Of a DNA stretch of 64,000 bases, positions 1-64,000 are shown one piece after another. The notes under the pieces are model-generated. The model was not told the origin of the DNA and searched no databases. It was given only the letters and a program-made list of their open reading frames with translations. Position numbers and translations under genes: made by a program. Each line of letters opens with the position of its first letter. Positions within the stretch are counted from its first letter, which is position 1. Source of the stretch: Escherichia phage vB_EcoM_112. The stretch is taken from the sequence record NC_024125.2, one strand, 5' to 3'.

Positions 1-606
1 TACCTTTTGCCCAGAGCAGAAGTTTATAATTTCCTGGTTGCATTTTCATATTTGCCATATTGATAATGAAATTAAATGTATTTTCACCATCATAATCACC
101 AAGAGTCAAAGAATATTTAACACGGGTCAGAGCAGAATCTTCTACTTTATTAAAACCGTTAATTACGATTTTACCTTCTTTTACTGTGATAGCAATTGTA
201 TCAATCTGCAGACCACGAGATACACGCAACAGTTGTTGAAGGTCTTCAGCTTTAATTTCAGTAACAACAGATGCTACCGGGAATGGAATTGGTTTATTAG
301 GAGCAACTACTGTACTCGGATCGGCTGCTGGCCAAAAAATTGTTGAGCGGGCATCAGCAATTTTAATATTTCCATCTTCTGACTGGGAAATTTCTGCATC
401 ATCATTAACTAGAGACAGAATACCGAGAAAACCGTTCAAATCGTAAATTGCTACATCAAAATCAATAGTGTCAGAAATATTTGCTTCCGCGTAAGTTGTA
501 CCATTAACTGCGCGAGTCATAATAAATTGACCGGATTTAAGCATAATACCAGAGTTAATAGTAGCGAAATTTTTAAGCAGAGCAGTAGTATCTTTAGACA
601 GTTTCA
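1..606 (-). CDS. 45: gp45 sliding clamp, 3' end truncated by window edge
   Basis: Minus-strand ATG at 606 gives MKLSKDTTALLKNFATINSG, matching the T4 gp45 N-terminus; the reading frame runs to the window start. Confidence 0.85.
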
Positions 607-662
607 TGTAATTTCCTTCAATTCAAATGAGATTTAATTTTATAACTAATTTAATAAAGCAA

Positions 663-1052
663 TTAACGATTAAAATCAGCCGCAATTGTTTCCGCAACAA
701 TTTGAGCAGCAACAATTAGACGTTCATCTGCATTACCGCAATAATCATCTTCAAGACGTTCACCACATGAAGTCATAATAAATTTAGCACCGGCGTTTAG
801 GGATTCTGTAGTATGTTTGCGCATTAGTTCAATCCATTTATTACTTACTTCACGATCGATAGCTTCATAATACGCATGACGAGCAGGTGCAGATTTAATT
901 TTGTTCTGAATAACTTCCATTGCGTTATCAGAAAGAGACAAAACCCATGCTCGACGAATTTTATTTTGGTTTTGTGGATTTGATTCAGAACGCACGTGTT
1001 TTGGCTGAATATCTTTTACATCAACAGTATAATTCACAGTAATTTTAGTCAT
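663..1052 (-). CDS. rpbA: RNA polymerase-binding protein RpbA
   Basis: 129 aa; sequence and position between genes 45 and 46 as in T4. Confidence 0.75.
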
Positions 1053-1061
1053 AATACACCT

Positions 1062-1250
1062 TTAGTCATAATAATCAGTAACAGTCCAAGCTTCATTTCT
1101 ATTGGACATTATTTTTGTATATTCTGCTTTAAATGCATTCCTAAGCATAGATTCAGTAACTATATGCTCTTCATTAGAAAAATTATTTCTCAGAATATAT
1201 CGTTTTATTTCAGGAATAGTTAATAGATGCTGTCCGGTTGAATATTCCAT
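1062..1250 (-). CDS. hypothetical small protein (45.2 position)
   Basis: 62-aa ORF packed between rpbA and gene 46. Confidence 0.45.
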   Translation of the reverse strand: MEYSTGQHLLTIPEIKRYILRNNFSNEEHIVTESMLRNAFKAEYTKIMSNRNEAWTVTDYYD

Positions 1251-1305
1251 GTTTTTCCTCCATAGAGATTATACTCTAATAAATTAAAGCATAATCTCTT
1301 ATAAA

Positions 1306-2988
1306 TTAAACCATTACAGTAAATCGACCAACTTTCTTCATTTGAAGATGCTGACCGTATGCTTGCGGGTCATGGTCTCTATGTGAAATAACAAAAACGT
1401 TAGTATTTTTTAAACTATCTAAAATAGTTGAAATAGCTTTTACACCTTCAACGTCGGTCGCTGAATCAAAAACTTCATCAAGAATTAATGTGTTTATTTT
1501 AACACCTGAAACCTTTTCAGCAATATCACGCCAAGTAAATAAAAGAGCAATATCAATTCGTGCTTTTTCACCTTGACTGAATGAAGCATAACTAAAATCT
1601 TCACGACCACGGGATTTAATTGTCTCATTAAATTCTTCATCTAATGTAAACACATAATCCGCTTCCATTATTTTAAGATAATGGTTAATCTGCTTATTAA
1701 ATAATGGAATGTACTTTTTAATAATAGCACCTTTAATACCAGAATCTTTGAGCATATCAGTCAAAATTCCTCGGTGGTATTTTTCCATTACTAAATTAGT
1801 TTTTGTCTTAACAATTTTATCAAGTTCTTCTTGAAGCAGTGCTATTTCATCAGCATGGTCAATAAACTCAGAAGATGCTTTTTCTATAGCCGCTTTAACC
1901 TTTTTAGCTTTATCTACTGCTGCGATCAGAGATTGCTTTTTATTGCGAATATCATTTGCCAACGACTGTTGGGTTTTAATATTATCTCGGTATTCATCAA
2001 CAAGAACTTTTAAATTATCACGATGTGTTGAAAGCTGTTCAAACGAATGCGTACATTCAGAAACTTTATCTTTAATTTTAGAAACAACTTTATCACCGGA
2101 ACTCAATTGTGACAAACAGGTTGGACATAATCCACCTTCGTGATACATATTAATGACTTTATTATACGAGTCAATTTTTGATTTAATTAAAACTGCTTCT
2201 TGACCGATTTTATTAAATGCATCAGTCGGGTCTTCATCTAAAACAATATTAACTAATCTTTCATTAGCTTCTTCTATTTCCGATTTTAGCGTTCTAGCTT
2301 CTTTTGCCAAATCATCATACATATTTTGCAGACGAGTAAGATTGTCACCCGTTAATTTTTTCTGGCGTTCAACGTTATCATTATATATTTTAATTTGTTG
2401 GATAATACTATCTTTTTTAACGTCAAGCACTTGGTTTTGTGAATTTAATTCACGTATTAGTGCTTTATTAAGCTTATCCATTTCAGCTAATGTTCCTACC
2501 TCAAGCAGGTCTTCCACAAGCTTTCTTCGCGCAGGGGTCGACAAACCCATGAAAGGGGTATACCCTGCTGTACCAAGGACAACAATCTGCTTGAAACTGG
2601 CATATGACATTCCGATAAGCTGTTCAAATTCTGCTTGGAAATCTTTACTGCTGGCAGATTCATTAAGACGTGTACCGTTAACGGTGATTTCAAAAACGTT
2701 CGGTTTTTGTCCTCTTTTGATATAGTACTTTTTCTCATCATATTCCATCCACAGTTCAACTAAAAGTTCTTTCTTATTTGTGCTGTTTATTAATTGGCCT
2801 TTCTTTACATCACGAAATGGCTTGCCAAAAAGCCCAAATGTGATGGCTTCTAACATAGTAGACTTACCACCGCCATTTCGTCCAGTAATAAGAGTTTTTT
2901 GAACCTTATCTAATTGAATGTCAATAGGATTTCCACCTACTGACATTATATTTTGATACCTAACTCGGTTTAGTTTAAAATTCTTCAC
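1306..2988 (-). CDS. 46: gp46 recombination nuclease ATPase subunit (Rad50/SbcC-like)
   Basis: 560 aa, Walker A GRNGGGKST, long coiled coil, C-terminal LILDEVFD Walker B; same length as T4 gp46. Confidence 0.9.
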   Translation of the reverse strand: MKNFKLNRVRYQNIMSVGGNPIDIQLDKVQKTLITGRNGGGKSTMLEAITFGLFGKPFRDVKKGQLINSTNKKELLVELWMEYDEKKYYIKRGQKPNVFEITVNGTRLNESASSKDFQAEFEQLIGMSYASFKQIVVLGTAGYTPFMGLSTPARRKLVEDLLEVGTLAEMDKLNKALIRELNSQNQVLDVKKDSIIQQIKIYNDNVERQKKLTGDNLTRLQNMYDDLAKEARTLKSEIEEANERLVNIVLDEDPTDAFNKIGQEAVLIKSKIDSYNKVINMYHEGGLCPTCLSQLSSGDKVVSKIKDKVSECTHSFEQLSTHRDNLKVLVDEYRDNIKTQQSLANDIRNKKQSLIAAVDKAKKVKAAIEKASSEFIDHADEIALLQEELDKIVKTKTNLVMEKYHRGILTDMLKDSGIKGAIIKKYIPLFNKQINHYLKIMEADYVFTLDEEFNETIKSRGREDFSYASFSQGEKARIDIALLFTWRDIAEKVSGVKINTLILDEVFDSATDVEGVKAISTILDSLKNTNVFVISHRDHDPQAYGQHLQMKKVGRFTVMV

Positions 2989-3200
2989 AAAAGATTCCTT
3001 TTAATGTATCTTTTAGACCATTCTATCATATCATCATAATCTAAAAAGTATTCATCAAATTCAGCCATGCAAACAACGCCTTGTGCTGTTTTTGATGTAA
3101 TATAAATTATTCCAACATATCTAGAATCTTCTTCGGTATAATCAATATTTGCTGTGAATTCATCATTAATGTCAAATGTCGAAAACTTCACAATACGCAT
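2985..3200 (-). CDS. hypothetical small protein
   Basis: Track ORF 2985..3248 trimmed to internal ATG (MRIVKF) to reduce overlap with the neighbouring ORF; start uncertain. Confidence 0.4.
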   Translation of the reverse strand: MRIVKFSTFDINDEFTANIDYTEEDSRYVGIIYITSKTAQGVVCMAEFDEYFLDYDDMIEWSKRYIKRNLL

Positions 3201-3435
3201 CCTTAATACAAGATACAGCCATATCTCGTAATGATTTAGGTGTGTCATTATCTAAAATGTTGAAGTTAAAAGATACAGCCCAGTCAGTGCAGACTGTAAC
3301 CTTTTTAATACAATTATCTTCAACTTCTAGCGGTTCAAACCAGTATTCAATAATTTCTTTATGCCCAATATCATCTTTTACTTCGCATTCAAAATGCTGA
3401 CTCATCATAACATTTTTAAATTCATCAAAAGTCAT
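3172..3435 (-). CDS. hypothetical small protein
   Basis: 87-aa ORF, translationally coupled to gp47 (ATGA overlap at 3432..3435). Confidence 0.45.
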   Translation of the reverse strand: MTFDEFKNVMMSQHFECEVKDDIGHKEIIEYWFEPLEVEDNCIKKVTVCTDWAVSFNFNILDNDTPKSLRDMAVSCIKDAYCEVFDI

Positions 3436-4451
3436 TGTGTTGCCTCTACATATAGCTGATTTGCATATTGAATAAGTGCTTCGCGATCAGAATCAGTGAT
3501 GTCTGGAATTGCATTAATGTATTCTTCCATCAATGTCTGAAGAGATTGAACTTCAACTTCTTCACTGTCATCTGACTCGACAGAGTTATCAATCTTTGAC
3601 ACAACTCGTAATGAATGCACAACTTTTTCTAGTTCAGATTCGAACTTCGTTAGATTTTTGTCTACCTCAGTTACTATAACACGTACTGATAGATTTGTAA
3701 AATCTTTATAGTCAATTTTTCCTTTAAATGGATAATGAATTCTACGATGCCAGGTAGTATTATTTGGAATAAATTCCATTCGTTCTGTTTCTGTATCAAA
3801 CATCCAGAACCCACGAGGGTCATTCTCGTCACCTGCTGTTAGTGTCCATGGTGTCCCAATATATCTGACGTTAGCAGCCTCAGAAATAGTATGGAAGTGA
3901 CCAGACCACACTTCTTTATAAGTCTTAAGGAAATCGGGTTCAAGACCATGAGATTTCATTCCTTTATAAAAATAAAATCCATTCAGTTCCCAGTGACCAA
4001 CACAAAAAGAAGCAGATGAAGTTTTGATATGCTCAAGAATTTCACCAGTATTTTCTTCACACATCCAAGGAATTAAATCAATTAAACATCCGTCAAAATC
4101 TACTGTAGTAGGCTTATCATATACTTTAACATTAGGATATTTAGCCAAAAGCTCAGTAGAGGCATTTGGATGCATTACATTTTTATAGTGGAGATCGTGA
4201 TTTCCTACAATAGTATGTAATGTGATTCCAGCACCATCAAGCATTTGAACTATTTCACGGGCAAACTCCATAGTTTTATGCGTGATTGCTTTTCGCACAT
4301 CAAAAATATCACCATATTGAATCCATACAGTAATTCCATTTTTCTTAGAATATTCTATCGCTTGCTTAATTCCATCAATTTGAATACCGCGAATCCACTC
4401 ATCATCAGCTTTAACGCCTAAATGCCAATCACCTAAATTTAAAATTTTCAT
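3432..4451 (-). CDS. 47: gp47 recombination endonuclease subunit (Mre11/SbcD-like phosphoesterase)
   Basis: 339 aa; N-terminal LGDWHLG and GNHD metallophosphatase motifs; T4 gp47 length and position. Confidence 0.9.
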   Translation of the reverse strand: MKILNLGDWHLGVKADDEWIRGIQIDGIKQAIEYSKKNGITVWIQYGDIFDVRKAITHKTMEFAREIVQMLDGAGITLHTIVGNHDLHYKNVMHPNASTELLAKYPNVKVYDKPTTVDFDGCLIDLIPWMCEENTGEILEHIKTSSASFCVGHWELNGFYFYKGMKSHGLEPDFLKTYKEVWSGHFHTISEAANVRYIGTPWTLTAGDENDPRGFWMFDTETERMEFIPNNTTWHRRIHYPFKGKIDYKDFTNLSVRVIVTEVDKNLTKFESELEKVVHSLRVVSKIDNSVESDDSEEVEVQSLQTLMEEYINAIPDITDSDREALIQYANQLYVEATQ

Positions 4452-4610
4452 ATATCAAGAACCGTCATTGAAATGCAAAATAAAATTATTGAAATAAACC
4501 CATCTGGTGTGCTAAAGAAACCAATCCAGCATGCTCTAGTGAATAGATAAAATGCAAGAAAAAGTATCACATATCCAAGAAATATCATTATATCAAACTC
4601 CGTATAAAGC

Positions 4611-4630
4611 TAAAGGGCCGAAGCCCTTTA
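4611..4630 (-). other. UUCG-tetraloop hairpin overlapping the agt stop codon
   Basis: AAAGGGC-UUCG-GCCCUUU on the minus transcript includes the TAA stop. Confidence 0.4.
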
Positions 4631-5830
4631 TTTTGTAATAATGTCAAACTGTTCTTTAAAGCAGAAGCTTGAATCTTGATGTTGATACAAAAATTCATAT
4701 GCTTTTTCTCGCTCACGGTCATAAAGAGCTCGGTCAGATGACAGTTCTTTAATACGTTCAAACGTTGATTCCATATCATTTTCATCAAACCAAATGATAC
4801 CGCTATCATGCGAGGTCAAAGGAGTATTATCAACACGGAATTTTAAATTTTCGCCAGTAGATTTCCAAAATACCGGAATTGTTCCACATGCACCAAGCTC
4901 GAGATGAGTATATTCTAAAGAACGTTGCAGATATTTTTTATCCAACTTACTCAACTGATAACCAAATCCGGATTTACTCATGCGTTCAAGCATTTCGCTA
5001 TTTACATAACGGTCAAGAATTTGCGTTGGCAAATTAGGAGCAATTTTAATTTGGTCTACTTGATGAAGACGATAATACTCGTATGGAATTCCTTTTTCTT
5101 TAATAGGAATGAACGCTGGAGAACGTTCCAGACCTTCCATAATAGTACTTAGTCCTGCAGGTTTAAGATGTTTTTCGTGAAAATCAAACATCTGGTAAAA
5201 ACCTTTCCATGTAGTCGTACGACCAATCCAACGGTTGATATTCATGTTAATTTCAGAAACATCTTTCCAGTAGGTTGATCGAACCTTCGCAATATCCATA
5301 GGAGGCTGAAAATTATATACTGTAGGTGCTTCTTCAATATCATCAAACAAAGAAACTGTTTCAGGATACCATTCTTTCATCAGAACTTTATTAAAATCAC
5401 CATTATCAGAATGGCTAAAAATAACATCAGCTCGACGAACAGTTTCTTCTAATCCCAAATTTCGACGCAAAGAAAGAGAGGAATGGTCATGTTGATAAAC
5501 CACAACACGAACCGAAGGTTTAATGTTATCAATAATTTTTTTATAGTTATTAATAGTATCTTCTTCAACTGAAGTAGCAGGAACTGAATTGATAATTAGA
5601 ATATCACAATCATTTACCAGCTTAAGTGTTTTATCGTATTCTTTTGCCAATAAAACCGGAATTGAAAATGATTTATAATCATGTGCACAGTTACGAGTAA
5701 ATGATTTATCTTTAGCATAAACCAAAGTTACTTCATGACCATTTTTAATAAACCAATCACGTTGCTCAAGAGAAAATTTAGTTACACCGCAACCTTCAAG
5801 ACCTCGAGCCATAAAAATACATACTTTCAT
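4628..5830 (-). CDS. agt: DNA alpha-glucosyltransferase
   Basis: 400 aa, close match to T4 alpha-gt as I recall it; located between gp47 and gp55. Confidence 0.8.
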   Translation of the reverse strand: MKVCIFMARGLEGCGVTKFSLEQRDWFIKNGHEVTLVYAKDKSFTRNCAHDYKSFSIPVLLAKEYDKTLKLVNDCDILIINSVPATSVEEDTINNYKKIIDNIKPSVRVVVYQHDHSSLSLRRNLGLEETVRRADVIFSHSDNGDFNKVLMKEWYPETVSLFDDIEEAPTVYNFQPPMDIAKVRSTYWKDVSEINMNINRWIGRTTTWKGFYQMFDFHEKHLKPAGLSTIMEGLERSPAFIPIKEKGIPYEYYRLHQVDQIKIAPNLPTQILDRYVNSEMLERMSKSGFGYQLSKLDKKYLQRSLEYTHLELGACGTIPVFWKSTGENLKFRVDNTPLTSHDSGIIWFDENDMESTFERIKELSSDRALYDREREKAYEFLYQHQDSSFCFKEQFDIITK

Positions 5831-5896
5831 TTAATATCCTCTTTGTTTTGGTTTATTTTACCAAAAATTTATAAAGCAATATAGGAGCCGAAGCTC

Positions 5897-6070
5897 CTAT
5901 CCACATAATACGCCATACAGAGGCTCGTTAGAACTTTTAAATTTTATGCGCTTATATTTTATAGTTCCTTCTGCTTTAGCTTTATCATGAGACTCTTTAA
6001 AGCGTCTCATCATTTCCTCTTTAGAGAAACGAATTTTATTATAATCTATTTCAGAAGTCTGGGTGTTCAT
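5897..6070 (-). CDS. hypothetical small protein (57 aa, below the ORF-track cutoff)
   Basis: Hand-translated minus-strand ORF MNTQTSEIDYNKIRFSKEEMMRRFKESH...; stop lies inside a UUCG-type hairpin. Confidence 0.3.
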   Translation of the reverse strand: MNTQTSEIDYNKIRFSKEEMMRRFKESHDKAKAEGTIKYKRIKFKSSNEPLYGVLCG

Positions 6071-6073
6071 CTT

Positions 6074-6280
6074 TCATAACTGCCACCATTTTTTGACTTG
6101 ATAAGAATCAACCCACACTTTCATATTAGGGTCTGCTCTTACTATAGGAGGATTAACTTCTTTAATTGAACTATCATGGTATTCTTTTTCAGAAATTTTC
6201 ACACAAAGATGACCATTCAAAGATTCAGTAAATCCTGCATTAATTTTAAGACGCTTGAATTTTACGTGTGTAAGCATCAA
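6074..6280 (-). CDS. hypothetical small protein
   Basis: 68-aa ORF in the gp55-distal small-gene run. Confidence 0.4.
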   Translation of the reverse strand: MMLTHVKFKRLKINAGFTESLNGHLCVKISEKEYHDSSIKEVNPPIVRADPNMKVWVDSYQVKKWWQL

Positions 6281-6563
6281 TCATATCCTCAATCTGCGAT
6301 CTAGTAGTTTTCCAAAGAATACTGATGAGTTCATCGTTATATGGCTGTTTTAGAATATCCCGACTTTTCTTGATAGCATATTCGTATTGAGCAAAATTAT
6401 TATTTTCAGCTGCAATCTGAGCGTGCTTATAAAGACGATTCAGTTCGCGTTTGTTTTTAGACAATAACTTATTTGCTTTTCTTTCTGCTTCAAGACGGTT
6501 CTTTTCTTCAATAGAAGAAATAAGCTTTTCCACTTCATTATTAATTTCGGGTTTATCAGTCAT
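6246..6563 (-). CDS. hypothetical protein
   Basis: 105-aa ORF, charged and helical. Confidence 0.5.
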   Translation of the reverse strand: MTDKPEINNEVEKLISSIEEKNRLEAERKANKLLSKNKRELNRLYKHAQIAAENNNFAQYEYAIKKSRDILKQPYNDELISILWKTTRSQIEDMIDAYTRKIQAS

Positions 6564-6564
6564 A

Positions 6565-6783
6565 TTATTTCTCTAATATAAAATAAAAATCATCATCTGT
6601 TAAATGATACCGATAGTTTAATTCTACACCATTAGATTTAAAAGCGGTATCATACGGATTTTCTGGATCAATATCAATGTCAAGAGCTAAAACTTCCCTG
6701 AGATACATTTTAAGTAAATAGGGAATAGCTTCAACTTCAGGTATTTCTTCCAAGAATCCGGAGAGGTTAATCGTTAGCCTCAT
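6565..6783 (-). CDS. hypothetical small protein
   Basis: 72-aa ORF immediately downstream of gp55. Confidence 0.45.
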
Positions 6784-7324
6784 ATAAAAAATCCAAACTA
6801 GGAGAATCGTCTACAACACTTTTCTTTTCAGCCCCCGGTGTTCTATAGGTTGATTCTTCGTAATGCGTCATTTTATCATAGATGTCTTGAATAAAAGTTT
6901 CATCTACTAACGCAACCATATCGTCGTCACGACTGTCATAGACATTGTGAACGAAGTAACTATATTTCTTTGCAACTTCCTTACGTTCTTTTTTAATACG
7001 TTGGACGAATGCATTAAAACAAGCTTGAGTTATATATGCATGCGGGTTTTTATATTTCGTTTCATCAAAATTGTGAAGCCCCTTAATAGAAGCTTCTATA
7101 CCATCTGCAATCATTTCTTGTTTCCAAGACTGGGTGTATCCTGAAAAGTTGAAACGTTTAGATAAGCCTTCTGCAATAAGCATAATGGCTAATCCGATAG
7201 TATCATTCTGACGAACTACTTTATTTGGGTCTTTATTATTTGCTAATTCTGTTTTCCAATCAATAATAGCTTGTAAAAGCTCTTTATTGTTTACGTAATT
7301 ATATTTAGGCTTAGTTTCTGACAT
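6767..7324 (-). CDS. 55: gp55 late-transcription sigma factor
   Basis: Internal ATG gives [23 protein letters not shown], 185 aa as in T4 gp55. Confidence 0.9.
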
Positions 7325-7402
7325 TTTCACCTCTTAGCTCAATTCATAGATCTATTATATCATAATATTTGAAGATCTATCTTAAAGCATAGAGGATATC
7401 AG

Positions 7403-7672
7403 TTATCTAAGTAAACAGTATGCTTGGAACACTTTCTCCATCATCTTTTTAAATTCATGAATATCTATATAATGACTAGTTAGATCAGCATGATATAAAA
7501 AGTCTAAAAACTTTTCATGTGTACTAACATATTCACTTTCATTTAATTCAGAAACATGGCTTTCCCAATATCCAACACCAGTCTTATTTGGGAAAAATGA
7601 AATTTTCATGTATTGGTCAACATAGAAAATGCCATAATTTTCAATAGTAATAGAAATATTAATAAATTTCAT
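7403..7672 (-). CDS. hypothetical protein
   Basis: 89-aa ORF. Confidence 0.45.
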   Translation of the reverse strand: MKFINISITIENYGIFYVDQYMKISFFPNKTGVGYWESHVSELNESEYVSTHEKFLDFLYHADLTSHYIDIHEFKKMMEKVFQAYCLLR

Positions 7673-7884
7673 ACATTTATCAGCTTAGCCGCTCCAAGAG
7701 CTGCATCTAGTGAATCAAATTGATCGACATATTCAATCAGTTTGCCGTAATTAGCATATAACCACCATTGGCTAAATTCATACTCAAGGATGAATCCATT
7801 TCCTTCAATTTGAGTTAAACCATTGCCGTTTGTATTTACTTCATATCCGGCAAGACGTAAATCGTTAATAAGAGCTTCGTTCAT
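7669..7884 (-). CDS. hypothetical protein
   Basis: 71-aa ORF with ATGA coupling to neighbours. Confidence 0.45.
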   Translation of the reverse strand: MNEALINDLRLAGYEVNTNGNGLTQIEGNGFILEYEFSQWWLYANYGKLIEYVDQFDSLDAALGAAKLINV

Positions 7885-7886
7885 AA

Positions 7887-8213
7887 TTATGCCTTAGTAA
7901 TTTTCAGGTCTGCAAATTTTTTCTTGCGTTGATTTTTCATGCGACGAATAGTTTTATCGGAAATTTCATGCTTTTGATAAGCTTTAGATTCTACACCAAA
8001 AGCTTTAACATCAAATTCCGACAAGATATATTGAACCAACAATTCACGGACAGTATTGCGTCCAATTTTCTGATCATTCTGTTTCATCGTCTGATGAAGC
8101 TCTTTTTCCCATTTATCCAAAATTTGAGGAGTTACAATATCGCCTTTTTCTAGCAAAGAAACTACTTTATCATATGCGTAAGAATTAATGACGTTTTTAA
8201 TTTGAATAGTCAT
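7887..8213 (-). CDS. hypothetical protein
   Basis: 108-aa ORF, basic C-terminus. Confidence 0.5.
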   Translation of the reverse strand: MTIQIKNVINSYAYDKVVSLLEKGDIVTPQILDKWEKELHQTMKQNDQKIGRNTVRELLVQYILSEFDVKAFGVESKAYQKHEISDKTIRRMKNQRKKKFADLKITKA

Positions 8214-8265
8214 ACATTATCCTCAATTACGTTAAAATTTTATTATCCAAAAAGGGCCGAAGCCC

Positions 8266-8466
8266 TTAGCTAAACTTTTTGGCACCCTTCCAGCCTTCGT
8301 ACATCATTGCGACTGATATTAATATTGCTCCTGAGCAACTTGAATATTTGTGATTCCAAAACCAGTTTAGAAAAACTTCGTCATCAATACCTTGGGCTAT
8401 CATATTTTCAAAGAACTGACGACGAGCTTCGGCAATTCGCTGCGATAATTTAGATTCAGGATTCAT
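8266..8466 (-). CDS. hypothetical small protein
   Basis: 66-aa ORF; stop embedded in a GGGCC-GAAG-GCCC hairpin. Confidence 0.4.
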   Translation of the reverse strand: MNPESKLSQRIAEARRQFFENMIAQGIDDEVFLNWFWNHKYSSCSGAILISVAMMYEGWKGAKKFS

Positions 8467-8605
8467 TTAAATTTTCCAGTTACCGTTTTCATCAATAAAT
8501 TCAATCCAGTCATTTACTGACCACTTAGTTGTATCACCTTTTGGAGTAACATTTAAAGTGTATAACCCCTGCTTAAAAAGCATTCGTTTGATATTCATAT
8601 TTTCC

Positions 8606-8938
8606 TCAGCTGTAACGATAACACTCGTTTGATTTACGTTTAGCAACTCGTTGAGATGTATTATAATCTAATTCATCGTCGATGTAAACATCTTTTTTCA
8701 ACTTTCTCACTTCATTACGTAATTGACGATTTAATTCATTCTTAACCTCTGAATCAACACCTCGCATACGTCGCCATTTATCTGAGCGAAAAATGTTTTC
8801 AACCATATCTTTATGACTTACACCATCAGGAGCTTTACGCTTTCCGAAATAGTCATAATCACGAACTTTCAAGTCTTTACGACGATACGTTTTACCCATG
8901 GAGTTTAATTTCCTTAGCAACTGAACTAAATGCAGCAC
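8606..8938 (-). CDS. hypothetical protein
   Basis: 110-aa basic ORF. Confidence 0.45.
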   Translation of the reverse strand: MLHLVQLLRKLNSMGKTYRRKDLKVRDYDYFGKRKAPDGVSHKDMVENIFRSDKWRRMRGVDSEVKNELNRQLRNEVRKLKKDVYIDDELDYNTSQRVAKRKSNECYRYS

Positions 8939-9074
8939 GATCGCAAATCATGTGTTTATGTAACTTAAGTATAAGATAATAAACATCATAACCATTTACG
9001 TAAGTAACGCGAACAGCATTACCATTAATAAGATAATACTGTCCCTTTTTAATTTCTTTATCAATCATAACCAT
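8892..9074 (-). CDS. hypothetical small protein
   Basis: 60-aa ORF directly downstream of an early promoter. Confidence 0.4.
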   Translation of the reverse strand: MVMIDKEIKKGQYYLINGNAVRVTYVNGYDVYYLILKLHKHMICDRAAFSSVAKEIKLHG

Positions 9075-9104
9075 ATCAATTCCTCAAAGGCAATTCATAT
9101 GTTA

Positions 9105-9134
9105 ATAATACCACGGTTTGAACTTGTTGTAAAC
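9105..9134 (-). promoter_or_regulatory. T4-type early promoter
   Basis: Minus-sense TTCACAAAGTTGTTTAC then 18 nt then TATTAT; A/T-rich upstream. Confidence 0.55.
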
Positions 9135-9213
9135 AACTTTGTGAAAAATATTTTAGGGAATGATAAGAAAGGAACGATAACTTAGAATGGTAATATACAG
9201 AATGTGAGAAAGA

Positions 9214-9232
9214 AAGGCCCAGAGGGCCCGTC
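9214..9232 (-). terminator. intrinsic terminator-like hairpin
   Basis: GGGCCC-TCT-GGGCC stem followed by a U-rich run on the minus transcript, just after the glutaredoxin-like gene. Confidence 0.45.
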
Positions 9233-9520
9233 TTAATCTTCTATGATATCTCTATCATATCCAAGTGAAATGAGAGTTTCTTTGAAGTGTTTAATGTTCT
9301 TTTGTCTAGAATCATTAATGAAAATGACTGGATAACGAATGTTAAGAGATGTGAATCCAGCGCGTTTAGCAAGAGATACAATCAGTGGACGATCATACTC
9401 AATCTTACCGTTATTTGTAAGAACTTTATAGAAAGTAAAAGGAGCATTGAGCTCCTTTAGAAGTTTTGTAACTGATTGACATCCAGGACAACGACCTACT
9501 TCATCTGGAATTCCATAGAC
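9233..9520 (-). CDS. glutaredoxin-like protein (CPGC active site), nrdH-like
   Basis: Frame encodes KIEVYGIPDEVGRCPGCQ...; no in-frame ATG after the upstream stop, so the start is uncertain. Confidence 0.45.
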   Translation of the reverse strand, partial: VYGIPDEVGRCPGCQSVTKLLKELNAPFTFYKVLTNNGKIEYDRPLIVSLAKRAGFTSLNIRYPVIFINDSRQKNIKHFKETLISLGYDRDIIED

Positions 9521-9527
9521 TTCAATC

Positions 9528-9839
9528 TTATTCTTTAAGTTCGAGTTTTGTTCCACGAGAAATAATTCCTTGGTAAGCCCAATAAGGAGGATTAACAGAA
9601 TCCTCGCCAGAGTTTTCTTCAGGAAAATAAACCTGGATAACAAATCCAGATGCATCAAAGGTAAAATAAACCGTAGGCAGTTCACCTAACAATTCGGCAC
9701 GAGCATTAATTTCTTCGAGATCTCGTTCACGTCCAGCCCAAAAACTAGGATTTAGACTACATTCGTAAAAATAATAGTCATTACCGAACATATCAAAACC
9801 CTTCCAACTCTCTACCACATACCGCTCAAAACTAATCAT
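9528..9839 (-). CDS. hypothetical protein
   Basis: 103-aa ORF. Confidence 0.5.
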   Translation of the reverse strand: MISFERYVVESWKGFDMFGNDYYFYECSLNPSFWAGRERDLEEINARAELLGELPTVYFTFDASGFVIQVYFPEENSGEDSVNPPYWAYQGIISRGTKLELKE

Positions 9840-9841
9840 AA

Positions 9842-10057
9842 TTAAGCCTTTTTATCAAGAACAGAATTCAGCTTGTTAGTAATTTTATCCAGACGCTCAT
9901 TGAACTCGCTAGAAGATAAACCCTTTTCTGGAGAAATCAAACTAATCACGAAAAATATAGCAATAAAAGGAATAAGGAAAATAGCTCCAACTGCCATAAA
10001 CAGAAAGAATGTTACAGTTGTAAGAAAATCAGCTAAACCTTTACGAAATTTATACAT
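9842..10057 (-). CDS. small membrane protein
   Basis: 71 aa with a long hydrophobic segment. Confidence 0.45.
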   Translation of the reverse strand: MYKFRKGLADFLTTVTFFLFMAVGAIFLIPFIAIFFVISLISPEKGLSSSEFNERLDKITNKLNSVLDKKA

Positions 10058-10171
10058 ATTTTACCCTTAATTGATTAACCAAGCATTGATAAGCACTAAA
10101 CTATATTGCGAATAAAATTCTGGACCAAAATGAAAATCATATCATTTATAGTATCCATAATGTAATTCAAT

Positions 10172-10642
10172 TTAATCATGTGTCCACCCCTCATCGGTAT
10201 TTGACCAAAGTCGCTGATTATCTGATCCTCGCCACAGCTTTTTAGTCGGAAGATTTTTCTCATACTTCCCATCAATAATAACATCAACATATTTAAGCAT
10301 TTCTAGTTGTTTAATATCTTCAAACTTATATCCTGTCCACAACCAAATGCTTTTATTGGGATAAAGATTTTTAATAGTTTGAACCACAGAGTGAATCACG
10401 TCTCTGTTATCAGGATAAAGAGGGTCTCCTCCAGTTATAGTTAATCCTTCTATATAATCATTATTCAAACATTCAATTAATTGTTCTAATGTTTCACCAG
10501 TGAATGGAATACCATTTCTAGCATTCCATGTTGATTTATTATAACACCCTTCACATTTATGCAAACAACCTGTAACGAAAAGAACGGTCCTGCATCCAGG
10601 GCCATTCACAAAGCAGCACGGATATATTCTGTCATAATTCAT
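10172..10642 (-). CDS. nrdG: anaerobic ribonucleotide reductase activating protein (radical SAM)
   Basis: Start at MNYDRIYPCCFVNGPGCR gives 156 aa; cysteine-rich activase motifs; adjacent to nrdD. Confidence 0.85.
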   Translation of the reverse strand: MNYDRIYPCCFVNGPGCRTVLFVTGCLHKCEGCYNKSTWNARNGIPFTGETLEQLIECLNNDYIEGLTITGGDPLYPDNRDVIHSVVQTIKNLYPNKSIWLWTGYKFEDIKQLEMLKYVDVIIDGKYEKNLPTKKLWRGSDNQRLWSNTDEGWTHD

Positions 10643-11469
10643 AATAATATCCAATTTTTCCAAGCTTCATCAGTAGAATTACAGCATTTTAGTATAAGAT
10701 GTCTAGAAACTTTTATGGCATTTGAGCACTTTTTAATTGAATCATATTTAATACCGTCAACTGAAACGGTTTTGCTAGTTGGAGAAATTTTTCCATACAT
10801 TGGATTTTTTGAACCAACTTGAAGTCCTTTTAAAGCTTTTGAAAGCTTTTGTCTAGATTCCAATGACATGGGAGAATTCTTTTTACCTTCAATAATTCGC
10901 TTGCGATGAAGTTCGCGTTCTTCTTCACTCAAAGAATTGTAATATTTTTTAACACCGTTTGATATAGATAATTTATCTTTCTCAGACCGCTCTCCAGCTA
11001 ATTTACTTCTAACATCTTTTCGCTTCATAGCTATGCTTACGGCTTTATTTAAATTTGCTTGATGCTCTGGCGTACGTTTATATTTCTTTAAAGCACGTGA
11101 AATAGCTATTTTAGTTTCTTCTGTTCTCTTTTTACCTTTATTTGCTAAACTATTTTTGCGGCGATGTTCAAGTGTCTGTTCATAGGCAGTTCCACCTTTT
11201 CCACCAGGTTTAATATTATATGTATTTTCTTTTAGACAATACTCTTCGGTTACAAGTTCAGCTTCTTTATCATACATTTGTTTTTCATTATCAAAAACAT
11301 GTAAAATTTCTTTATTAAAATTTTTTCTACCATATTTTAATAAAGCGGCACGAATCAATGTTCCTGACCCCATATAACCGTCATTTATGTTATCGGTGCT
11401 ATGCGCACCGATATATTCCTTTGAATTAATTATATTTGTTATTTTATAAATTATATAATACCTATGCAT
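10639..11469 (-). CDS. free-standing GIY-YIG homing endonuclease
   Basis: N-terminal YIIYKITNIINSKEYIGAHS GIY-YIG motif followed by a basic DNA-binding tail; sits between nrdD and nrdG. Confidence 0.8.
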   Translation of the reverse strand: MHRYYIIYKITNIINSKEYIGAHSTDNINDGYMGSGTLIRAALLKYGRKNFNKEILHVFDNEKQMYDKEAELVTEEYCLKENTYNIKPGGKGGTAYEQTLEHRRKNSLANKGKKRTEETKIAISRALKKYKRTPEHQANLNKAVSIAMKRKDVRSKLAGERSEKDKLSISNGVKKYYNSLSEEERELHRKRIIEGKKNSPMSLESRQKLSKALKGLQVGSKNPMYGKISPTSKTVSVDGIKYDSIKKCSNAIKVSRHLILKCCNSTDEAWKNWILL

Positions 11470-13279
11470 GTTTTACTCGTTTTACCATTTCTTTCATTTT
11501 ACCTAAATTCCATGGAACAACGCTAGGAGTTCCAAGATATCCGCATGTTCTTCTTATGGTATTCATCTTTTTAGGATCAGTTTCTCCACAAATAGAACAA
11601 ACAAATCCGTTTTCAGTAGGAGTCATTTCATGGGTACTTCCGCATGTAAAACATTTATCTACTGGCATATTAACACCAAAATAATCTAAATGTTGTGCAG
11701 CATAATCCCATACAGCCTCAAGACCTTTTAAGTTATTTTTCATATCAGGAAGTTCAACATAAGAAATGTGACCACCTGTTGCAATGAAATGATACGGGGC
11801 TTCGCGAGAAATCTTTTCAAACGGAGTAATATTTTCTTCTACTGAAACATGGAAACTGTTAGTATACCAGCCTTTATCAGTAACATCCTTTACACTTCCA
11901 TATTTTTCGGTATCAAGTTTACAGAAGCGATAACACAAGTTTTCAGCAGGAGTAGAATACAAACTAAAAGCAAATCCGGTTCTTTCAGTCCATTGTTTAA
12001 GATGAGTATTCATTTTAGTTAAAATTTCTTGTCCAATATCACGACCGACAAGAATATTCAATTCGTGAATACCAATGTATCCTAGAGACACTGAACTTCT
12101 ACCGTTTTTAAATAACTCAATTATGTCGTCATCAGGTTTAAGACGAACCCCGAATGCACCTTCTTGGTAAAGAATAGGAGCAACAGTTGCTTTAACTCCT
12201 TTTAAGGAACTAATTCTACACATCAAAGCTTCAAAACACAAATCCATTCGCTCATTGAACAATTCGATAAATTTCTGTTCATTGAACTGTGTTCCAATAT
12301 AAGAATCTAATGCGATACGAGGAAGATTCAGTGTTACAACACCAAGATTATTACGTCCATCAAGAATTTCATTACCAGTCGAATCTTTCCATACGCTCAA
12401 GAAACTACGGCAACCCATCGGAGAAACAGGAACAGATGAACCAGTGATAGCTTTATTGTTCTTAGCTGAAATAATATCAGGATACATCCTTTTGCTTGCG
12501 CACTCTAGAGCAAGCTGTTTAATATCATAGTTCGGGTCGTCTTTATAAAGATTAACACCTTCTTCAACGAACATAACAAGCTTAGGGAAAATAGGAGTTA
12601 TCCCATCACGACCAAGACCTTTAATACGATTTTTCAGAATTGCTTTCTGAATCATTCGTTCAGTCCAGTCAGTTCCCGTACCAAATGTAATTGTTACAAA
12701 AGGCGTTTGTCCGTTTGAACTAAAGAGAGTATTTACTTCATATTCATAAGCTTGGAATGCATCGTATACGTCTTTTTCTGTTTTAGACTGGGCATAATTC
12801 AACGCATCAGCGATTTGCCATTTTTCTGCATCCTCAATATGTTTTGCATAGGTGCGTTTAACATAAGGAGAAAGTACTTTATCTACATTCGCAAAAGTCG
12901 TTCCGCCGTATTGGTGAGAAGCAACCTGTGCAGTAATTTGTGCCATAATTGCAGTAGCAACGCCAATTGATTTAGGAGTTTCAATCTGTGCATTACCTAG
13001 CTTAAATCCGTTTTCAAGCATTCCTTTTAAATCTACTAAACAACAATTAGTAAATGGAAGAGCAGGGGAATAATCAATATCGTGGAAATGGATAATTCCG
13101 CTTTCATGCGCTTTCATAATAAAAGACGGGACCATATTTTTGGCAATGTGTTTAGACACAATACCAGCCATAAGGTCCCGTTGAGTTGGAAAAACACGAG
13201 AATCTTTATTAGCATTCTCGTTTAAAAGGTCTTTATTAGTTTTATGAATCAATCCTTCAATTTCTTTTTCAATTGTCAT
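11462..13279 (-). CDS. nrdD: anaerobic ribonucleoside-triphosphate reductase, uninterrupted
   Basis: 605 aa continuous; C-terminal glycyl-radical motif RRTCGYLG and Zn-ribbon cysteines. Confidence 0.95.
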   Translation of the reverse strand: MTIEKEIEGLIHKTNKDLLNENANKDSRVFPTQRDLMAGIVSKHIAKNMVPSFIMKAHESGIIHFHDIDYSPALPFTNCCLVDLKGMLENGFKLGNAQIETPKSIGVATAIMAQITAQVASHQYGGTTFANVDKVLSPYVKRTYAKHIEDAEKWQIADALNYAQSKTEKDVYDAFQAYEYEVNTLFSSNGQTPFVTITFGTGTDWTERMIQKAILKNRIKGLGRDGITPIFPKLVMFVEEGVNLYKDDPNYDIKQLALECASKRMYPDIISAKNNKAITGSSVPVSPMGCRSFLSVWKDSTGNEILDGRNNLGVVTLNLPRIALDSYIGTQFNEQKFIELFNERMDLCFEALMCRISSLKGVKATVAPILYQEGAFGVRLKPDDDIIELFKNGRSSVSLGYIGIHELNILVGRDIGQEILTKMNTHLKQWTERTGFAFSLYSTPAENLCYRFCKLDTEKYGSVKDVTDKGWYTNSFHVSVEENITPFEKISREAPYHFIATGGHISYVELPDMKNNLKGLEAVWDYAAQHLDYFGVNMPVDKCFTCGSTHEMTPTENGFVCSICGETDPKKMNTIRRTCGYLGTPSVVPWNLGKMKEMVKRVKHA

Positions 13280-13749
13280 TTTAAACTCTTTCTAAGCTGC
13301 TTCTTAAATGAAGCTATTAACTGTGTTTTGGTGTCAGATTCATTATATTCAAATCCTCTTTGAAGCATCTCGGCCATCATTTCCTCTTTTCCTAAACGAG
13401 AAAATTCCTTTGATTTATCTCCAACAAAGTTAGGGTGAATATTATTTTGGGTGTAATCGGATTTTAAATAAGTAAGTAAATTTTCTAACCATTCAAGATA
13501 ATCAACACCTTGTCCCTTTAAGCCAGAACGATTAAATTTATGCTTCATTTGACCTTCTGCGGCATTGCATAGATTACAAAGCAATCCACGTACCTTTCCT
13601 GCTTTTGGTCCATTTAATTCATGGTCATGATCAAGGTGATTAGCTTGAACGTCAGGATTTAGTTCTCGTTGGCAAATTAAGCATTTACCATTTTGTGCAT
13701 CATAAAATTTCTGTTTTTCTTCTTTATATAATTTGCCAGTCAATAACAT
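13276..13749 (-). CDS. 49: endonuclease VII (Holliday junction resolvase)
   Basis: 157 aa, N-terminal Cys cluster, HNH-like motif; T4 gp49 size and position. Confidence 0.9.
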   Translation of the reverse strand: MLLTGKLYKEEKQKFYDAQNGKCLICQRELNPDVQANHLDHDHELNGPKAGKVRGLLCNLCNAAEGQMKHKFNRSGLKGQGVDYLEWLENLLTYLKSDYTQNNIHPNFVGDKSKEFSRLGKEEMMAEMLQRGFEYNESDTKTQLIASFKKQLRKSLK

Positions 13750-13790
13750 AATAAACCCTTACTTTAAATAGATAAGGGTATTTATTATTT

Positions 13791-14276
13791 TCAAGTATTG
13801 TAAAACATTTGATGCAATCGCTTATATTGCCGAATCTTTTGGTCAGAAAAAGAAATTTGATTTTCAAGCCATTCAATGTATTCTGCGGCAGCTTGCATCA
13901 GGTTACCTTCATAGCCATCGTTATTTTCTTGTGCAGCTAATTTAGCTAATGCGTATGAAATACGTTCACCTTGAAAATCGGCTTTAGGCTTCTGAACAAC
14001 TTGATTAGTTCGCTCTACAACTTCTTCAATTTCGCCATTTTCGACTGATTCAGTATTCCACAAACACCAATACGTAATTGGCTTATCGTAGATGTTAATA
14101 ATCTTTCCGTCGGAAAGTTCAATTTCAATAATTCCAGTATCAGGTTCTATATCATCTTCACATTCTTTTGCAAGTTCACGAACTTTAAAGACAGTACCTG
14201 CACTAAGTTCCGGCCAGTAATTACATAGCCCTGTATCAACACGATTAATTCTAAACCACTTATCTACTGTAATCAT
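13791..14276 (-). CDS. pin: Pin-like protein (protease inhibitor position)
   Basis: 161 aa from internal ATG; position between gene 49 and nrdC as in T4. Confidence 0.55.
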   Translation of the reverse strand: MITVDKWFRINRVDTGLCNYWPELSAGTVFKVRELAKECEDDIEPDTGIIEIELSDGKIINIYDKPITYWCLWNTESVENGEIEEVVERTNQVVQKPKADFQGERISYALAKLAAQENNDGYEGNLMQAAAEYIEWLENQISFSDQKIRQYKRLHQMFYNT

Positions 14277-14398
14277 GTCCCATCTCCATATCAATTAAGT
14301 CATTTATCGTTGGTTCATTATACACCGTTTCTTCATCAGTGTAAATCGGTTCTTCCGGCTCTGGCTCTACAGTTTCCCATCTAGCCGCCCACCAAGGT

Positions 14399-14569
14399 TT
14401 AACCCCGAAGCTTATTAAGTTCTTCATAATCAATCCAGGATTCTAATCCTGATGGTAGGTCACATTCAATTTCCCAAAGAAGTTCTTCAATTTTATGAAG
14501 ACGATCTAATTCTTCAACAGGAATAGTAACCATTGATGGAGCTCTTGCTGCACTAATATCGTATATCAT
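14399..14569 (-). CDS. hypothetical small protein
   Basis: Track ORF 14399..14608 trimmed to internal ATG to abut the upstream gene. Confidence 0.35.
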   Translation of the reverse strand: MIYDISAARAPSMVTIPVEELDRLHKIEELLWEIECDLPSGLESWIDYEELNKLRG

Positions 14570-14571
14570 AT

Positions 14572-14787
14572 TTACCCCAGTTTGACCATGCAATCGCCGT
14601 ATTTCCACTTAGAAATAGACTTTTCACCATTAGAATAATAAACTTCGAGTTTAGCGCGATTATTTTTAATTTGAATAACCTTGGCTGTCATCAAAGTTCC
14701 ATACCCATAATAAACTGCAACCTCATCACCTACATATACCGCGCTTCCGCGGTAATCGTGAATATAGTCAGTTCCTTCAAGCATCAT
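14572..14787 (-). CDS. hypothetical small protein
   Basis: 71-aa ORF coupled to nrdC (ATGA). Confidence 0.45.
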   Translation of the reverse strand: MMLEGTDYIHDYRGSAVYVGDEVAVYYGYGTLMTAKVIQIKNNRAKLEVYYSNGEKSISKWKYGDCMVKLG

Positions 14788-15047
14788 TTAAAATATTCTC
14801 GCAATTGGTCAAATCCACCAATATGACTTCCATCAGGAGCAAATACCTGAGGCATTGTCAAGCCAATTTGAATATCACGACCTAGTTTAGTCAGAAGCTC
14901 AGCAATTTTCTCATCATCAAAAACACCTTTTTCCGGCATAATGTTGATAAATTCAAACGGCTGTTTCTTCACAGTCAAAAGACGTTTTGCATTATCGCAA
15001 TACACACATTTATGGATGTTGCTATCATAACCATATACTTTAAACAT
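14784..15047 (-). CDS. nrdC: phage thioredoxin/glutaredoxin
   Basis: 87 aa, active site CVYC, matches T4 NrdC. Confidence 0.85.
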   Translation of the reverse strand: MFKVYGYDSNIHKCVYCDNAKRLLTVKKQPFEFINIMPEKGVFDDEKIAELLTKLGRDIQIGLTMPQVFAPDGSHIGGFDQLREYFK

Positions 15048-15048
15048 A

Positions 15049-15291
15049 TTATTCCTTAATTCCTAGTACTTGTTTAAAAGTCTCGTCGTAATCAAGACTT
15101 TGGCCCGTTTGTTCTTTATGTTTGTATATAATATCACTTACTTCTGATAGCATATTTTTATATGAACGAGTTAAAGCTGATTTAAGCACGCTGTATCTAT
15201 CAGGAAATTTACCATGTTCATTATAATAAGCTATTGCTAATTCACGGACTGCCTTTTCAGCAGTCTCCATATATTCTTTACGCTTGGTCAT
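15049..15291 (-). CDS. hypothetical small protein
   Basis: Trimmed to internal ATG (MTKRKEYM); upstream part of the track ORF overlaps the next gene. Confidence 0.4.
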
Positions 15292-15592
15292 TTTCTTCTC
15301 GGTCAAATCGGTGTTTACAATGGCGACATTTATAACGAAGATTACTAGTCTGCCAATGGACCAATTGCACCTGTTCAGTTCCACATTCAGGGCAATTAGG
15401 AACGTTTTTAGAAGCCCTTTCACGACGTTCAACCATGACCATTACAGAATCCCAATTAATAGGAGGGCTATAATCATCACAACCATGAATCTTTCCACGC
15501 ATTTCCAAATCGTCTTCTTCACCAGCCATAATAATTTTAATTAGACTAGAATTACTTGAAGCTGCAATGTCTTCTAATAGACGCTTTTTCAT
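15278..15592 (-). CDS. zinc-ribbon protein
   Basis: 104 aa with CPECG...CRHCKH paired Cys motifs. Confidence 0.5.
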
Positions 15593-16518
15593 TTCAATAC
15601 CTCAATAGCATTACGTAAACCATTTGCTTTTGCATTAAGAGCTTTTAACAATTTGGTGTGTTCTGCAATTTGGGCTTCAACTTCAATCAAACGAGCATTG
15701 AGATATTCGCGTTCTTCACTCAGATTATCAACCTTTTCTACTTTAGGCTCTTTTACAACTGTCTTATATGTATTAGGGTTCTTCAGTTTAATTAGAATGC
15801 GTGAACTGTATAACATTGAACCATTATTTTCGGTTTCGTCATACATTTCTACTACATCCATAATTTTTAACATCATGCGGAGTTTATAAGACAACGAACG
15901 AATAGTTTTGTTGTGCTTATTAATTTCTTTAGCTGTCATGGTGCCGAGATTACGTGAGTAATAATAAGGAACCTGGATATTAATTAATACTGATGAACCA
16001 CCTGGCTTGTGTGTTACTTCATCAGCAATAACCCAGTCCTTAACATGAACTGTATTTGTACGGTCATCACCCGCGGTAAACAGTTTGCGAGCATGCTTAA
16101 AAAGCATATTCACTTGGTCATTGAATTGACAAGCAAATTTATCAGCAAATTTAGTTTCAGGAATGGTAGATAACCAATCAGCCAAATGAGTCTTTTTAAC
16201 ATCGTTAACAATAGTAAATTCAACCAAATCGGTTATAGATGTCTCAGATTTAATAAAGCTCGGCTTCATAAAGTTTTTAATGTTATCGTGAGCTACAGTA
16301 GAAGATAACATACGAGAACGTTTAAACCATTCAAGCAAATTACCTAACGAATGAGAATAAGCGTTTTGAGTATCTTTACAGATATGATTTTCCTGGCCAA
16401 CATATTGAAGGAAATCACGAAGAATATTATTGATTACTGCTCTGTGTCCGATCTGATAATTACGGTGTTTAGTAATAAGACTGTCAAAATAATCAATATA
16501 ATGTTTACGAGTTTTCAT
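15589..16518 (-). CDS. hypothetical protein with C-terminal coiled coil (four-member family, member 1)
   Basis: 309 aa; globular N-terminal part plus heptad-rich tail ...LIEVEAQIAEHTKLLKALNAKANGL. Confidence 0.55.
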   Translation of the reverse strand: MKTRKHYIDYFDSLITKHRNYQIGHRAVINNILRDFLQYVGQENHICKDTQNAYSHSLGNLLEWFKRSRMLSSTVAHDNIKNFMKPSFIKSETSITDLVEFTIVNDVKKTHLADWLSTIPETKFADKFACQFNDQVNMLFKHARKLFTAGDDRTNTVHVKDWVIADEVTHKPGGSSVLINIQVPYYYSRNLGTMTAKEINKHNKTIRSLSYKLRMMLKIMDVVEMYDETENNGSMLYSSRILIKLKNPNTYKTVVKEPKVEKVDNLSEEREYLNARLIEVEAQIAEHTKLLKALNAKANGLRNAIEVLK

Positions 16519-16572
16519 GTTCTTCTCACTTGGTTAATGATTTATACTCCGAGCCATCCTTGGCTTTAAATT

Positions 16573-17604
16573 TTACTTAATTAACTGTAAAGCTTGTTCT
16601 AAACGATCAAGACGATTAACAGATTCTTCCCAAATCCTTTTAGCCTGCTCATATTCTTTCTGCGCTTTATTAGAAATTTCTAGAACTTCTTTATAAGCTT
16701 TTTCTAGTGCAATAACTTCTGGACGAATTTCTACCGGTTCAGGTGAATCATCAAGATTATCCATTAGTTCCTCAAGGGTAGTTTCTTCTTTAGGAGTATT
16801 CACAATTTCATCACATTTTTGCTGGTAAATTTCTTTATCAGTCGGTGAGTACGCACACTTTACTTCACGAAGACTAATTACAATTTTATATCCTTCCCAT
16901 CCGCATATATTCTTAAAAGGATATGTATGAATACTTTTTACAGTTTCCATACAGCCCAAAGCCGTCTCTAATTGATGAGTTATAGTGCTAGCAATTGAGA
17001 AAAATTTATTAATGTTCTTTTGATTAGCTGCTGGTGTAAAAAATCCATAATTCACAAAAATAGCTACTTTATTTTTATCAAGCTCATATTCTTTTACGAT
17101 AATCATATCAGAAGCCAAAGGATGAATTTGACGATAATCGCCATAACATAATTTAGAAGCTGATTTTAGAATTTGTCCTTTGAAAAGTCTGAAATTACTA
17201 ATCCAACGACGAGTAAAAATATTCTCAGGGTCTTCTTTGATATTAAGATGATAAGAATTAACATCACCGAACCAATTATATCCTACTACATCTTTAGTTC
17301 GTTTAATTTCTTTCCCAAAATTACCAAGAATATCCCTATTAACCAAATATGAAAGAAGACGAGACCCTTTAAAGGTTTTCTTAATGGCATCTTTATCTGT
17401 ACGACTAGAAATTTCACGAACTTCATGAATAAATTTGCCGGAAGAAACAATACTTGCATCAATATTATTGAGCCATTGATTGATAATAGAAAGAACGATA
17501 TTTTGACCAAACATCGGTATAGCTTTATCATCAATAACGCTGTTGAACGATTTAATATATTCGTTGCGAGTCATATTAATCTCCTCAGTAGAAAGTAAGA
17601 ACAT
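16573..17604 (-). CDS. hypothetical protein with C-terminal coiled coil (family member 2)
   Basis: 343 aa; shares the FRLFKGQILKSASKL-type block with the next gene. Confidence 0.55.
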   Translation of the reverse strand: MFLLSTEEINMTRNEYIKSFNSVIDDKAIPMFGQNIVLSIINQWLNNIDASIVSSGKFIHEVREISSRTDKDAIKKTFKGSRLLSYLVNRDILGNFGKEIKRTKDVVGYNWFGDVNSYHLNIKEDPENIFTRRWISNFRLFKGQILKSASKLCYGDYRQIHPLASDMIIVKEYELDKNKVAIFVNYGFFTPAANQKNINKFFSIASTITHQLETALGCMETVKSIHTYPFKNICGWEGYKIVISLREVKCAYSPTDKEIYQQKCDEIVNTPKEETTLEELMDNLDDSPEPVEIRPEVIALEKAYKEVLEISNKAQKEYEQAKRIWEESVNRLDRLEQALQLIK

Positions 17605-17631
17605 TATACCACATCCTTGTGGCGAAGTAAA

Positions 17632-18639
17632 CTAGTTTAGTGCATTTAGTGCGTTGTTCAGTTTAGAACGTTGCTTCGTGAGATTTTTGACTTTTTCTAG
17701 CATCTTTTCAGCTTCTAACACTTCATTGGTCGCTTTAACGAGTTCATCATCTACTGCCTTGATAGACTTCTCAATCGCATCCGCGTGCCATTTTTCAACA
17801 GGTTTAAGACTCGGATTTTCAATAGGAAGAAAATTCGCTTTATTAAATTTCCATGCATCTTTATTACCTGAGCTATACATCCAAAATTTAGGATCGTTTG
17901 ATGAGCAATTAGATAAATTTAAGTTATCTTGCACTTCCTGCTTTTTCTCTTGCGTGACTTCGTCTTTTCTCAAAAAATCATATTTAAATGAAACGATCAT
18001 ATCAAGTTCATATGTTGTTGTATGTTCCCAATTTCGCTCAAAACGAGGTAAAATCTTAGACTGAACAGCGGCAACAACATCCATATACTTAAATGCTTCT
18101 GTCAACTGTGATTTAAGGCATTCACAAATTGAAAGAGAATTTTTTGTATTAGGTTTAAAGCTAATTCGTGCAGTTCTATTATTTTCTTTTAACGGTCTTA
18201 CTTCCATCTGAAGAGTATAACCATCAAATTTCAGATTCTTTAAGTTAATATCAGAACCTTTTAATCGACTAGCAGTAGACAAAATTTGCTTTAATTGTTT
18301 ACGAAATAGAGCAATAAATCTCCATTCAATACGATAATGATTTGGATTAAAAAATCCTGTTGATAAATCAACCTTACTCTGACCAACGCCTTGAACAAAT
18401 AGAGGATTTTTATAATCAATAGTTTTACAGAAATCGGTGAGCTGCTCACGAGCAGTCATTTGTGTAATATATCCCGCTTTACTAAAATGACGTAACCATT
18501 CACTGCTATTCATATACTTAAAGTGAATATCACGATTAACTTTATCAGGGTCTAAATTATTTTGGCACAAAAATGTCATAACATTACGGGTATAGCTGGC
18601 ATTACGAACCATATCTTCAATTTGAGAACGAGTTTTCAT
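17632..18639 (-). CDS. hypothetical protein with C-terminal coiled coil (family member 3)
   Basis: 335 aa; IALFRKQLKQILSTASRLKGSD block parallel to member 2. Confidence 0.55.
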   Translation of the reverse strand: MKTRSQIEDMVRNASYTRNVMTFLCQNNLDPDKVNRDIHFKYMNSSEWLRHFSKAGYITQMTAREQLTDFCKTIDYKNPLFVQGVGQSKVDLSTGFFNPNHYRIEWRFIALFRKQLKQILSTASRLKGSDINLKNLKFDGYTLQMEVRPLKENNRTARISFKPNTKNSLSICECLKSQLTEAFKYMDVVAAVQSKILPRFERNWEHTTTYELDMIVSFKYDFLRKDEVTQEKKQEVQDNLNLSNCSSNDPKFWMYSSGNKDAWKFNKANFLPIENPSLKPVEKWHADAIEKSIKAVDDELVKATNEVLEAEKMLEKVKNLTKQRSKLNNALNALN

Positions 18640-18647
18640 GGTGTTCC

Positions 18648-19550
18648 TTAAGATTTAAGTAAATCAACAATTTTAATTAATTTTTCACGCTCAGATTTAG
18701 CTTTACTACTCAATCCAGATAGTCTGAAAATTTCATCGTCATACTGTTGAATAGAAATATTCAGCTCTTCAATTTGCTTATTAAAATAATCAATTTGCTC
18801 AGAATGTTTTTCATTACTGCGAACTGGTACAGGTTTTGTAGGCAATTTAGTTAAACTGGATTCATCCGGGCGATAAATTAAAATACAACTTGAACCAATC
18901 GGGCATTTAGCACCAGACACATATTCTAATGTTCCGGCTTCTTTTAAAACTTCAAAAGCTAAACAGAGATGATGCCCCATATTAACATAATCTGTAGAGC
19001 GAGCTCTGACGTAATAATCATCGCCGCGAATACTAAATTTAAAGCATTTAAGGTCTTCTGTATTATTGGTCTTAAAAATCATTTGTTTATCTAGACCTTT
19101 AGCTAATCTAGCGCCTAATGCTAATAATCGTCGTTGATTTTCCCACAAATCCGCAATCATTTGATCGAATGACAATTTCGGCATTAGTCGGCCATAAAGG
19201 TCATATCCTTTATTATAATTACGAAGGATTTCACTCGCGTTAATACGAGACAATGCTCCAATTTTATTAAGGGCTTTCATGATGCGATTAGATAAACCCA
19301 TTCCAGACCCGTTTGTTCGTTGTAAATGTTTATCTAATCCAAACCCAATATCAACTTTAAATTTATCTAAAATTTCAGCATGAACATCTCTGTCAATAAC
19401 ATTCAAATCCAAAGTTGGGTTAAATCTATGAAAAAATTTATCTGGCTCTCCACGACGAAGTACAGTCCATTCATTTAATTTTTTATTAACTAAAGATTTA
19501 ATTACTGTATTGACATTATTAATTACTACTGACATATTTTTCTCACTCAA
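18648..19550 (-). CDS. hypothetical protein with C-terminal coiled coil (family member 4)
   Basis: 300 aa; RRLLALGARLAKGLD block and coiled-coil tail. Confidence 0.55.
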   Translation of the reverse strand: MSEKNMSVVINNVNTVIKSLVNKKLNEWTVLRRGEPDKFFHRFNPTLDLNVIDRDVHAEILDKFKVDIGFGLDKHLQRTNGSGMGLSNRIMKALNKIGALSRINASEILRNYNKGYDLYGRLMPKLSFDQMIADLWENQRRLLALGARLAKGLDKQMIFKTNNTEDLKCFKFSIRGDDYYVRARSTDYVNMGHHLCLAFEVLKEAGTLEYVSGAKCPIGSSCILIYRPDESSLTKLPTKPVPVRSNEKHSEQIDYFNKQIEELNISIQQYDDEIFRLSGLSSKAKSEREKLIKIVDLLKS

Positions 19551-19951
19551 TTTTCAATTTTACTAAATACACAGAATATGATGGAAAAGACTATATAAGC
19601 ACCGCATACAGATTGAACTAATACCATTCCAAAGAACCAAACAATATTATCAAACAATGTCTGTTTTACGTCGAAAGGACGTAAACTTACAGTAATATTA
19701 TCACCTTTTTCTATTGAAGAATACATCTCTGGTGAAATATATTCGCTAAATCTATAACCGTCATTTAGTTCATATACGGCAATAAACGATAAACTAGACC
19801 CCTTTCCTTGTGTTCCTGTAAAGGTATTAACTATAGTAACATCATAATCTTTATAATGCATATAATCATTAATTGCGTAATAACCATATGCAATTACTAT
19901 ACATAAACAACATATCAATAAATTCAATCTTTTAATTATCAACTGTTTCAT
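19547..19951 (-). CDS. membrane protein
   Basis: 134 aa with N- and C-terminal hydrophobic helices. Confidence 0.5.
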   Translation of the reverse strand: MKQLIIKRLNLLICCLCIVIAYGYYAINDYMHYKDYDVTIVNTFTGTQGKGSSLSFIAVYELNDGYRFSEYISPEMYSSIEKGDNITVSLRPFDVKQTLFDNIVWFFGMVLVQSVCGAYIVFSIIFCVFSKIEN

Positions 19952-20006
19952 AATAATCTCAATTAAAAGGGCTTAGAACCATTATACCATCCTTGGTATA
20001 AAGCGG

Positions 20007-20534
20007 TTATGCGAGTACCGTCTTTAACCGTTCTTCAAATTTCCGAAGAGTGTTCTGGCGTTCAGCTCTTTGCTTTTTGTAAGTTTCAATACGCTCTGAA
20101 ATGAGATTGTATCGTTCATTTACTGATTCTTTCATAAAATCAGGAATTTCACGAGAAGCTTTAATCTCGTCAAATTTATCAATAACAGCTTGCTCTTCAG
20201 CAATTAAGTTATCATACATCAAAATATCTTTCTTGATGAACTCAATATCTTCTTGAGTTACACGAGATAATTTAGATGCTTTATCCTTTTTGTACTGTTC
20301 GTTAGTATCACGAGACCAGTGTAATGTACGATTTTTATTCGTATTTTTGTAAATTTCTACAATACCAATCTCATCGATAATAACGATCCAATTCCAACGA
20401 GATTTGTAAATTTGTCCTCCATCAACCGTGATTTCACCTCCAATTGAGATGTCATTAAAGAACTTGCTTTGAGCTTCAGATTTAAATTTACCATCATTGT
20501 AGTTTACCAAGTTGAAAATATCTTTAGCATTCAT
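20007..20534 (-). CDS. hypothetical protein
   Basis: Start set at MNAKDIF after an RBS; the track's N-terminal extension is a translated promoter repeat. Confidence 0.5.
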   Translation of the reverse strand: MNAKDIFNLVNYNDGKFKSEAQSKFFNDISIGGEITVDGGQIYKSRWNWIVIIDEIGIVEIYKNTNKNRTLHWSRDTNEQYKKDKASKLSRVTQEDIEFIKKDILMYDNLIAEEQAVIDKFDEIKASREIPDFMKESVNERYNLISERIETYKKQRAERQNTLRKFEERLKTVLA

Positions 20535-20908
20535 TTTCTGTTCCTCCGTAGTTGATAGGGTAATAGTACCACGGAAGAACAGTCTTGTAAACAACTAAAA
20601 GAAACTTCTTTCACAATTTTTCCACTGAACCACGCGCTCACTGCTTTCTTAGTCTCAGGAGCGGTGTTATCCATAAACCATTCAAAGGCAGCCTTTTTAT
20701 GATTCTGGAGGGCTTCTCGGGCTTTAATCTGCTCACGGTCTATTAACACTAACATATGAGCCTTTCTTGTCACCAGGGGCTTCTTATGATTTTTTGAATA
20801 CTCCCAATCATTTGTCCATCGCATCGTTGTTGCGAATTGAAGTACAGCTTCCTTAATCTTAGTTTCGTAAATTTCACGAGCCTTTGAGTATAACATCATT
20901 ACCTCCAT
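20531..20908 (-). CDS. hypothetical protein
   Basis: 125-aa ORF whose 3' end runs through the early-promoter cassette. Confidence 0.4.
   Translation of the reverse strand: MEVMMLYSKAREIYETKIKEAVLQFATTMRWTNDWEYSKNHKKPLVTRKAHMLVLIDREQIKAREALQNHKKAAFEWFMDNTAPETKKAVSAWFSGKIVKEVSFSCLQDCSSVVLLPYQLRRNRK
20563..20592 (-). promoter_or_regulatory. T4-type early promoter
   Basis: GTTTAC, 18 nt, TACTAT on the minus strand; part of a repeated cassette. Confidence 0.55.
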
Positions 20909-20997
20909 TTACTAGTTTAATTCTAGTCATCTTTTTGATGGCAGTCCATATAATCTATTTCTGAACTGCCTTTTTGTCATAGAAGGCCTCTTATGAA

Positions 20998-21966
20998 TTA
21001 TTTCAGAAGAGTAACCTCAGCAATTTCTCCCCAACCATTTTTGTCGGTCATAATAAAGTCAGCAAGATAAAGAGCAGTACGCAGTGAAACATTGCGTAAA
21101 CGATTAACATTGACTTTCATCCATGATAATGCTTTATAAGTTTCTTCATCAGAAAGACCACGCTTTTGCATCATGTCGGTTGAAAGAATAACATCTTCAA
21201 CCCTGACCATAATTTCTTCATTAGTGTGAACACCCAAATCTAAATAAACTGAGCGGGAAACTAATGCTTGTAAATGTGGAGCAAGTTTAGTACCACGGTC
21301 TAATTCGCGGTCAATGTCAACGTTTGTGATAAAAACAATCGTTCCTTTAAATTCAAACTCACGCTCAATGCCTTTTTCTTCTAAGTAAGAAGATGCGGTA
21401 CTCCAGCAGACTTTACGGGTCTCTCCAGTGTCCAGAGCAGCTTTCAGAAGATTAAGAATGTCCATATCAGAGAAAACATCCACATCATCAATCAAAAGGA
21501 CAGAATTCTCTTCACGATTATTCCAAAGCTGCTCATAAAGACCAATACCAGAGATTTTACCGTTAATGCTTTTATATTCAATGTATCCATTATCATTTGC
21601 TTTATTTAAAGCTTTATCTAAAGAATACGTTTTACCAATACCTGCTGCACCAGAGATAATTAATGAACGAATGTTTCCGTTAATAATACCATTCGTCATC
21701 ATTCCCATAACATTAAATCTTTTATTAATGCGGGTTTTCATATCTTCATATGATTCTTTAACTTCTTCAACTTTTACACCATCATATGAAATGTCTGATT
21801 TGTAAACCCAAACACCGCGACGTTTACCGTCAATTTCAACAAAAACTTTACCATCTCCTTGTGCATCTACCGGAGCATTATCTGGGAACCATTCGCCTAA
21901 GAGCTCAAAAGTTCCAGAGATTTCTTTACCGAAGTAGATACCCTTATTGATAGTTACAGTTTTCAT
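20998..21966 (-). CDS. AAA+/P-loop ATPase
   Basis: Walker A GAAGIGKT, Walker B LLIDDVD, sensor-like FITN; start set at MKTVTINKG. Confidence 0.6.
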   Translation of the reverse strand: MKTVTINKGIYFGKEISGTFELLGEWFPDNAPVDAQGDGKVFVEIDGKRRGVWVYKSDISYDGVKVEEVKESYEDMKTRINKRFNVMGMMTNGIINGNIRSLIISGAAGIGKTYSLDKALNKANDNGYIEYKSINGKISGIGLYEQLWNNREENSVLLIDDVDVFSDMDILNLLKAALDTGETRKVCWSTASSYLEEKGIEREFEFKGTIVFITNVDIDRELDRGTKLAPHLQALVSRSVYLDLGVHTNEEIMVRVEDVILSTDMMQKRGLSDEETYKALSWMKVNVNRLRNVSLRTALYLADFIMTDKNGWGEIAEVTLLK

Positions 21967-22003
21967 TTTATTCTCCAAATCTGTATCAGTAGTTGATAGT
22001 TGT

Positions 22004-22033
22004 ATAGTACCATAAAGCTTTATGCTTGTAAAC
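22004..22033 (-). promoter_or_regulatory. T4-type early promoter
   Basis: GTTTAC, 18 nt, TACTAT; 33 nt identical to the cassette at 36993..37025. Confidence 0.6.
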
Positions 22034-22061
22034 AACTTTGTGAAAAATTTTTGAAATAAAA

Positions 22062-22083
22062 AAGGGAGCCCGAAGGCTCCCTA
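22062..22083 (-). terminator. intrinsic terminator
   Basis: GGGAGCC-UUCG-GGCUCCC hairpin followed by UUUUUAUUU on the minus transcript. Confidence 0.55.
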
Positions 22084-23097
22084 TCATTTATAATAACTTC
22101 GGTGGTTTTCAAGATAGACCTTCTCAAGGAAGTCATCCCAGAAACTCATGTCTACTTTTTGCTGCATACCGTTCTTAGAAGCTTCAGTAGATGCTGCTTC
22201 TACTTGATCGACCGCATCTTCCAAAAACTCTTGAACGGTTTTAAATGGATGTTTACCCAACTTCACGTCGAGAATAAATGGAGCATCTTGGAGTGGATAA
22301 ATCAAGTCGCCAGTTTTGTAAATTTCCAATAGTTGAAGTCCACCACGGCAAGCATGGCTCAGAGCTTTCCAGTCAATACCTTCGTTGGCTTCAGCCTTAC
22401 GAGCGCGTTCACCGTATTCAGCATCTAATTTGTTCAGTGACTGCTTAAGCTCAATAAGAGAAAGAGTTGTCTGATATTTACGACCCAACACTGTGTAAAA
22501 CGTCTGTGGGCCTGTTTTCTCATGATTATGGAACACCCATTCACAGAATTCGTTTTCTGGAAGACGATGCTTAATATCTTCAACTTTAGTACGACGCTGC
22601 TTAATAGAACCATCTTCTTGGTAATCAACCCATTGCTCAGGGATTTGATTAACTACTTTCAATACATCACGTAATGCAGCCAAACGAGAACCCTTGACAC
22701 CGTATTTAGAAGCTTGCTTGCGGACATATCCTAAATATGATTTCATGTTAGTCGTATAAAAACGAGAACGGTTGTCTTGGATAAACTTCCACACATCAGG
22801 CAAATCAGATTTAACCACTAGTTCAGGTGGAGTGTGAAGCATATCTAATGCTACGGTTTCACCATCTGCTGCTAATTTAAAGAAATACTTAAGACTGTAT
22901 AGTTCATGGTCAATATCATCTTTAGTGTTTTTAGATGATGTGTTGTTGGTATTTTTACTCATATGCTCTTTGACGTTTCCGATAAGAATATCGCGAGCAG
23001 GAGGAACAAAGATTTCTTTAAAATCTAAGTCAGATTCTGGGGTAGAAGTTCCATACAGATGACTACCAAAATAGCTTTTCATTACTGTTTTCATCAT
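22084..23097 (-). CDS. Pol-beta superfamily nucleotidyltransferase-like protein
   Basis: N-terminal GSHLYGTSTPESDLDF (GS...D.D) motif and downstream acidic residues; 337 aa. Confidence 0.55.
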   Translation of the reverse strand: MMKTVMKSYFGSHLYGTSTPESDLDFKEIFVPPARDILIGNVKEHMSKNTNNTSSKNTKDDIDHELYSLKYFFKLAADGETVALDMLHTPPELVVKSDLPDVWKFIQDNRSRFYTTNMKSYLGYVRKQASKYGVKGSRLAALRDVLKVVNQIPEQWVDYQEDGSIKQRRTKVEDIKHRLPENEFCEWVFHNHEKTGPQTFYTVLGRKYQTTLSLIELKQSLNKLDAEYGERARKAEANEGIDWKALSHACRGGLQLLEIYKTGDLIYPLQDAPFILDVKLGKHPFKTVQEFLEDAVDQVEAASTEASKNGMQQKVDMSFWDDFLEKVYLENHRSYYK

Positions 23098-23555
23098 TCA
23101 GCCTTATATTCAATAACAGGACATACTTTAGCTTTACGCGCTTTTAAAAATTCGACGATAATCGATTTCTTTGGTTGAATAGGAGGTAAACCTTTATACG
23201 CCCTATCAATATTTTCTAGGTGTAAAGCATAATCCTTTTTCCATTTATAATCTTTATATTTTTCACGCAAATGTGCAGGAATAACAAATGAACCGATAAT
23301 AAGTAAAACAACCAAAAGCGCAAGTATAAATGCCGATGGAAGAAGAGTCCATAAACTACCGAAAATAAGCCAACGTTGTAGGCTTTCTGCACAAATAATT
23401 GTTAACCCTACGAGTATAGCACACCCAAAAATAGAAACGAAAAATGTAGGAATGACAATAGACCAAAAATATGCGCATAGTGTCTTAGGTCGTTGCCATT
23501 CATCGTTAAACAATTTGAATAATTTATAGTGCCAAGAGTTTTCATTAATAATCAT
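23094..23555 (-). CDS. membrane protein
   Basis: 153 aa with three or more hydrophobic helices. Confidence 0.5.
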   Translation of the reverse strand: MIINENSWHYKLFKLFNDEWQRPKTLCAYFWSIVIPTFFVSIFGCAILVGLTIICAESLQRWLIFGSLWTLLPSAFILALLVVLLIIGSFVIPAHLREKYKDYKWKKDYALHLENIDRAYKGLPPIQPKKSIIVEFLKARKAKVCPVIEYKAE

Positions 23556-23557
23556 AA

Positions 23558-24079
23558 TTATCCTTTCATTGAAGGCGTAACGGTTGTTAAATACTTAATC
23601 ATAGCTTCAGCTTCTGATTTTGATAATGAAATTTCTCCATTGTTTTGACGAATAGAAATAAAATCCGGATGACGGTCACCACCAGCTTTTAAAACACACA
23701 TATAAGTATCAACTTCGCCTTCAATATTTGAAATGATTGAAGCAGTTCCACATGAATGCGGTTTTTGATAAATCAATACAGCTTTTCTTCCACCGTTTGA
23801 CTGCTCATAGGCTTTTAATACATCAAGCAAATCAGTTCTTTTATCAATAGCTAAAATGTTGTTTTCATCTTCAATGTTAAATCCTTCGGATACTTCATAA
23901 AGCGTTACCCATAAATCACCAATGTCAATAACAGCATTTACTTTTCCACGGCTTTTAAGAGTATGACAAATTTTCTTGATTTCGTCATAACTCATTTTAA
24001 TAATATCATCTCCTTGACTAAGGAAGATGTCATTTTTAAATTCAACACGAATTAAACCACTTCCACTTGAAATAAACAT
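23558..24079 (-). CDS. hypothetical protein (tandem paralogue A)
   Basis: 173 aa; shares the GDL.V..Y...G.NIE.E block and C-terminal pattern with the next gene. Confidence 0.5.
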   Translation of the reverse strand: MFISSGSGLIRVEFKNDIFLSQGDDIIKMSYDEIKKICHTLKSRGKVNAVIDIGDLWVTLYEVSEGFNIEDENNILAIDKRTDLLDVLKAYEQSNGGRKAVLIYQKPHSCGTASIISNIEGEVDTYMCVLKAGGDRHPDFISIRQNNGEISLSKSEAEAMIKYLTTVTPSMKG

Positions 24080-24085
24080 ATTTCC

Positions 24086-24640
24086 TCACTTTGAAATCAT
24101 AGTTGGAATAACAGAATCAAGATAAGTCTTTAGTGCAATAGCTTCGTCTTTGGTAAATGTGACAATATGTGCTCGAGAATCATCAATTTGGCGAACAAGT
24201 ACGACATCGCCATCTTCATAAGAAGTCTTGACATCCAAAGTCGTAGTATAATTTGCAGCTACTGGATTAATAATGCTAGCACCGCGATCTTTAGCCCATT
24301 GAAGTTTAGCCTTTTCGGGTGTTTCGACTGTTTCAGATTCCAAGAATTCTTTCACCTTGGCAACGAATGTTGCCCAATTGTTGATAGAAAGACACATAAA
24401 TTCAGTTTCAATATTACCGCCGTAAAGGCCACGATAAAAACGAACTTGGAGGTCGCCTGTAATATTAGTTACACCGGTAACTCCTGAGGGAGCATAAGAT
24501 AAAATCGCAGCCAGTTCCATAGGAAGAATAGTAATACTATCGTCTTCCTGCGTCAGAACGTATACATTATCACGTTTTTCGATAACCAGGTCACCGAACA
24601 AATCAGTTGTTTCAATTACAGCTTTCATATTATTTACCAA
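24086..24640 (-). CDS. hypothetical protein (tandem paralogue B)
   Basis: 184 aa; paralogous to 23558..24079. Confidence 0.5.
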   Translation of the reverse strand: MVNNMKAVIETTDLFGDLVIEKRDNVYVLTQEDDSITILPMELAAILSYAPSGVTGVTNITGDLQVRFYRGLYGGNIETEFMCLSINNWATFVAKVKEFLESETVETPEKAKLQWAKDRGASIINPVAANYTTTLDVKTSYEDGDVVLVRQIDDSRAHIVTFTKDEAIALKTYLDSVIPTMISK

Positions 24641-24815
24641 TTAAAGTTTCAATATAAGAATCAAGATTTACTTTAGCTTCTTCCATAAGAGTTTTGTATT
24701 TAATCTTGTTAGCATGTCCGGAGAAAGCTGATTCATCAATAATTGTTGATGTATGAACAGCTTTACTATACGTCTCAATTAATTCTCTTAATTTAAAAGC
24801 CTGCTCACTTGTCAT
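24630..24815 (-). CDS. small helical protein (EQ..KL family)
   Basis: 61 aa, MTSEQAFKLRELIETY... Confidence 0.4.
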   Translation of the reverse strand: MTSEQAFKLRELIETYSKAVHTSTIIDESAFSGHANKIKYKTLMEEAKVNLDSYIETLIGK

Positions 24816-24979
24816 TACATACTCCTTTGAATAATATCAATAATGTTGTTCACCAGATTATAAGTAAACATTGGATAATTATATTGAATCATCACATACA
24901 CAACAAACAAAACTTTCATTCTCTTCTCCTTGACAGTTGGCAAGATTACTATACCATAACCTTGCCAACTTGTAAACCA

Positions 24980-25153
24980 TTAAATGACGTTTTCGATAAA
25001 ATTCTGAAGCTTTGTGTGAGCATCAACCATGATTTTCATTTCTTCCTTTGCGAAAGCTGTACCTCTTTCCCGAGAAGAACACTCATAGTCAGAAACTGCA
25101 TTAGCATATTCTTCAATTAGCTTCATTAAAAACATCTGCTTTTCAGTTTTCAT
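24980..25153 (-). CDS. small helical protein (57 aa, below the track cutoff)
   Basis: Hand-translated MKTEKQMFLMKLIEEYANAV...; RBS present. Confidence 0.3.
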   Translation of the reverse strand: MKTEKQMFLMKLIEEYANAVSDYECSSRERGTAFAKEEMKIMVDAHTKLQNFIENVI

Positions 25154-25337
25154 TATTCCACCTAATCATTTCAAGATATTGAACTAACTTAGCTTTAGAT
25201 TTATCCAAATCCCTTTTAGCTGATTCTATACCTTCGTATGAATATCCTTCACAATGCTCAACTGCCAATTGATATGAATCTATTTCAATATCACGTGCTA
25301 ATTTAATGATTTTTTCAAACTGTTCGCGTGTTAGCAT
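25143..25337 (-). CDS. small helical protein (EQ..KL family)
   Basis: 64 aa, MLTREQFEKIIKLARDIE... Confidence 0.4.
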   Translation of the reverse strand: MLTREQFEKIIKLARDIEIDSYQLAVEHCEGYSYEGIESAKRDLDKSKAKLVQYLEMIRWNNEN

Positions 25338-25339
25338 AA

Positions 25340-25522
25340 TTAAACTCTCGTATTATGATCGATAATTTCATCAAGAAACATATCTAACGCTTCTAAAGCA
25401 TTATCAACTTTAGCTTCAAGTTCATCAATACCTGATAAGGCAAAATTAATGCGCTCCTCATCTGCTTTGCGAATTAAAGCTACCAATTCTTTAAGTTTAT
25501 CTGCTTGTTCTATACTAATCAT
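25340..25522 (-). CDS. small helical protein (EQ..KL family)
   Basis: Start set at [13 protein letters not shown] (60 aa), ATGA-coupled to the upstream gene. Confidence 0.4.
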   Translation of the reverse strand: MISIEQADKLKELVALIRKADEERINFALSGIDELEAKVDNALEALDMFLDEIIDHNTRV

Positions 25523-25710
25523 TATTCCACCACATATGAAAGAGAGAATATTGCACACGCCATATGAGTTGCAACTTCATCACACATATTATAACGTTTC
25601 TTAAGAAGTTCTACAAGTTCTTCACTAGTAACTTCATCCATGTCGACGAAAAAATCACCATTAATGATGACGTAGATATTTCCTTCTTGATTAAGTGCTT
25701 CAATTTTCAT
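25522..25710 (-). CDS. small hypothetical protein
   Basis: Start set at [10 protein letters not shown], downstream of the promoter at 25739..25768 and preceded by GGAG. Confidence 0.4.
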
Positions 25711-25738
25711 GATGTTCTCCTCTTTATCCGATGGTTGT

Positions 25739-25768
25739 ATAGTATCACAGCTCAAATGGAAAGTAAAC
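25739..25768 (-). promoter_or_regulatory. T4-type early promoter
   Basis: GTTTAC, 18 nt, TACTAT. Confidence 0.55.
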
Positions 25769-25781
25769 CGGTAAAATGAAA

Positions 25782-25802
25782 AAAGTCTCCCGAAGGAGAC
25801 TA
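25782..25802 (-). terminator. intrinsic terminator
   Basis: GUCUCC-UUCG-GGAGAC hairpin plus UUUUUUC, immediately after the rI.-1-like gene. Confidence 0.55.
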
Positions 25803-25805
25803 ATG

Positions 25806-26192
25806 TTATTCGAGGGAAAGAAGATATTTACTTTGATAAAACATTCCAGTAATATCATCTATCGTACTTTGAATGGCTGGAGGCATTTCTTTGTAAATGC
25901 TGTTAGATTGGTCTAGTATACGATCAATCATTTTAATTGTGTCGGTAGGAAGTTTACTGGCATCCGGAATTGAAGGAGTGTATTTTCTACCAGAATACCC
26001 CAAATACTGCTCACCAAATTTATCAATCAAATCTGGCAACTCAGAGAAAATAAAATCGTATGCTTTGTGTCTAGCATAACTTTTAGTTTCAAAATGTGCA
26101 GAATGAAAATAAGCTTGTGCAGCCATTAATAAACCTAAGTATTCATCTGCCTTTGAAGGTTTTCCACTTTGTGAAAAGTCGCTGAATTTCAT
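25806..26192 (-). CDS. rI.-1-like conserved protein
   Basis: 128 aa, directly downstream of rI as in T4. Confidence 0.5.
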
Positions 26193-26482
26193 TCAGTCTC
26201 CAATTTAATGTTCATAATTCTAGCGTATGATTGTGCCATCTCCGCGCCTCGTTCTATACATTCAAAATCAGAAGAGCATGGGTCATTTTTATAGGTCGTT
26301 CTCATAAAACTATAGAATTGTTCAGACGATTCTACGCTTTTATTTTCAAAAAGCATATAAACGTGCCTAATACCAGATTCCATAAATTTATCAAAATGAG
26401 GATCGACATTCGCTTCAATCGATGGAGATAAAACAAATGACAATCCTAGCATGGCAAAAAGTGCCGTTGCTTTTAAGGCCAT
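26189..26482 (-). CDS. rI: lysis inhibition regulator rI (periplasmic antiholin-binding)
   Basis: 97 aa, N-terminal signal/SAR segment MALKATALFAMLGLSFVLSP; matches T4 RI. Confidence 0.8.
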   Translation of the reverse strand: MALKATALFAMLGLSFVLSPSIEANVDPHFDKFMESGIRHVYMLFENKSVESSEQFYSFMRTTYKNDPCSSDFECIERGAEMAQSYARIMNIKLETE

Positions 26483-26494
26483 AAAGGCCTCCTA

Positions 26495-26707
26495 TCATTT
26501 TTGTCCTGTATTTACTTTATGCCGATGCACGGCCTTAACTTTATCAAGGTATTTTTCAAAATTTCGCAATCTAGTATAGTCTGCCGGAGATTGATTGAGT
26601 GATACTTCTCGACGCAAAGCTGAAATGATATTTCCAACTTCCCTACGAATTTCATCTAATTGAAGCACAGTAAGATTGCGAAGTTGCTTTTCAGTTAATT
26701 GTAGCAT
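26495..26707 (-). CDS. hypothetical small protein
   Basis: 70 aa, basic. Confidence 0.45.
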
Positions 26708-26731
26708 ATATACCCCTTTAGTTAGATAAAC

Positions 26732-26739
26732 CTATTTAT
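26732..26739 (-). promoter_or_regulatory. late promoter -10 element (TATAAATA)
   Basis: Plus-strand TATTTATA is TATAAATA on the minus strand, upstream of the rI block. Confidence 0.4.
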
Positions 26740-26749
26740 AACTTTTGCA

Positions 26750-27331
26750 CTAACCGAGCTTTTTAGTTAATTCATTCCAATGTTTTCTACACAAAGAAAC
26801 ATAAATTTCATCACCAATACAGATTTGATTACCTTCTTTAACTGGTGTTCCATCTTCCATTAATCGAGCTGTCATAATCGCTTTTTTGCCGCAATGACAA
26901 ACTGCCTTTAGTTCAATAAGTTTATCTGCAATCGCTAAAAGTTCTTTAGAACCTTCAAACAATTTTCCAGCGAAATCAGTCCTTAATCCATAAGCCATAA
27001 CAGGAACATTATATGTATCAACAATTCGGCTCAATTGATGCACCTGTTCAGTTTTTAAAAACTGGGCTTCATCTACAAATACGCAATGAATATCTTTTTG
27101 TGCTTCAGCCCATTTATAGAACTCGAAAATATCCATATCATCTGTAATAATATTTGCTTCCTGCCTAATTCCAATGCGAGAAACGACTTCACAGACAGAA
27201 TCGCGAGTATCAATAGCAGGCTTAAGAACTAATACACTCATTCCACGTTCTTTATAATTATGTGCAGCAGTCAAAAGAGAAGCAGATTTTCCAGCATTCA
27301 TTGCTGCATAAGTAAAAATTAAACTCGCCAT
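26750..27331 (-). CDS. tk: thymidine kinase
   Basis: 193 aa, P-loop AAMNAGKS, C-terminal Zn-binding cysteines; T4 Tk. Confidence 0.9.
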   Translation of the reverse strand: MASLIFTYAAMNAGKSASLLTAAHNYKERGMSVLVLKPAIDTRDSVCEVVSRIGIRQEANIITDDMDIFEFYKWAEAQKDIHCVFVDEAQFLKTEQVHQLSRIVDTYNVPVMAYGLRTDFAGKLFEGSKELLAIADKLIELKAVCHCGKKAIMTARLMEDGTPVKEGNQICIGDEIYVSLCRKHWNELTKKLG

Positions 27332-27332
27332 C

Positions 27333-27521
27333 TTAGTCCTTAGTTAAATTTTCTAAATATGTTTCTAAATCATTTTCAGCTTTATCGATAGATTTTACTA
27401 ATTCGTAATATGTTTCGGCATCTCCATATTCAGAAGATATTTCAAAAGACAAATCCTTTTCTAAACTAATAATTTCACCAACTAAAAATAATATTTCGTT
27501 CTTTTGTTCGCGAGTAATCAT
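27333..27521 (-). CDS. small helical protein (EQ..KL family)
   Basis: 62 aa, MITREQKNEILFLVGEI... Confidence 0.4.
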   Translation of the reverse strand: MITREQKNEILFLVGEIISLEKDLSFEISSEYGDAETYYELVKSIDKAENDLETYLENLTKD

Positions 27522-27703
27522 AAGGAATTTATATAATTAATAAGTTCTTGTTCTTTATTATCGAATTCTTTAGAAAGTTCTTCGTACTCGTTTGCACTAA
27601 AAGGACCGCATTCATTACAAACTTTTTCCAATTCGCTATTTTTATCCATAACTTCGTGGATAAGAGAAAAGAGTTTGTCTTTTTGTTCTTTGCTTAGGCT
27701 CAT
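27518..27703 (-). CDS. small helical protein (EQ..KL family)
   Basis: 61 aa, MSLSKEQKDKLFSLIHEV... Confidence 0.4.
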   Translation of the reverse strand: MSLSKEQKDKLFSLIHEVMDKNSELEKVCNECGPFSANEYEELSKEFDNKEQELINYINSL

Positions 27704-27873
27704 ATATTAATTTCCAGAAGTTTTAAAATAATTCGCTTTTGCTTAAATATTTCCATAGTTAAATGATCAGTATCTTTTTGACCAATTCCAATGGCAAAAC
27801 CTTTATTAGCAGCGAGTTCAATTAAATTATCAAGTTCACGTAACACTTCGTACTGTAACTCAGAACTATTCAT
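27700..27873 (-). CDS. small helical protein (57 aa, below the track cutoff)
   Basis: Hand-translated MNSSELQYEVLRELDNLIEL...; ATGA-coupled on both sides. Confidence 0.3.
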   Translation of the reverse strand: MNSSELQYEVLRELDNLIELAANKGFAIGIGQKDTDHLTMEIFKQKRIILKLLEINI

Positions 27874-28082
27874 TTCGGTTTACCTTCTTTAACGAAATCT
27901 GGATAAGGATAAAATCCCGAATAAAATCCTTCACCTTTATGATTGACGCATCCTTTATTAGAACAATAGCACCAATAATCGAAATCACAAGCCATTTCAT
28001 CGTTGCATAAAGCAAAAACAACCGGCCACTTACACTTTTCACAATGGGCATTTTTAAGAATACTAGTTTGGCTCATAACCAT
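27870..28082 (-). CDS. Cys-rich small protein (putative zinc-binding)
   Basis: 70 aa with CEKC...C...C.C...C motifs. Confidence 0.45.
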   Translation of the reverse strand: MVMSQTSILKNAHCEKCKWPVVFALCNDEMACDFDYWCYCSNKGCVNHKGEGFYSGFYPYPDFVKEGKPK

Positions 28083-28300
28083 GTCACCTTTAAGCAGTAT
28101 TCTTCTACATGCTGTTTACGACCTTTCTTATCAATAAAGGTATATTCAACGAATGTTCCAATGTAGTCTTTATCTACATCATGTGGACTATTAATTGGAC
28201 ATTTAGTACGGCAAATGCGTTCCCATTGACGAATAATTACTGCCTTATTCTTTGGGTCATACGGATGTGGATAATGTATATTCATAATAACGGTTCCCAA
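28073..28300 (-). CDS. hypothetical small protein
   Basis: 75-aa ORF. Confidence 0.4.
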   Translation of the reverse strand: MGTVIMNIHYPHPYDPKNKAVIIRQWERICRTKCPINSPHDVDKDYIGTFVEYTFIDKKGRKQHVEEYCLKVTWL

Positions 28301-28749
28301 TCAACAATCACAATTTCTAATTTAGAGGAATATGTATCTAAAATCCCCTCAATAATATCCCAGTTCCCTTTACCTATGCCTGCACCAATCCTAGGCATAT
28401 AGATTGTAGGTTTAATCAGTTTATTTTCACCAAACTCATTTAATTCTAACATACAATTCATTAAAGCGGAATACTCAAAATTTGGCCCCGGTTGAAATTG
28501 AGTATAAAGATTAAAGCAGTAAGCTTTATGAGTCCTAAAGTATTTTTCATAGACTGAGTAAGAACCGAGTTTAGTTACATCGCCCCATTCTGTCTGTAAT
28601 TTATCAGCTTCCAAAATTTTAGGGAAAGCTTTGGTTAATTGACCCGCTACGCCTGAACCCATAGTATGAAAACAATTGCATCCATGCGCAATATTTTTAC
28701 CTTCAGCGAAAAGGGCGACAATATCGCCCTTGATATATTTTACAATCAT
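28282..28749 (-). CDS. macro-domain-like protein (putative ADP-ribose binding/processing)
   Basis: GDIVALFAEGKNIAHGCNCFHTMGSGVAG and IGAGIGKGNW blocks resemble macro-domain phosphate-binding loops. Confidence 0.5.
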   Translation of the reverse strand: MIVKYIKGDIVALFAEGKNIAHGCNCFHTMGSGVAGQLTKAFPKILEADKLQTEWGDVTKLGSYSVYEKYFRTHKAYCFNLYTQFQPGPNFEYSALMNCMLELNEFGENKLIKPTIYMPRIGAGIGKGNWDIIEGILDTYSSKLEIVIVDWEPLL

Positions 28750-29087
28750 CTAGTACTCAATCCTCGATTATAAGAATCTACCAAACGGTCAACCATTGAA
28801 TGACAAGCGGCTTTATCTTTCTCCTCCGCAACTGAACATTCTAAAGTATTCCACTTTTTAGCATATCGTTTTAACAATGTATCATTTTTGTATCTGCTTG
28901 ATTTATCTCTTTCTCCGTCTTTATATGCATATATTAATTTCTGCGCAAATTCAGCTTGGCATGCTTTATTTTTCCCGCAATAATCCGCTGCAGTACGGTT
29001 TACATACTCTCTAATTTCAGTATATGATGTATCTGCTAACGCAGAAAATGAAATTAATCCTATACATAAAACCAAAATTTTAGTCAT
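28746..29087 (-). CDS. secreted small protein (T4 vs-locus position)
   Basis: 113 aa with cleavable signal peptide MTKILVLCIGLISFSALA and four cysteines. Confidence 0.5.
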   Translation of the reverse strand: MTKILVLCIGLISFSALADTSYTEIREYVNRTAADYCGKNKACQAEFAQKLIYAYKDGERDKSSRYKNDTLLKRYAKKWNTLECSVAEEKDKAACHSMVDRLVDSYNRGLSTR

Positions 29088-38155: not shown

Positions 38156-38821
38156 TTAAAATTTCATTTTTCGACCTTTAAACCATCCTTCTGGAATTGG
38201 GTCAGTTTTCTTAATACGTTTAGAAACTTTTTCATCTAATGAATGAATCCACATCATACCGAATTGGGAATTCTTTTCACCTTTCTGGTGATTATTTTTG
38301 GCGTGAGATTCTTTCATTTTATTAATAGTTTCAGGAGTATGGGTCTTACCCAAGAAAGATTTAGTATTTAAAAATTTCTCTCTATACTTAGGATTATCCC
38401 AAAGCTGTTTAAACCTTTCTGAACCCATTTTACGATATTTTTCTTTAAGGTCTGGGTCGTTCTCAAATCTGGTTTTAAAAGCGGCAGCTCCTTTTAAGGA
38501 AGCTTCTTTCTTTTTATCCAAATATTCTTTAGTGTTTAAATGGTCCCAACCACCTTCACCACCTAATTTCAAATTATAAACATCAGGGCGCTTTAAAAAC
38601 TCTTCAGTCACAATATTCTTTTCTAACTCAAACATAGAGGTTTTATCGTCAAAGAACTCTAATATTTCTTTAGAAAAATTTTCTATACCATACTTATCTT
38701 GGGCTCTTTTTAATAATTTACCAGAACCCATATATCCATCATCTAAATTTTCGGTAGAATGAGCGCCTATATAGATTTTATTATTAATTTTATTTGTTAT
38801 TTTATAAATGTAATGGAACAT
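38156..38821 (-). CDS. segB: GIY-YIG homing endonuclease SegB
   Basis: 221 aa, HYIYKITNKINNKIYIGAHS GIY-YIG motif; embedded in the tRNA cluster as in T4. Confidence 0.8.
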   Translation of the reverse strand: MFHYIYKITNKINNKIYIGAHSTENLDDGYMGSGKLLKRAQDKYGIENFSKEILEFFDDKTSMFELEKNIVTEEFLKRPDVYNLKLGGEGGWDHLNTKEYLDKKKEASLKGAAAFKTRFENDPDLKEKYRKMGSERFKQLWDNPKYREKFLNTKSFLGKTHTPETINKMKESHAKNNHQKGEKNSQFGMMWIHSLDEKVSKRIKKTDPIPEGWFKGRKMKF

Positions 38822-38862
38822 AAATATCTCCTATTTCTAAGAGTATTTATGTTCCCAAAATA

Positions 38863-38934
38863 TGGCCCTGGGTGGAATTGAACCACCATCTGGCGATTAT
38901 GAGTCGCTTGCTTGAACCTTCCAGCTACAGGGCC
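38863..38934 (-). tRNA. tRNA-Ile (anticodon CAT, presumably lysidine-modified)
   Basis: Manual fold: acceptor GGCCCTG/CAGGGCC, anticodon loop CTCATAA, T-arm GGTGG-TTCAATT-CCACC. Confidence 0.75.
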
Positions 38935-38940
38935 TTGATA

Positions 38941-39013
38941 TGCTGATTGGCGGAATCGAACCGCCGACGTCCTCATTACAAGTGAGGTGCTCTACCTACT
39001 GAGCTAAATCAGC
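38941..39013 (-). tRNA. tRNA-Thr (anticodon TGT)
   Basis: Acceptor GCTGATT/AATCAGC, anticodon loop CTTGTAA, T-loop GGTTCGATTCC. Confidence 0.8.
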
Positions 39014-39020
39014 GAAATTA

Positions 39021-39107
39021 CGGAGGCGATAGGATTCGAACCTATGAGTCGCCGGAGCGACTGCCGGTTTTCAAGACCGGTGCATTAAACCACTCTGCCA
39101 CGCCTCC
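39021..39107 (-). tRNA. tRNA-Ser (anticodon TGA), long variable arm
   Basis: Acceptor GGAGGCG/CGCCTCC, anticodon loop CTTGAAA, 17-nt variable arm. Confidence 0.8.
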
Positions 39108-39109
39108 AG

Positions 39110-39183
39110 TCTCCGCGGCAGGATTTGAACCTGCGACATTCTGCTCCCAAAGCAGACGCTCTACCAAACTGAGCTACACGAAG
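39110..39183 (-). tRNA. tRNA-Pro (anticodon TGG)
   Basis: Acceptor CTTCGTG/CGCGGAG with two G-U pairs, anticodon loop TTTGGGA, T-arm GCAGG-TTCAAAT-CCTGC. Confidence 0.75.
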
Positions 39184-39195
39184 TAAATTAAATTT

Positions 39196-39267
<72 letters not shown>

Positions 39268-39273
39268 AAACTT

Positions 39274-39360
39274 TGGTACGAGAAGTGGGACTCGAACCCA
39301 CAAGGAAATCATTCCGCAGCATTTTAAGTGCTGTGCCTTTACCAATTTGACCATTCTCGC
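39274..39360 (-). tRNA. tRNA-Leu (anticodon TAA), CCA encoded
   Basis: Acceptor GCGAGAA/TTCTCGT, anticodon loop CTTAAAA, long variable arm. Confidence 0.8.
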
Positions 39361-39361
39361 G

Positions 39362-39434
39362 CTGGGAATAAAGGACTCGAACCTTTGCATCTAGCAGTCA
39401 AAGTGCTATGCCTTACCAACTTGGCTAATTCCCA
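39362..39434 (-). tRNA. tRNA-Gln (anticodon TTG)
   Basis: Acceptor TGGGAAT/ATTCCCA, anticodon loop CTTTGAC; directly abuts tRNA-Leu. Confidence 0.8.
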
Positions 39435-39475
39435 ATTATTAACAAAGGCTCTCAAGCAAGAACCCTTGATGATAG
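39435..39475 (-). promoter_or_regulatory. possible middle (MotA-box-type) promoter for the tRNA cluster
   Basis: Minus-sense TCTTGCTTGA, about 10 nt, then TAATAAT immediately before tRNA-Gln. Confidence 0.3.
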
Positions 39476-39531
39476 AGGGTATTAATCAGTGCGGTATGAG
39501 TTAATAATAACAAATAATTCTTAAAGCATAT

Positions 39532-39819
39532 TTACCATTTATGATGATACATACTTACGATGCATTCAAGACCCAAAGAATTCTTGAAAATATCATATTC
39601 AAGAGGACCTTTTTCTGTTTCAATAAAGAAATCAAAATTTACTGTATTAAATTTACGGTCTTCCTTTACTAATTTAACTTGAGAAGATGAACGGTCAATG
39701 TAAACCTTTTCAACTTCAAAACATGTTAAAATGCCATAATCATCAATCAAGGCTTTAGCTGCTTCTTGATCATATTTATATCCATTTTCAACGGATGATA
39801 CTTTTGCATAAAGAATCAT
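39532..39819 (-). CDS. hypothetical protein
   Basis: 95-aa ORF upstream of the tRNA cluster. Confidence 0.45.
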   Translation of the reverse strand: MILYAKVSSVENGYKYDQEAAKALIDDYGILTCFEVEKVYIDRSSSQVKLVKEDRKFNTVNFDFFIETEKGPLEYDIFKNSLGLECIVSMYHHKW

Positions 39820-39821
39820 TA

Positions 39822-40205
39822 TCAGCCTTCATCAACAATAGTATGAGTATGGGCATTTACAATTTGCCACCAATCAAAGCGATTAGAACCATACATCGGT
39901 TTGTTTTCATTTTCTTTGATAATATCACGGAGTTCATCTTCAGTAGCGGCTTTCGCGATTAAATCAGCATATCCACCACGAGGATAATAATTATCACCTG
40001 CAAAAAGTAAAAAATTTGGTGTAATATTATTGAACTCTTCAAGAGTAATAACTGTTCCTGATGGTAGTTGAACAATCTCTACATAGTTATATCCTAATTT
40101 TTGAGCAGCATCTACTGCTTCAAGCAGGGTATCATGAGCCCGTCCTATTTGGCAATTTGGCTTTTTAGATGGATTAGCCTGATAATCCGCGTACACTTTA
40201 TACAT
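39822..40205 (-). CDS. hypothetical protein
   Basis: Start set at MYKVYADYQ (127 aa). Confidence 0.45.
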   Translation of the reverse strand: MYKVYADYQANPSKKPNCQIGRAHDTLLEAVDAAQKLGYNYVEIVQLPSGTVITLEEFNNITPNFLLFAGDNYYPRGGYADLIAKAATEDELRDIIKENENKPMYGSNRFDWWQIVNAHTHTIVDEG

Positions 40206-40206
40206 T

Positions 40207-40392
40207 CTATTCACCTTTAGAAATTTTATCCATAACAATAGCGATTAAACCAATTAAAAATGCTACTACAAGTGAAAACACATTTTCTGCTGTAGTCAAT
40301 AATCCACATATAAATCCAACAAACATTGAAAAACTAAAAGCGGAAGCAGAAATTGCAATAGCAACATTTCGAATTAATTCACAACGTTTCAT
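40207..40392 (-). CDS. small membrane protein
   Basis: 61 aa, two hydrophobic segments; preceded by an early promoter. Confidence 0.45.
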   Translation of the reverse strand: MKRCELIRNVAIAISASAFSFSMFVGFICGLLTTAENVFSLVVAFLIGLIAIVMDKISKGE

Positions 40393-40420
40393 TTTATTCT
40401 CCTCAGTAGTAGATAGGGTA

Positions 40421-40450
40421 ATAGTATCACTACCCTATCTAAAAGTAAAC
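40421..40450 (-). promoter_or_regulatory. T4-type early promoter in a palindromic cassette
   Basis: GTTTAC, 18 nt, TACTAT; the -10 sits inside the GATAGGGTA...TACCCTATC inverted repeat. Confidence 0.6.
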
Positions 40451-40702
40451 TTATTTTTTACGAAAAATTGATTTATATTTATCAGCCCATTTCTCGATGA
40501 CTTTTTCTGGTCCATAGATAACAAAATAATCACCAAACTCTTCACCACCGAGTTGACCGAAATTATCTAATGCATCACGAAGAACTCCATGAGGCATTTC
40601 GCCCATTTTATCTTTCTTGCCAATGTAAATAAACTCAACTTTTACATCAGCAGCTTCAGCAATAAATTCTTGATACATTTTCATTTTATTCTCCAATTTC
40701 AC
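40451..40702 (-). CDS. small internal-protein-like protein with capsid-targeting N-terminus (ipI locus)
   Basis: Starts MKMYQEFIAEAADVK; 83 aa. Confidence 0.55.
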   Translation of the reverse strand: MKLENKMKMYQEFIAEAADVKVEFIYIGKKDKMGEMPHGVLRDALDNFGQLGGEEFGDYFVIYGPEKVIEKWADKYKSIFRKK

Positions 40703-40720
40703 ATTTGTTTTGATAGGGTA

Positions 40721-40750
40721 ATAGTATCACTACTAAAACCCCGTGTAAAC
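40721..40750 (-). promoter_or_regulatory. T4-type early promoter
   Basis: GTTTAC, 18 nt, TACTAT; same GGTAATAGTATCAC core as the neighbouring copies. Confidence 0.6.
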
Positions 40751-40762
40751 AACTTTGTGAAA

Positions 40763-41020
40763 TTATTTTAAATCTTCTAATCGTTTCTTCATCTTAGAAC
40801 CGTTCTTAGCGATTTCTCCTGCATCAGAGCATAATGCTAAAAGTGCTTTAACTTTAGTTTGGTCTCCTTTAAAAGACGAAGGATCGACTGCAGCAGCAAG
40901 TTCTTTAATACGAGAGAAAAGACGCTCAGCTTCAGCTAAAGCCATTCCAAGCTTTACTTCCATACCGTGGGAAGATTCAGTGATAGTAGTTTTTGTAGCA
41001 AACTCTTTGAAAGTTTTCAT
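40763..41020 (-). CDS. small internal-protein-like protein with capsid-targeting N-terminus (ipI locus)
   Basis: Starts MKTFKEFATKTTITES; 85 aa. Confidence 0.55.
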   Translation of the reverse strand: MKTFKEFATKTTITESSHGMEVKLGMALAEAERLFSRIKELAAAVDPSSFKGDQTKVKALLALCSDAGEIAKNGSKMKKRLEDLK

Positions 41021-41050
41021 TTTATTTTCCTAATTAATTTTGATGAGGTA

Positions 41051-41080
41051 ATAGTATCACTACCTCATCAGCATGTAAAC
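41051..41080 (-). promoter_or_regulatory. T4-type early promoter in a palindromic cassette
   Basis: GTTTAC, 18 nt, TACTAT; flanked by TGATGAGGTA...TACCTCATCA inverted repeat. Confidence 0.6.
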
Positions 41081-41092
41081 AACTTTATGAAA

Positions 41093-41789
<697 letters not shown>

Positions 41790-41790
<1 letters not shown>

Positions 41791-42515
41791 TATAGTACCT
41801 TTAGTGTATTTTTAATTTTAGAAAAAAGTTCTTCAAGAGAACCATCATTTGTAATTACTAAATCGCCATCACGAATTGGCAATCCAGCTTCTGTAATATG
41901 TGTATCATTGGATTTTTGACCAGGACGAACTACATGAATTACTGTAGCACCCATCGCCCTAGCCGCATCCATTTCATGATCTTGACGAGTATCAGGAACG
42001 ATATAATAATCATAACCTGAGTTAAATTTATCAAGATAATCTAAAGCAAATAATTTTACCCAGTACATGCGATCGAAGTTATTAACAATCAAATCCGTAC
42101 CTAGGGCTTGCATCAGACGACGGACTGACCATTGATCTTCAATATTATTTATAACGTCAATAATCTTGTTAAATGCTACGGAATTAACTGATTCTTGTCC
42201 TTCGTCATCAAAAACAAACACACCCTTAATTGGGCTTTTACCATTAAGATAGCAAAATGCTTGTTCCATAATCGTGATTACTTCTAATTTAGTCAGATTT
42301 AAATTAGTCTCACGATCATAGTCAATTCCTTCAAACTCTTTACGAGTTAAGCAAGGATAGTCGGTGTTTGCTGCAAATACTCCCCATGCATAAGCCAATG
42401 CATCCTTAATAGGACCAGCAAGTTGGTATTTAACTGCAGAATAATTGCTCATGATAAAATCAGCAGTAGTATCTTTTCCACTACGCTTTACACCGCTTAA
42501 AAATATTAGTTTCAT
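41790..42515 (-). CDS. 1: deoxynucleoside monophosphate kinase
   Basis: Start at MKLIFLSGVKRSGKDTTADF gives 241 aa; matches T4 gp1. Confidence 0.9.
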
Positions 42516-42564
42516 GTGTTTCTCCTCAAATTTAATTAAGATTATAACACACAAAACTGAAGCA

Positions 42565-43095
42565 TTAAACTTCTGCTATAATTTTGCCATCTTTTTCTAC
42601 TTGAAAATACGTATAAGGAATCGTTGCAGTACATACTAAAGCTGGGTCTGAATCTTCCGTATAGCTAAATTCTACTTCAGATAGGTCAGAAACCCAAGGC
42701 TTATAAAAATTTATTGACATCACGATTTCAGTTTTGCTATTATCTAAAATGTAAAGCGTAATGTACTCAGGACCTGTTTTTTGGGCAGTATTTTCACCTG
42801 TAAGATAGTTGCTAGTTCCTAGCATCCATTCATACATTCCTATCCACGACTTAAGTTCTTCATCAACTATAAATCTCACGATGAGTGGATCGTACTCAAA
42901 TGTAGCACCCGGTCGTTGTGCTCGACCTAGTCCAAACGGCCCAGTCACGGTATCAGTAACAGGTATTCTAATTCCTGGAATAGGAACTGACTGAGCATTT
43001 AAAGTAAAAGCAGATGTAGTATTACTGTGTGGTATTGATACTACAAAGTTAGTTGTATTTGCTTGGTTAAAAATTTGTTGCAGAGCTTGCGACAT
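42565..43095 (-). CDS. 3: gp3 tail-tube terminator/sheath stabiliser
   Basis: Start at MSQALQQIFNQANTT gives 176 aa as in T4 gp3; the upstream track extension was discarded. Confidence 0.85.
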   Translation of the reverse strand: MSQALQQIFNQANTTNFVVSIPHSNTTSAFTLNAQSVPIPGIRIPVTDTVTGPFGLGRAQRPGATFEYDPLIVRFIVDEELKSWIGMYEWMLGTSNYLTGENTAQKTGPEYITLYILDNSKTEIVMSINFYKPWVSDLSEVEFSYTEDSDPALVCTATIPYTYFQVEKDGKIIAEV

Positions 43096-43201
43096 ATATT
43101 CCTCATAATGCTTTATAATTGTTGGTGGTATAATGGGTCTAAGTCCCTTCCATTCAATTCCATTTAGAACAAACAACAGAAAAGAATGGAAGATAATAGA
43201 A

Positions 43202-43861
43202 TTAATTTATTAGACTTCTTAAACGAGCAGAAGTCATAAATGGAAATTTTTCTAAAGTTGGCTTTCGCCAATATCTCGGATGACAAGTTGATTTAAAATC
43301 AAGAACAATTTTCTTTGCTTCATCAATAGTGTTAACTCCAAAGTTATCTAACATTATTTTCTTTTCTTTTTCCCACCGTTTATTAGCTAAAGCAGATTGA
43401 AGCTTTTTGTTTTTAAATGTGTCATTTTTTCTAGAATGAGTTGTTCCTTGTGTCGGACTCCATCCTCTTCCTAAAATAAATCCCTCAGGAATTATATCTC
43501 CATCATGCAATTTTATACATCTTTTACCATTATTATAATATTTTCGTCCAGTTTGTGTATTTGAAATATTATTTGCATGTTTTCTTTTTAACCAACCATA
43601 AACTTTATTATTTCTCCTAACATATTTAGTTGAAACCGTCATTTTTATGGCTGCATAAGATAATTTTAAAGAATTTGGGTGTATTTTTACTAATAGCTGA
43701 TGTGCAACATAATGCTCTTCTGGAGTTAAATCAACCAAGTTAGAAGCACCATTACTACCGCCTAAACATTTCGGAATAATATGATGTCTTTCTTTATATC
43801 CAGTAAGGGCTCTATTGCGAGCCCTATCAATTAGTGAATTATAAATTTTTTCATAATTCAT
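43202..43861 (-). CDS. free-standing HNH homing endonuclease
   Basis: [12 protein letters not shown]...[18 protein letters not shown] motif; inserted between genes 2 and 3. Confidence 0.75.
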
Positions 43862-44685
43862 CGTACATTGCTCCAAACTTTGTTTGCAGAGAAACGTTTT
43901 CCTTTGGAGTAGAAGCTTTGGAGCGGCATCAACACAACGTTCGCCCAGTCTTTCGGGGCGATTTCAACAAGGCTACCCATAATATTACCAGGTATATATG
44001 CCTTAATCATTTGATCTGCACCCCTAAATCCTTTCACTTGACTCCAATCAATTTTTAATTTCGTTTTATTAGTAATAGTAGGTGTATTTGAATATTGCTT
44101 TAAAAGCTCTTCTAGAAACTGTTGACGAGCTTTAGGCGGAATATAGTGCAAGTTTAATCCGTACATTAAATTATGCTTACCTAAACCAAGGTAAATTATC
44201 AAAGGAAATTTATCCCAGTAAGGAAGAGTTTCCTTGTGTTTAGCATCATAAGCAAAAGCATATATTCGTCCCGGCTGCGGGCGAACAACTTTATGTCCTT
44301 TTACTTGCTTAATAGTTTCGGCAAACCACTTTCTGGTTTTATTATTAATTGCTGCACCTTCATTACGAATTTTATCACGCAATGTTTGTCTGAATGAATT
44401 TATCATAAGCAGTTGTCTTTCTTGCTTATTGAGTTTATTCATTGGTTTTGATTCAAGCTTTTGAATCTTTTCAGCCGTTTTAATTCCTGAAGCATATTTT
44501 GACATTGCTGAAGTAAACGTAGAGTATTTGATTCCTCTTTCTTCAGCAAATTGCTTTCCTGTCATTCCTTTTGCTTTGGCCTTTTTATATTCAAGACCTA
44601 TCTGAATCCATTTCTTTTCGTTTAATGATTGCTTAACCTTTGGAACTTGGGGAGTGCTTTCATTAATTATTTGAAAAATAGCCAT
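43858..44685 (-). CDS. 2: gp2 DNA-end protector
   Basis: 275 aa; T4 gp2-like sequence and position. Confidence 0.85.
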
Positions 44686-45137
44686 TATGCCCCCTTAAAG
44701 CCAAGAGCTCGTAATCCATCTTCTGTTAGAATTCTAAATTTTATTCCACGCTTTTCAGCTAAAGATTGTGCTGCTTTCCATTTGTCAGTGTTCACAGACC
44801 AGGTATAAATTTCATTCATAAATCTTTTCTTCGCTGCGGTTGTTAGATGTGCGGGTTTAACCGGTGGTTGTGTTTCTTTTTTAGGTTTTATTTCAATAAA
44901 AAATTCTTGCCCAGAAGAATCTTTCATCCAAATATCCATGAAGTATCTACGTTTTTTCCCTTCGGCATTACAAAAATAAGGAATTACTGCTGTTTCACTA
45001 CCCCATGCAATAATTTCTGGATTTTTATCTAACCATTCAAAAAAGAATTTTTCCCAATTTGATCTATACGTAATTTTTTTAGGGTCACCTCTATATTTTG
45101 ATATATTTTTAGGAACCCATTTTCCAGAATATGCCAT
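44685..45137 (-). CDS. 4: gp4 head completion protein
   Basis: 150 aa, [29 protein letters not shown]...; matches T4 gp4. Confidence 0.9.
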
Positions 45138-45148
45138 TGGATTCTCCT

Positions 45149-45156
45149 TATAAATA
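45149..45156 (+). promoter_or_regulatory. late promoter (TATAAATA) for gene 53
   Basis: Exact TATAAATA about 30 nt upstream of the gp53 ATG. Confidence 0.65.
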
Positions 45157-45163
45157 GATAATA

Positions 45164-45171
45164 TATTTATA
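45164..45171 (-). promoter_or_regulatory. late promoter (TATAAATA) for gene 4
   Basis: Plus-strand TATTTATA about 27 nt from the gp4 start; divergent from the gene 53 promoter. Confidence 0.6.
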
Positions 45172-45184
45172 AACAGGAGGGCCC

Positions 45185-45775
45185 ATGCTCTTTACATTTT
45201 TTGATCCGATTGAATATGCGGCCAAAACGGTGAATAAAAACGCGCCGACTATTCCTATGACAGATATTTTTAGAAACTATAAAGACTATTTTAAGCGTGC
45301 TCTTGCGGGATATCGCTTACGTACTTATTATATTAAAGGTTCACCACGCCCGGAAGAATTAGCAAATACTATATATGGAAATCCACAGTTGTATTGGGTT
45401 TTATTGATGTGTAATGATAATTATGATCCGTATTATGGATGGATTACTTCACAAGAAGCTGCTTATCAAGCATCTATACAAAAATACAAAAACGTAGGTG
45501 GAGACCAAATAGTATATCATGTAAATGAGAATGGTGAAAAATTTTATAATTTAATATCATACGATGATAATCCATATGTTTGGTATGACAAAGGTGATAA
45601 AGCTAGAAAATATCCTCAATATGAAGGAGCACTTGCTGCGGTCGATACGTATGAAGCTGCTGTTCTTGAAAATGAAAAACTTCGTCAAATAAAAATAATA
45701 GCAAAATCAGACATTAATTCATTTATGAACGACCTTATACGTATAATGGAGAAATCTTATGGAAATGATAAGTAA
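45185..45775 (+). CDS. 53: gp53 baseplate wedge protein
   Basis: 196 aa as in T4 gp53. Confidence 0.9.
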   Translation: MLFTFFDPIEYAAKTVNKNAPTIPMTDIFRNYKDYFKRALAGYRLRTYYIKGSPRPEELANTIYGNPQLYWVLLMCNDNYDPYYGWITSQEAAYQASIQKYKNVGGDQIVYHVNENGEKFYNLISYDDNPYVWYDKGDKARKYPQYEGALAAVDTYEAAVLENEKLRQIKIIAKSDINSFMNDLIRIMEKSYGNDK

Positions 45776-47486
45776 TAACCTTAATTGGTTTGTTGGTGTT
45801 GTTGAAGATAGAATGGACCCATTAAAATTAGGTCGTGTTCGTGTTCGTGTTGTTGGTCTGCATCCACCTCAAAGAGCACAAGGTGATGTAATGGGTATTC
45901 CAACTGAAAAATTACCATGGATGTCAGTTATTCAACCTATAACTTCTGCAGCAATGTCTGGAATTGGAGGCTCCGTTACTGGACCGGTAGAAGGAACTAG
46001 AGTTTATGGTCATTTTTTAGACAAATGGAAAACTAACGGAATTGTCCTTGGCACGTATGGTGGAATAGTTCGCGAAAAACCGAATAGACTTGAAGGATTT
46101 TCTGACCCAACTGGGCAATATCCTAGACGTTTAGGAAATGATACTAACGTACTAAACCAAGGCGGTGATGTAGGATATGATTCCTCTTCTAATGTTATTC
46201 AAGATAGTAACTTAGACACTGCAATAAATCCTGATGATAGACCACTATCAGAGATTCCAACTGATGATAATCCAAACATGTCAATGGCTGAAATGCTTCG
46301 CCGTGATGAAGGATTAAGACTAAAAGTTTATTGGGATACCGAAGGATATCCGACAATTGGTATTGGTCATCTTATCATGAAGCAGCCAGTTCGTGATATG
46401 GCTCAAATTAATAAAGTTTTATCAAAACAAGTTGGTCGTGAAATTACTGGAAACCCAGGTTCTATTACAATGGAAGAGGCGACGACTTTATTTGAGCGTG
46501 ATTTGGCTGATATGCAACGTGACATTAAATCACATTCTAAAGTAGGACCAGTCTGGCAAGCTGTCAACCGTTCTCGTCAAATGGCATTAGAAAATATGGC
46601 ATTTCAGATGGGTGTTGGTGGTGTAGCTAAATTTAACACAATGTTAACTGCTATGTTAGCAGGAGATTGGGAAAAAGCGTATAAAGCCGGTCGTGATTCA
46701 TTATGGTATCAACAAACAAAAGGCCGTGCATCCCGTGTTACCATGATTATTCTTACGGGAAATTTAGAATCATATGGCGTTGAAGTGAAAACCCCAGCTA
46801 GGTCTCTATCAGCAATGGCTGCTACTGTAGCTAAATCTTCTGACCCTGCTGACCCTCCTATTCCAAATGACTCGAGAATTTTATTCAAAGAACCAGTTTC
46901 TTCATATAAAGGTGAATATCCTTATGTGCATACAATGGAAACTGAAAGTGGACATATTCAGGAATTTGATGATACCCCTGGGCAAGAACGATACAGATTA
47001 GTTCATCCAACTGGAACTTATGAAGAAGTATCACCGTCAGGAAGAAGAACAAGAAAAACTGTTGATAATTTGTATGATATAACCAACGCTGATGGTAATT
47101 TTTTGGTAGCCGGTGATAAAAAGACTAACGTCGGTGGATCAGAAATTTATTACAACATGGATAATCGTCTTCACCAGATAGATGGAAGCAATACAATATT
47201 TGTACGTGGCGACGAAACGAAAACTGTTGAAGGTAATGGAACTATCCTAGTTAAAGGTAATGTTACTATTGTAGTTGAAGGCAATGCTGACATTACAGTT
47301 AAAGGAGATGCTACCACTTTAGTTGAAGGAAATCAAACTAATACAGTAAATGGAAATCTTTCTTGGAAAGTTGCTGGGACAGTTGATTGGGACGTTGGTG
47401 GTGATTGGACAGAAAAAATGGCATCTATGAGTTCTATTTCATCTGGTCAATACACAATTGATGGATCGAGGATTGACATTGGCTAA
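45759..47486 (+). CDS. 5: gp5 baseplate hub and tail lysozyme (cell-puncturing device)
   Basis: 575 aa; N-terminal OB domain, central lysozyme domain (RRDEGLRLKVYWDTEGYPTIGIGHLI), C-terminal VxGxxxxx beta-helix repeats. Confidence 0.95.
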   Translation: MEMISNNLNWFVGVVEDRMDPLKLGRVRVRVVGLHPPQRAQGDVMGIPTEKLPWMSVIQPITSAAMSGIGGSVTGPVEGTRVYGHFLDKWKTNGIVLGTYGGIVREKPNRLEGFSDPTGQYPRRLGNDTNVLNQGGDVGYDSSSNVIQDSNLDTAINPDDRPLSEIPTDDNPNMSMAEMLRRDEGLRLKVYWDTEGYPTIGIGHLIMKQPVRDMAQINKVLSKQVGREITGNPGSITMEEATTLFERDLADMQRDIKSHSKVGPVWQAVNRSRQMALENMAFQMGVGGVAKFNTMLTAMLAGDWEKAYKAGRDSLWYQQTKGRASRVTMIILTGNLESYGVEVKTPARSLSAMAATVAKSSDPADPPIPNDSRILFKEPVSSYKGEYPYVHTMETESGHIQEFDDTPGQERYRLVHPTGTYEEVSPSGRRTRKTVDNLYDITNADGNFLVAGDKKTNVGGSEIYYNMDNRLHQIDGSNTIFVRGDETKTVEGNGTILVKGNVTIVVEGNADITVKGDATTLVEGNQTNTVNGNLSWKVAGTVDWDVGGDWTEKMASMSSISSGQYTIDGSRIDIG

Positions 47487-47520
47487 TATACTTCCAATGA
47501 GCGCTGATTTAGGAGAATCC

Positions 47521-48015
47521 ATGGAAGGTTCTTCTATCGACGTCACCTTTACCGCTCAATTAGAAACGGGTGAAACGTTAGTATCTATAAATATAACTAG
47601 TTACGAAGAAACTCCTGGGGTTTTAGTAGAAGAAAATCGCTTATATGGAACATATGAATCTGTATTTGGTTTCGGAAATGACGCGTTGAAATATCGTTTA
47701 GGCGATGAATTTAAAACTGCTGCTTCATGGGAAGAACTTCCTACTGATTCTGATACTCAGTTGTATTTGTGGAAAGCTCCTCAAAATCTCCAGAAGACAT
47801 TCACTTACGAAGTAACATTAATATATGACTACCAAGAACAAAGTGAATCTGGGGGTTCTGGCAGTAATTCTAGGTCATCTTCTGATACTACTGAACCAAC
47901 GAATCCTCCAGCTCCAATAAGAAAAACACTTGTTAAAAATTATACTAAAACTATAGTTGGAAATTGGAGTCGTTGGGCTAATAAATTGAGAAGCTATGTG
48001 TATGAGAGGCCATAA
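47521..48015 (+). CDS. gp5.1-like protein
   Basis: Start chosen at the ATG preceded by AGGAGA; the longer track ORF overlaps the gp5 3' end. Confidence 0.5.
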
Positions 48016-48309
48016 ATGTCAGGATTAAGTTATGATAAGTGTGTTACTGCTGGCCATGAAGCGTGGCCTCCAACAGTTGTGAATGCTACACAAAGTAAAG
48101 TATTCACTGGAGGAATTGCTGTTCTAGTAGCAGGCGATCCAATTACAGAACATACAGAAATTAAAAAGCCATATGAAACACATGGCGGAGTGACACAACC
48201 CAGAACTTCTAAGGTATATGTCACTGGAAAGAAAGCTGTTCAAATGGCTGATCCAATATCATGCGGTGATACTGTGGCTCAGGCATCATCTAAAGTATTC
48301 ATTAAATAG
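48016..48309 (+). CDS. 5.4: gp5.4 PAAR-repeat spike tip
   Basis: 97 aa, Gly-rich PAAR-like protein as in T4 gp5.4. Confidence 0.85.
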
Positions 48310-48317
48310 GATTTAAA

Positions 48318-50300
48318 ATGGCAAATACCCCTGTAAATTATCAATTAACAAGAACAGCAAATGCTATTCCCGAGATATTCGTCGGGGGTACGTTTGCTGA
48401 AATAAAACAAAACCTCATTGAATGGCTTAATGGCCAAAATGAATTTTTGGATTATGATTTTGAAGGCTCAAGATTAAACGTTCTGTGTGACCTTTTGGCT
48501 TATAATACGTTGTACATTCAACAGTTTGGTAATGCTGCTGTGTATGAAAGCTTTATGCGTACTGCTAACTTACGAAGTTCAGTTGTTCAAGCTGCACAAG
48601 ATAACGGATATTTACCTACTTCAAAATCCGCTGCGCAGACCGAAATTATGTTAACATGCACCGACGCATTGAATAGGAATTACATTACTATTCCTCGCGG
48701 AACTCGCTTTTTAGCATATGCAAAAGATACTTCTGTTAATCCATATAACTTCGTTTCTACCGAAGACGTTATTGCTATTCGTGATAAAAATAACCAATAT
48801 TTTCCGCGTTTAAAATTGGCCCAGGGACGTATAGTAAGAACTGAAATCATTTATGATAAATTAACACCTATTATCATTTATGATAAAAATATTGATAGAA
48901 ACCAGGTTAAATTATACGTTGATGGAGCGGAATGGATTAACTGGACGAGAAAGTCAATGGTTCATGCTGGTTCAACATCAACGATTTACTATATGCGTGA
49001 AACTATTGATGGAAACACTGAATTCTATTTTGGTGAAGGTGAAATTTCTGTTAATGCTTCTGAAGGAGCTTTGACCGCTAATTATATCGGAGGTCTTAAA
49101 CCTACTCAGAACTCTACGATTGTTATTGAGTACATCAGTACTAATGGTGCTGACGCGAACGGAGCAGTCGGATTTTCATACGCAGATACATTAACAAATA
49201 TAACTGTCATCAATATTAATGAAAATCCAAACAGTGACCCAGATTTTGTTGGGGCAGATGGAGGCGGTGATCCAGAAGATATTGAGCGTATTCGCGAATT
49301 GGGTACTATTAAACGCGAAACCCAGCAACGATGCGTAACTGCGACTGACTATGATACATTCGTTTCAGAGAGATTCGGTTCTATTATTCAGGCAGTTCAG
49401 ACTTTCACTGATTCTACTAAACCTGGGTATGCATTTATTGCTGCTAAACCTAAATCAGGATTGTATTTAACTACTGTACAACGTGAAGATATTAAAAATT
49501 ATCTCAAAGACTATAATTTAGCTCCTATTACGCCATCAATTATTTCTCCTAATTATCTTTTTATTAAGACTAATTTAAAAGTCACATATGCTTTAAATAA
49601 ACTGCAAGAATCCGAGCAGTGGCTTGAAGGTCAAATAATTGATAAAATTGATCGCTATTATACCGAAGATGTAGAAATTTTTAACTCATCTTTCGCTAAA
49701 TCTAAGATGTTGACATATGTAGATGATGCAGATCATTCTGTCATTGGTTCATCAGCGACTATTCAAATGGTTCGTGAAGTACAAAACTTCTATAAAACGC
49801 CTGAAGCGGGTATTAAATACAATAATCAAATAAAAGATCGTTCTATGGAATCTAATACGTTTTCATTTAATTCTGGACGAAAGGTTGTAAATCCTGATAC
49901 TGGTTTAGAAGAAGATGTATTATATGACGTTCGTATAGTATCAACAGACCGAGATTCTAAAGGAATTGGTAAAGTTATTATTGGTCCATTTGCTTCTGGC
50001 GATGTTACAGAAAATGAAAACATTCAGCCGTATACAGGCAATGATTTTAATAAATTAGCAAATTCTGATGGACGCGACAAATACTATGTTATCGGTGAAA
50101 TAAATTATCCGGCTGACATGATTTATTGGAATATCGCTAAAATTAATTTAACATCTGAAAAATTTGAAGTTCAGACTATTGAATTATATTCTGACCCAAC
50201 CGATGATGTTATCTTTACTCGCGATGGTTCACTGATTGTATTTGAAAATGATTTACGTCCGCAATACTTAACTATCGATTTGGAGCCTATATCACAATGA
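48318..50300 (+). CDS. 6: gp6 baseplate wedge protein
   Basis: 660 aa as in T4 gp6. Confidence 0.9.
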   Translation: MANTPVNYQLTRTANAIPEIFVGGTFAEIKQNLIEWLNGQNEFLDYDFEGSRLNVLCDLLAYNTLYIQQFGNAAVYESFMRTANLRSSVVQAAQDNGYLPTSKSAAQTEIMLTCTDALNRNYITIPRGTRFLAYAKDTSVNPYNFVSTEDVIAIRDKNNQYFPRLKLAQGRIVRTEIIYDKLTPIIIYDKNIDRNQVKLYVDGAEWINWTRKSMVHAGSTSTIYYMRETIDGNTEFYFGEGEISVNASEGALTANYIGGLKPTQNSTIVIEYISTNGADANGAVGFSYADTLTNITVININENPNSDPDFVGADGGGDPEDIERIRELGTIKRETQQRCVTATDYDTFVSERFGSIIQAVQTFTDSTKPGYAFIAAKPKSGLYLTTVQREDIKNYLKDYNLAPITPSIISPNYLFIKTNLKVTYALNKLQESEQWLEGQIIDKIDRYYTEDVEIFNSSFAKSKMLTYVDDADHSVIGSSATIQMVREVQNFYKTPEAGIKYNNQIKDRSMESNTFSFNSGRKVVNPDTGLEEDVLYDVRIVSTDRDSKGIGKVIIGPFASGDVTENENIQPYTGNDFNKLANSDGRDKYYVIGEINYPADMIYWNIAKINLTSEKFEVQTIELYSDPTDDVIFTRDGSLIVFENDLRPQYLTIDLEPISQ

Positions 50301-53300
50301 CAGTAAAAGCACCTTCAGTCACTAGTCTCAGAATTTCCAAGTTATCCGCAAATCAGGTGCAAGTACGCTGGGATGACGTTGGTGCTAATTTCTACTATTT
50401 TGTAGAAATCGCTGAGACAAAAACAGACTCGGGGGAAAATCTCCCGAGCGATCAATATCGTTGGATTAATTTAGGATATACAGCAAACAATAGTTTCTTT
50501 TTTGATGATGCTGATCCACTAACATCATACATCATTAGAGTAGCTACAGCTGCACAAGATTTTGAGCAATCTGATTGGGTTTATACAGAAGAGTTTGAAA
50601 CTTTTGCTACGAATGCTTACACATTTCAAAACATGATTGAAATGCAATTAGCCAATAAATTCATTCAGGAAAAATTTACTCTTAACAATTCTGATTATGT
50701 TAATTTTAATAATGATACTATAATGGCTGCATTGATGAATGAATCGTTCCAATTCAGCCCATCATATGTTGATGTTTCATCAATAAGTAATTTTATTATT
50801 GGTGAAAATGAGTATCATGAAATACAAGGTTCTATTCAGCAGGTATGTAAGGATATTAACCGAGTTTATTTGATGGAATCAGAAGGGATTCTATATCTTT
50901 TTGAGCGCTATCAACCCGTAGTTAAAGTATCTAATGATAAAGGACAAACCTGGAAAGCTGTGAAGCTCTTCAATGACCGTGTAGGATATCCTTTATCTAA
51001 GACAGTATATTACCAATCTGCGAACACAACATACGTTCTAGGATACGACAAGATTTTCTACGGCCGTAAATCTACTGATGTTAGATGGTCAGCCGATGAT
51101 GTCAGATTTAGTTCACAGGATATAACATTCGCTAAACTTGGCGACCAATTACATCTAGGATTTGATGTAGAAATTTTTGCCACTTACGCGACTTTACCAG
51201 CGAATGTATACCGCATTGCAGAAGCTATTACTTGCACCGATGATTACATTTACGTTGTCGCCAGAGACAAAGTTAGATACATAAAAACGAGTAATGCACC
51301 TATAGATTCTGATCCATTATCTCCAACATATTCGGAAAGACTTTTTGAACCTGATACCATGACTATAACCGGAAATCCTAAAGCAGTATGCTATAAAATG
51401 GATTCTATCGGTGATAAAGTTTTTGCTCTTATTATTGGTGAAGTTGAAACATTAAATGCCAATCCGAGAACTTCAAAAATAATTGATTCTGCTGATAAAG
51501 GAATATATGTTTTAAATCATGACGAAAAAACATGGAAAAGAGTTTTCGGTAATACCGAAGAAGAAAGAAGACGTATTCAACCCGGATATGCGAATATGTC
51601 AACTGACGGTAAATTAGTTTCTCTATCTTCGAGTAATTTTAAATTTTTAAGTGATAACATTGTTAATGACCCTGAAACTGTGGTGAAATATCAGTTAATC
51701 GGTGCTGTTAAATATGAATTTCCCCGTGAATGGTTAGCTGATAAGCATTATCATATGATGGCATTTATAGCGGATGAAAAATCTGATTGGGAGACTTTTA
51801 TTCCTCAACCAATGAAATACTACGCAGAACCGTTCTTTAACTGGTCTAAAAAATCTAACACACGCTGTTGGATAAACAACTCTGATAGAGCTGTAGTAGT
51901 TTATGCTGATTTAAAATACACTAAAGTTATAGAAAATATTCCAGAAACATCACCAGATAGATTAGTTCATGAATACTGGGATGATGGTGATTGCACGATA
52001 GTAATGCCAAATGTTAAATTCACTGGATTTAAAAAATATGCGTCTGGGATGCTTTTCTATAAAGCCTCCGGTGAAATAATTTCTTACTATGATTTTAACT
52101 ATCGTGTGAGAGATACAGTAGAAATTATTTGGAAGCCGACTGGAGTATTTTTAAAAGCATTTTTACAAAACCAAGAGCATGAGACTCCTTGGTCACCAGA
52201 AGAAGAGCGTGGATTAGCTGACCCTGATTTAAGACCATTAATTGGCACAATGATGCCTGATTCTTATTTGCTACAGGATTCGAATTTTGAGGCATTTTGC
52301 GAAGCATATATTCAGTATCTTTCTGATGGATATGGAACTCAGTATAACAATTTACGAAATTTAATTCGTAACCAATATCCACGAGAAGAGCATGCATGGG
52401 AATATTTGTGGTCAGAGATATATAAAAGAAACATTTATTTAAATGCTGATAAACGTGATGCTGTTGCGAGATTCTTTGAATCACGTAGCTATGATTTTTA
52501 TTCTACTAAAGGAATTGAAGCATCATACAAATTTCTTTTTAAAGTTCTTTATAATGAAGAAGTTGAAATTGAAATTGAATCTGGGGCTGGTACTGAATAT
52601 GACATAATCGTTCAATCTGATTCTTTGACTGAAGATTTAGTAGGACAAACGATTTATACAGCCACAGGAAGATGTAATGTTACTTATATAGAAAGAAGTT
52701 ATTCTAATGGTAAATTGCAATGGACCGTAACTATTCATAATCTTTTGGGAAGATTAATTGCTGGTCAAGAAGTTAAAGCAGAAAGACTCCCTAGTTTTGA
52801 AGGCGAAATTATTCGTGGAGTTAAAGGAAAGGATTTGCTTCAAAACAATATAGACTATATTAATAGAAGTAGATCATACTATGTAATGAAAATTAAATCC
52901 AATTTACCTTCTTCCCGTTGGAAATCTGACGTTATTCGTTTTGTTCATCCAGTAGGATTTGGATTTATAGCAATTACCCTTTTAACGATGTTTATTAATG
53001 TTGGTTTAACTCTTAAACATACAGAGACTATAATTAATAAATACAAAAACTATAAATGGGATTCTGGATTGCCTACTGAATATGCTGATAGAGTAGCTAA
53101 ATTAACTCCAACCGGTGAAATTGAGCATGATTCAGTAACAGGCGAAGCAATTTATGAGCCTGGCCCAATGGCTGGTGTAGAATATCCTCTTCCTGATGAC
53201 TATAATGCTGAAAATAATAATTCAATATTTCAAGGTCAATTGCCGTCTGAACGACGTAAATTAATGAGTCCTTTATTTGATGCATCTGGAACAACATTTG

Positions 53301-53395
53301 CGCAATTTAGAGATTTAGTTAATAAACGTCTAAAAGATAATATAGGAAATCCAAGAGACCCTGAAAATCCAACACAGGTTAAAATAGATGAATGA
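50297..53395 (+). CDS. 7: gp7 baseplate wedge initiator
   Basis: 1032 aa as in T4 gp7; ATGA-coupled to gp6. Confidence 0.9.
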   Translation: MTVKAPSVTSLRISKLSANQVQVRWDDVGANFYYFVEIAETKTDSGENLPSDQYRWINLGYTANNSFFFDDADPLTSYIIRVATAAQDFEQSDWVYTEEFETFATNAYTFQNMIEMQLANKFIQEKFTLNNSDYVNFNNDTIMAALMNESFQFSPSYVDVSSISNFIIGENEYHEIQGSIQQVCKDINRVYLMESEGILYLFERYQPVVKVSNDKGQTWKAVKLFNDRVGYPLSKTVYYQSANTTYVLGYDKIFYGRKSTDVRWSADDVRFSSQDITFAKLGDQLHLGFDVEIFATYATLPANVYRIAEAITCTDDYIYVVARDKVRYIKTSNAPIDSDPLSPTYSERLFEPDTMTITGNPKAVCYKMDSIGDKVFALIIGEVETLNANPRTSKIIDSADKGIYVLNHDEKTWKRVFGNTEEERRRIQPGYANMSTDGKLVSLSSSNFKFLSDNIVNDPETVVKYQLIGAVKYEFPREWLADKHYHMMAFIADEKSDWETFIPQPMKYYAEPFFNWSKKSNTRCWINNSDRAVVVYADLKYTKVIENIPETSPDRLVHEYWDDGDCTIVMPNVKFTGFKKYASGMLFYKASGEIISYYDFNYRVRDTVEIIWKPTGVFLKAFLQNQEHETPWSPEEERGLADPDLRPLIGTMMPDSYLLQDSNFEAFCEAYIQYLSDGYGTQYNNLRNLIRNQYPREEHAWEYLWSEIYKRNIYLNADKRDAVARFFESRSYDFYSTKGIEASYKFLFKVLYNEEVEIEIESGAGTEYDIIVQSDSLTEDLVGQTIYTATGRCNVTYIERSYSNGKLQWTVTIHNLLGRLIAGQEVKAERLPSFEGEIIRGVKGKDLLQNNIDYINRSRSYYVMKIKSNLPSSRWKSDVIRFVHPVGFGFIAITLLTMFINVGLTLKHTETIINKYKNYKWDSGLPTEYADRVAKLTPTGEIEHDSVTGEAIYEPGPMAGVEYPLPDDYNAENNNSIFQGQLPSERRKLMSPLFDASGTTFAQFRDLVNKRLKDNIGNPRDPENPTQVKIDE

Positions 53396-54392
53396 TTCAA
53401 GTGTTATCTATCGTGCGATAGTTACTTCAAAATTTAGAACAGAAAAAATGTTGAATTTTTATAATTCAATTGGAAGTGGTCCGGATAAAAACACTATCTT
53501 TATCACATTTGGAAGATCAGAACCGTGGTCATCAAATGAAAATGAGGTGGGCTTTGCCCCACCTTATCCAACCGATTCTGTATTAGGCGTAACTGACATG
53601 TGGACGCATATGATGGGAACAGTAAAGGTTCTTCCATCAATGCTTGATGCTGTTATTCCTCGTCGAGATTGGGGAGATACTAGATATCCGGATCCATACA
53701 CATTTAGAATTAACGATATTGTAGTGTGTAACTCAGCTCCTTACAATGCTACTGAATCAGGCGCAGGCTGGTTAGTATATCGTTGTTTAGATGTTCCTGA
53801 TACTGGAATGTGTTCAATAACATCTTTAACTGATAAGGATGAATGCCTCAAATTAGGTGGAAAATGGACACCTTCTGTTAGGTCAATGACTCCTCCTGAA
53901 GGCCGAGGAGATGCTGAAGGAACAATTGAACCTGGAGACGGATATGTTTGGGAATATCTATTTGAGATTCCGCCTGATGTATCTATAAATAGATGCACAA
54001 ATGAATATATCGTGGTTCCTTGGCCTGAGGAATTAAAAGAAGACCCGACTAGATGGGGGTATGAAGATAATCTCACTTGGCAGCAAGATGATTTTGGATT
54101 GATTTACCGAGTTAAGGCAAATACTATCCGTTTTAAAGCATATTTAGATTCAGTTTATTTTCCTGAAGCTGCATTGCCAGGAAATAAAGGATTTAGACAA
54201 ATATCAATAATCACGAATCCTCTTGAAGCTAAAGCTCATCCAAATGACCCAAACGTTAAAGCTGAAAAGGATTATTATGACCCAGAAGATTTAATGAGGC
54301 ATTCGGGCGAAATGATTTATATGGAAAATAGGCCACCTATTATTATGGCAATGGATCAAACAGAAGAAATCAATATTCTGTTTACATTTTAA
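53388..54392 (+). CDS. 8: gp8 baseplate wedge protein
   Basis: 334 aa as in T4 gp8. Confidence 0.9.
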   Translation: MNDSSVIYRAIVTSKFRTEKMLNFYNSIGSGPDKNTIFITFGRSEPWSSNENEVGFAPPYPTDSVLGVTDMWTHMMGTVKVLPSMLDAVIPRRDWGDTRYPDPYTFRINDIVVCNSAPYNATESGAGWLVYRCLDVPDTGMCSITSLTDKDECLKLGGKWTPSVRSMTPPEGRGDAEGTIEPGDGYVWEYLFEIPPDVSINRCTNEYIVVPWPEELKEDPTRWGYEDNLTWQQDDFGLIYRVKANTIRFKAYLDSVYFPEAALPGNKGFRQISIITNPLEAKAHPNDPNVKAEKDYYDPEDLMRHSGEMIYMENRPPIIMAMDQTEEINILFTF

Positions 54393-54397
54393 ATTAA

Positions 54398-54422
54398 GGG
54401 AGCCCATAGGCTCCCTTTTTTC
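54398..54422 (+). terminator. intrinsic terminator after gp8
   Basis: GGGAGCC-CATA-GGCTCCC hairpin followed by TTTTTTCTTT. Confidence 0.65.
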
Positions 54423-54424
54423 TT

Positions 54425-54432
54425 TATAAATA
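54425..54432 (+). promoter_or_regulatory. late promoter (TATAAATA) for gene 9
   Basis: Exact TATAAATA 25 nt upstream of the gp9 ATG. Confidence 0.6.
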
Positions 54433-54456
54433 TTATAAACTCATAAGGAAACCGCT

Positions 54457-55323
54457 ATGTTCATTCAAGAACCAAAGAAATTGATTGATACCGGCGAAAT
54501 TGGTAACGCTTCTACTGGTGATATCTTATTCGACGGTGGTAATAAAATTAATAGTGATTTTAACGCAATTTATAATGCGTTTGGCGATCAGCGTAAAATG
54601 GCAGTAGCAAATGGCACTGGAGCTGATGGTCAAATTATCCATGCTACTGGATATTATCAAAAACACTCTATTGCTGAGTATGCAACTCCAGTAAAAGTTG
54701 GCACTAGACATGATATTGATACCTCTACTGTAGGTGTTAAAGTTATCATTGAAAGAGGAGAACTTGGCGATTGTGTTGAATTCATTAACTCTAATGGATC
54801 AATATCAGTTACTAATCCTTTAACGATTCAGGCTATTGATTCAATTAAAGGTGTTTCAGGTAATTTGGTAGTAACTACTCCATATAGTAAAGTTACTTTA
54901 CGCTGTATTTCATCTGATAATTCTACGTCGGTTTGGAATTATTCTATTGAAAGCATGTTTGGTCAAAAGGAATCACCAGTTGAAGGTACGTGGAATATTT
55001 CTACATCTGGATTAGTTGACATTCCATTGTTTCATCGCACTGAATATAACATGGCTAAATTGTTAGTTACATGCCAGTCAGCAGATGGAAGAAAAATTAA
55101 AACAGCAGAAATAAATATTCTTGTGGATATTGTTAATTCAGAGGTCATTTCTTCTGAATATGCTGTCATGCGAGTTGGGAATGAAACCGAAGAAGACGAA
55201 ATCGCTAATATTGCATTTAGTATTAAAGAAAATTATGTAACGGCGACTATAAGTTCTTCAACTGTCGGTATGAGAGCAGCAGTTAAAGTTATCGCTACGC
55301 AGAAAATCGGGGTGGCTCAATAA
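54457..55323 (+). CDS. 9: gp9 baseplate protein (long tail fibre socket)
   Basis: 288 aa as in T4 gp9. Confidence 0.9.
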   Translation: MFIQEPKKLIDTGEIGNASTGDILFDGGNKINSDFNAIYNAFGDQRKMAVANGTGADGQIIHATGYYQKHSIAEYATPVKVGTRHDIDTSTVGVKVIIERGELGDCVEFINSNGSISVTNPLTIQAIDSIKGVSGNLVVTTPYSKVTLRCISSDNSTSVWNYSIESMFGQKESPVEGTWNISTSGLVDIPLFHRTEYNMAKLLVTCQSADGRKIKTAEINILVDIVNSEVISSEYAVMRVGNETEEDEIANIAFSIKENYVTATISSSTVGMRAAVKVIATQKIGVAQ

Positions 55324-57128
55324 TGAAACAAAATATTAATATCGGTAATGTTGTAGATGATGGTACCGGTGACTACCTGCGTAAAGGTGGTATAAAAATA
55401 AATGAAAACTTTGATGAGCTTTATTACGAGCTTGGTGACGGTGATGTTCCATATTCAGCTGGTGCCTGGAAAACTTATAATGCTTCATCAGGACAAACAT
55501 TAACAGCAGAATGGGGAAAATCATATGCCATTAACACTTCATCTGGAAGAGTAACTCTACAACTTCCTAAAGGAACCGTTAATGATTATAATAAAGTAAT
55601 TAAAGCTAGGGATGTATTTGCAACATGGAATGTTAATCCAGTTACTCTAGTAGCCGCTTCTGGTGATACTATTAAAGGATCATCGTCATCAGTTGAAATT
55701 AATGTTCAATTTAGCGATTTAGAATTAGTTTATTGTGCTCCAGGACGTTGGGAATATGTCAAAAACAAACAAATTGACAAAATTATTAGTTCAGATATTA
55801 GTAATGTAGCACGTAAAGAATTTTTAGTCGAAGTTCAAGGACAAACAGACTTTTTAGATGTTTTCCGTGGAACTAGCTATAATGTTAATAACATCCGAGT
55901 AAAACACCGCGGTAATGAATTATATTATGGCGATGTATTTAGTGAAAACAGTGACTTTGGCTCTCCTGGGGAAAATGAAGGAGAATTGATTCCTCTTGAT
56001 GGATTTAATATTAGGTTAAGACAGCCTTGTAATATTGGTGACACTGTTCAAATTGAAACATTTATGGATGGTGTATCACAATGGAGAAGTTCATATACAA
56101 GACGCCAAATAAAAGTATTAGATTCAAAATTAACGTCAAAAACTTCTTTAGAAGGAAGTATTTACGTTACTGATTTATCAACAATGAAATCAATTCCATT
56201 CTCTGCATTTGGATTAATTCCTGGAGAACCTATTAATCCTAATTCTCTTGAAGTTCGTTTTAATGGAATTTTACAACAACAAGCTGGAACAGCCGGATAT
56301 CCTCTGTTTTTGTGTGAAGGTGCTAATTCAGATACGCAAGCAGGATGTATATCTCTTGGTGGTGAATGGAAAGAATCGAATACAGATTATTCTATAGAAT
56401 ATGAAGATGGAAAACCTGTCAGTCTTTTATTTGATAGAAAATTTGAATCTGGCGATATAATCGTTATAACATGGTTCAATAATGATTTAGGAACTCTTTT
56501 AGAAAAAGATGACATTATTGAATTAACTGATGACCGTTATGTTAGTAAAGGATCATCTACTGAAGTTACTGGTGATGTAGCCTTAACAGATTTTGATAAA
56601 ATCGGTTGGCCAAATGTTGAAAAAGTTGATTCTTATACTAGAACGTATAATTCAATATCATCTATTTTCGACAGCATTTATCCTGTTGGTTCAATTTATG
56701 AAAATGCTATAAATCCAAATAATCCAGTGACTTATATGGGATTTGGTTCATGGAAATTATTTGGTAAAGGGCAGGTTTTAGTAGGATGGAATGATGATGT
56801 TACAGATCCAAACTTTGCATTAAACAATAATGATTTAGATTCTAGCGGAAATCCTTCACATACCGCCGGTGGAACAGTTGGTACAACATCAGTAACGCTT
56901 GAAAACGCAAATCTTCCTGCGACTAAAACTGATGAAAGAGTTTTAATTGAAGACGAAAATGGATCAGTTATTATTGGAGGATGTCAATATGACCCAGACG
57001 AAACTGGTCCTATATATACAAAATATCGTGAAGACTACGCAACAACAAACTCTTCACATACTCCTCCTACTAATATTAGTAATATTCAACCGTCTATTAC
57101 TGTATACCGTTGGATAAGGATTGCATAA
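55323..57128 (+). CDS. 10: gp10 baseplate wedge / short tail fibre attachment
   Basis: 601 aa, T4 gp10-like. Confidence 0.9.
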
Positions 57129-57787
57129 TGAGTTTACTTAATAATAAAGCGGGAGTTATTTCCCGCTTAGCAGATTTTCTTGGTTTTAGAACTAAGAAAA
57201 ATGATATTTCGGTTATGAATAATCAGCCGGTAGGCGCTGTAACAATTTCACAAATAGCAAAAGGTTTTTATGACCCAAATGTAGAATCTGCTATCAATGA
57301 TGTTAGAAATATGGCAGAGCAACAGGTTGGAGCTGTATTAATTAATATAAGCGGCGTATCTCCTACTGGAGTGCAACAAACAGACTATTGGTCATTTGAA
57401 GGAACTGTTACTGATACTTCAGCCAAACCAGGTGACCCAGTTATTGTTAACATGTTTGGTATTCCAGTTAAAGCTACTAACGGAATGACTTCAATTGAAT
57501 TTACCAGTGCCGTTAGAATAGCTCTACAGGAAATGGTTGCAAAATTTATTGCAATTGATTCATTTGAAGACCATCCTACTATAGGGAATAAAATACAAGT
57601 TAAGTATTTAGATAACCAAGAACATATCTTAGAGCAATACTCTGATAAAGGAATTACTTTCAAACAAGAAATAATTTCTCCTTCTAAACCTGGATATGGA
57701 ACTTGGCAATTATTAGGTGCGCAAACTGTCACGTTAGATAGTCACACACAACCTACAGTATTTTATTATTTTGAGAGAATAGCATGA
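57128..57787 (+). CDS. 11: gp11 baseplate wedge protein
   Basis: Start at [20 protein letters not shown] overlapping the gp10 stop (TAATG); 219 aa. Confidence 0.85.
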
Positions 57788-59334
57788 GTAATAATACATA
57801 TCAGCACGTATCAAATGAATCAAAATATGTTAAATTCGATCCAGTGGGATCGAATTTTCCTGACACTGTTACGACGGTGCAGTCTGCATTATCAAAAATA
57901 AGTAATATCGGCGTAAATGGTATTCCTGATGCAACTATGGAAGTTAAAGGAATAGCAATGATTGCATCAGAGCAAGAGGTTTTAGATGGAACAAATAATT
58001 CTAAAATCGTTACACCAGCTACATTAGCAACAAGATTATTGTATCCAAATGCTACTGAAACTAAATATGGTTTAACGCGCTATTCAACAAATGAAGAAAC
58101 ATTAGAAGGCTCAGATAATAATTCATCAATAACACCGCAAAAACTGAAATACCATACTGATGATGTGTTCCAAAATAGATATTCGTCTGAGTCATCAAAC
58201 GGGGTTATTAAAATATCATCTACGCCTGCAGCTTTGGCTGGTGTCGATGATACTACGGCGATGACTCCGCTGAAAACCCAAAAACTTGCAATAAAATTAA
58301 TTTCACAAATAGCTCCTTCAGAAGACACTGCAACAGAATCTGTGAGAGGAGTAGTTCAATTATCTACTGTTGCACAAACTCGTCAAGGAACTCTCCGCGA
58401 AGGATATGCAATTTCCCCGTATACCTTTATGAATTCTGTTGCAACACAAGAATATAAGGGTGTTATACGTCTAGGAACACAAGCAGAAATTAATAATAAT
58501 TTGGGGGATGTTGCAGTAACAGGTGAAACACTAAATGGTCGAGGAGCTACCGGTTCTATGCGTGGGGTAGTAAAATTAACGACGCAAGCTGGTATTGCTC
58601 CTGAAGGTGATAGCTCTGGGGCATTAGCCTGGAACGCAGATGTAATTAATACTCGTGGTGGACAAACTATTAATGGTTCTTTAAATTTAGATCATCTCAC
58701 AGCAAATGGAATTTGGTCGCGCGGCGGAATGTGGAAAAATGGCGATCAACCTGTTGCCACTGAAAGATATGCGTCCGAAAGGGTTCCGGTTGGAACTATT
58801 ATGATGTTTGCGGGTGATTCAGCACCTCCAGGTTGGATTATGTGTCATGGTGGAACTGTGTCAGGAGATCAATATCCTGATTATAGAAACACAGTTGGAA
58901 CAAGATTTGGTGGGGATTGGAATAATCCAGGGATTCCTGATATGCGAGGTCTTTTCGTCAGAGGAGCGGGCACAGGTGGTCATATTTTAAATCAACGAGG
59001 ACAAGATGGTTATGGGAAGGATAGACTTGGTGTAGGATGTGATGGAATGCATGTTGGTGGTGTTCAAGCGCAACAAATGTCATACCATAAACATGCTGGT
59101 GGTTGGGGAGAATATAACAGAAGTGAAGGTCCATTTGGCGCGTCTGTTTATCAAGGATATCTTGGAACTAGAAAATATGCCGACTGGGATAACGCTTCAT
59201 ACTTCACCAATGATGGATTTGAATTAGGTGGACCGAGAGATGCCCTTGGTACACTTAATCGTGAAGGATTAATTGGTTATGAAACTAGACCATGGAATAT
59301 ATCATTAAACTATATTATTAAAATTCATTACTAA
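57784..59334 (+). CDS. 12: gp12 short tail fibre
   Basis: 516 aa; repetitive Gly/Thr-rich shaft and C-terminal receptor-binding region. Confidence 0.9.
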
Positions 59335-59343
59335 GGATTACAA

Positions 59344-60801
59344 ATGATTGAATTAAAAGATTTACCTTTTGTTGATAGCGTTCCTGGCGAAGGTCAGGAA
59401 CGTATTTCATGGATTAAAAATGGTGAAGAAATACTAGGAGCTAGTACTAAGTATGGAAACGATGGATCAATGAATAGACCAACTGTTTCCGTGTTTAAAA
59501 ATGTCGAAGTTCTTGATGAAAATGTGGGAATTCTTAAAACTGCCGTTGAAACATCGCAGGAAGATATTAAAACAATTCAAGGCATTTTAGATGTATCAGG
59601 AGATATAGAAGCACTATCGCAGATCAGCGTTAATAAAAATGATATATCAAATTTAAAGACACTCACAAATGAACACACTGATATATTAAATGGTACAAAT
59701 ACCACAGTTGACCGCATTCTTTCTGATATAGGTCCATTTAATGAGCAAGCAAATTCAGTTTATAGAACGATTAGAAATGATTTGCTGTGGATTAAAAGGG
59801 AATTAGGGCAATATGCTGGGCAAGATATTAATGGTCTTCCTGTTGTAGGAAATAACAGCACGGGAATGAAGCACCGCATCATTAATAATACAGATGCTAT
59901 AACTTCCCAAGGAATACGTCTAAGTGATTTGGAAGAAAAATTTATTGAATCTGATGTAGGTTCGCTTACAATCGAAGTAGGAAATCTTAGACAGGAATTA
60001 GGACAAAGACCATCTTCATTTAGTGAAAGCATATATTCGCGTGTGCATAATTTAGATCAAGCACAAATTGATCTAAATTCTGAAATTAAATTTATAAAAA
60101 CTTCTATTGGATATCCAGGAAATACTTCTATAATCACAGATGTCAATGTCAATAGTCAAGAAATTTCAGCTTTAAATGATGAACTAAATAAAAGCGGAGG
60201 TGTTAAACAACGATTAACTATTATTGAAACATCGATTGGTTCAGATGATATTCCTTCTAGTATTAAAGGTCGAATTAAAGATAATACTACTTCTATTGAA
60301 TCTTTAAATGGAATTGTAGGTGAAAACACCTCGTCTGGTTTAAGAGCCAATGTTTCATGGTTAAACCAAATTGTTGGAACTGATTCTAGCGGTGGACAAC
60401 CTTCTCCTCCTGGGTCTCTTTTAAATAGAATTTCAACAGTTGAAACTTCCGTTAATAGATTGAACAATGATGTTCAAAACTTACAAGTTGAAATTGGTAA
60501 TAACAATTCCGGAATTAAAGGACAAGTTGTAGCATTAAATAAATTAGTAAATGGAACAAATCCAAATGGTTCAACTGTCGAAGAACGCGGATTGACTAAT
60601 TCAATAAAAGCTAATGAGACTAACATTGCTTCAATTAATCAAGAGATTCGTAGCATTAAAAGCGATGTATCTTCATTACAAAGGGATGTCCAGACTTTAC
60701 AGGAAGCCGGTTATATTCCTGAAGCTCCAAGAGATGGGCAAGCTTACGTTCGTAAAGACGGCGAATGGGTATTGCTTTCTACCTTTTTATCACCAGCATA
60801 A
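59344..60801 (+). CDS. wac: fibritin (whisker antigen control)
   Basis: 485 aa coiled coil ending in a foldon-like [27 protein letters not shown]. Confidence 0.9.
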
Positions 60802-60804
60802 CAT

Positions 60805-60820
60805 GGGGCCGCAAGGCCCC
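60805..60820 (+). other. RNA hairpin (GNRA tetraloop) after wac
   Basis: GGGGCC-GCAA-GGCCCC; no U-tract, so probably a processing or stability element rather than a terminator. Confidence 0.4.
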
Positions 60821-60832
60821 AAAGGATTTTAA

Positions 60833-62534
<1,702 letters not shown>

Positions 62535-62541
62535 TAAATAT

Positions 62542-62549
62542 TATAAATA
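62542..62549 (+). promoter_or_regulatory. late promoter (TATAAATA) for gene 15
   Basis: TATAAATA within an A/T-rich run about 35 nt upstream of the gp15 ATG. Confidence 0.55.
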
Positions 62550-62584
62550 TTATAAACTAATTAAAGCCCAGATTAGGAGAAATC

Positions 62585-64000
<1,416 letters not shown>

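Follow-up and report, generated by a model that had tools for sequence, protein, structure and literature searches.

The 276-codon open reading frame at 10639-11469, on the minus strand between nrdD and nrdG, is with high confidence segH, which encodes a free-standing GIY-YIG homing endonuclease in T-even-type phages. The frame lies in a window of 64,000 nt, the whole stretch of DNA analyzed here (Escherichia phage vB_EcoM_112, NC_024125.2). Its predicted protein, which begins MHRYYIIYKITNIINSKEYIGAHS, matches the SegH protein of phage RB3 (ABI48949.1, from AY262138.2) at 275 of 276 residues (99.6%), and the two proteins are of equal length (276 aa). The RB3 sequence is a short GenBank record from the laboratory that named the gene; it is annotated nrdD-segH-nrdG and has a sister record for phage LZ2. 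Orthologues are annotated segH in T6 and PP01, with 98.9% nucleotide identity to the T6 gene, and the protein matched PHROG 314, 'homing endonuclease', at 9.7e-60. We find the same gene, in the same position and with the same overlaps with nrdD and nrdG, as in RB3, LZ2, T6 and PP01; what sets this copy apart from that of RB3 is a single amino-acid difference and a host genome that is a different mosaic Tequatrovirus.

The first-pass annotation of this DNA had treated the gene as a new lead. The element is real and had been rightly read, but it is already known, having been named and characterized, by biochemical and genetic tests, in 2005 and annotated in T6. According to the title of the 2005 paper, segH encodes a homing endonuclease and takes the place of mobC (Sandegren, Nord and Sjoberg, Nucleic Acids Res 2005;33:6203), and a later preprint, in its passage on this slot, describes MobC between nrdD and nrdG as being replaced in some genomes by the GIY-YIG gene segH. 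The proposal of an intronless homing endonuclease aimed at the nrd region is supported by the SegH identity and, as far as these statements go, by that literature. The segH locus also illustrates that such an endonuclease can be recognized from gene arrangement alone.

Locus organization

The source is a T4-type coliphage of the genus Tequatrovirus, with positions 1-25000 of the window about 96-97% identical to EC128, SHFML-26 and ECO4. The minus strand carries, in order, gene 49 (endonuclease VII, 13276-13749), nrdD, the 276-aa segH frame and nrdG:

11462..13279, minus strand: nrdD, large subunit of the anaerobic ribonucleotide reductase, 605 aa, continuous (open reading frame, Pfam, colinearity with the T4 exons)
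10639..11469, minus strand: segH coding sequence, 276 aa plus stop (open reading frame, identity to RB3 SegH, PHROG 314)
10172..10642, minus strand: nrdG, activase, 156 aa, with an ATG start and beginning MNYDRIY (matches to Pfam Fer4_12 and Radical_SAM)

NrdD had been described as an uninterrupted frame of 605 aa, and this was confirmed by the open reading frame and by a match to Pfam NRDD of 572.9 bits across the full model, with Gly_radical matched as well. The segH start codon (ATG, 11469-11467) lies upstream of the nrdD stop codon (TAG, 11464-11462), giving a junction ATGcaTAG in which the two frames overlap by 8 nt. The separation of 2 nt previously reported between these codons is correct, but the segH start is on the upstream side of the nrdD stop. 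At the other end, as had also been noted, the segH stop and the nrdG start share the ATGA at 10642-10639, a 4-nt overlap. The TTG start at 10663 given for nrdG in the list of open reading frames is a mere upstream extension.

Domain architecture and GIY-YIG membership

Pfam scans and structural modeling divide SegH into an N-terminal catalytic domain, a helical linker and a possible C-terminal module:

11185..11469, minus strand: GIY-YIG catalytic domain, residues 1-95 (Pfam SegE_GIY-YIG, AlphaFold, Foldseek)
10786..11172, minus strand: helical linker with NUMOD3 repeats, residues 100-228 approximately (Pfam NUMOD3, helices of the model)
10693..10794, minus strand: possible C-terminal I-TevI-like helix-turn-helix DNA-binding module, residues 226-259 (tentative)

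The catalytic domain contains the GIY-YIG motif pair as YIIY at residues 5-8 and YIG at residues 19-21. In an alignment of 38 sequences Y8, Y19, G21, E69 and N85 are invariant, and E71 is conserved in at least 90%. The YIIY and YIG motifs align with the GIY and YVG of I-TevI, N85 aligns with I-TevI N90, and E69 and E71 fall within one to two columns of I-TevI E75. No SegH residue could be confidently equated with the catalytic arginine of I-TevI, R27, the aligned arginine being I-TevI R47. The SegE_GIY-YIG model (PF19835) was matched at 30.5 bits by residues 1-112 alone, above the cut-off of 25, with the whole protein scoring just 20.8 bits; the generic GIY-YIG model (PF01541) scored 16.7 bits, below its cut-off of 22.6.

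With the 38-sequence alignment as input, AlphaFold modeled residues 1-90 at a pLDDT of 94-98. A Foldseek search of the PDB returned the I-TevI catalytic domain (1MK0, 1LN0) as its top three matches and the only convincing ones, with a probability of 1.00 and TM scores of 0.62-0.64; for 1MK0 the TM score, normalized to the target, was 0.64, with an rmsd of 3.2 Å across 95 columns. Searching the PDB with the single SegH sequence (phmmer) gave no meaningful match, and the 38-sequence profile matched I-TevI only, at a marginal E-value of 0.05. Because these sequence searches of the PDB were empty or marginal, the family assignment was settled by fold comparison.

Downstream of the catalytic domain, NUMOD3 was matched at 33.8 bits (cut-off 20.4). 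When the C-terminal part was scanned alone, three NUMOD3 stretches were found, the best at residues 200-228, and the model shows a run of helix from H100 to H213. Residues 226-259 are tentatively assigned as an I-TevI-like C-terminal DNA-binding module: the I-TevI_DNA-bd model (PF20987) scored 17.4-17.8 bits against a cut-off of 27, in a region with pLDDT below 50. Pfam scans revealed no zinc finger in SegH. The intact motifs and the single substitution relative to the RB3 protein suggest that the copy described here is probably active.

A cassette with recoded flanks

Most Tequatroviruses have an empty site, at which the nrdD stop overlaps the nrdG start directly (...CACCAATGAATTA...). The empty site was matched in one piece of about 794-796 nt in most of 60 sampled rows, spread across 836 matching records. 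Comparison of the window by BLAST with two phages of this kind, T2H and RB51, gave homology that ends at 11487 and restarts at 10642, which delimits the cassette, and counts of mismatches in the flanks revealed a recoded segment at the end of nrdD:

10643..11486, minus strand: cassette, 844 nt in place of 21 nt, bounded by the points where homology to empty-site phages can no longer be aligned (BLAST against T2H and RB51)
11462..11548, minus strand: segH-linked recoded 3' end of nrdD, about 87 nt (mismatch counts in the flanks)

The NrdD tail reads GTPSVVPWNLGKMKEMVKRVKHA here compared to GNPNERGFNLGKNKEIMHRVKHQ in phages lacking segH, and the recoding begins directly after the glycyl-radical motif RTCGYLG. 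Across the last 87-90 nt or so of nrdD we counted about 34 mismatches to T2H, RB51 and T4 and only 0-3 to the segH carriers T6, RB3 and EC128, whereas the rest of the gene diverges from T2H, RB51 and T4 by about 3.5%. The recoded haplotype was present in all carriers examined (the window, T6, RB3 and EC128) and also in KM16, ELT1 and PD112. A similar linkage is found on the other side of the cassette, where the first 30 nt of nrdG (10613-10642) are a segH-linked variant encoding I6 and C10 in place of F6 and D10, with 7-9 mismatches to empty-site phages and one to segH carriers. Recoded flanks of this kind in nrdD and nrdG are the expected signature of self-immunity and co-conversion. The complete replacement of the NrdD C-terminal tail by the Tequatrovirus cassette may itself be the immunity determinant.

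Distribution, selection and spread

Reportedly, segH was present in three of 18 phages screened when the gene was first described, and its product is said to cut close to its own locus. We found segH DNA in about 71 phage records at 97-99.9% nucleotide identity, and the 87-nt variant of the nrdD tail was limited to 79 phage records. The copy in the window is 99.9% identical to those of EC128, EC121 and F2, and the 25 kb around it match EC128 at about 96%. Because copies identical at 99.9% are found in genomes with about 4% divergence elsewhere, segH appears to have spread recently. The gene also occurs in a second genus, in Moonvirus KM16, and comparison with that copy gave a dN/dS of 0.18 for the whole gene and 0.13 for the catalytic domain, indicating purifying selection. 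PD112, which is counted among the segH matches, carries a remnant with an internal deletion of 577 nt and shows the usual decay phase of homing elements. Together, purifying selection, near-identical copies and presence across genera fit an element that is still spreading and sometimes decaying.

These data bear on an alternative that we consider improbable, in which segH is present by descent and is now an inactive or domesticated passenger, kept through its embedding in the nrdD-nrdG operon rather than by homing, where it would supply the C-terminal codons of NrdD and translational coupling to nrdG. The cassette does provide the last eight or so codons of nrdD and overlaps both neighbors, so that clean deletion is constrained, and embedded host signals are held to favor retention of endonuclease genes (review by Edgell et al.). 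The decayed copy in PD112 is likewise compatible with loss of function. A passenger would not be expected to show the low dN/dS ratios, to retain every invariant position of the GIY-YIG family, or to differ at one residue in 276 from the RB3 protein, which comes from a laboratory reporting activity; the recent spread of near-identical copies also argues against it.

Two further observations concern the nrdD end of the cassette. ELT1 has the segH-type tail and no intact segH; its tail passes at CATGCATAGG, which both nrdD tail haplotypes contain, into what is left of a T4-type tail, and mobC follows. Hybrids such as ELT1 would record direct competition of two endonuclease genes for one slot. 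SegH homologues with 46-48% identity were found directly after nrdD in the Pseudotevenvirus PF-CE2 and in a 175-kb metagenomic contig, with nrdG 2.5 kb away. It is possible, though doubtful on present data, that the SegH family specifically tracks the 3' end of nrdD, just past the glycyl-radical motif, across genera. Three observations possibly go slightly beyond the literature consulted: the detailed make-up of the linked nrdD tail, the hybrid in ELT1 and the remote homologues located after nrdD; the position of the cleavage site, at least, may already be given by Sandegren et al. (2005).

The nrdD intron site is empty and independent of segH

The nrdD gene in the window is colinear with both exons of T4 nrdD, as determined by BLAST and reconstruction of the splice junction. 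Alignment with the T4 gene, which had been proposed as a check, places the vacant insertion point of the T4 intron within nrdD:

12741..12742, minus strand: empty site of the 1033-nt group I intron of T4 nrdD (GCTTATGAAT|ATGAAGTA; BLAST against T4)

Rfam at the gathering threshold identified no group I intron in the whole 64,000-nt window. The T4 intron with its endonuclease I-TevII is absent, as the first-pass annotation had concluded, and a cryptic intron in nrdD was rejected on the basis of colinearity with the spliced T4 exons and the lack of an Rfam match. The same annotation held that the endonuclease stands here instead of the intron, which did not survive comparison with other genomes. 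The intron with I-TevII and segH occur together in EC128, FL23 and FL44; T4 has the nrdD intron and mobC, the source phage has segH alone, and most relatives have neither. Since EC128 carries both, the nrdD intron and segH are independent elements, located about 1.27 kb apart.

We consider it highly improbable that a cryptic or degenerate group I intron, or some other element carried by a ribozyme, lies between nrdD and nrdG with the segH frame as its endonuclease. The nearest solved fold is that of the intron-encoded I-TevI, SegH weakly resembles I-TevII (30% over 128 aa), and the sole NCBIfam match was TIGR01453, 'group I intron endonuclease', but this match scored 52 bits, below the cut-off of 56.05. 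Moreover, the overlaps of the frame with nrdD (8 nt) and nrdG (4 nt) leave no space for a non-coding RNA, the cassette replaces 21 nt between two genes and splits neither, and Rfam identified no group I intron in the window. A chance open frame or annotation artefact on the nrd strand, for which nothing speaks apart from an AT-rich composition that favors long frames, is just as improbable and is refuted by the domain matches, by the confident modeling of the fold, and by the purifying selection on the gene and its conservation across 71 genomes.

Comparison with known endonucleases

The free-standing homing endonuclease SegH occupies the slot that holds mobC in T4. The first-pass annotation was unaware that T4 carries any endonuclease gene at this position; it had named the same endonuclease in the T4 slot as evidence that would count against its reading, and we found that T4 has the unrelated HNH gene mobC there. 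In the review by Edgell et al., mobC is listed as an HNH-family gene inserted at nrdG/nrdD in T4, and the activity of MobC as not determined. Like segH, T4 mobC has no promoter of its own in the operon and overlaps nrdD, its upstream neighbor. The two products belong to different families (HNH and GIY-YIG), and the two genes differ in how they meet their neighbors: mobC opens by repeating the first 17 nt or so of nrdG and keeps the nrdD tail of the T4 or empty type, whereas segH brings a recoded tail. A relationship between them was rejected for want of significant protein similarity, the best BLASTP comparison of SegH with T4 MobC having an E-value of 0.51 and SegH showing no HNH match in Pfam. 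Two unrelated endonuclease genes, segH and mobC, contend for the slot at the nrdD/nrdG junction, irrespective of the nrdD intron.

I-TevII, like SegH, is a GIY-YIG enzyme that targets the anaerobic reductase gene, and their distant similarity (the 30% over 128 aa given above) has an E-value of 4e-6. Unlike SegH it is encoded in an intron, at the equivalent of window position 12741/12742, upstream of segH. I-TevI, the endonuclease of the td intron, shares the catalytic fold of SegH (1MK0 and 1LN0) and its layout, in which a catalytic domain is followed by an extended linker with small DNA-binding modules and a C-terminal module; it differs in sequence (about 22-25% identity), and SegH is free-standing and has NUMOD3 repeats.

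Among free-standing enzymes, T4 SegA-SegG, which are associated with intronless homing and marker exclusion, have in common with SegH the SegE_GIY-YIG N-terminal family, an intronless-homing lifestyle and a co-conversion signature in the flanks. Their insertion sites and targets are other than those of SegH, and the similarity is confined to the N-terminal 95-145 residues or so. SegE-type proteins are about 45% identical to SegH over residues 17-109, and other seg-like matches reach 40-57%. The segH locus displays the textbook signs of homing: the element is present in some phages and absent from others, carriers have a recoded target, copies in diverged genomes are nearly identical, and decayed remnants occur.

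Expression and a proposed homing cycle

We scanned the locus for two classes of promoter, those of the sigma-70 type and those with the late consensus. The late promoter TATAAATA was absent from the nrdD-nrdG region, and no sigma-70-like site was found on the coding strand between 10566 and 13277, which covers segH and most of nrdD. The gene appears to lie inside the nrdD-nrdG transcription unit with no detectable promoter of its own of either class. For overlapping endonuclease genes of T4, weak termination-coupled translation has been proposed (Edgell et al.), and segH would likewise be translated at a low level, probably by ribosomes that re-initiate at its ATG within the last codons of nrdD.

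In intronless homing, a naive allele is cut and its repair copies the endonuclease gene together with neighboring markers (PMC2988022). Applied to this locus, co-infection with an empty-site relative, in which nrdD abuts nrdG, would allow SegH to bind the other genome through its NUMOD3 and C-terminal modules. The I-TevI-like catalytic domain would then introduce a double-strand break near the nrdD/nrdG junction, and recombinational repair on the segH-carrying template would copy segH and its flanks, that is, intronless homing with co-conversion. The carrier genome would be protected by the recoded nrdD and nrdG ends (about 87 and 30 nt) of its cassette. Within the junction, we infer from gene order that the SegH target more likely lies in the 3' end of nrdD than in nrdG, because the homologues in PF-CE2 and the metagenomic contig follow nrdD at a distance from nrdG.

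RNA folding of the segH message identified one structured element:

11391..11413, minus strand: perfect 9-bp hairpin with a 5-nt loop in the segH mRNA, 56 nt past the ATG (RNA folding)

A role for this hairpin in hiding the segH start was rejected because of its location downstream of the ATG. The stem-loop is retained in the centroid fold, and the surrounding region of 131 nt has a z-score of -2.2.

Recombinant and degenerate segH loci

The recoded segH-type tail of nrdD, linked to the GIY-YIG endonuclease gene segH, is found both at a hybrid locus and beside a decayed copy of the gene. In ELT1, the segH-type tail runs to ...AAACATGCATAG and is followed by GGTTAAACACCAATGA, a remnant of the T4-type tail, and then by mobC, the HNH endonuclease gene that fills this slot in T4. 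The crossover lies within CATGCATAGG, a stretch that the ancestral nrdD tail has in common with the start of segH.

ELT1 locus (L011) 1320-1345, window equivalent 11462-11475: hybrid junction

In phage vB_vPM_PD112 (L012, about 1200-1440), segH is degenerate: a 577-nt internal deletion has removed all but ~139 nt at its 5' end and ~115 nt at its 3' end. The segH-type nrdD tail is still present.

RNA structures at segH and its distant homologues

In Pseudotevenvirus PF-CE2, as in a 175-kb metagenome contig, ~53 nt separate nrdD from the distant SegH homologue, and in both this spacer carries a stem, TTAGCGCC...GGGCGCTAA, over a GAGGG ribosome-binding site. The arrangement resembles that of I-TevI, in which a hairpin controls translation. 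Unlike these homologues, segH of the window has no comparable structure over its start. Inside its coding sequence, a hairpin falls on the catalytic-motif codons for YIGAHSTD; all close segH copies keep it, but they are too alike for covariation to be read.

L007 2906-2961 and L008 3949-4003: nrdD-to-SegH-homologue spacer regions of PF-CE2 and the 175-kb metagenome contig
Window 11391-11413, minus strand: perfect 9-bp palindromic hairpin within segH

The empty nrdD intron site

Within the 25 nt downstream of the site at which T4 nrdD carries its intron, six positions differ from T4 exon 2, and at these same six positions the window agrees with the intron-less T6 and RB51. Co-conversion with the intron may have produced the differences in T4; alternatively, they may reflect lowered susceptibility of the window nrdD allele to I-TevII.

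Window 12716-12741, minus strand: the 25 nt that follow the empty nrdD intron site on its exon-2 side

Other endonuclease genes and differences from T6

A mob-like HNH ORF lies in an insert (window about 43204-43873) that is missing from T6 in its entirety. Its product shares 33% identity with T4 MobC across 134 aa, and 'homing endonuclease' ORFs in RB32 and RB33 match it at 99.5% identity; a Pfam search of the 219-aa ORF gave no match. It is a further free-standing endonuclease gene of the window.

Window 43202-43861, minus strand: mob-like HNH ORF, 219 aa, between genes 3 and 2

Three T6 ORFs have no counterpart in the window (sites at 2972-2979, 20982-21017 and 47464-47478), indicating that endonuclease-gene content varies slot by slot among close relatives.

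T6, between genes 46 and 46.1: T6ORF054, a 285-aa ORF without an assigned function
T6, between nrdC.9 and nrdC.10: RB32ORF093c, seg-like
T6, after gene 5: T6ncORF142, seg-like

Around the tRNA cluster and its segB-type gene, identity to T6 is only ~85%, compared with ~96% elsewhere. The tRNA sets also differ, the window having Ser and Pro tRNAs, and the Tyr tRNA of T6 was not found in it. ARAGORN called a 94-nt tRNA-Lys(UUU) that the Rfam tRNA model did not report at its gathering threshold, and this may be a false call or else a T4-type small stable RNA.

Window 38156-38821, minus strand: segB-type GIY-YIG gene within the tRNA cluster; it matches Pfam GIY-YIG at 28.7 bits
Window 37809-37902, minus strand: ARAGORN tRNA-Lys(UUU) call, downstream of tRNA-Arg

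Window 30152-32838 (2.7 kb, between regB and e) has no T6 counterpart; by position on the T4 map, it presumably matches the vs.3-vs.8/denV/ipII/ipIII region of T4.

What the first reader, a model, noticed from the sequence alone, without database searches (positions are those of the whole stretch)
15589..19550. Four consecutive paralogous ~300-aa proteins, each with a C-terminal coiled coil
Four head-to-tail genes (309, 343, 335, 300 aa) share an architecture of a divergent globular N-terminal region followed by a heptad-rich C-terminal tail. Members 2 and 3 share a recognisable internal block (FRLFKGQILKSASKL / IALFRKQLKQILSTASRLKGSD) and member 4 a weaker version. A tandem array of diversified paralogues in an early region is the pattern seen for host-takeover or anti-defence families with varying target specificity. 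I cannot assign a fold from sequence alone.
Basis: seen in the sequence. Interest (0 to 1): 0.65.

Follow-up and report, generated by a model that had tools for sequence, protein, structure and literature searches.

The report
Four related T4 early anti-defence-type genes
These four neighbouring phage genes are the counterparts of T4 nrdC.3 to nrdC.6 and are ancient copies of one gene; one copy (nrdC.5) is already known to disarm the bacterial Dsr1 defence, which makes the other three good candidates for similar roles.

Summary
On the minus strand of a T4-like (Tequatrovirus) window lie the orthologues of T4 nrdC.3, nrdC.4, nrdC.5 and nrdC.6.

- **Paralogy:** profile-profile comparison links all four.
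  - nrdC.3 to nrdC.4: 98% probability.
  - That pair to nrdC.5: 87.5%, E 3.6e-6.
  - Those three to nrdC.6: 93%, E 3e-7.
  - The links survive removal of the C-terminal tail and exceed block-shuffle nulls.
- **Tails:** each protein ends in a helix of about 50 residues with significant heptad periodicity.
- **Structure:** AlphaFold2 gave a confident nrdC.4 model (pLDDT 83.5). It shows an N-terminal helical region, an alpha/beta core, a flexible linker and the terminal helix. No solved structure matches closely.
- **Distribution:** Foldseek finds relatives only among uncharacterised ~300-370 aa proteins of T4-like phages of other genera. The relatives I located in genomes (three genera) sit in the nrdC-adjacent region, in one to four copies.
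- **Function:** T4 nrdC.5, 92% identical to member 3, has been shown experimentally to overcome the Dsr1 sirtuin defence (Srikant et al. 2022). No mechanism is known.

The anti-defence reading is proven for one member and inferred for the other three. I propose non-enzymatic, oligomeric inhibitors of host immune sensors. Interest is moderate, because the genes and one function were already known.

The parts
15589..16518 (-). Member 1, orthologue of T4 nrdC.3 (309 aa)
   Evidence: ORF. It is 61% identical to T4 nrdC.3 and 95-98% identical to other Tequatrovirus alleles. It hits phrog_1435 at E 1.6e-116. hhalign against the nrdC.4 family gives 98% probability.
16573..17574 (-). Member 2, orthologue of T4 nrdC.4 (333 aa from ATG 17574; the open frame runs up to 17604)
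   Evidence: ORF. It is 92.7% identical to T4 nrdC.4. It hits phrog_1435 at E 3.9e-168. Its homologues carry Pfam PF26897 Phage_T4_Y04OP. The start is placed by the RBS and promoter. The AlphaFold2 model has pLDDT 83.5.
17603..17632 (-). T4-type early promoter GTTTACT-N17-(TG)TATAAT, between member 3 and member 2
   Evidence: Consensus scan gives 10 of 12 matches with a TG extension. The sequence was read directly. This stretch accounts for the 68-nt match to Klebsiella phage genomes.
17632..18639 (-). Member 3, orthologue of T4 nrdC.5 (335 aa), the published anti-Dsr1 gene
   Evidence: Pfam DUF7235 at E 1.9e-122 over the full length. It is 91.8% identical to T4 nrdC.5. The function of the T4 protein comes from PMC9391042.
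18648..19535 (-). Member 4, orthologue of T4 nrdC.6 (295 aa from ATG 19535; a TTG at 19550 would give 300 aa)
   Evidence: ORF. It hits phrog_2257 at E 4e-152. Its homologues carry PF26899 Phage_T4_Y05B. The start is read. hhalign against the merged profile of the other three families gives 93.2%, E 3e-7.
16264..16329 (-). Shared block 1 in member 1 (WFKRSRMLSSTVAHDNIKNFMK). The equivalents are 17311-17376 (member 2), 18424-18489 (member 3) and 19209-19274 (member 4).
   Evidence: The blocks are aligned to each other in the hhalign outputs and in the MAFFT alignment.
17134..17193 (-). Shared block 2 in member 2 (FRLFKGQILKSASKLCYGDY; helix 129-150 of the model). The equivalents are 16063-16113 (member 1), 18250-18315 (member 3) and 19089-19151 (member 4).
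Evidence: hhalign aligns the copies to each other.
15592..15729 (-). C-terminal heptad helix of member 1. The equivalents are 16576-16722 (member 2), 17635-17790 (member 3) and 18651-18797 (member 4).
   Evidence: Heptad periodicity against within-segment shuffles gives p 0.0005-0.034. AlphaFold2 predicts helices 295-342 in member 2 and 283-334 in member 3. Within each family the tip of this helix is among the most conserved stretches.

Best explanation
The four genes are anciently diverged tandem paralogues of one family of T4-like phage proteins (T4 nrdC.3, nrdC.4, nrdC.5, nrdC.6).

**Architecture.** Each protein has a variable N-terminal helical region, an alpha/beta core (long helix, two strands, long helix, two strands, preceded by a small sheet), a flexible linker, and a C-terminal heptad helix of about 50 residues that runs to the last residue.

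**Expression and status.** They are transcribed with the early genes. They are accessory genes: kept under purifying selection, but variable in copy number and sometimes lost.

**Proposed function.** I propose that they are non-enzymatic proteins that oligomerise through the terminal helix. They would use the globular part to bind and silence host immune proteins. Member 3 (nrdC.5) would block the Dsr1 sirtuin NADase, most simply by direct binding that stops its TPR sensor from being switched on by the major capsid protein. The other three would be tuned to other host targets.

**Shown here:** homology, architecture, selection regime and distribution.
**Shown by others, for the T4 orthologue:** nrdC.5 overcomes Dsr1.
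**Inferred:** direct binding, oligomerisation, and an anti-defence role for members 1, 2 and 4.
For: - **Homology of all four:**
- **Common architecture:** the confident AlphaFold2 model of member 2 (pLDDT 83.5, pTM 0.67) and the independent, low-confidence model of member 3 built from its own family only show the same order of core elements at the offsets predicted by hhalign.
- **No sign of catalysis:**
  - The four-family alignment has no invariant column. Only L93, A215 and P290 are at least 90% conserved.
  - No enzyme family reaches its curated cut-off in Pfam or NCBIfam.
  - The PDB sequence search returns nothing but designed helical repeats and coiled-coil noise.
- **Heptad tails:** significant in all four, and their tips are among the most conserved stretches within each family.
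- **Anti-defence function of the T4 orthologue of member 3:** PMC9391042. Dsr1 senses the major capsid protein through a TPR sensor (PMC12803255).
- **Accessory character:**
  - One to four copies across the T4-like phages I examined.
  - nrdC.4 is split in phage G8, and T2 is represented in BFVD only by a 155-aa fragment.
  - A natural nrdC.5/nrdC.3 fusion that lacks nrdC.4 occurs on four contigs.
- **Real genes under constraint:** dN/dS 0.06-0.38.
- **Early promoter** directly upstream of member 2.
Against: - Only one of the four members has any functional data, and that is a plating phenotype with no biochemistry. An indirect effect on Dsr1 is not excluded.
- Oligomerisation is inferred from heptads alone.
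- Member 4 is as conserved as core genes (dN/dS 0.06-0.13). That fits a housekeeping role as well as it fits an arms-race gene.
- The confident model used a merged four-family alignment. It is therefore not an independent test of homology.
- Member 3 modelled with its own family only was poor (pLDDT 51).
Confidence: 0.55

Rival explanations
1. The four paralogues are subunits of one hetero-oligomeric complex held together by their similar C-terminal helices. Dsr1 evasion would be one output of that complex, rather than each paralogue having its own target.
For: - All four end in a similar tip: AIEVLK, ALQLIK, ALNALN, IVDLLKS. A P-x-P-V-like element precedes the helix.
- The helix tip is among the most conserved parts of each family.
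- The genes are adjacent and share one orientation, with few promoter-like sites between them.
Against: - Copy number ranges from one to four among related phages.
- nrdC.4 is split in phage G8, T2 is represented in BFVD only by a 155-aa fragment, and nrdC.4 is deleted in a natural variant.
- nrdC.3 is absent from Gaprivervirus and Dhakavirus.
- nrdC.5 alone on a plasmid rescued the T4 mutant. The extent of that mutant's deletion is not stated in the text I read.
Confidence: 0.15
2. The family has a general host-takeover or nucleic-acid-related role, for example binding DNA or RNA or a host housekeeping factor. The effect of nrdC.5 on Dsr1 would be indirect, for instance through timing of late protein synthesis or NAD metabolism.
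For: - Residues 30-86 of member 1 weakly resemble the SAM-like N-terminal DNA-binding domain of tyrosine recombinases in two libraries: Pfam PF02899 at E 0.069 and NCBIfam PRK00283 at E 0.0021.
- Member 4 is as conserved as core genes.
- The family occupies the nrdC-adjacent slot in the genera where I located it.
Against: - Both weak hits are far below the curated cut-offs.
- The genes are dispensable and variably present.
- The only phenotype known is defence-specific.
Confidence: 0.15
3. The alpha/beta core is a derived copy of a virion protein fold (tail-terminator-like). The proteins would act as early-expressed decoys that occupy immune sensors built to recognise late structural proteins.
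For: - Dsr1 and DSR2 both sense virion proteins.
Against: - Foldseek against the PDB finds nothing at E <= 1e-3. Lambda gpU ranks only 27th (E 0.2), behind TRAPP Bet3 and Rpb11.
- This kind of two-layer alpha/beta sandwich is common.
- There is no sequence similarity to any tail protein in the window.
- Dsr1 senses the capsid protein, not a tail terminator.
Confidence: 0.1
4. The four genes are unrelated. They resemble each other only through similar length and a convergent coiled-coil tail.
For: - BLASTP links only members 1 and 2.
- Iterated HMM searches at E < 1e-3 keep three separate groups.
- Pfam keeps three separate families.
Against: - Profile-profile comparisons are significant with the tail removed and exceed shuffle controls.
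- The alignments are collinear and mutually consistent.
- Members 1 to 3 share the N-terminal M(K)TR..YI..F start.
- The merged alignment raised model confidence to pLDDT 83.5.
Confidence: 0.04

Closest known systems
T4 NrdC.5 (Pfam DUF7235, PF23882), reported to counteract the Dsr1 defence-associated sirtuin (Srikant et al. 2022, eLife, PMC9391042)
   Same: Member 3 is its orthologue: 91.8% identical, full-length Pfam match at E 1.9e-122, and the same position in the genome.
   Different: - The published work gives a plating phenotype only, with no fold, partner or mechanism.
- It does not relate nrdC.5 to its three neighbours.
- Whether this window's allele inhibits the same Dsr1 variant is untested.
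Pfam PF26897 (Phage_T4_Y04OP, covering nrdC.3 and nrdC.4) and PF26899 (Phage_T4_Y05B, covering nrdC.6); PHROGs 1435, 2351 and 2257
   Same: Members 1 and 2, and member 4, fall in these families. Pfam and PHROGs already join nrdC.3 with nrdC.4.
   Different: The databases keep three separate families of unknown function. Here all three are linked by profile comparison and a common predicted architecture.
DSAD1, the SPbeta-group phage protein that inhibits DSR2 by binding its C-terminal sensor region (PMC10973363, PMC10981675, PMC11087589)
   Same: Both are small phage proteins that neutralise a SIR2 NADase defence which senses a virion protein. DSAD1 is the model for the direct sensor-blocking mechanism proposed here.
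   Different: - The target differs (Dsr1, not DSR2), as do the phage group and the architecture (no terminal coiled coil is described for DSAD1).
- This is a functional analogy only.
Phage tail terminator proteins (lambda gpU, T5 p142, Mu and others)
   Different: - Foldseek does not support the match.
- There is no sequence similarity.
- The nrdC proteins carry an extra N-terminal helical region and a terminal coiled coil.
- They are early, non-virion genes.
Other T4 accessory counter-defence genes that are lost in compensatory deletions (ipIII, tifA, dmd, adfA; PMC9391042)
   Same: They are non-essential genes whose loss narrows host range. They lie in dispensable regions and have variable alleles among T4-like phages.
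   Different: They are unrelated in sequence and size. None of them is a four-gene paralogue array with a common coiled-coil tail.

Membership tests
DUF7235 / T4 NrdC.5 family (PF23882) | Full-length match to the Pfam model above its gathering score | tested here: met
   Member 3 scores 408.9 bits (cut-off 30), E 1.9e-122, covering residues 1-335 of 335. Members 1, 2 and 4 do not hit the model directly.
DUF7235 / T4 NrdC.5 family (PF23882) | Ability to restore phage growth on Dsr1-carrying cells | not testable with these tools
   This has been shown only for the T4 protein (PMC9391042). Member 3 is 91.8% identical to it.
Phage_T4_Y04OP (PF26897) / phrog_1435 | Sequence match of members 1 and 2 to one common family model | tested here: met
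   Both hit phrog_1435, at E 1.6e-116 and 3.9e-168. All homologues of member 2 carry PF26897. hhalign between the two families gives 98%.
Phage_T4_Y05B (PF26899) / phrog_2257 | Sequence match of member 4 | tested here: met
   It hits phrog_2257 at E 4.2e-152. All 105 homologues carry PF26899.
Single superfamily uniting nrdC.3, nrdC.4, nrdC.5 and nrdC.6 (proposed here) | Significant, collinear profile-profile similarity outside the coiled-coil tail | tested here: met
   With tails removed: P 5.4e-5 for {3/4} vs 5, and P 6.2e-5 for {3/4/5} vs 6. Neither was reached by any of 40 block shuffles.
Single superfamily uniting nrdC.3, nrdC.4, nrdC.5 and nrdC.6 (proposed here) | Same three-dimensional fold shown by independent models of each member | tested here: inconclusive
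   - Only member 2 has a confident model, and it used the merged alignment.
- The own-family model of member 3 is poor, but it shows the same order of core secondary-structure elements.
- No structure prediction jobs remained for members 1 and 4.
Coiled-coil proteins | Heptad periodicity of hydrophobic residues in a long uninterrupted helix | tested here: met
   Periodicity against shuffles gives p 0.0005-0.034 for all four tails. AlphaFold2 predicts helices of about 50 residues. Oligomeric state was not determined.
Thioredoxin / NrdC (the label many GenBank records give these genes) | Thioredoxin-fold domain with a CxxC active site | tested here: not met
   None of the four hits a thioredoxin or glutaredoxin model in Pfam or NCBIfam. 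The predicted fold is different. The label comes from the gene names nrdC.x.
Phage tail terminator proteins | Significant structural match of the core domain by two methods, or sequence similarity | tested here: inconclusive
   [not shown]
DSAD1-like inhibitors of defence sirtuins | Structural or sequence similarity to DSAD1 | tested here: not met
   No DSAD1 chain appears among the listed PDB matches of the member 2 model or in the profile searches of PDB sequences.

The most novel reading that the evidence does not exclude
The nrdC.3-6 proteins, together with their one-to-four-copy relatives next to nrdC across T4-like phages, form an expandable toolkit of early-expressed oligomeric decoys.

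Their alpha/beta core would imitate the surface of a virion protein (a tail-terminator-like fold). They would plug the repeat-type sensors of immune proteins that detect late structural proteins, such as Dsr1 and Avs7-type sensors. Each paralogue would be matched to a different sensor.
Probability: 0.1. Interest if true: 0.8.

Novelty: new member of a known kind. Interest (0 to 1): 0.5.

Why it matters
T4 is the best-studied virulent phage, yet about half of its early genes have no known function.

- **A route to function.** Linking nrdC.3, nrdC.4 and nrdC.6 to the one neighbour with a known counter-defence phenotype turns three 'hypothetical proteins' into specific candidates. They can be screened against defence-system panels.
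- **A wider family.** The link defines a family with relatives in T4-like phages of several other genera; those I located sit at the nrdC-adjacent locus.
- **A handle on Dsr1.** Dsr1 is still poorly understood. It was recently reported to sense capsid protein through a TPR sensor. A defined inhibitor with a modelled architecture would help work out how Dsr1 is activated and blocked.
- **Annotation.** Many database records label these genes 'thioredoxin', and the evidence here shows that label is wrong.

Tried and rejected
1. **BLASTP and iterated HMM searches.** On their own they did not merge the three sequence groups. Only profile-profile comparison with enlarged families did.
2. **AlphaFold2 of member 3 with its own family alignment.** It gave a poor model (pLDDT 51), too weak for fold searches.
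3. **Exhaustive HMM search with the nrdC.3/4 profile.** Across 1.84 billion representatives it found only 9 proteins. No distant annotated relatives turned up.
4. **Foldseek against the PDB.** No hit at E <= 1e-3. The afdb50 library was not available.
5. **Profile searches of PDB sequences.** Only designed helical repeats and coiled-coil noise.
6. **The T6 record's label.** It calls the nrdC.5 orthologue 'tail sheath stabilizer and completion protein'. This looked like support for the tail-terminator lead. It is a shifted annotation transfer: the neighbouring tiny ORFs are labelled as baseplate proteins.
7. **nrdC.8 as a fifth, shorter paralogue.** It is a 175 aa protein downstream that also ends in a heptad helix. 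I found no similarity beyond the tail.
8. **Serratia phage PS2_088.** This structural relative has no detectable profile similarity.
9. **Repeats and RNA.** There is no DNA-level repeat between the paralogues and no Rfam family in the region.
10. **Literature.** Searches for a named Dsr1 inhibitor or for nrdC.3/4/6 functions found nothing beyond Srikant et al..

Full report
**What is there**

The window is a Tequatrovirus genome segment. It is 97% identical in DNA to phage vB_EcoM_G4498 and about 88% identical to T4 over this region.

Four consecutive minus-strand ORFs occupy 15589-19550. By position and sequence they are the orthologues of T4 genes:

| Member | T4 gene | Protein identity to T4 |
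|---|---|---|
| 1 | nrdC.3 | 61% |
| 2 | nrdC.4 | 92.7% |
| 3 | nrdC.5 | 91.8% |
| 4 | nrdC.6 | about 95% |

They lie between nrdC/nrdC.1/nrdC.2 and nrdC.7/nrdC.8.

Two starts should be corrected:
- A T4-type early promoter, GTTTACT-N17-TATAAT with a TG extension, and a GAGGAG ribosome-binding site place the start of member 2 at 17574 (333 aa, as annotated in T4).
- Member 4 most likely starts at ATG 19535 (295 aa).

No Rfam family and no significant DNA repeat lie in the region.

**Are they paralogues?**

BLASTP links only members 1 and 2. PHROGs and Pfam also join only those two, as phrog_1435 and PF26897 Phage_T4_Y04OP. They keep nrdC.5 (DUF7235) and nrdC.6 (PF26899) apart.

I enlarged each family with diverged versions from Mosigvirus-, Dhakavirus- and Gaprivervirus-type genomes. 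I then compared profiles with hhalign:

| Comparison | Full length | Tail removed | Block-shuffle null |
|---|---|---|---|
| nrdC.3 vs nrdC.4 | 98%, E 2e-13 | n/a | n/a |
| {3/4} vs 5 | 87.5%, E 3.6e-6, 253 columns | P 5.4e-5, score 38.9 | 19.3 +/- 3.2, 0 of 40 |
| 5 vs 6 | n/a | P 0.0032, score 27.3 | 13.3 +/- 1.8, 0 of 40 |
| {3/4/5 + a Klebsiella phage relative} vs 6 | 93.2%, E 3e-7 | P 6.2e-5, score 37.9 | 15.0 +/- 2.8, 0 of 40 |

Further points support true homology:
- The alignments are collinear and mutually consistent.
Member 1 has its own copy (VNMLFKHARKLFTAGDD).
- A second block upstream is shared by all four: [FL]xK.[GR]x[LI][ST]...Ax[ED].[LI]..[FY].K.
- Members 1 to 3 also begin alike, with M(K)TR..YI..F.
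- As a control, the three-family profile was run against all 71 window ORFs of at least 100 aa. After its own members, it ranks member 4 first.

**The tails**

The last 46-52 residues of each protein show heptad periodicity above within-segment shuffles: p = 0.0045, 0.0015, 0.034 and 0.0005.

Other shared features of the tails:
- They are preceded by a proline-containing element (PEPV, KPVEKW, KPVPV).
- They end at the C-terminus with a similar tip: AIEVLK, ALQLIK, ALNALN, IVDLLKS.
- Within each family the tip is among the most conserved parts.

**Structure**

AlphaFold2 on member 3 with its own shallow family gave a poor model (pLDDT 51). Member 2 with the merged four-family alignment gave pLDDT 83.5 and pTM 0.67. 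The member 2 model contains:
- six N-terminal helices (residues 13-94);
- three short strands;
- a long helix (129-150, which is block 2);
- two strands;
- a long helix (195-218);
- two strands;
- two short helices;
- a low-confidence linker;
- a terminal helix (295-342).

The independent member 3 model shows the same helix, two strands, helix, two strands, linker, long helix order. The offsets match those hhalign predicts.

Fold searches gave the following:
- **Foldseek against BFVD:** 17 hits at E <= 1e-3. Two are fragments of nrdC.4 itself. The rest are uncharacterised proteins of about 230-370 aa, and every hit that carries an organism name comes from a T4-like phage of another genus. These include Acinetobacter Acj61 (two consecutive accessions), Acj9 and fHyAci03, Enterobacter IME523, Pectobacterium PM2, Erwinia Cronus, Serratia PS2 and CBH8, and Klebsiella P545. 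Identity is 11-19% over full-length alignments.
- **Foldseek against the PDB:** nothing at E <= 1e-3. Lambda gpU sits at E 0.2, behind TRAPP Bet3 and Rpb11.

I therefore treat the core as a two-layer alpha/beta sandwich without a secure known relative.

**Distribution and evolution**

The family sits in the same slot near nrdC in different T4-like phages:

| Phage group | Copies and content |
|---|---|
| Tequatrovirus | four |
| Mosigvirus-type | three: nrdC.3-like, a 23%-identical nrdC.5-like, a 33%-identical nrdC.6-like |
| Gaprivervirus, Dhakavirus | three, lacking nrdC.3 |
| Klebsiella Jiaodavirus | one detected; a 324 aa protein linked to the nrdC.3/4 profile at 92.5% |
| Acinetobacter phage Melin | a 335 aa protein directly upstream of nrdC, with a strong heptad tail |
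| Serratia phage PS2 | one 370 aa protein |

An exhaustive HMM search with the nrdC.3/4 profile over 1.84 billion representatives found only nine proteins. In sequence terms the family is very narrow.

dN/dS against six Tequatrovirus genomes:
- member 1: 0.08-0.38
- member 2: 0.20-0.25
- member 3: 0.14-0.32
- member 4: 0.06-0.13
- most flanking core genes: 0-0.16

These are constrained genes. Members 2 and 3 evolve somewhat faster than their neighbours.

Member 1 exists as three allele classes, at about 95-100%, 75-78% and 60% identity. Its dS is about 1.0 against 0.1-0.2 for most flanking genes. That indicates old alleles exchanged by recombination together with nrdC.2. The divergence is concentrated in the central core.

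The genes are dispensable:
- nrdC.4 is split in phage G8, and T2 appears in BFVD only as a 155-aa fragment.
- A natural variant seen on four contigs carries an nrdC.5/nrdC.3 fusion and lacks nrdC.4.

**Function**

Srikant et al. (eLife 2022, PMC9391042) found that a T4 deletion mutant could not plate on ECOR17, or on MG1655 carrying ECOR17 dsr1. [quoted passage not shown]

Dsr1 is a SIR2 NADase. A 2026 preprint reports that its TPR sensor, shared with Avs7, is triggered by phage major capsid protein (PMC12803255).

I found no later work on the mechanism of nrdC.5, and nothing on nrdC.3, nrdC.4 or nrdC.6.

The four-family alignment has no invariant column. The only positions at least 90% conserved are a Leu, an Ala and a Pro. 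No enzyme family reaches its curated cut-off. A binding role is therefore the simplest reading.

My best explanation is that the proteins are oligomeric, non-enzymatic inhibitors of host immune proteins. nrdC.5 would block Dsr1 directly, by analogy with DSAD1 blocking the sensor region of DSR2. The paralogues would aim at other targets. Only the nrdC.5 phenotype is demonstrated; the rest is inference.

**Rivals**

- A single hetero-oligomeric complex. The similar helix tips favour it. Variable copy number and rescue by nrdC.5 alone count against it.
- A general host-takeover or nucleic-acid role with an indirect effect on Dsr1. The only support is two sub-threshold hits of member 1 residues 30-86 to the N-terminal domain of tyrosine recombinases.
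- No homology at all, which the profile comparisons disfavour.

**Comparison with what is known, and novelty**

The genes have been annotated in T4 for decades, and one has a published counter-defence phenotype. The following appear not to be described in the library I could search:
- the linkage of all four into one family;
- the predicted architecture;
- the extension to a locus-anchored family in other T4-like genera.

The frequent GenBank label 'thioredoxin' for these genes is not supported. It derives from the gene names.

I rate this as new members of a known kind, that is, candidate relatives of a known counter-defence gene. Interest is moderate.

Noticed in passing
window 17571-17639: A stretch of about 68 nt is 79-81% identical to Klebsiella T4-like phage genomes, in some of which the matching stretch is annotated as 'cef modifier of suppressor tRNAs'. 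It coincides with the early promoter, the RBS and the start of member 2. It is probably conserved promoter architecture rather than coding similarity.
   Followed up: partly
window 15278-16518 (nrdC.2 and nrdC.3): These two adjacent genes are far more diverged from most of the other Tequatrovirus genomes compared than their neighbours. Protein identity is 58-79% and about 61%, and dS is about 0.5-1.3, against 0.1-0.2 for most flanking genes. That suggests an old allelic cassette swapped by recombination. Within nrdC.3 the ends are conserved and the centre is variable.
   Followed up: partly
L017 3570-4900 (ENA metagenome scaffold, 167 kb) and L018: A natural phage variant has a deletion that joins the middle of nrdC.5 to the middle of nrdC.3. 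The junction is at a short FN..VN microhomology. The deletion removes nrdC.4 and leaves a 115 aa fragment plus a 299 aa chimeric ORF (P0057).
   Followed up: partly
P0123 (Shigella phage Sf25 nrdC.6 homologue, 378 aa): This protein carries an internal tandem duplication of about 80 residues. One copy aligns to member 4 residues 6-263, and the next segment aligns again to residues 181-300.
   Followed up: no
L003 5916-6950 (phage vB_EcoM_G8); BFVD entries A0A482N302 and A0A2Z5WKJ2 (T2): nrdC.4 is split into two ORFs in G8. In BFVD, G8 and T2 are represented by fragments of 155-158 aa. That suggests pseudogenisation in some T-even phages.
   Followed up: no
window 20007-20153 (C-terminus of the nrdC.8 orthologue): The 175 aa nrdC.8 protein, two genes upstream of the array in transcription order, also ends in a heptad-patterned helix (p 0.03). 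It shows no profile similarity to the four-gene family.
   Followed up: yes
window 16519-16572: The gap between members 2 and 1 holds a short hairpin (AGCCA-AGGA-TGGCT on the coding strand) followed by TATAAATC. That sequence is one base off the T4 late-promoter consensus TATAAATA, which I recall from memory. On the coding strand it does not look like a terminator.
   Followed up: no
window 11462-13279: nrdD is one uninterrupted 605 aa ORF here. T4 nrdD is split by the group I intron that carries I-TevII.
   Followed up: no
NC_054907.1 (T6), locus L014: The T6 RefSeq record carries shifted product names in this region. Tiny ORFs are called baseplate proteins, and the nrdC.5 orthologue is called 'tail sheath stabilizer and completion protein'. 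Many other records call all nrdC.x genes 'thioredoxin'.
   Followed up: yes
window 16261-16431 (member 1 residues 30-86): Two libraries give weak, sub-threshold hits to the N-terminal SAM-like domain of tyrosine recombinases: Pfam PF02899 at E 0.069 and NCBIfam PRK00283 at E 0.0021. This may hint at the nature of the N-terminal helical region.
   Followed up: no

Follow-up and report, generated by a model that had tools for sequence, protein, structure and literature searches.

Tandem MobD.1/Y05I-family paralogues with a predicted Pur-alpha-like three-repeat architecture in Escherichia phage vB_EcoM_112

Tandem paralogues in the tk-nrdC region

Two adjacent genes of Escherichia phage vB_EcoM_112, here called gene A and gene B, are established on sequence grounds as tandem paralogues, true but old relatives of each other. 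With moderate confidence, we propose that these MobD.1/Y05I genes are non-essential early accessory genes encoding acidic, dimeric three-repeat proteins, the variable N-domain of which binds a basic partner. Both lie on the minus strand of the window, i.e. the whole stretch of 64,000 nucleotides that was analysed (NC_024125.2). Gene A (23558..24079; 173 aa plus stop codon) is the second paralogue, of the RB32ORF097c / bas37_0208 type, while gene B occupies 24086..24628 (180 aa plus stop).

Aligned end to end, the two proteins share 29% identity and 47% positives over 173 columns (BLASTP, E=1e-8), and their Smith-Waterman score of 96 lies far above those of shuffled controls (31 +/- 5, maximum 61, n=2000; z=12.6). 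The original prediction had pointed to a shared motif block and to similar C-terminal endings. The block is present in both proteins, as GDLWVTLY...GFNIEDE in gene A and as GDLQVRFY...GGNIETE in gene B, and the endings were likewise recovered from both. Each protein also passes the gathering cut-offs of two Pfam domains, T4_y05I_N (PF24449, cut-off 24.9) and T4_y05I_C (PF24448, cut-off 27), both of which were required in N-to-C order. The scores are 115.5 and 79.9 bits for gene A and 109.9 and 62.9 bits for gene B, with E-values for both proteins between 1e-17 and 1e-33 (for gene B, 1e-31 with PF24449 and 3.7e-17 with PF24448), which places both in the family. Furthermore, phrog_1502 (178-position profile) is matched over its full length by both, with E=9e-67 and 3e-67. 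Only the low identity could speak for a chance resemblance, or for one of the ORFs not being a real gene. Given the distance from shuffled sequences, the mutually independent Pfam and PHROG matches, the purifying selection on gene A (see below) and the detection of T4 MobD.1 as a protein, we regard such an explanation as vanishingly improbable and in fact already refuted. A nucleotide-level repeat linking gene A with gene B was looked for and none was found; the 64-kb window contains no further paralogue of either gene and no DUF7189 gene.

The two ORFs had been placed correctly on the minus strand, with one correction concerning the start of gene B. The mechanically delimited ORF spans 24086-24640 and begins with TTG at 24640. 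The start is, however, most likely the ATG at 24628, since the TTG would overlap the stop codon of the preceding gene and since the ATG is used both by a 100% identical protein of 180 aa (P0001) and by the RefSeq CDS of phage G4507.

The window has a G+C content of about 34%, and the locus region is 97-98% identical to many Tequatrovirus (T4-like) phages. It represents the tk-to-nrdC early region, with its genes on the minus strand in the order tk, rI.1, rI, rI.-1, the mobD.5-to-mobD.2 group, a 61-aa gene, gene B, gene A, a 153-aa membrane-protein gene, nrdC.11 and nrdC.10.

Family membership and annotation

The family bears the Pfam name 'y05I-like putative transcription factor', Y05I (Y05I_BPT4) being the UniProt name of T4 MobD.1 (accession P39240). 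In RB3, RB68 and Mosigvirus, mobD.1 is annotated at the position of gene B, between mobD.2 and the nrdC.11 side. By this synteny and by its sequence, gene B is the orthologue of T4 mobD.1, which is listed as phrog_1502 in the supplement of PMC11879866. Gene B is 48% identical to the T4 allele; the last 45 residues of the two are nearly the same, whereas the N-terminal 135 residues of gene B represent a Mosigvirus-like allele and not the T4 one. Gene A keeps the two-domain architecture of MobD.1, together with matches above both Pfam cut-offs, but it constitutes a separate clade. When the T4 mobD/nrdC region was searched for the pair, as the original prediction had suggested, the orthologue of gene B was present and gene A was absent.

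Members of the family were found in 731 records (tblastn). At an identity of at least 90%, gene A occurs in about 431 phage records, all of them with Tequatrovirus-type names or enterobacterial hosts. Gene A-type sequences were seen in Tequatrovirus only, always adjoining mobD.1, while Mosigvirus and Dhakavirus-like phages possess a single y05I copy followed by the membrane gene. At the level of representative proteins the family has very few members: of 1.84 billion searched with a profile, 29 matched at E<=0.001, including stand-alone C-domain proteins and three distant full-length members. No informative domain fusion was present among these 29 relatives.

The name mobD.1 denotes a map position only. 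Neither protein is a MobD homing endonuclease, as no HNH match was obtained with either and the T4-type MobD is a different protein of 259 aa. In the RefSeq records of G4507, RB3 and RB68 (loci L001-L003), homologues of mobD.1 and mobD.4 are labelled 'molybdopterin-guanine dinucleotide biosynthesis protein MobD'. We found no MobA or MobB match in Pfam or NCBIfam, and the label seems to be a mistake carried over from the gene name; on mobD.1 it can go. NCBIfam returned nothing meaningful for the family. Literature searches with 'y05I' gave irrelevant matches, and those with 'mobD.1' only a review listing the mobD insertion site.

The pair belongs to an ordinary catalogued family and is itself already catalogued. 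The initial description of the two genes as being of unknown function calls for some qualification, as the family had been curated in Pfam and one of the copies is a named T4 gene. The contributions of the present analysis are the reading as Pur-alpha-like proteins with three repeats, the connection with DUF7189, the argument from acidity and the reconstruction of the mobD replacement in T4. In terms of annotation, hundreds of T4-like genomes encode two 'hypothetical proteins' that can be designated as MobD.1-family paralogues with a Pur-alpha-like three-repeat architecture.

One apparent exception proved to be an artefact. A '57% allele' of gene A in phage T2 derives from a record (NC_054931.1; locus L008, 940-2481) in which mobD.1, gene A and the membrane gene, three adjacent genes, are all frameshifted within about 1.5 kb. 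A sequencing or assembly error is more likely here than three pseudogenes.

Replacement of gene A in T4

Phage T4 and its close kin lack gene A and carry a 780-nt mobD homing-endonuclease gene in its place. Junction alignments and the RB3 annotation delimit the segment replaced by the mobD (HNH homing endonuclease) cassette in T4 and RB3 to 23100..24060 of the window. At the left junction, RB3 retains the first 19 nt of gene A (ATGTTTATTTCAAGTGGAA), as seen in an alignment with its locus (L002, 2172-3019), and at the right junction homology resumes exactly at the start codon (ATG) of nrdC.11. From this remnant and this point of resumption, it can be inferred that the cassette replaced gene A from codon 7 on, together with the membrane-protein gene. 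The latter (23094..23555, minus strand; an ORF of 153 aa, RB69ORF104c type, phrog_944 membrane protein) is translationally coupled to gene A and was lost along with it in T4, and it is conserved beside y05I genes in Mosigvirus, Dhakavirus-like phages and metagenomic loci.

T4-type mobD was detected at an identity of at least 95% in only 47 records. Judging from the records compared, the tandem pair is the usual state in Tequatrovirus and T4 is the exception. T4 itself is atypical at this locus, where the endonuclease cassette has taken the place of the second paralogue and of the membrane-protein gene. The target site of MobD is listed as unknown (PMC2988022), and the conserved flanks of the cassette are candidates for it.

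A mosaic locus and the origin of gene A

Most Tequatroviruses are 93-97% identical to the window throughout gene A and up to about position 24220, which corresponds to the last 45 codons of gene B, and diverge thereafter. These final codons (approximately 45) are nearly identical in all Tequatroviruses including T4. The 5' two-thirds of gene B are 73-81% identical in nucleotides to Mosigvirus-type phages; at the protein level, its N-terminal 135 codons are 68-76% identical to Mosigvirus-type alleles and about 48% to the T4 allele. A recombination breakpoint is located at about 24220 inside gene B, the affected stretch reaching to about 24815, and the extra DUF7438 gene of the window (see below) is missing from RB68. 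In both paralogues, the N-domain is more variable than the C-domain; between MobD.1 alleles, the respective identities are 39% and 65%.

Several metagenomic proteins combine parts of neighbouring genes. In P0043, a MobD.1 N-domain is joined to the C-domain of gene A, in P0054 the N-terminus of MobD.1 is fused to the C-terminus of NrdC.11, in P0063 the N-terminus of a DUF7189 protein is fused to the C-terminal part of MobD.1, and P0047 consists of a MobD.1 N-domain and an unrelated C-terminal stretch. We do not regard them as real domain fusions, as they look like products of deletion or recombination, and they suggest that both processes are frequent among neighbouring genes at this locus. A direct repeat of 29 nt (79% identity) was also noted at 24095-24123 and 24639-24667, encoding the C-terminal tails of MobD.1 (LDSVIPTMISK) and of the upstream DUF7438 protein (LDSYIETLIGK); chance, a shared tail motif and a recombination footprint are all conceivable.

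As for the origin of gene A, the original prediction had assumed a local duplication that has since diverged. Homology and tandem paralogy are borne out, and a local origin is plausible, but the trees leave gene A outside the MobD.1 clades. Neighbour-joining trees were computed for the full-length proteins and for each of the two domains. In all of them the gene A clade lies outside every MobD.1 orthologue, whether from Tequatrovirus, Mosigvirus or Dhakavirus-like phages, although these are midpoint-rooted distance trees and as such weak evidence. Gene A is about as distant from the neighbouring gene B (about 30% identity) as from any MobD.1. Given this branching, the split may predate the divergence of these genera, fast divergence may have followed a duplication in situ, or gene A may have been imported by recombination. 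The last of these, i.e. acquisition of a divergent family member next to mobD.1 from another T4-like phage with no duplication in situ, is a tentative alternative that we hold to be somewhat doubtful. It would account for the position of gene A in the trees, and it fits a locus where mobD.1 is Mosigvirus-like in its 5' part and T4-like at its 3' end, where mobD and the block of gene A and the membrane gene are exchanged as cassettes, and where chimeric or deleted forms such as P0043, P0054 and P0063 occur. However, gene A-type sequences were seen only in Tequatrovirus and beside mobD.1, so that no donor lineage is apparent; the same tree would be expected from fast divergence after a local duplication, and tandem duplication is common here, as exemplified by four DUF7438 genes just upstream.

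Predicted fold and repeat architecture

Both proteins are divided into an N-domain and a C-domain. In gene A, the N-domain (23792..24079, minus strand) comprises residues 1-96 with repeats 1 and 2, and the C-domain (23561..23785, minus strand) residues 99-173 with repeat 3. In gene B, residues 1-100 form the N-domain (24329..24628, minus strand), which contains two repeats and represents the Mosigvirus-like allele, and residues 104-180 the C-domain (24089..24319, minus strand), which contains the third repeat and matches PF24448. An AlphaFold2 model of gene B, built from 16 sequences, has a confident N-domain (pLDDT 81-93) consisting of four strands, a helix, four strands and a helix; the C-domain was poorly predicted from this shallow alignment, with low pLDDT. 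A deeper alignment of 31 sequences, which included stand-alone C-domain proteins, gave a model of gene A with a mean pLDDT of 87.8. Here the C-domain is confident as well (pLDDT 71-95); it comprises five strands and a long helix, with a conserved Y-L-x-x-V-x-P-x-M tail at its end. The N-domain is accordingly predicted to be made of two beta-beta-beta-beta-alpha repeats forming one intramolecular PUR/PC4-like domain.

Repeat 1 and repeat 3 are homologous (hhalign probability 93%, E=3.6e-7). Single-repeat relatives exist in T4-like phages, both as stand-alone y05I_C proteins of 67-87 aa and as members of DUF7189 (PF23819; a family of 66-71 aa), which carry one repeat only and are homologous to repeats 1 and 3 (hhalign probabilities 83% and 91%, respectively). 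In Dhakavirus-like and metagenomic loci, DUF7189 proteins of 54-71 aa are encoded directly upstream of mobD.1 (L005, 5773-5988; L007, 989-1189 and 1543-1707), and a DksA/TraR-type zinc-finger gene lies just before them.

The best structural matches of the models are Pur-alpha, MRP1/2, Whirly p24 and StWhy2, so that structure prediction, which the original prediction had proposed as a check, assigns a Pur-alpha-like fold to the pair. A review describes the PC4-like fold as binding nucleic acids in all kingdoms, and classes the Pur-alpha-type architecture as a type I domain accompanied by one further repeat, which makes up a type II domain on dimerisation (PMC7549692); for Pur-alpha itself, dimerisation is reportedly mediated by repeat III (PMC4764581). 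With a two-repeat domain and a third repeat homologous to repeat 1, the phage proteins would have the architecture of Pur-alpha. What they appear to have in common with it (PDB 3k44, 5FGP, 5FGO, 8chw) are the beta-beta-beta-beta-alpha repeats, I and II being combined in one intramolecular domain. In contrast, identity to Pur-alpha is only 5-11%, and in Pfam neither protein has a PurA or Whirly profile match at E<=1. The phage proteins are also acidic and, as far as composition and conservation tell, without sign of the conserved K/N/R and aromatic DNA contacts. Structural matches to Whirly, MRP1-MRP2 and the PC4-like superfamily are weaker than those to Pur-alpha. Whirly and MRP proteins are basic and assemble as tetramers or heterotetramers around nucleic acid. 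SsgA-like proteins (PDB 3cm1) share the predicted fold and act by protein contacts; they show no sequence relationship to the family and come from an unrelated context, being actinobacterial cell-division proteins. A sequence profile search of PDB gave only a chance match (CsoS1D, E=0.42), and a search of a viral structure library only the family itself and uncharacterised Bacillus-phage proteins.

Acidity, selection and dispensability

All 18 full-length members of the alignment are acidic, with pI of 4.2-5.8 and net charge from -3 to -22. The N-domain of gene B alone has a pI of 4.2 and a net charge of -9, and the value of -22 is reached in distant members. Conserved residues of the N-domain are E, D, Q, G and I, with the motifs Q-E-D-D and N-I-E-x-E; together with R-Q-x-D-D, these constitute acidic conserved motifs, presumably at the surface. 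The sole invariant basic residue of the N-domain is K93 in the second helix, and none is found in a predicted beta-strand. Among three phages, dN/dS of gene A is 0.03-0.17, indicative of purifying selection.

MobD.1 of T4 is classed as early by RNA as well as by protein data (PMC9697503 supplement), and knock-down of mobD.1 left fitness unaffected (PMC11879866 supplement). In phages grown on E. coli K-12, transposon insertions hit 58 of the 59 TA sites of T4 mobD.1, 54 of 56 sites in bas37_0209 and 36 of 39 in bas37_0208, and all three genes were classed as non-essential (preprint 10.1101/2025.11.20.689424, supplement). Neither gene is named as conditionally essential in the text of 10.1101/2025.11.20.689424, nor is either flagged so in the published T4 and Bas37 screens. 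Redundancy between the paralogues could mask the phenotype of a single knock-out, and this is one tangible way in which screens of single genes may have overlooked an effect.

Proposed role and alternative explanations

The role that we propose draws on the analysis for homology, family, predicted fold, repeat relation, acidity and selection, and on published data for early expression and dispensability. Each protein is an acidic polypeptide of about 20 kDa, predicted to consist of three beta-sheet-plus-helix (PUR / PC4-like) repeats, the first two of which are combined in one intramolecular domain. Repeat 3, with its helix and tail the most conserved, would be unable to form such a domain alone and would pair with repeat 3 of a second chain, as in Pur-alpha repeat III. 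The existence of stand-alone C-domain proteins of 67-87 aa fits a module that must pair to fold, like type II PC4-like domains (PMC7549692), as does the low confidence with which the C-domain of gene B was predicted as a monomer from the shallow alignment. Homodimers, and possibly A:B heterodimers, would result, each of them exposing two N-domains. The variable N-domain would then bind a basic partner, in all likelihood a protein of host or phage origin, and the protein might act as a modulator or decoy in early takeover or counter-defence. We prefer a basic partner because the whole family is acidic and because its conserved, presumably surface-exposed motifs are acidic as well. Genes of the nearby region have been reported as counter-defence genes, namely nrdC.1 against Septu and Bas37_0203 against Druantia III, making an accessory role of the counter-defence type plausible; this location is nevertheless weak evidence, as gene order is broadly conserved in T4-like genomes.

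The main competing explanation is that the proteins are binders of single-stranded DNA or RNA, similar to Pur-alpha or Whirly, and would have an early regulatory role in the transcription, translation or replication of phage or host. The prior favours it, since almost every characterised protein of this fold is a binder of single-stranded DNA or RNA. The best structural matches of the models are themselves nucleic-acid-binding proteins, the PC4-like fold is credited with this function in all kingdoms (PMC7549692), and an intramolecular domain accompanied by a single third repeat is what Pur-alpha has. Early production would also fit, and the Pfam label 'putative transcription factor' implies such a role, although the label presumably follows the same logic of the fold. 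On the other hand, the family is uniformly acidic, down to the N-domain of gene B, and Pur-alpha contacts nucleic acid through K/N/R and aromatic residues, a K-to-E change being predicted to impair binding there. In the phage N-domains, E, D, Q, G and I are conserved instead and the only invariant basic residue, K93, sits in a helix. Sequence profiles of PurA and Whirly found no match, and the SsgA-like proteins illustrate that the fold may also be used for protein contacts. An overall acidic pI is compatible with a local basic patch; on balance, we think that partner binding is more likely than direct single-stranded nucleic-acid binding, which we consider an unlikely though serious alternative. 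A more specific version of partner binding would make the MobD.1 family acidic, dimeric Pur-alpha-like decoys, in which the N-domain mimics nucleic acid or otherwise traps a basic protein of the host, for example a nuclease or a defence sensor. Here the conserved third repeat would provide homo- and heterodimers, the N-domain would be fast-evolving and the second paralogue would widen the target range. In so specific a form the idea is a long shot; if true, the takeover or counter-defence proteins of phages would gain a new class, built on a fold known so far almost only for nucleic-acid binding. More generally, if acidic PUR-fold proteins serve as decoys or counter-defence factors, the family would extend the known roles of the fold, about which we can only speculate at present.

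Transcription unit and neighbouring genes

The best consensus match to a promoter in the region is a site at 24948..24976 (minus strand) composed of TTTACA, a 17-nt spacer and TG-TATAGT, with 10 of 12 consensus positions and an extended -10, identified as a pattern match only. A terminator-like hairpin with an 8-bp GC-rich stem followed by a T run lies after nrdC.11 (22063..22082, minus strand), where a terminator is also annotated in G4507, and is likely to mark the end of the transcription unit. From the promoter-like site, one unit could comprise mobD.2, a DUF7438 gene, gene B, gene A, the membrane gene and nrdC.11, the stop and start codons of which are coupled or nearly so.

This arrangement raises the question whether the y05I proteins, the co-transcribed membrane protein and NrdC.11 form one functional module, for example in RNA repair or modification. 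NrdC.11 (22084-23097, minus strand) matches Pfam RlaP, the 'RNA repair pathway DNA polymerase beta family' of nucleotidyltransferases (E=3e-11). Tequatrovirus, Mosigvirus, a Dhakavirus-like phage and a distant metagenomic contig all have y05I, a membrane protein of about 150 aa and an RlaP nucleotidyltransferase in this order, and a single promoter-like site and a single terminator enclose the tightly coupled genes. However, T4 has lost both gene A and the membrane gene while retaining mobD.1 and nrdC.11, and T4-like phages generally share their gene order irrespective of function. Neither co-variation nor fusion lends support, the only fusion seen (P0054) resembling a deletion product, and we judge a common module to be very improbable.

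Among the genes further downstream, NrdC.10 (20998-22035, minus strand) gave weak matches to P-loop, AAA and STAND-type NTPases, all below Pfam cut-offs. At the nrdC.8 position, five genes from gene A, a protein of 175 aa (20010-20534, minus strand) is a homologue of Bas37_0203 with 99% identity. Bas37_0203 has been reported in a 2025 preprint to inhibit the Druantia type III defence system (10.1101/2025.11.20.689424), and its position rules out that it corresponds to gene A or gene B. The 61-aa DUF7438 copy upstream of gene B is labelled 'helicase loader' in PHROGs and RefSeq, and no supporting evidence for this label was found. The four DUF7438 genes (24630-24815, 24980-25153, 25143-25337 and 25340-25543, all on the minus strand; Pfam E 1e-12 to 1e-17) encode small helical proteins of the mobD.2a/.3/.4 types plus the extra 61-aa copy, and represent a second, larger array of tandem paralogues next to the y05I pair.

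What the first reader, a model, noticed from the sequence alone, without database searches (positions are those of the whole stretch)
24630..25710. Dispersed family of ~60-aa helical proteins sharing an M-x-(S/T)-x-EQ-x-x-K-L start
At least five ORFs (24630, 25143, 25340, 27333, 27518) and two sub-threshold ORFs (24980, 27700) encode 57 to 64-aa proteins that begin with a common pattern ([70 protein letters not shown]). Most are chained by ATGA overlaps. The copies lie in two clusters on either side of rI and tk. Such small diversified families are typical of host-takeover or inhibitor proteins.
Basis: seen in the sequence. Interest (0 to 1): 0.55.

Follow-up and report, generated by a model that had tools for sequence, protein, structure and literature searches.

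The report
Known T4 helical-hairpin family (DUF7438)
Six of the seven small ORFs are a real family of about 60-residue two-helix proteins made early by T4-like phages, but the family is already catalogued (Pfam DUF7438; T4 genes tk.1, tk.2, mobD.2a, mobD.3, mobD.4) and its function is still unknown.

Summary
The window comes from a Tequatrovirus (97.9% identical to phage AV119 over the region). The listed ORFs are the T-even genes RB18ORF101, mobD.2a, mobD.3, mobD.4, tk.1 and tk.2. All six hit Pfam PF24219 (DUF7438) at 47-69 bits against a cut-off of 25. Each is also recovered by a profile built from the other five.

The seventh ORF (27700) is not a demonstrable member: hhalign gives 2% probability, although it is also predicted to be a helical hairpin.

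AlphaFold2 predicts a two-helix antiparallel hairpin (pLDDT 91.5). The shared start fits a helix N-cap plus the first heptads of helix 1. Only the hydrophobic a/d core is shared between paralogs; surfaces are paralog-specific but conserved within orthologs (dN/dS 0.08-0.28 for five of the six).

In T4, four members are detected as proteins, and three genome-wide screens find the genes dispensable.

Copy number varies from 0 to 6 among Tevenvirinae, with allelic replacement, a hypervariable loop and a hybrid gene. No solved structure, functional paper or informative fold match exists.

My best guess, at low confidence, is that these are accessory, stoichiometric protein-binding modules acting on host factors. 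The family is real but already known; interest is modest.

The parts
24630..24815 (-). Family member: RB18ORF101 orthologue, 61 aa, pI 6.1. Absent from T4.
   Evidence: Pfam DUF7438 57.8 bits; phrog_4859. 100% identical to the RB18 protein. AAGGAG ribosome-binding site and a TAATG junction with mobD.2. dN/dS 0.28. Present in 192 phage records.
24980..25153 (-). Family member: mobD.2a, 57 aa, pI 5.3.
   Evidence: Pfam DUF7438 56.5 bits; phrog_2758. Overlaps the end of mobD.3 by 11 nt; AGGTGGA ribosome-binding site. dN/dS 0.11. Split by a frameshift in the T4 RefSeq record.
25143..25337 (-). Family member: mobD.3, 64 aa, pI 5.1.
   Evidence: Pfam DUF7438 62.4 bits; phrog_653. dN/dS 0.10. The T4 orthologue is detected as early RNA and early protein.
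25340..25522 (-). Family member: mobD.4, 60 aa from the ATG at 25522, pI 4.3. This is the short-loop form.
   Evidence: Pfam DUF7438 47.4 bits. TAATG junction with mobD.5. 60-aa and 67-aa loop variants exist among relatives; dN/dS is 0.03 in helix 1 and 0.39 in the loop. The T4 orthologue is an early protein.
27333..27521 (-). Family member: tk.1, 62 aa, pI 4.2, net charge about -10.
   Evidence: Pfam DUF7438 55.6 bits. 100% identical to T4 Tk.1. ATGA overlap with tk.2. T4 protein detected, classed as middle. Present in only 167 phage records.
27518..27703 (-). Family member: tk.2, 61 aa, pI 4.5.
   Evidence: Pfam DUF7438 69.2 bits. AlphaFold2 hairpin H5-30/H35-60, pLDDT 91.5. ATGA overlaps on both sides. 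dN/dS 0.08. A divergent allele (about 56% identity) replaces tk.2+tk.1 in 435 records.
27700..27873 (-). Not a demonstrable member: RB32ORF109c, 57 aa. A separate conserved small family, translationally chained to tk.2.
   Evidence: No DUF7438 hit; phrog_3452. hhalign against the family gives probability 2%. AlphaFold2 still predicts a two-helix hairpin, pLDDT 79.
25739..25801 (-). Intrinsic terminator hairpin (25801-25784 plus a T run), followed by an early-promoter-like GTTTAC (25768-25763) and TACTAT (25744-25739). This element opens the mobD.5 to mobD.1 transcription unit, which holds four family members.
   Evidence: Terminator scan. The element is conserved as far as Gaprivervirus, with GGTTTAC and TACTAT invariant. 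A mobD.5 promoter is used experimentally in T4 (PMC1702504). The promoter assignment here is an inference.
24948..24976 (-). Second promoter-like site (TTTACA, 17-nt spacer, TG-TATAGT) in the 60-nt gap between mobD.2a and mobD.2, upstream of ORF101.
   Evidence: Consensus scan, 10 of 12 matches with an extended -10. This is a consensus match only. The total number of promoter-like sites in the region is no higher than in shuffled sequence.

Best explanation
**Identity (about 0.95 confident).** The six ORFs are the Tequatrovirus genes RB18ORF101, mobD.2a, mobD.3, mobD.4, tk.1 and tk.2. They are paralogues within Pfam family DUF7438.
- Each encodes a soluble, mostly acidic protein of 57-64 residues, predicted to fold as one antiparallel two-helix coiled-coil hairpin.
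- The shared 'M-x-(S/T)-x-E-Q-x-x-K-L' start fits the N-cap box (S/T...E-Q) and first heptad positions of helix 1. This is a structural signature, not an active site.
- The family sits at two fixed genome positions: directly upstream of tk, and directly downstream of the mobD.5 early promoter. It has expanded and contracted there by local duplication, loss, recombination between neighbours and allele exchange.
- The genes are transcribed early and packed so tightly that translational coupling is likely.

**Mechanism (inferred, about 0.3 confident).** Only the a/d hydrophobic core is common to all paralogues. Each paralogue keeps its own conserved surface. I therefore propose a common hairpin scaffold carrying different binding surfaces. 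Each protein would bury its hydrophobic stripe by pairing with itself, with a neighbouring paralogue, or with helices of a target protein. It would then act stoichiometrically as a modulator or inhibitor of a host factor early in infection. The benefit would be conditional: needed only on some hosts or under some conditions.
For: **Family membership.**
- Pfam DUF7438 at 47-69 bits against a cut-off of 25 for all six.
- Leave-one-out recovery within the window.
- Orthology to T4 and RB18 genes.

**Fold.** AlphaFold2 gives pLDDT 91.5 and pTM 0.73, with helices at 5-30 and 35-60.

**Core versus surface.**
- Columns 2, 10, 13, 14, 17, 44, 51, 54, 55 and 58 are hydrophobic in all six paralogue groups, and E5 is invariant across them; Q6 is shared by five of the six consensus sequences (K in mobD.2a).
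- Other columns differ between groups but are about 80% conserved within them.
- Codons at the shared start differ between paralogues, so the conservation is at protein level.

**Real genes.**
- dN/dS is 0.08-0.28 for five members.
- T4 MobD.3 and MobD.4 are early proteins; Tk.1 and Tk.2 are detected and classed as middle (PMC9697503 supplement).

**Accessory nature.**
- The nrdC.11-mobD.3 block is deletable in T4 (PMC9825161).
- CRISPRi-ART knock-downs are 'Not Fit' (PMC11879866 supplement).
- Tn-seq classes them 'Non-essential' (bioRxiv 10.1101/2025.11.20.689424 supplement).

**Plasticity.**
- Copy number is 0-6 across Tevenvirinae, at the same two positions.
- tk.1 is in 167 records, ORF101 in 192 and the alternative tk.2 allele in 435.
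- The MobD.4 loop is variable.
- A hybrid protein joins the tk.2 N-terminal half to the tk.1 C-terminal half (P0024).

**Restricted range.** Only 29 representative clusters reach E<=1e-3 among 1.84 billion proteins. Those that carry names are all from T-even-type phages; one hit (P0116) is a non-family repeat protein below the Pfam cut-off.
Against: - There is no direct evidence for any binding partner, oligomeric state or phenotype.
- The one T4 Tn-seq conditional comparison I could read showed no significant depletion (adjusted p = 1).
- Fold searches return only generic hairpins with E>0.03, so structure gives no functional lead.
- The charge is not uniform: pI ranges from 4.2 to 6.1. A single shared mode of action such as DNA mimicry is therefore unlikely.
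- The Tk.2 model used a six-sequence alignment. High confidence for a helical hairpin is easy to obtain and says nothing about partners.
- Strong purifying selection together with individual dispensability could equally reflect redundancy, or a role with phage partners.
Confidence: 0.45

Rival explanations
1. Rop-like regulators. The hairpins form homodimeric four-helix bundles that bind RNA (or another nucleic-acid structure) and tune the stability or translation of phage early mRNAs.
For: The best whole-chain structural matches include ColE1 Rop/Rom: TM 0.86-0.94 normalised to the target, rmsd 1.1-1.4 A over 59 residues. Size and the a/d heptad pattern are the same.
Against: - Foldseek E-values are 1.5-3.6, so the match is not significant and is generic for any hairpin.
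- There is no Pfam hit to the Rop family at E<=1.
- Three members carry a net charge of -7 to -10, which is unfavourable for RNA binding.
- Helix-1 surface residues are not conserved between paralogues.
Confidence: 0.08
2. DNA-mimic inhibitors. The strongly acidic members (Tk.1, Tk.2, MobD.4) imitate the charge pattern of DNA and block host DNA-binding enzymes or nucleoid proteins. From my own knowledge, this is how lambda Gam, T7 Gp5.9, Ocr and T4 Arn work.
For: pI is 4.2-4.5 and net charge -7 to -10 in about 60 residues for three members. They are expressed early. A known counter-defence gene lies nearby: relatives carry an Acb2/Tad1-hairpin protein a few kb upstream.
Against: ORF101, MobD.2a and MobD.3 are only weakly acidic, at net -1 to -3. 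No similarity to any known DNA mimic appeared in PDB sequence or fold searches. Acidic composition is common among T4 early proteins, for example MobD.5 at pI 4.3.
Confidence: 0.1
3. Partners of phage proteins. The hairpins are small subunits, chaperones or regulators of other phage-encoded proteins. Candidates include neighbouring gene products and coiled-coil assembly factors such as gp57A. They would not act on the host.
For: - Positions next to tk and rI.-1 are conserved across genera.
- Tight translational chaining is typical of genes whose products interact.
- Purifying selection is strong.
- A gp57A-like coiled-coil ORF in the window shares the start motif.
Against: - Members come and go while tk, rI and rI.-1 stay: Karamvirus, Winklervirus, Krischvirus and Tulanevirus loci have none.
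- The genes are individually dispensable in T4.
- The gp57A-like ORF does not match the family profile.
Confidence: 0.12
4. Evolutionary filler. These are duplicated ORFs in a hyperplastic region that persist through hitch-hiking with homing endonuclease traffic (mobD) and have little or no function of their own.
For: - No laboratory phenotype.
- Frequent loss, a pseudogene-like split of mobD.2a in the T4 reference, and a remnant in phage moha.
- Location next to mobD in T4.
- tk.1 shows more non-synonymous than synonymous differences in a very small sample.
Against: dN/dS is 0.08-0.28 for five members, with 94-100% protein identity across many isolates. The proteins accumulate in infected cells. 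Members are retained in four genera whose alleles are down to 30-50% identical.
Confidence: 0.07
5. Chance resemblance. Unrelated short amphipathic helical ORFs merely share a common helix-start motif.
For: The start motif also occurs in two unrelated ORFs of the window. A repeat protein, P0116, matches helix 1 only. ORF 27700 is also predicted as a hairpin, yet is unrelated in sequence.
Against: An independent curated Pfam model scores all six far above its cut-off over the full length. The leave-one-out test succeeds for all six. Orthologues occupy conserved positions in other genera.
Confidence: 0.02

Closest known systems
Pfam PF24219 (DUF7438); PHROGs 653, 2758 and 4859; T4 genes tk.1, tk.2, mobD.2a, mobD.3, mobD.4
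   Same: The six ORFs are members and near-identical orthologues: 91.7-100% identity to the T4 proteins and 80.6-100% to the RB18 proteins. Length, hairpin fold and gene order are the same.
   Different: Nothing essential differs. This phage carries the largest complement seen (six). That includes ORF101, which T4 lacks, and an intact mobD.2a, which is split in the T4 reference record.
ColE1 Rop/Rom (63-aa helical hairpin that dimerises into a four-helix bundle and binds RNA kissing complexes)
   Same: Size, antiparallel two-helix topology and a/d heptad core. TM 0.86-0.94, rmsd 1.1-1.4 A.
   Different: No sequence relationship and non-significant Foldseek E-values. The phage proteins are more acidic, and the helix-1 surface is not conserved among paralogues. 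Dimerisation and RNA binding are untested.
Small phage-encoded helical inhibitors of host proteins, for example lambda Kil, T7 Gp0.4, T7 Gp5.9 and lambda Gam (named from my own knowledge, not tested here)
   Same: Very small, helical, early-expressed and dispensable in the laboratory. Located in variable early regions.
   Different: No detectable homology to any of them in the PDB sequence or fold searches. Those proteins are single genes with known targets. This is a multi-copy family with no known target.
RB32ORF109c family (phrog_3452), the ORF at 27700
   Same: Same length class, same predicted two-helix hairpin and same gene chain. It is conserved next to DUF7438 genes in a distant relative (L004).
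   Different: No profile-profile similarity (probability 2%). It lacks the T-x-E-Q start and the Y/F-I/L-E-x-L C-terminal signature.

Membership tests
Pfam DUF7438 (PF24219) | Full-length match to the 57-position Pfam model above the gathering score of 25 bits | tested here: met
   The six ORFs score 47.4-69.2 bits and cover model positions 1-56/57. ORF 27700-27873, rI.1 and mobD.5 give no hit.
Pfam DUF7438 (PF24219) | Stand-alone protein of about 60 residues made of two antiparallel helices | tested here: met
   Lengths are 57-64 aa. The AlphaFold2 model of Tk.2, built with the six-paralogue alignment, has helices at 5-30 and 35-60 and pLDDT 91.5. A heptad a/d pattern is present in all groups.
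Pfam DUF7438 (PF24219) | Occurrence in T-even-type phages at the tk-upstream and rI.-1-downstream positions | tested here: met
   The same two positions are used in Tequatrovirus, Gaprivervirus, Mosigvirus, Jiaodavirus and two uncultured contigs. Named cluster members are all T-even-type phages.
Pfam DUF7438 (PF24219), as applied to ORF 27700-27873 | Sequence or profile similarity to the family | tested here: not met
   No Pfam hit. Family HMM E 0.7. hhalign of an 11-sequence alignment against the 23-sequence family alignment gives probability 2.1%.
Rop/Rom | Sequence membership of the Rop family | tested here: not met
   No Rop hit among Pfam matches at E<=1. PDB profile search finds no Rop chain at E<=10.
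Rop/Rom | Hairpin fold superposable on Rop | tested here: inconclusive
   TM 0.86-0.94 and rmsd 1.1-1.4 A, but Foldseek E is 1.5-3.6. Many unrelated and designed hairpins score equally well.
Rop/Rom | Homodimeric four-helix bundle that binds RNA | not testable with these tools
   Only single-chain prediction was available, and there are no binding data.
'Helicase loader' (label of phrog_4859, propagated to RefSeq for ORF101) | A helicase-loading domain of the gp59 or DnaC type | tested here: not met
   ORF101 has no such Pfam or NCBIfam hit. It is 61 aa and belongs to DUF7438. The closest genome, AV119, annotates a separate gene (651 nt, about 217 aa) as 'DNA helicase loader' elsewhere (L025:1718-2371).
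'Molybdopterin-guanine dinucleotide biosynthesis protein MobD' (RefSeq name on MobD.4-type proteins) | Similarity to MobA/MobB-type enzymes | tested here: not met
   No Pfam or NCBIfam hit other than DUF7438. The name appears to derive from the T4 gene symbol mobD, a homing endonuclease.
DNA-mimic proteins (functional class) | Dense negative surface charge | tested here: inconclusive
   Net charge is -7 to -10 for MobD.4, Tk.1 and Tk.2, but only -1 to -3 for ORF101, MobD.2a and MobD.3. The spatial charge pattern was not analysed.
Anti-phage defence proteins (PADLOC) | Match to a defence-system model | tested here: not met
   No hit better than E 0.02.

The most novel reading that the evidence does not exclude
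DUF7438 is an expandable alpha-hairpin inhibitor scaffold. Each paralogue neutralises a different host factor, such as a defence-system component. The cassette-like tk.2 allele replacement, the hypervariable MobD.4 loop and the copy-number differences between phages would then be the footprint of an arms race that sets host range among T-even phages.
Probability: 0.2. Interest if true: 0.6.

Novelty: already known. Interest (0 to 1): 0.3.

Why it matters
T4 is the best-studied lytic phage, yet about half of its genes have no assigned function, and many of those are small early genes like these.

This family offers a compact test case. It has up to six copies per genome. Four T4 orthologues are shown to be translated. 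It is under purifying selection, yet is dispensable in three genome-wide T4 laboratory screens.

If the members turn out to be host-specific inhibitors, they would add a family of minimal binding scaffolds to the anti-defence and host-takeover repertoire. They would also help explain host-range differences among therapeutic T4-like phages.

As it stands, the result mainly tidies the record:
- It defines which ORFs belong and shows the 27700 ORF does not.
- It explains the shared start as a structural motif.
- It flags two misleading names that propagate through public records ('helicase loader' and 'molybdopterin-guanine dinucleotide biosynthesis protein MobD').

Tried and rejected
1. **Extra members in the window.** A family HMM run against all stop-to-stop ORFs found none. 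The best other ORF, 40207-40434, scored E 0.067 and has no Pfam support.
2. **Extra members elsewhere in the genome.** A scan of AV119 positions 1-110,000 found only a borderline split match to a pseT.1-like ORF (E 0.005), which Pfam does not support.
3. **rI.1 and mobD.5 as members.** rI.1 starts MLQLTEKQL, but both are rejected at E 0.2 and 0.9.
4. **ORF 27700 as a member.** Rejected by hhalign, despite its hairpin prediction. Its model matches nothing informative in BFVD.
5. **Solved structures.** Nothing was found by sequence. Fold search of PDB and BFVD gave only generic or uncharacterised hairpins.
6. **Domain fusions as functional hints.** P0125, P0131, P0070 and P0036 carry no informative extra domain, and some look like frameshift or assembly chimeras. 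P0116 is a repeat protein below the Pfam cut-off.
7. **NCBIfam and PADLOC.** No hits.
8. **Literature.** Searches for DUF7438, the PHROG and Pfam identifiers, UniProt accessions and gene names found no functional study.
9. **The search for related loci with the family alignment.** It failed because no stretch was conserved enough. With Tk.1 alone it returned only three loci.
10. **Dimer prediction.** Not possible, because only single natural sequences may be submitted.
11. **Miller et al. 2003 T4 genome review.** Not held in the library.
Full report
**Source and gene identities**

The region 24000-28400 is 97.9% identical to Escherichia phage AV119 and 97.6% identical to RB18, both Tequatrovirus. 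In total, 661 phage records match it.

| Window coordinates | Gene | Note |
|---|---|---|
| 24630-24815 | RB18ORF101 | no counterpart in T4 |
| 24980-25153 | mobD.2a | |
| 25143-25337 | mobD.3 | |
| 25340-25522 | mobD.4 | ATG start, 60 aa |
| 27333-27521 | tk.1 | |
| 27518-27703 | tk.2 | |
| 27700-27873 | RB32ORF109c | no counterpart in T4 |

**Is the family real?**

Yes, for six of the seven ORFs.
- Pfam-A places all six in PF24219 (DUF7438, a 57-position model). E-values are 2.5e-12 to 3.9e-19 and scores 47-69 bits, against a gathering score of 25. The matches run end to end.
- PHROGs splits them into phrog_653 (mobD.3, mobD.4, tk.1, tk.2), phrog_2758 (mobD.2a) and phrog_4859 (ORF101), with weaker cross-hits between these families.
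- As a check that uses only this window, I built profiles from five members and searched all 910 stop-to-stop ORFs. The omitted member was always the best non-training hit, at E 8.6e-5 to 2.2e-3. The best unrelated ORF scored 0.025-1.4.

The seventh ORF (27700) fails every test.
- It has no Pfam hit.
- It scores E 0.7 against the family HMM.
- hhalign probability is 2.1% between an 11-sequence alignment of its homologues and a 23-sequence family alignment.

rI.1 also starts M-L-Q-L-T-E-K-Q-L, but neither it nor mobD.5 is a member.

No further member exists in the window. None exists in the other 110 kb of the closest genome either. The only exception is a borderline split match to a pseT.1-like ORF that Pfam does not support.

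**The shared start**

The motif alone is weak evidence. ^M.{0,3}[ST].EQ matches seven of 326 ATG-started ORFs of 40-100 aa in the window. Five of these are family members; mobD.2a (MKTEKQ...) does not match. Two are unrelated, one of them a gp57A-like coiled-coil ORF.

In the AlphaFold2 model of Tk.2 the first helix begins at residue 5, right after the S/T. The S/T-x-E-Q therefore fits a helix N-cap box. The following K-L-x-x-L-I supplies the first a/d heptad positions.

The six genes use different codons for these residues: GAG or GAA, CAG or CAA, and ACA, ACT, AGT or AGC. The constraint is therefore on the protein and not on the mRNA.

**Gene packing**

- The tk cluster has three ATGA overlaps: ORF110c/ORF109c, ORF109c/tk.2 and tk.2/tk.1.
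- In the mobD cluster the junctions are as follows:
  - TAATG at mobD.5/mobD.4 and at mobD.2/ORF101.
  - A 2-nt gap at mobD.4/mobD.3.
  - An 11-nt overlap at mobD.3/mobD.2a.
- Every member has a purine-rich ribosome-binding site.
- Upstream of mobD.5 there is an intrinsic terminator (25801-25784), followed by GTTTAC ... TACTAT. This module is conserved as far as Gaprivervirus, while the spacer sequence diverges.
- A mobD.5 promoter is used as an internal control in T4 primer-extension work (PMC1702504).
- A second promoter-like site lies between mobD.2a and mobD.2. It is a consensus match only.

**Structure**

AlphaFold2, run with the six-paralogue alignment, gives Tk.2 as a two-helix antiparallel hairpin. 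Helices span 5-30 and 35-60, with mean pLDDT 91.5 and pTM 0.73.

Aligning 120 family sequences to the profile showed the following:
- Columns 2, 10, 13, 14, 17, 44, 51, 54, 55 and 58 are hydrophobic in all six paralogue groups.
- E5 is invariant across the six group consensus sequences, and Q6 is shared by five of them (K in mobD.2a).
- Almost every other column differs between groups, yet is about 80% conserved within a group.

This is the pattern expected of a common scaffold with paralogue-specific surfaces.

The proteins are soluble and acidic, but unevenly so: pI is 4.2-4.5 for Tk.1, MobD.4 and Tk.2, and 5.1-6.1 for the other three.

**Comparison with known structures and families**

- No PDB chain is related by sequence; the best E is 0.04, to a designed coiled coil.
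- Foldseek against PDB gives no hit with E below 0.3. Whole-chain matches include Rop/Rom (TM 0.86-0.94, rmsd 1.1-1.4 A), alongside many designed and unrelated hairpins.
- BFVD returns only uncharacterised phage proteins of 55-60 aa, at E>=0.03.
- NCBIfam and PADLOC give nothing.
- The names 'helicase loader' and 'molybdopterin-guanine dinucleotide biosynthesis protein MobD' attached to these proteins in public records have no support.

**Distribution and dynamics**

A word-indexed search of 5.8 billion proteins found 113 clusters. Each is an orthologue (>=60% identity) of one of the six paralogues.

An exhaustive profile search of 1.84 billion representatives found only 29 clusters at E<=1e-3. 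Those with names come from Gaprivervirus and Mosigvirus.

I fetched the tk neighbourhood from representative genera and scanned it with the family HMM and with Pfam.

| Phage group | Members found |
|---|---|
| This window, RB18, Manna | 6 |
| T4 | 4, plus a split mobD.2a |
| Gaprivervirus | 3-4 |
| Mosigvirus moha | 2, plus a remnant |
| Jiaodavirus KP1079 | 1 |
| Two uncultured contigs | 2 and 2-3 |
| Karamvirus, Winklervirus, Pseudotevenvirus, Krischvirus, Tulanevirus (within 8 kb of tk) | 0 |

The members always sit directly upstream of tk, or after the rI.-1/mobD.5 module.

Within Tequatrovirus there are two arrangements upstream of tk.
- The T4 type has tk.2+tk.1; tk.1 DNA is found in 167 records.
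- The other type has a single divergent tk.2 allele, about 56% identical in protein and nearly the same as the Gaprivervirus allele. It is found in 435 records.

ORF101 is present in 192 records. The six-copy complement of this window is therefore the maximum seen and a minority state.

Two further observations:
- One phage (UFV-AREG1) carries a hybrid of the tk.2 N-terminal helix and the tk.1 C-terminal helix (P0024).
- MobD.4 has 60-aa and 67-aa loop forms, with several loop sequences between invariant helices.

**Selection**

Nei-Gojobori estimates on 4-9 distinct Tequatrovirus sequences per gene gave these values.

| Gene | dN/dS |
|---|---|
| tk.2 | 0.08 |
| mobD.3 | 0.10 |
| mobD.2a | 0.11 |
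| mobD.4 | 0.23 (helix 1: 0.03; loop: 0.39) |
| ORF101 | 0.28 |

tk.1 showed more non-synonymous than synonymous change. That rests on very few substitutions, and I do not lean on it.

**Experimental record in T4**

- Time-resolved proteomics and transcriptomics list MobD.3 and MobD.4 as early RNA and early protein. Tk.1 and Tk.2 are listed as early RNA and middle protein (PMC9697503 supplement). Translation is therefore established for four orthologues.
- The nrdC.11-mobD.3 block can be deleted (PMC9825161).
- CRISPRi-ART knock-downs of mobD.2a, mobD.3, mobD.4, tk.1 and tk.2 are all 'Not Fit' (PMC11879866 supplement).
- Transposon sequencing classes all five as non-essential, with 91-100% of TA sites hit. 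The conditional comparison I could read shows no significant depletion (bioRxiv 10.1101/2025.11.20.689424 supplement).
- No paper in the library mentions DUF7438, the PHROG identifiers or a function for these genes.

**Interpretation**

What is shown:
- A real, narrow, phage-specific paralogous family of two-helix hairpin proteins.
- Expressed early and under purifying selection.
- Individually dispensable in the laboratory.
- Evolutionarily plastic in copy number and alleles.

What is inferred:
- A 25-residue antiparallel hairpin whose only shared feature is its a/d stripe is likely to bury that stripe further. It could do so by self- or hetero-pairing into a four-helix bundle, or by docking on a partner (general coiled-coil knowledge).
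- The conserved but paralogue-specific surfaces suggest different partners.
- With the early timing and accessory behaviour, the most likely role is stoichiometric modulation of host factors that matter only on some hosts. I put this at about 0.3.

The rivals are Rop-like RNA binding, DNA mimicry by the acidic members, partnership with phage proteins, and near-neutral filler. None is excluded, but each has specific evidence against it, as set out in the rival explanations section.

**Verdict**

However, it is already annotated in T4 and catalogued as Pfam DUF7438. The finding is therefore a rediscovery of a known family of unknown function, not a new kind of element.

Noticed in passing
window 27700-27873 (-): RB32ORF109c is a separate conserved 57-aa family (phrog_3452), also predicted as a two-helix hairpin (pLDDT 79). 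A 32%-identical homologue sits in the same position in a distant T4-like contig (L004:9831-10004). Function unknown.
   Followed up: yes
window 27870-28082 (-): A Cys-rich 70-aa ORF (RB32ORF110c; CEKCKW...CNDEMACDFDYWCYCSNKGC) looks like a small zinc-binding protein. It has a clear homologue in Krischvirus phage Makalu (L016:7497-7715).
   Followed up: no
window 24815-24919 (-): mobD.2 encodes a 34-aa hydrophobic peptide (MKVLFVVYVMIQYNYPMFTYNLV...). It is conserved in Mosigvirus moha (L010:9693-9803) and may be a membrane micro-protein. It lies between two DUF7438 genes.
   Followed up: no
public records matched: Names propagate without support. DUF7438 proteins carry 'helicase loader' and 'molybdopterin-guanine dinucleotide biosynthesis protein MobD'. 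Small ORFs next to modA in AV119 are called 'molybdenum ABC transporter ModA'. These names appear to come from gene-symbol confusion.
   Followed up: partly
L019-L023 (upstream of tk) compared with window 27333-27703: Two sharply different alleles occupy the slot upstream of a nearly identical tk gene within one genus. One is tk.2+tk.1 (tk.1 in 167 records). The other is a single tk.2 allele, about 56% identical (435 records), that matches the Gaprivervirus version. This looks like cassette-like exchange.
   Followed up: partly
L002 (T4 NC_000866) 2994-3178 (-): In the T4 reference record mobD.2a is split by a frameshift into a 38-aa ORF plus a remnant. A 2025 Tn-seq study's T4 annotation lists an intact 174-nt mobD.2a. 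This is either strain variation or an old sequencing error.
   Followed up: no
protein P0024 (phage UFV-AREG1), P0071: These natural hybrid proteins join helix 1 of Tk.2 to helix 2 of Tk.1. That implies recombination between the adjacent paralogues.
   Followed up: no
protein P0116 (936 aa, metagenomic): The C-terminal half consists of more than 13 tandem 23-residue repeats (LSSEQRSTLTELLHTIESTSETT) that resemble helix 1 of the family. It is below the Pfam cut-off (17 bits), so this is probably motif-level convergence.
   Followed up: partly
window 41548-41790 (-): An 80-aa gp57A-like coiled-coil ORF starts [10 protein letters not shown], so it shares the helix-start motif without belonging to the family.
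   Followed up: partly
window 25739-25801 (-): A terminator hairpin and an early-promoter-like element form a compact module between rI.-1 and mobD.5. It is conserved as far as Gaprivervirus, with GGTTTAC and TACTAT invariant and the stem sequence changed.
   Followed up: partly
L024:38696-38923 (-) (AV119, outside the window): A 75-aa pseT.1-like ORF begins MISWHQFEHLKGLI and ends ...DLHDYIQSLVEKK. It gives a split borderline match to the family profile (E 0.005) but has no Pfam hit. It may be a very distant relative with a longer middle section.
   Followed up: partly

What the first reader, a model, noticed from the sequence alone, without database searches (positions are those of the whole stretch)
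28282..28749. Macro-domain-like protein in the tk to regB interval
The 155-aa ORF has blocks resembling the macro-domain phosphate-binding loops (GDIVALFAEGKNIAHGCNCFHTMGSGVAG and IGAGIGKGNW). In a phage that carries ADP-ribosyltransferases elsewhere in its genome (Alt/ModA/ModB in T4), a macro domain could reverse host ADP-ribosylation or hydrolyse ADP-ribose-derived immune signals.
Basis: inference. Interest (0 to 1): 0.6.

Follow-up and report, generated by a model that had tools for sequence, protein, structure and literature searches.

The report
T4 Tk.4/AdfM anti-DarT2 macrodomain

Summary

The function is already published. A 2025 preprint found tk.4 as the only T4 gene needed on a DarTG2 host. 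A clean knockout was sensitised, and the gene was named adfM. Many GenBank records already say "macro domain protein".

What I add is that Tk.4 is not a DarG2-type macrodomain. The catalytic lysine of DarG (K80), TARG1 (K84) and PhiKZ AdfM is replaced by an invariant glutamine (Q84). This is the arrangement in Streptomyces SCO6735 and BT_1257, where the Gln and a partner Asn are essential for removing ADP-ribose from thymidine in DNA. This Gln type occurs in about 2,750 of 50,697 phage records, against 276 for the PhiKZ/DarG2 type.

Most likely mechanism: lysine-independent hydrolysis of thymidine-linked ADP-ribose on phage DNA. The hydrolysis step is inferred for T4, not shown.

Verdict: observation confirmed, interpretation supported, already known, low interest.

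The parts
28282..28749 (-). tk.4 / adfM coding sequence (155 aa), a single macrodomain
28642..28686 (-). Loop 1: H22-G-C-N25-C-F-H-T-M-G-S-G-V-A-G36, the distal-ribose/phosphate-binding loop holding the conserved Asn
   Evidence: Coordinates checked by translation. N25, C26 and G33 are invariant and H22 and C24 nearly invariant in 45 homologues. The loop aligns with SCO6735 H24-V25-C26-N27. N27 is needed for SCO6735 activity (PMC9411070). The equivalent Asn mutant (N23A) reduces PhiKZ AdfM activity (PMC13309987).
28486..28512 (-). N80-L-Y-T-Q84-F-Q-P-G88 motif; Q84 occupies the position of the DarG K80 / TARG1 K84 catalytic lysine
   Evidence: hhalign of the family profile pairs Q84 with TARG1 K84, Taq DarG K80 and SCO6735 Q85. 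MAFFT alignments agree. N80, Y82, T83, Q84 and G88 are invariant in 45/45 sequences. Gln is kept in 6/6 distant phage lineages.
28360..28395 (-). Loop 2: P119-R-I-G122-A-G124-I-G-K-G-N-W130, the diphosphate-binding loop
   Evidence: Coordinates checked. P119, G122 and G124 are invariant. The loop aligns with SCO6735 P-R-I-G126-C-G128. G126 of Tk.4 sits where TARG1 has catalytic D125.
28746..28749 (-). ATGA overlap: vs stop codon (TGA) and tk.4 start codon (ATG)
   Evidence: Read directly from the sequence and the ORF coordinates. It suggests translational coupling within a tightly packed early-gene run.
28282..28285 (-). ATGA overlap: tk.4 stop codon (TGA) and tk.3 start codon (ATG)
   Evidence: Read directly from the sequence. 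tk.3 is 28073-28285, by correspondence with the annotated CDS.

Best explanation
The ORF is the T4-type tk.4 gene, now called adfM (anti-DarT factor, macrodomain). It encodes a free-standing 155-residue macrodomain made early in infection. The bacterial DarTG2 defence releases DarT2, which attaches ADP-ribose to thymidines in single-stranded phage DNA and blocks replication. Tk.4 most likely binds the ADP-ribose through its two glycine-rich loops and hydrolyses the thymine-ribose bond, restoring normal DNA. It acts as an orphan antitoxin.

Its active site is not the DarG2/TARG1 lysine type. It is the lysine-less SCO6735/BT_1257 type. There an invariant Gln (Q84), held by an invariant Asn (N25), positions the distal ribose, and a backbone-positioned water starts catalysis.

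Shown here: identity to T4 Tk.4, the macro fold, the class assignment and the residue correspondences. Shown by others: the DarTG2 phenotype of T4 delta-tk.4, the dT-ADPr hydrolase activity of SCO6735 and its dependence on Gln85 and Asn27, and the hydrolase activity of DarG2 and PhiKZ AdfM. Inferred: that T4 Tk.4 itself hydrolyses dT-ADPr, and that it does so by the SCO6735-type mechanism.
For: Identity: 100% to T4 Tk.4, with 7 synonymous and 0 non-synonymous differences, and the same vs-tk.4-tk.3 synteny.

Defence link: the only hits in the defence and NCBI libraries are to the DarG macro domain (PADLOC 1.3e-9; NCBIfam 2.5e-7).

Genetics: tk.4 was the single HIDEN-SEQ hit on a DarTG2 host, and a clean knockout was sensitised.

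Active site: Q84 pairs with SCO6735 Q85, DarG K80 and TARG1 K84. N25 pairs with SCO6735 N27. G122 and G124 pair with SCO6735 G126 and G128. All are invariant in 45/45 homologues. SCO6735 cleaves dT-ADPr DNA, Q85A is dead, N27S is nearly dead, and it protects against DarT (PMC9411070).
Against: No enzymology exists for T4 Tk.4 itself, and the T4 evidence is a single preprint with a genetic phenotype. A Gln at this position does not guarantee catalysis: the non-catalytic ALC1/CHD1L macrodomain also aligns a Gln there. SCO6735 Q85A still inhibits DarT by direct interaction in vitro, so protection without hydrolysis is conceivable. I could not measure the N25-Q84 geometry because the model coordinates were not exposed. 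Tk.4 is only 21-29% identical to SCO6735 and BT_1257 and has a shorter loop after Q84, lacking SCO6735's Lys89/Lys94 DNA-binding residues.
Confidence: 0.82

Rival explanations
1. Tk.4 protects against DarTG2 mainly by binding and inhibiting the DarT2 toxin, or by shielding ADP-ribosylated DNA, rather than by hydrolysing the modification.
For: Catalytically dead SCO6735 Q85A, DarG K80A and TARG1 K84A all inhibit DarT in vitro, with SCO6735 the strongest (PMC9411070). Tk.4 lacks the canonical catalytic lysine.
Against: Every residue SCO6735 needs for catalysis is invariant across 45 homologues and 6 distant phage lineages, which is hard to explain for a mere binder. Tk.4 lacks the C-terminal DarT-binding domain of DarG (155 aa against a 338-position model). 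PhiKZ AdfM works enzymatically.
Confidence: 0.07
2. Tk.4 is primarily a small-molecule ADP-ribose-derivative hydrolase: an ADP-ribose-1''-phosphate phosphatase like yeast Poa1p, or an O-acetyl-ADP-ribose deacetylase. That is what the 'phosphatase' and 'OAADPr deacetylase' database names imply. The DarTG2 phenotype would then be secondary.
Against: These names are transferred annotations, not tests. Poa1p has Ser, not Gln, at the Q84 column (alignment). T4 has no known pathway that makes Appr1p (my own knowledge). The only phenotype found is DarTG2-specific, and tk.4 was the only hit in that screen.
Confidence: 0.05
3. Tk.4 removes ADP-ribose from proteins or RNA. It would either tune the phage's own Alt/ModA/ModB modifications or reverse other host ADP-ribosylating defences (CmdTAC mRNA ADP-ribosylation, Thoeris signals).
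For: SCO6735 also de-ADP-ribosylates automodified PARP1, and TARG1 acts on Glu/Asp-linked ADPr.
Against: Wild-type T4, which carries tk.4, is still strongly restricted by CmdTAC (PMC11618068). Alt, ModA and ModB modify arginine (my own knowledge), a linkage for which no activity of this macrodomain class was found in the papers read. tk.4 is dispensable on plain E. coli K-12 and only matters with DarTG2. Thoeris was not tested in the papers read.
Confidence: 0.05

Closest known systems
Phage T4 Tk.4 = AdfM (anti-DarT factor, macrodomain); bioRxiv 10.1101/2025.11.20.689424
   Same: The protein sequence is identical, and so are the position and neighbours, vs upstream and tk.3 downstream.
   Different: None at protein level; there are 7 synonymous nucleotide differences. 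The window phage is a T4 relative, not T4 itself: it has a 367-bp insertion between tk.2 and tk.3.
Streptomyces coelicolor SCO6735 (PDB 5E3B) and Bacteroides BT_1257 (PDB 2FG1/2AFC): lysine-less ALC1-like-class macrodomains
   Different: They are cellular proteins and only 21-29% identical to Tk.4. SCO6735 and BT_1257 have N-M-I-G-Q and a longer, Lys-bearing mobile loop, whereas Tk.4 has N-L-Y-T-Q-F-Q-P-G and a short loop. Activity is shown for SCO6735 but not for Tk.4.
DarG2 antitoxin macrodomain (Thermus aquaticus 5M31/5M3E, M. tuberculosis 5M3I)
   Different: Catalytic Lys80 is replaced by Gln84. There is no C-terminal DarT-binding domain. The NCBIfam score is 30.3 against a cut-off of 250. 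Tk.4 is not encoded next to a DarT.
PhiKZ gp104 AdfM (Cell Rep 2026, PMC13309987)
   Same: Same name, same proposed role (phage orphan anti-DarT2 macrodomain), and the same conserved loop-1 Asn.
   Different: PhiKZ AdfM is a true DarG2-type protein (E 9.4e-25 to Mtb DarG, with F-P-T-K retained). It shares only a 23-residue BLAST match with Tk.4. It is imported into the phage nucleus and has direct biochemistry. It is found in 276 phage records against 2,749 for the Tk.4 type.
Human TARG1/OARD1 and yeast Poa1p
   Different: The TARG1 dyad K84/D125 corresponds to Q84/G126 in Tk.4. Poa1p is an Appr1p phosphatase with Ser at the Q84 column.
T4 AdfN (gene 30.3), NADAR-type anti-DarT1 factor (PMC11825919)
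   Same: Same strategy in the same phage: an orphan antitoxin-like hydrolase that removes DarT-made ADP-ribose from DNA.
   Different: The fold (NADAR) is unrelated. It acts on guanosine-ADPr made by DarT1, not on thymidine-ADPr made by DarT2.

Membership tests
Macro domain superfamily (Pfam PF01661) | Score at or above Pfam's gathering threshold | tested here: met
   27.7 bits against a cut-off of 22, covering residues 22-132 and profile positions 2-113 of 118.
Macro domain superfamily (Pfam PF01661) | Three-layer alpha/beta/alpha macro fold | tested here: met
Macro domain superfamily (Pfam PF01661) | ADP-ribose binding in vitro | not testable with these tools
   This needs ITC, DSF or a co-crystal. 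The binding loops (N25, G31-x-G33, G122-x-G124) are present and invariant.
ALC1-like class (TARG1 / DarG / Poa1p / SCO6735) | Closer in structure to this class than to MacroD-type or viral macrodomains | tested here: met
T4 Tk.4 / AdfM | Orthology: sequence identity and conserved position between vs and tk.3 | tested here: met
   100% protein identity, with synteny as in AF158101 and OR062944.
T4 Tk.4 / AdfM | Required for plating on DarTG2-expressing hosts | not testable with these tools
   Published for T4, whose protein is identical. Not tested for this phage.
SCO6735 / BT_1257-type (lysine-less) dT-ADPr hydrolases | Gln at the position of the DarG K80 / TARG1 K84 | tested here: met
   Q84 pairs with SCO6735 Q85. 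It is invariant in 45/45 homologues and in 6/6 distant phage homologues.
SCO6735 / BT_1257-type (lysine-less) dT-ADPr hydrolases | Partner Asn (SCO6735 N27) and loop-2 Gly (G128) that are required for activity | tested here: met
   N25 and G124 align with N27 and G128 and are invariant. Their roles are described in PMC9411070.
SCO6735 / BT_1257-type (lysine-less) dT-ADPr hydrolases | Hydrolysis of thymidine-linked ADP-ribose on ssDNA | not testable with these tools
   No enzymology for Tk.4 was found in the literature searched.
DarG antitoxin (NCBIfam NF048014, equivalog) | Score at or above the curated cut-off | tested here: not met
   30.3 bits against a cut-off of 250; only the macro part of the model (positions 2-146 of 338) is matched.
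DarG antitoxin (NCBIfam NF048014, equivalog) | Catalytic lysine (Taq DarG K80) | tested here: not met
   hhalign and MAFFT place Q84 at that column.
DarG antitoxin (NCBIfam NF048014, equivalog) | C-terminal DarT-binding domain and an adjacent darT gene | tested here: not met
   The protein is 155 aa and is macro domain only. Its neighbours are vs and tk.3. The homologue contexts examined are T4-like phage gene sets without DarT.
TARG1 / OARD1 | Lys84-Asp125 catalytic dyad | tested here: not met
   Q84 and G126 align with K84 and D125. Position 126 is Ala or Gly across the family.
Poa1p-type ADP-ribose-1''-phosphate phosphatase | Active-site residues probed in Poa1p structures (H23, S30) and phosphatase activity | tested here: inconclusive
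   In the pairwise alignment, H22 and T29 align with the Poa1p residues I equate with H23 and S30, assuming a 3-residue chain offset (mutant names). Poa1p has Ser where Tk.4 has Q84. Activity cannot be tested here.

The most novel reading that the evidence does not exclude
Phages have recruited two different macrodomain lineages as anti-DarT2 factors. One is a DarG2-derived lysine type (PhiKZ and other chimalliviruses). The other is a lysine-less Gln type related to SCO6735/BT_1257 (T4 Tk.4 and homologues in Felix-O1-like, Vequintavirinae-like, Otagovirus and Bacillus phages). The Gln type is about ten times more common in sequenced phages. It would work by the unusual backbone/water-mediated mechanism proposed for SCO6735 and, like SCO6735, may also act on protein-linked ADP-ribose. 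Neither AdfM paper mentions this distinction.
Probability: 0.6. Interest if true: 0.35.

Novelty: already known. Interest (0 to 1): 0.2.

Why it matters
DarTG systems stop phages by ADP-ribosylating their DNA, and phage orphan antitoxins such as AdfN and AdfM explain why T-even phages escape them. For this window the gene's identity and role are already published, so nothing new follows from the finding itself. The small added value is the subclass assignment. T4 AdfM carries the SCO6735-type Gln active site rather than the DarG lysine. That tells experimenters which residues to mutate (Q84 and N25, not a lysine). It also warns against treating T4 AdfM and PhiKZ AdfM as one family, and it suggests that most phage macrodomains labelled 'phosphatase' may in fact be anti-DarT2 enzymes.

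Tried and rejected
1. Promoter and terminator scan of 26600-31400: 19 promoter-like sites against 18.5 expected, and 4 terminator-like against 2.7 expected. This gives no usable signal.

2. I looked for a bacterial origin or DarT linkage through homologues labelled as bacterial MAG proteins (P0072, P0118). Both lie on T4-like phage contigs (Rnl1, Dda-like helicase, PNKP, dCMP deaminase) with no DarT nearby.

3. I wanted to measure the N25-Q84 distance in the model, but the coordinates are not exposed to scripts.

5. I considered and rejected an anti-CmdTAC role, because wild-type T4 is restricted by CmdTAC.

6. I considered a Thoeris role. The papers read contain no data on it.

7. I considered DarG membership and rejected it on score, on the catalytic residue and on domain architecture.

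8. I did not run the 1.84-billion-protein representative search or a metagenome scan. The question was already settled and they would mostly return more Gln-type phage proteins.

9. Three literature calls failed on the 3-character term rule and were repeated with other terms.

Full report
**Observation**

The window is a T4-like phage (Tequatrovirus). Its tk-to-regB segment is 98-99% identical to many T-even genomes. The ORF listing gives a 155-aa ATG-started ORF at 28282-28749 on the minus strand. It lies between tk (26750-27331) and regB (29633-30094), directly downstream of vs and upstream of tk.3. It shares 4-nt ATGA start/stop overlaps with both neighbours. The protein is 100% identical to T4 Tk.4, formerly ORF 60.5. 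At the DNA level it differs from reference T4 at 7 of 468 positions, all synonymous.

**Is it a macrodomain?**

Yes, by every test available.
- Pfam Macro (PF01661) scores 27.7 bits against a gathering cut-off of 22.
- phmmer against PDB sequences finds BT1257 (1.3e-9), Poa1p, SCO6735, DarG and TARG1.
- A profile of 45 homologues raises these to between 4.6e-18 and 2e-11.
- An AlphaFold2 model built on that alignment has pLDDT 95.2 and pTM 0.90, with the expected beta-alpha alternation.
- Foldseek matches TARG1, Poa1p, BT_1257 and DarG with TM 0.7-0.8.

Tk.4 therefore belongs to the TARG1/DarG/Poa1p/SCO6735 class, called 'ALC1-like' in PMC9411070.

**What is already known**

Several GenBank records already call this gene 'macro domain protein', and RefSeq/PHROG-derived records call it 'phosphatase'. 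The reference T4 record still says 'conserved hypothetical protein'. A 2022 survey had noted macro domains in 41% of myoviruses (PMC9503650).

The decisive source is the HIDEN-SEQ preprint (bioRxiv 10.1101/2025.11.20.689424). It screened a T4 transposon library on an E. coli host expressing DarTG2 and found tk.4 as the single significant hit. A clean tk.4 knockout was sensitised to DarTG2. The gene was named adfM, with enzymatic removal of ADP-ribose from DNA proposed by analogy with DarG.

Independently, a 2026 Cell Reports paper used the same name for PhiKZ gp104. It showed biochemically that gp104 removes ADP-ribose from a DarT2-modified oligonucleotide and rescues DarT2 toxicity (PMC13309987).

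The finding is also already known.

**What kind of macrodomain is it?**

Here the evidence departs from the published framing of 'DarG homologue'.
- PhiKZ AdfM is a genuine DarG2-type protein. It scores E 9.4e-25 to the M. tuberculosis DarG macrodomain and keeps the F-P-T-K motif.
- Tk.4 shares only a 23-residue BLAST match with PhiKZ AdfM.
- Tk.4 scores 30.3 bits on the NCBIfam DarG equivalog model, whose cut-off is 250.
- It has no C-terminal DarT-binding domain.

Profile-to-sequence alignments place an invariant glutamine, Q84 in the motif N-L-Y-T-Q, in the column of the catalytic lysine of TARG1 (K84) and of Taq DarG (K80). A multiple alignment places the F-P-T-K lysine of PhiKZ AdfM in the same column. 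TARG1's second catalytic residue, D125, corresponds to G126 in Tk.4. The importance of those lysines is documented: K80A DarG and K84A TARG1 are inactive and fail to rescue DarT toxicity (PMC8120803; PMC8501950).

A lysine-less branch is already described. In Streptomyces coelicolor SCO6735, and in its structural twin BT_1257, Gln85 occupies the lysine position.
- Q85A abolishes activity, and N27S, which unlocks Gln85, nearly does.
- A water positioned by the Val25 backbone is proposed to start catalysis (PMC9411070).

I recovered the SCO6735 sequence from a PDB alignment and aligned it to the Tk.4 family profile, giving hhalign probability 98.7% and E 2.2e-16, the best of the five single proteins compared. 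The correspondences are:
- H22-G23-C24-N25 with H24-V25-C26-N27
- Q84 with Q85
- G122 and G124 with G126 and G128

N25, Q84, G122 and G124 are invariant in 45 of 45 homologues. The Gln is retained in six distant phage lineages sampled from the tblastn hit list: Felixounavirus, Otagovirus, Certrevirus, Vequintavirus, Justusliebigvirus and a Bacillus phage. Neither AdfM paper mentions SCO6735, TARG1 or the lysine/glutamine difference.

**Distribution and origin**

tblastn finds Tk.4-type genes in 2,749 of 50,697 phage records, against 276 for the PhiKZ type. Homologues labelled as bacterial MAG proteins turned out to lie on T4-like phage contigs, with no DarT nearby. The family is free-standing, an orphan antitoxin in the sense used for AdfN (PMC11825919).

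**Mechanism**

Most likely (confidence about 0.8), Tk.4 binds ADP-ribosylated thymidine on single-stranded phage DNA and hydrolyses the N-glycosidic link by the lysine-independent, Gln/Asn-dependent route described for SCO6735. This reverses the action of DarT2.
- Shown here: identity, fold, class and residue correspondences.
- Shown by others: the T4 genetic phenotype, and the chemistry in SCO6735, DarG and PhiKZ AdfM.
- Inferred: that Tk.4 itself is catalytic, and that it uses this mechanism.

**Rivals**

1. Stoichiometric inhibition of DarT2. This has a precedent in dead SCO6735, but strict conservation of the catalytic residues argues against it.
2. A Poa1p-like small-molecule phosphatase or deacetylase. 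This is the source of the 'phosphatase' label. It is supported only by transferred names and a shared H-x-C-N-C loop, and Poa1p has Ser at the Q84 column.
3. Protein or RNA de-ADP-ribosylation, including of Alt/Mod targets or CmdTAC products. Wild-type T4 remains sensitive to CmdTAC, and tk.4 matters only with DarTG2 in the published screen.

**Caveats**

- The T4 evidence is one preprint.
- A Gln at this column also occurs in the non-catalytic ALC1 macrodomain.
- Tk.4 lacks SCO6735's lysine-bearing mobile loop.
- I could not inspect the side-chain geometry of the model.

**Verdict**

The gene is T4 tk.4/adfM and is already known. The only increment is the assignment to the Gln-type (SCO6735/BT_1257-like) branch rather than the DarG2 branch, plus the note that two unrelated macrodomain lineages now share the name AdfM. 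Interest is low (0.2).

Noticed in passing
window 27705-28071: A 367-bp insertion relative to reference T4 (AF158101) between tk.2 and tk.3. It carries two small minus-strand ORFs with overlapping starts and stops: 27700-27873 (57 aa, no family hit) and 27870-28076 (68 aa, Cys-rich, Pfam PF23895 'Phage zinc binding domain', 3.4e-29). The window phage is therefore a T4 relative, not T4 itself.
   Followed up: partly
window 27333-27521 and 27518-27703: tk.1 and tk.2 are tandem paralogues. Both match Pfam DUF7438 (6.8e-15 and 3.9e-19).
   Followed up: no
window 29080-29625: vs.1 (181 aa, listed as 'conserved hypothetical' in reference T4) matches the SLT lytic transglycosylase domain above Pfam's threshold (25.1 bits against 21.3). 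It has a hydrophobic, signal-like N-terminus. One public record already annotates the homologue as a lytic transglycosylase (H21).
   Followed up: no
window 28746-29087: The gene directly upstream, vs (valyl-tRNA synthetase modifier), is translationally coupled to tk.4 through an ATGA overlap. The same preprint reports it as the gene most depleted in minimal medium. It matches no Pfam or NCBIfam family.
   Followed up: no
window 37809-37902: ARAGORN calls a 94-nt 'tRNA-Lys(ttt)' on the minus strand that the Rfam tRNA model does not report at its gathering score. The other eight tRNAs (38075-39434) are found by both tools and correspond to the T4 tRNA cluster. It may be a false positive or a degenerate or intron-bearing tRNA-like element.
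   Followed up: no
window 28711-28731: An 8-bp GC-rich inverted repeat (AAGGGCGA...TCGCCCTT) followed by a T-run on the plus strand lies inside the 5' end of tk.4, antisense to the gene. Terminator-like sites in the region are no more frequent than in shuffles (4 against 2.7), so this is probably chance.
   Followed up: no
literature (PMC13309987 and bioRxiv 10.1101/2025.11.20.689424): Two groups independently gave the name AdfM to proteins from different macrodomain lineages: PhiKZ gp104 (Lys-type, DarG2-like) and T4 Tk.4 (Gln-type, SCO6735-like). The two share only a 23-residue BLAST match. This nomenclature collision could mislead annotation transfer.
   Followed up: yes
L003 and L004 (GCA_051648945.1 and GCA_051660865.1 contigs): Contigs deposited in bacterial MAGs ('Bacilli bacterium', 'Culicoidibacterales bacterium') carry T4-like phage gene sets (Rnl1, Dda-like helicase, PNKP, dCMP deaminase, T4 spanin). 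Their 'bacterial' macro-domain proteins are therefore really phage proteins binned into MAGs.
   Followed up: partly

Follow-up and report, generated by a model that had tools for sequence, protein, structure and literature searches.

A Mob-like HNH endonuclease gene following gene 2 in Escherichia phage vB_EcoM_112 and its occurrence in the Straboviridae

I-HmuI is an intron-encoded HNH nicking endonuclease of Bacillus phage SPO1, and it displays the plan that is expected for this class of enzymes, namely an N-terminal HNH module, an extended linker and a C-terminal DNA-binding module. Closer to the subject of this work is MobE of phage T4, a free-standing HNH endonuclease encoded between nrdA and nrdB (Wilson & Edgell 2009, PMC2790892). 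The mobE gene is promoterless, its product nicks a neighbouring gene, and the carriers of mobE have polymorphisms in the target (PMC2790892). A further member of the class is T4 MobB, encoded between alpha-gt and alpha-gt.2, for which the review on T4 mobile elements gives no assignment of activity or target (PMC2988022). The T4 Mob proteins have been described with a C-terminal DNA-binding region of the zinc-finger type (PMC10448857). In phage RB32, two 'mob-like HNH' genes were listed (Petrov et al. 2010, PMC2993671), and one of the two is RB32ORF146c, the gene that is most similar to the one discussed here. Neither the T4 mobile-element review (PMC2988022) nor the MobE paper (PMC2790892) treats this gene, and no functional study of it was found in the literature searched.

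The window that we analysed is a stretch of 64,000 nt from Escherichia phage vB_EcoM_112 (NC_024125.2). It is T4-like (Tequatrovirus), and its top matches over 24 kb are fPS-2, FL08, RB32 and RB33 at 96–97% identity, with no identical record in this 24-kb database comparison. The genes of interest lie on the minus strand in the order gene 4, gene 2, HNH ORF, a 106-nt spacer, gene 3 and gene 1. Gene 4 occupies positions 44685–45137, upstream of gene 2. Gene 2 (43858–44685) codes for the DNA end protector gp2, of 275 aa (PHROG 429, E=9e-80), and gene 3 (42565–43095) for the tail completion and sheath stabiliser protein gp3, of 176 aa (Pfam Phage_T4_gp19, E=2e-12; PHROG 45). The HNH ORF extends over 43202–43861, with 219 codons plus the stop and its ATG at 43861–43859; an alternative TTG start, five codons upstream of this ATG, would give 224 aa. 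Its start overlaps the stop codon of gene 2 in an ATGA sequence at 43858–43861, of the kind associated with translational coupling, and this overlap recurs in the orthologues in the same or in a 1-nt version. The GC content of the ORF is 29.8%, versus 35–37% for gp2 and gp3. The spacer at 43096–43201 separates it from gene 3. The initial annotation had placed a 219-aa HNH endonuclease between gp3 and gp2, with the start of gp3 preserved about 100 nt downstream, and in both respects it was right: its coordinates are exact and the spacer, of 106 nt, is unchanged. As for gene 1 (dNMP kinase; the region 41790–42515 of the window), the Tequatroviruses have alleles of 726 nt and 714 nt irrespective of the presence of the endonuclease (loci L061–L073), and the adjoining internal-protein gene differs among records, being ipI, Ip5 or Ip6.

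Judged by sequence identity, the HNH ORF is already known. It corresponds to RB32ORF146c (ABI94970.1), annotated since 2006 in GenBank, where the record describes a 'putative site-specific intron-like DNA endonuclease ... similar to mobB; not conserved from T4 position'. The two are the same gene at the same junction, with the same ATGA overlap and 106-nt spacer and with 99.5% amino acid identity (218/219), and the 2.1-kb block from gene 3 through the HNH gene to gene 2 of RB32 has 98.4% nucleotide identity to the window. RB33, HY03, fPS-2 and others carry an ORF identical to RB32ORF146c. What distinguishes the window copy is a private D38G substitution and a host genome that is a different mosaic Tequatrovirus.

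The full 2.1-kb version of the block was present in 35 of the 513 records that match it. Counting decayed copies, the HNH junction is carried by 36 of about 500 Tequatrovirus records (~7%), whereas a 200-nt probe across the empty junction found it uninterrupted in 464 of 502. The ORF is, then, not shared by T4 and all its close relatives: the junction is empty in T4, T2, RB18 and RB27 and filled in RB32 and RB33. The absence from T4 that the initial annotation had supposed is confirmed by NC_000866, in which gene 2 and gene 3 are parted only by the 106-nt spacer, with no ORF. The alignment of filled and empty sites places the insertion exactly at the stop codon of gene 2; the empty junction reads ...AAAGTCTGGTCAAATATCTAATTCTATT, and the filled one reads ...AAAGTTTGGAGCAATGTACGATG[HNH]...AATAAATTAATTCTATT. 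The spacer has the same length and a nearly identical sequence in T4, RB18, RB27 and F26, another phage with an empty site. One spacer variant was observed in Escherichia phage vB-Eco-KMB23, also with an empty site, which has a 20-nt insertion AATGGAATTGAATGGAATTG at about position 43165 that duplicates the local AATGGAATTG motif, and across which its annotators stretched gene 3 upstream.

The assignment of the protein to the HNH nucleases is based on several lines of evidence. The ORF matches PHROG 655 'homing endonuclease' (E=1.2e-57) and a 99%-identical protein cluster (E=1.8e-144), and it has 2920 homologues at E<=1e-5. In an alignment of 50 homologues, the residues H26, H27, N41, H50 and H54 are invariant and have the spacing of the HNH type; this catalytic motif (H26-H27...N41...H50...H54), recognized from the alignment and the profile, is intact in the window and lies at 43700–43786 on the minus strand. 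The family profile aligns E24–H50 to the McrA HNH motif EVHHVIPLSSGGADTTDNCVALCPNCH (6ghc, E=0.0034), and the motif of Cas8-HNH was aligned too. The AF2 model has a pLDDT of 90, exceeding 90 across the N-terminal HNH module, and it contains strands at residues 24–27 and 42–45 followed by a helix at 47–60, which is the beta-beta-alpha layout, with pLDDT values of 94–98; a second hairpin is found at 107–118. With this model, the best Foldseek results were the HNH domains of Cas8-HNH and McrA, although these were weak (E 0.4–3), and the fold searches gave nothing useful outside the HNH core. In the PDB, a search with the single sequence retrieved nothing meaningful, and one with the profile retrieved HNH motifs only. 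In Pfam the ORF had no match at E<=0.01 and merely sub-threshold HNH matches at E<=10, below the gathering thresholds of PF01844 (HNH; 12.8 bits vs 21.4) and PF14279 (HNH_5; 15.3 vs 27.5), and in NCBIfam it had one sub-threshold match to IscB HNH only. The Mob subgroup is simply divergent from the Pfam HNH models, hence the low scores. Judged by its homologues and its invariant HNH residues, which exclude a chance ORF, the ORF at 43202–43861 is a genuine gene.

The two halves of the protein have different relatives. The N-terminal nuclease module (~aa 1–100; 43562–43861, minus strand), defined by tblastn and AF2, is common to T4 MobA, MobB and MobE. The tblastn searches gave 44% identity to mobB of T4T over aa 1–114 (E=1e-21), about 45% to mobE of RB3 over aa 1–111 (E=1e-19) and 44% to the T4 ORF beside gene 39, at the position of mobA. 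The matches to the Mob genes and to many others span only residues 1 to about 100 or 130, a segment that is common to hundreds of ORFs with different C-termini in other phages and in metagenomes. A conserved linker with a beta-hairpin (~aa 100–135) joins the nuclease module to a C-terminal helical domain (~aa 150–219; 43205–43414, minus strand), for which AF2 models four helices at residues 152–174, 179–190, 199–205 and 211–218 with pLDDT values of 90–97. This domain presumably binds DNA and gives the enzyme its site specificity. When the last 84 residues (aa 136–219) were used alone in tblastn, only 76 phage records were matched, at one place each, and all of them were T4-like phages. The domain is thus peculiar to this family, whose copies are placed behind gene 2. 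The shared N-terminal module together with a C-terminal domain confined to T4-like phages indicates that the enzyme belongs to the Mob class of HNH endonucleases and is built of modules, the C-terminal one being specific to the locus. Residues 100–219 have no Cys/His cluster in their sequence, the four helices being modelled instead, and since other members of the family in the 50-sequence alignment have C-termini of the CxxC type, the C-terminal module has been swapped.

One position sets the window copy apart. Codon 38 (43747–43749) encodes Gly (GGSNGASN), whereas Asp (GGSNDASN) is found in all of the nine other Tequatrovirus copies compared. This change within the HNH loop is shared by no phage record, since even the best match in the database has 99.5% identity. 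It is probably harmless or neutral, since position 38 is variable across the wider family.

Comparison with the described systems helps to situate the gene. It resembles MobE in the homologous N-terminal HNH module (~45% over aa 1–111 for RB3 MobE), in being free-standing between two conserved genes without a promoter of its own, in its sporadic presence in close relatives, and in the polymorphic patch that carriers have in the neighbouring essential gene. It differs from MobE in its insertion site, in its unrelated C-terminal half and in the position of the target, which for MobE is the downstream gene and here, as a candidate, the upstream one. Moreover, nicking and preferential inheritance are experimentally supported for MobE, whereas for the present gene both are predictions. 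MobB of T4 belongs to the same Mob class (44% over aa 1–114), but the similarity ends after the nuclease module and its locus is about 35 kb away, and it is not an orthologue. The record of phage CAM-21 (OP611477.1) names the ORF 'mobB', a label that is misleading because only the nuclease module is shared with T4 mobB and the locus is different; annotators should note that 'mobB', as found on this ORF in some records, is wrong as a statement of orthology. With regard to I-HmuI, which is intron-encoded, unlike this free-standing gene, I-HmuI-like Pfam domains or NUMOD3 (PF07460, PF22083) are found in some members of the HNH family; the ORF itself had no NUMOD match at E<=10, and I-HmuI (1U3E) was not retrieved with it by PDB sequence searches or fold searches.

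The expression signals of the locus were examined by pattern scans and RNA folding. An exact T4 late-promoter box, TATAAATA, is located upstream of gene 4 (45164–45171, minus strand), and it is the sole exact late box able to drive genes 4, 2, HNH and 3. The HNH ORF and the sequence directly preceding it contain no exact box, the prediction of terminator-like sites on the minus strand gave none from 42484 to 45300, and the sigma-70 promoter scan was at background (11 sites vs 11.8 expected). In the absence of its own promoter box and of a terminator, and with the ATGA overlap, the gene looks promoterless and translationally coupled to gene 2; mobE is likewise described as promoterless (PMC2790892). 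The filled and empty junctions also differ in the last codons of gp2, TCA AAT ATC TAA being recoded as AGC AAT GTA CGA TGA (WSNI* to WSNVR*), and gp2 accordingly has 274 aa ending in ...WSNI in T4 and 275 aa ending in ...WSNVR in the window. As seen in the alignment of the two kinds of junction, this recoding created a GGAG sequence 9 nt before the HNH ATG (43871–43874, minus strand), a putative ribosome binding site. Gene 4 and gene 53 are separated by 47 nt, and in this gap two exact TATAAATA boxes lie back to back, at 45149–45156 on the plus strand and 45164–45171 on the minus strand, which is the divergent late promoter pair to be expected here. Around the start of the endonuclease gene, two hairpins are predicted in the minus-strand RNA (43822–43941; z=-2.7 for a 121-nt fold), the second of them with an 11-bp AU-rich stem that begins at the G of the AUG; this structure is not conserved in other genera.

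Full-length orthologues, with 45–64% identity where measured, were found directly after gene 2 in every lineage examined, their start codon either overlapping the stop codon of gene 2 or lying no more than a few nucleotides from it. The carriers are Citrobacter phage Ursula, the Gaprivervirus phages UPEC07, VR25 and QL01, Erwinia phage Cronus, Serratia phages SP1 and 4S, Kosakonia phage 305, Providencia phage PSTRCR_121, the assembly-derived contigs L075, L076 and L079 and, in a different subfamily, Acinetobacter phage Morttis. In L079 the endonuclease is followed by a gp4-like gene and not by gene 3, thus the constant partner is the 3' end of gene 2. Site fidelity holds over two subfamilies of the Straboviridae. 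Scans of metagenomes and IMG/VR with the orthologue alignment gave nearly always relatives of the N-terminal module with other C-termini, QL01 and VR25 being the only full-length loci gained from them. The initial annotation had considered the insertion specific to one lineage. That it is an insertion stands; lineage-specific it is not, with its sporadic presence in Tequatrovirus and its orthologues in many genera of the Straboviridae. Annotated before and present in more than one lineage, the gene is a Mob-like homing endonuclease gene of an ordinary kind.

Other endonuclease ORFs were observed in the same region of several T4-like phages outside Tequatrovirus. Just upstream of gene 4 there is an ORF annotated as homing endonuclease in UPEC07 (L006, 46–753) and in PSTRCR_121 (L241, 1–143), and an unannotated ORF of 229 aa in contig L075 (569–1258). 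Within the late block, the junction of gene 53 and gene 4 may represent a further hot spot for endonucleases; in the window this junction contains no endonuclease ORF. In L013, L015 and L020 (~1340–1940), a homologue of the HNH module lies some 600–1150 nt upstream of gene 2.

Our main reading, to which we give a probability of about 0.8, is that the HNH ORF and RB32ORF146c are one element, a free-standing gene for a homing endonuclease of the Mob (HNH) type of T4, and that this element spreads by homing. Its nuclease activity, its target site and its homing are what we infer from the sequences. The principal competing explanation is that of a defunct or domesticated passenger, immobile and inherited vertically or by ordinary recombination, and perhaps kept since its loss would disturb the expression of genes 2 and 3. 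Several copies are visibly decayed, as this explanation would have it. Shigella phage CT01 has a 57-aa in-frame deletion remnant without the nuclease domain (L003, 2138–2311); in FL23 (L063, 2138–2796) and FL44 the gene is frameshifted after codon 60; in Manna (L067, 1501–2796) a 1-nt deletion fuses the ORF to gene 3, annotated as a 431-aa protein; and the copy of CE1 has lost one codon, although some of these changes could be sequencing errors. Also in line with a passenger are the private D38G of the window copy, the T4-type sequence that the Gaprivervirus and Kosakonia carriers have in gene 2 (see below), tolerable if the enzyme is inactive, and the fact that most T4 Mob proteins are without demonstrated activity in the table of PMC2988022.

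Nevertheless, we judge a passenger unlikely. The invariant catalytic residues are all intact in the window copy and in 32 of the 36 Tequatrovirus copies, and the fidelity to one site across two subfamilies argues against it as well. Population data point in the same direction. Among 10 carriers, the nucleotide diversity pi is 0.004–0.010 in the HNH ORF versus mostly 0.02–0.04 in the flanking windows, so that the diversity of the ORF is 3–5 times below that of the flanks of the same genomes. When 10 carriers were compared with 10 non-carriers, dxy equalled the within-group pi everywhere except at 43202–43921. There is no extended co-conversion haplotype round the insert, the HNH-linked stretch ending about 60 bp upstream, and the element sits on flank haplotypes that are otherwise unrelated. 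With low diversity in the ORF and undifferentiated flanks, recent horizontal spread fits better than old vertical descent; one young allele that enters backgrounds with free recombination would leave such a pattern, whereas old vertical inheritance would match it poorly. The homing reading is also supported by the states of invasion, decay and loss seen in a single genus, with intact genes, frameshifted genes, a deletion remnant and empty sites.

The linked stretch upstream of the insert contains a substituted patch at gp2 codons 255–260 (43906–43921, minus strand), a candidate for the target or for a determinant of self-immunity. The window reads CTC CAA AGC TTC TAC TCC (LQSFYS) in place of the T4-type CTT CAG CAG TTC GTT TCA (LQQFVS), with the changes Q257S and V259Y. 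The patch stands 45–60 nt upstream of the insert and the 45 nt in between are T4-type. Every one of the 36 Tequatrovirus records that have the HNH junction, whether the gene is intact or decayed, contains LQSFYS, whereas the records with an empty junction comprise 15 with the variant patch and about 451 with the T4-type one. F26, EC128, SG1 and others are natural examples of a variant patch with an empty site. A similar contrast exists in Serratia phages, where SP1, with the HNH gene, has QSFQ versus QQFV in its relatives L012 and L016 without it, with gp2 C-termini that are otherwise nearly identical and flanks of 84–86% identity. Counted by lineage, nine carriers have QSF(Q/Y) or QNFQ and three have QQF(V/F), versus two non-carriers with a variant patch and nine with QQF(V/M) or QRFV (Fisher p=0.012, uncorrected for phylogeny). 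A universal association of the gene with QSF(Q/Y) had to be discarded; it is broken by the Gaprivervirus carriers (UPEC07, VR25 and QL01) and by Kosakonia phage 305, with QQFF or QQFV. The variant patch also occurs without the HNH gene, in L011 and in the 15 Tequatrovirus records, and two sites only 45 bp apart, such as patch and insert, would be linked by their closeness in any case. The contrast between the two patch types resembles the polymorphisms that MobE carriers are reported to have in their target. We propose, tentatively and at somewhat less than even odds, that the enzyme might act on the last ~60 bp of gene 2 with the patch as its target or immunity site. A broader version is possible but more doubtful, in which a site-faithful, long-lived homing lineage would target gp2 codons ~255–260 across two subfamilies of the Straboviridae and the same escape (Q257S, V259Q/Y) would have evolved repeatedly, in carriers and in some non-carriers.

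The patch might also be explained at the RNA level, as an anti-Shine-Dalgarno strand that holds the translation of the HNH gene low, with no role in immunity. We rate this explanation as slightly less probable even than the passenger. In the minimum free energy structure, the window allele of the patch, GCUCCAAA, pairs with the Shine-Dalgarno sequence UUUGGAGC, in the 121-nt fold with z=-2.7, and the probability that the latter is unpaired is about 0. The local hairpin has -15.3 kcal/mol with the real patch versus -8.7 kcal/mol with the T4-type patch, a similar pairing is found in Ursula, and a hairpin that sequesters the ribosome binding site has been reported for mobE, as cited in PMC2993671. 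However, RNAalifold on eight carrier lineages found no shared structure and no covarying pair, and the pairing of patch and Shine-Dalgarno sequence is absent from the minimum free energy folds of five of the eight. In addition, a chimera with the T4-type patch is predicted to keep the Shine-Dalgarno sequence paired, with another segment, and the codon of Y259 lies outside the helix. As a feature of the family, anti-Shine-Dalgarno pairing was rejected, given the lack of conservation and covariation in the eight lineages and the inconsistency of the single-sequence folds.

Under the homing reading, the element might work as follows. The late transcript initiated upstream of gene 4 would include the HNH gene, whose translation would be coupled to that of gene 2 by the ATGA overlap, through the GGAG that the element itself brings about. 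In a co-infection with a phage of empty junction, such as T4, T2 or most Tequatroviruses, the enzyme would introduce a nick or cut at the junction of genes 2 and 3 or within the final ~60 bp of gene 2, and recombinational repair from the HNH-bearing genome would fill the break with a copy of the 660-bp gene. The insert, which interrupts the junction, would protect the genome of the carrier, and the patch at gp2 codons 255–260 would probably contribute to this protection. By analogy with MobE (PMC2790892), a biased inheritance of the flanking markers may reasonably be supposed. That the nuclease is primarily a weapon of the carrier in co-infection, damaging the gene 2 region of its competitors and cutting their yield with the spread of the gene as a secondary effect, we consider very improbable. 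In favour of a weapon are the presumed target, at the 3' end of a late gene that is essential, the late timing that the promoter upstream of gene 4 would impose on expression, and the report of an intron endonuclease in interference competition (PMC11620839). However, nothing in the sequence tells a weapon from ordinary homing, and a frequency of ~7%, the existence of decayed copies and the 15 genomes with 'resistant' patch and empty site point to a selfish cycle, unlike a fixed beneficial weapon.

To our knowledge, a target has been mapped for MobE only among the T4 Mob enzymes. In our opinion, the value of this HNH gene is mainly practical, as a clean experimental system. Target mapping and marker exclusion should be straightforward, given that T4 itself has a clean empty site and that nature provides decayed copies as well as genomes combining the variant patch with an empty site. 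If the proposal for the patch is true, it would provide a defined target and a natural resistance allele for a Mob enzyme, and the cross of RB32 with T4 would be a ready system for studying homing and interference.
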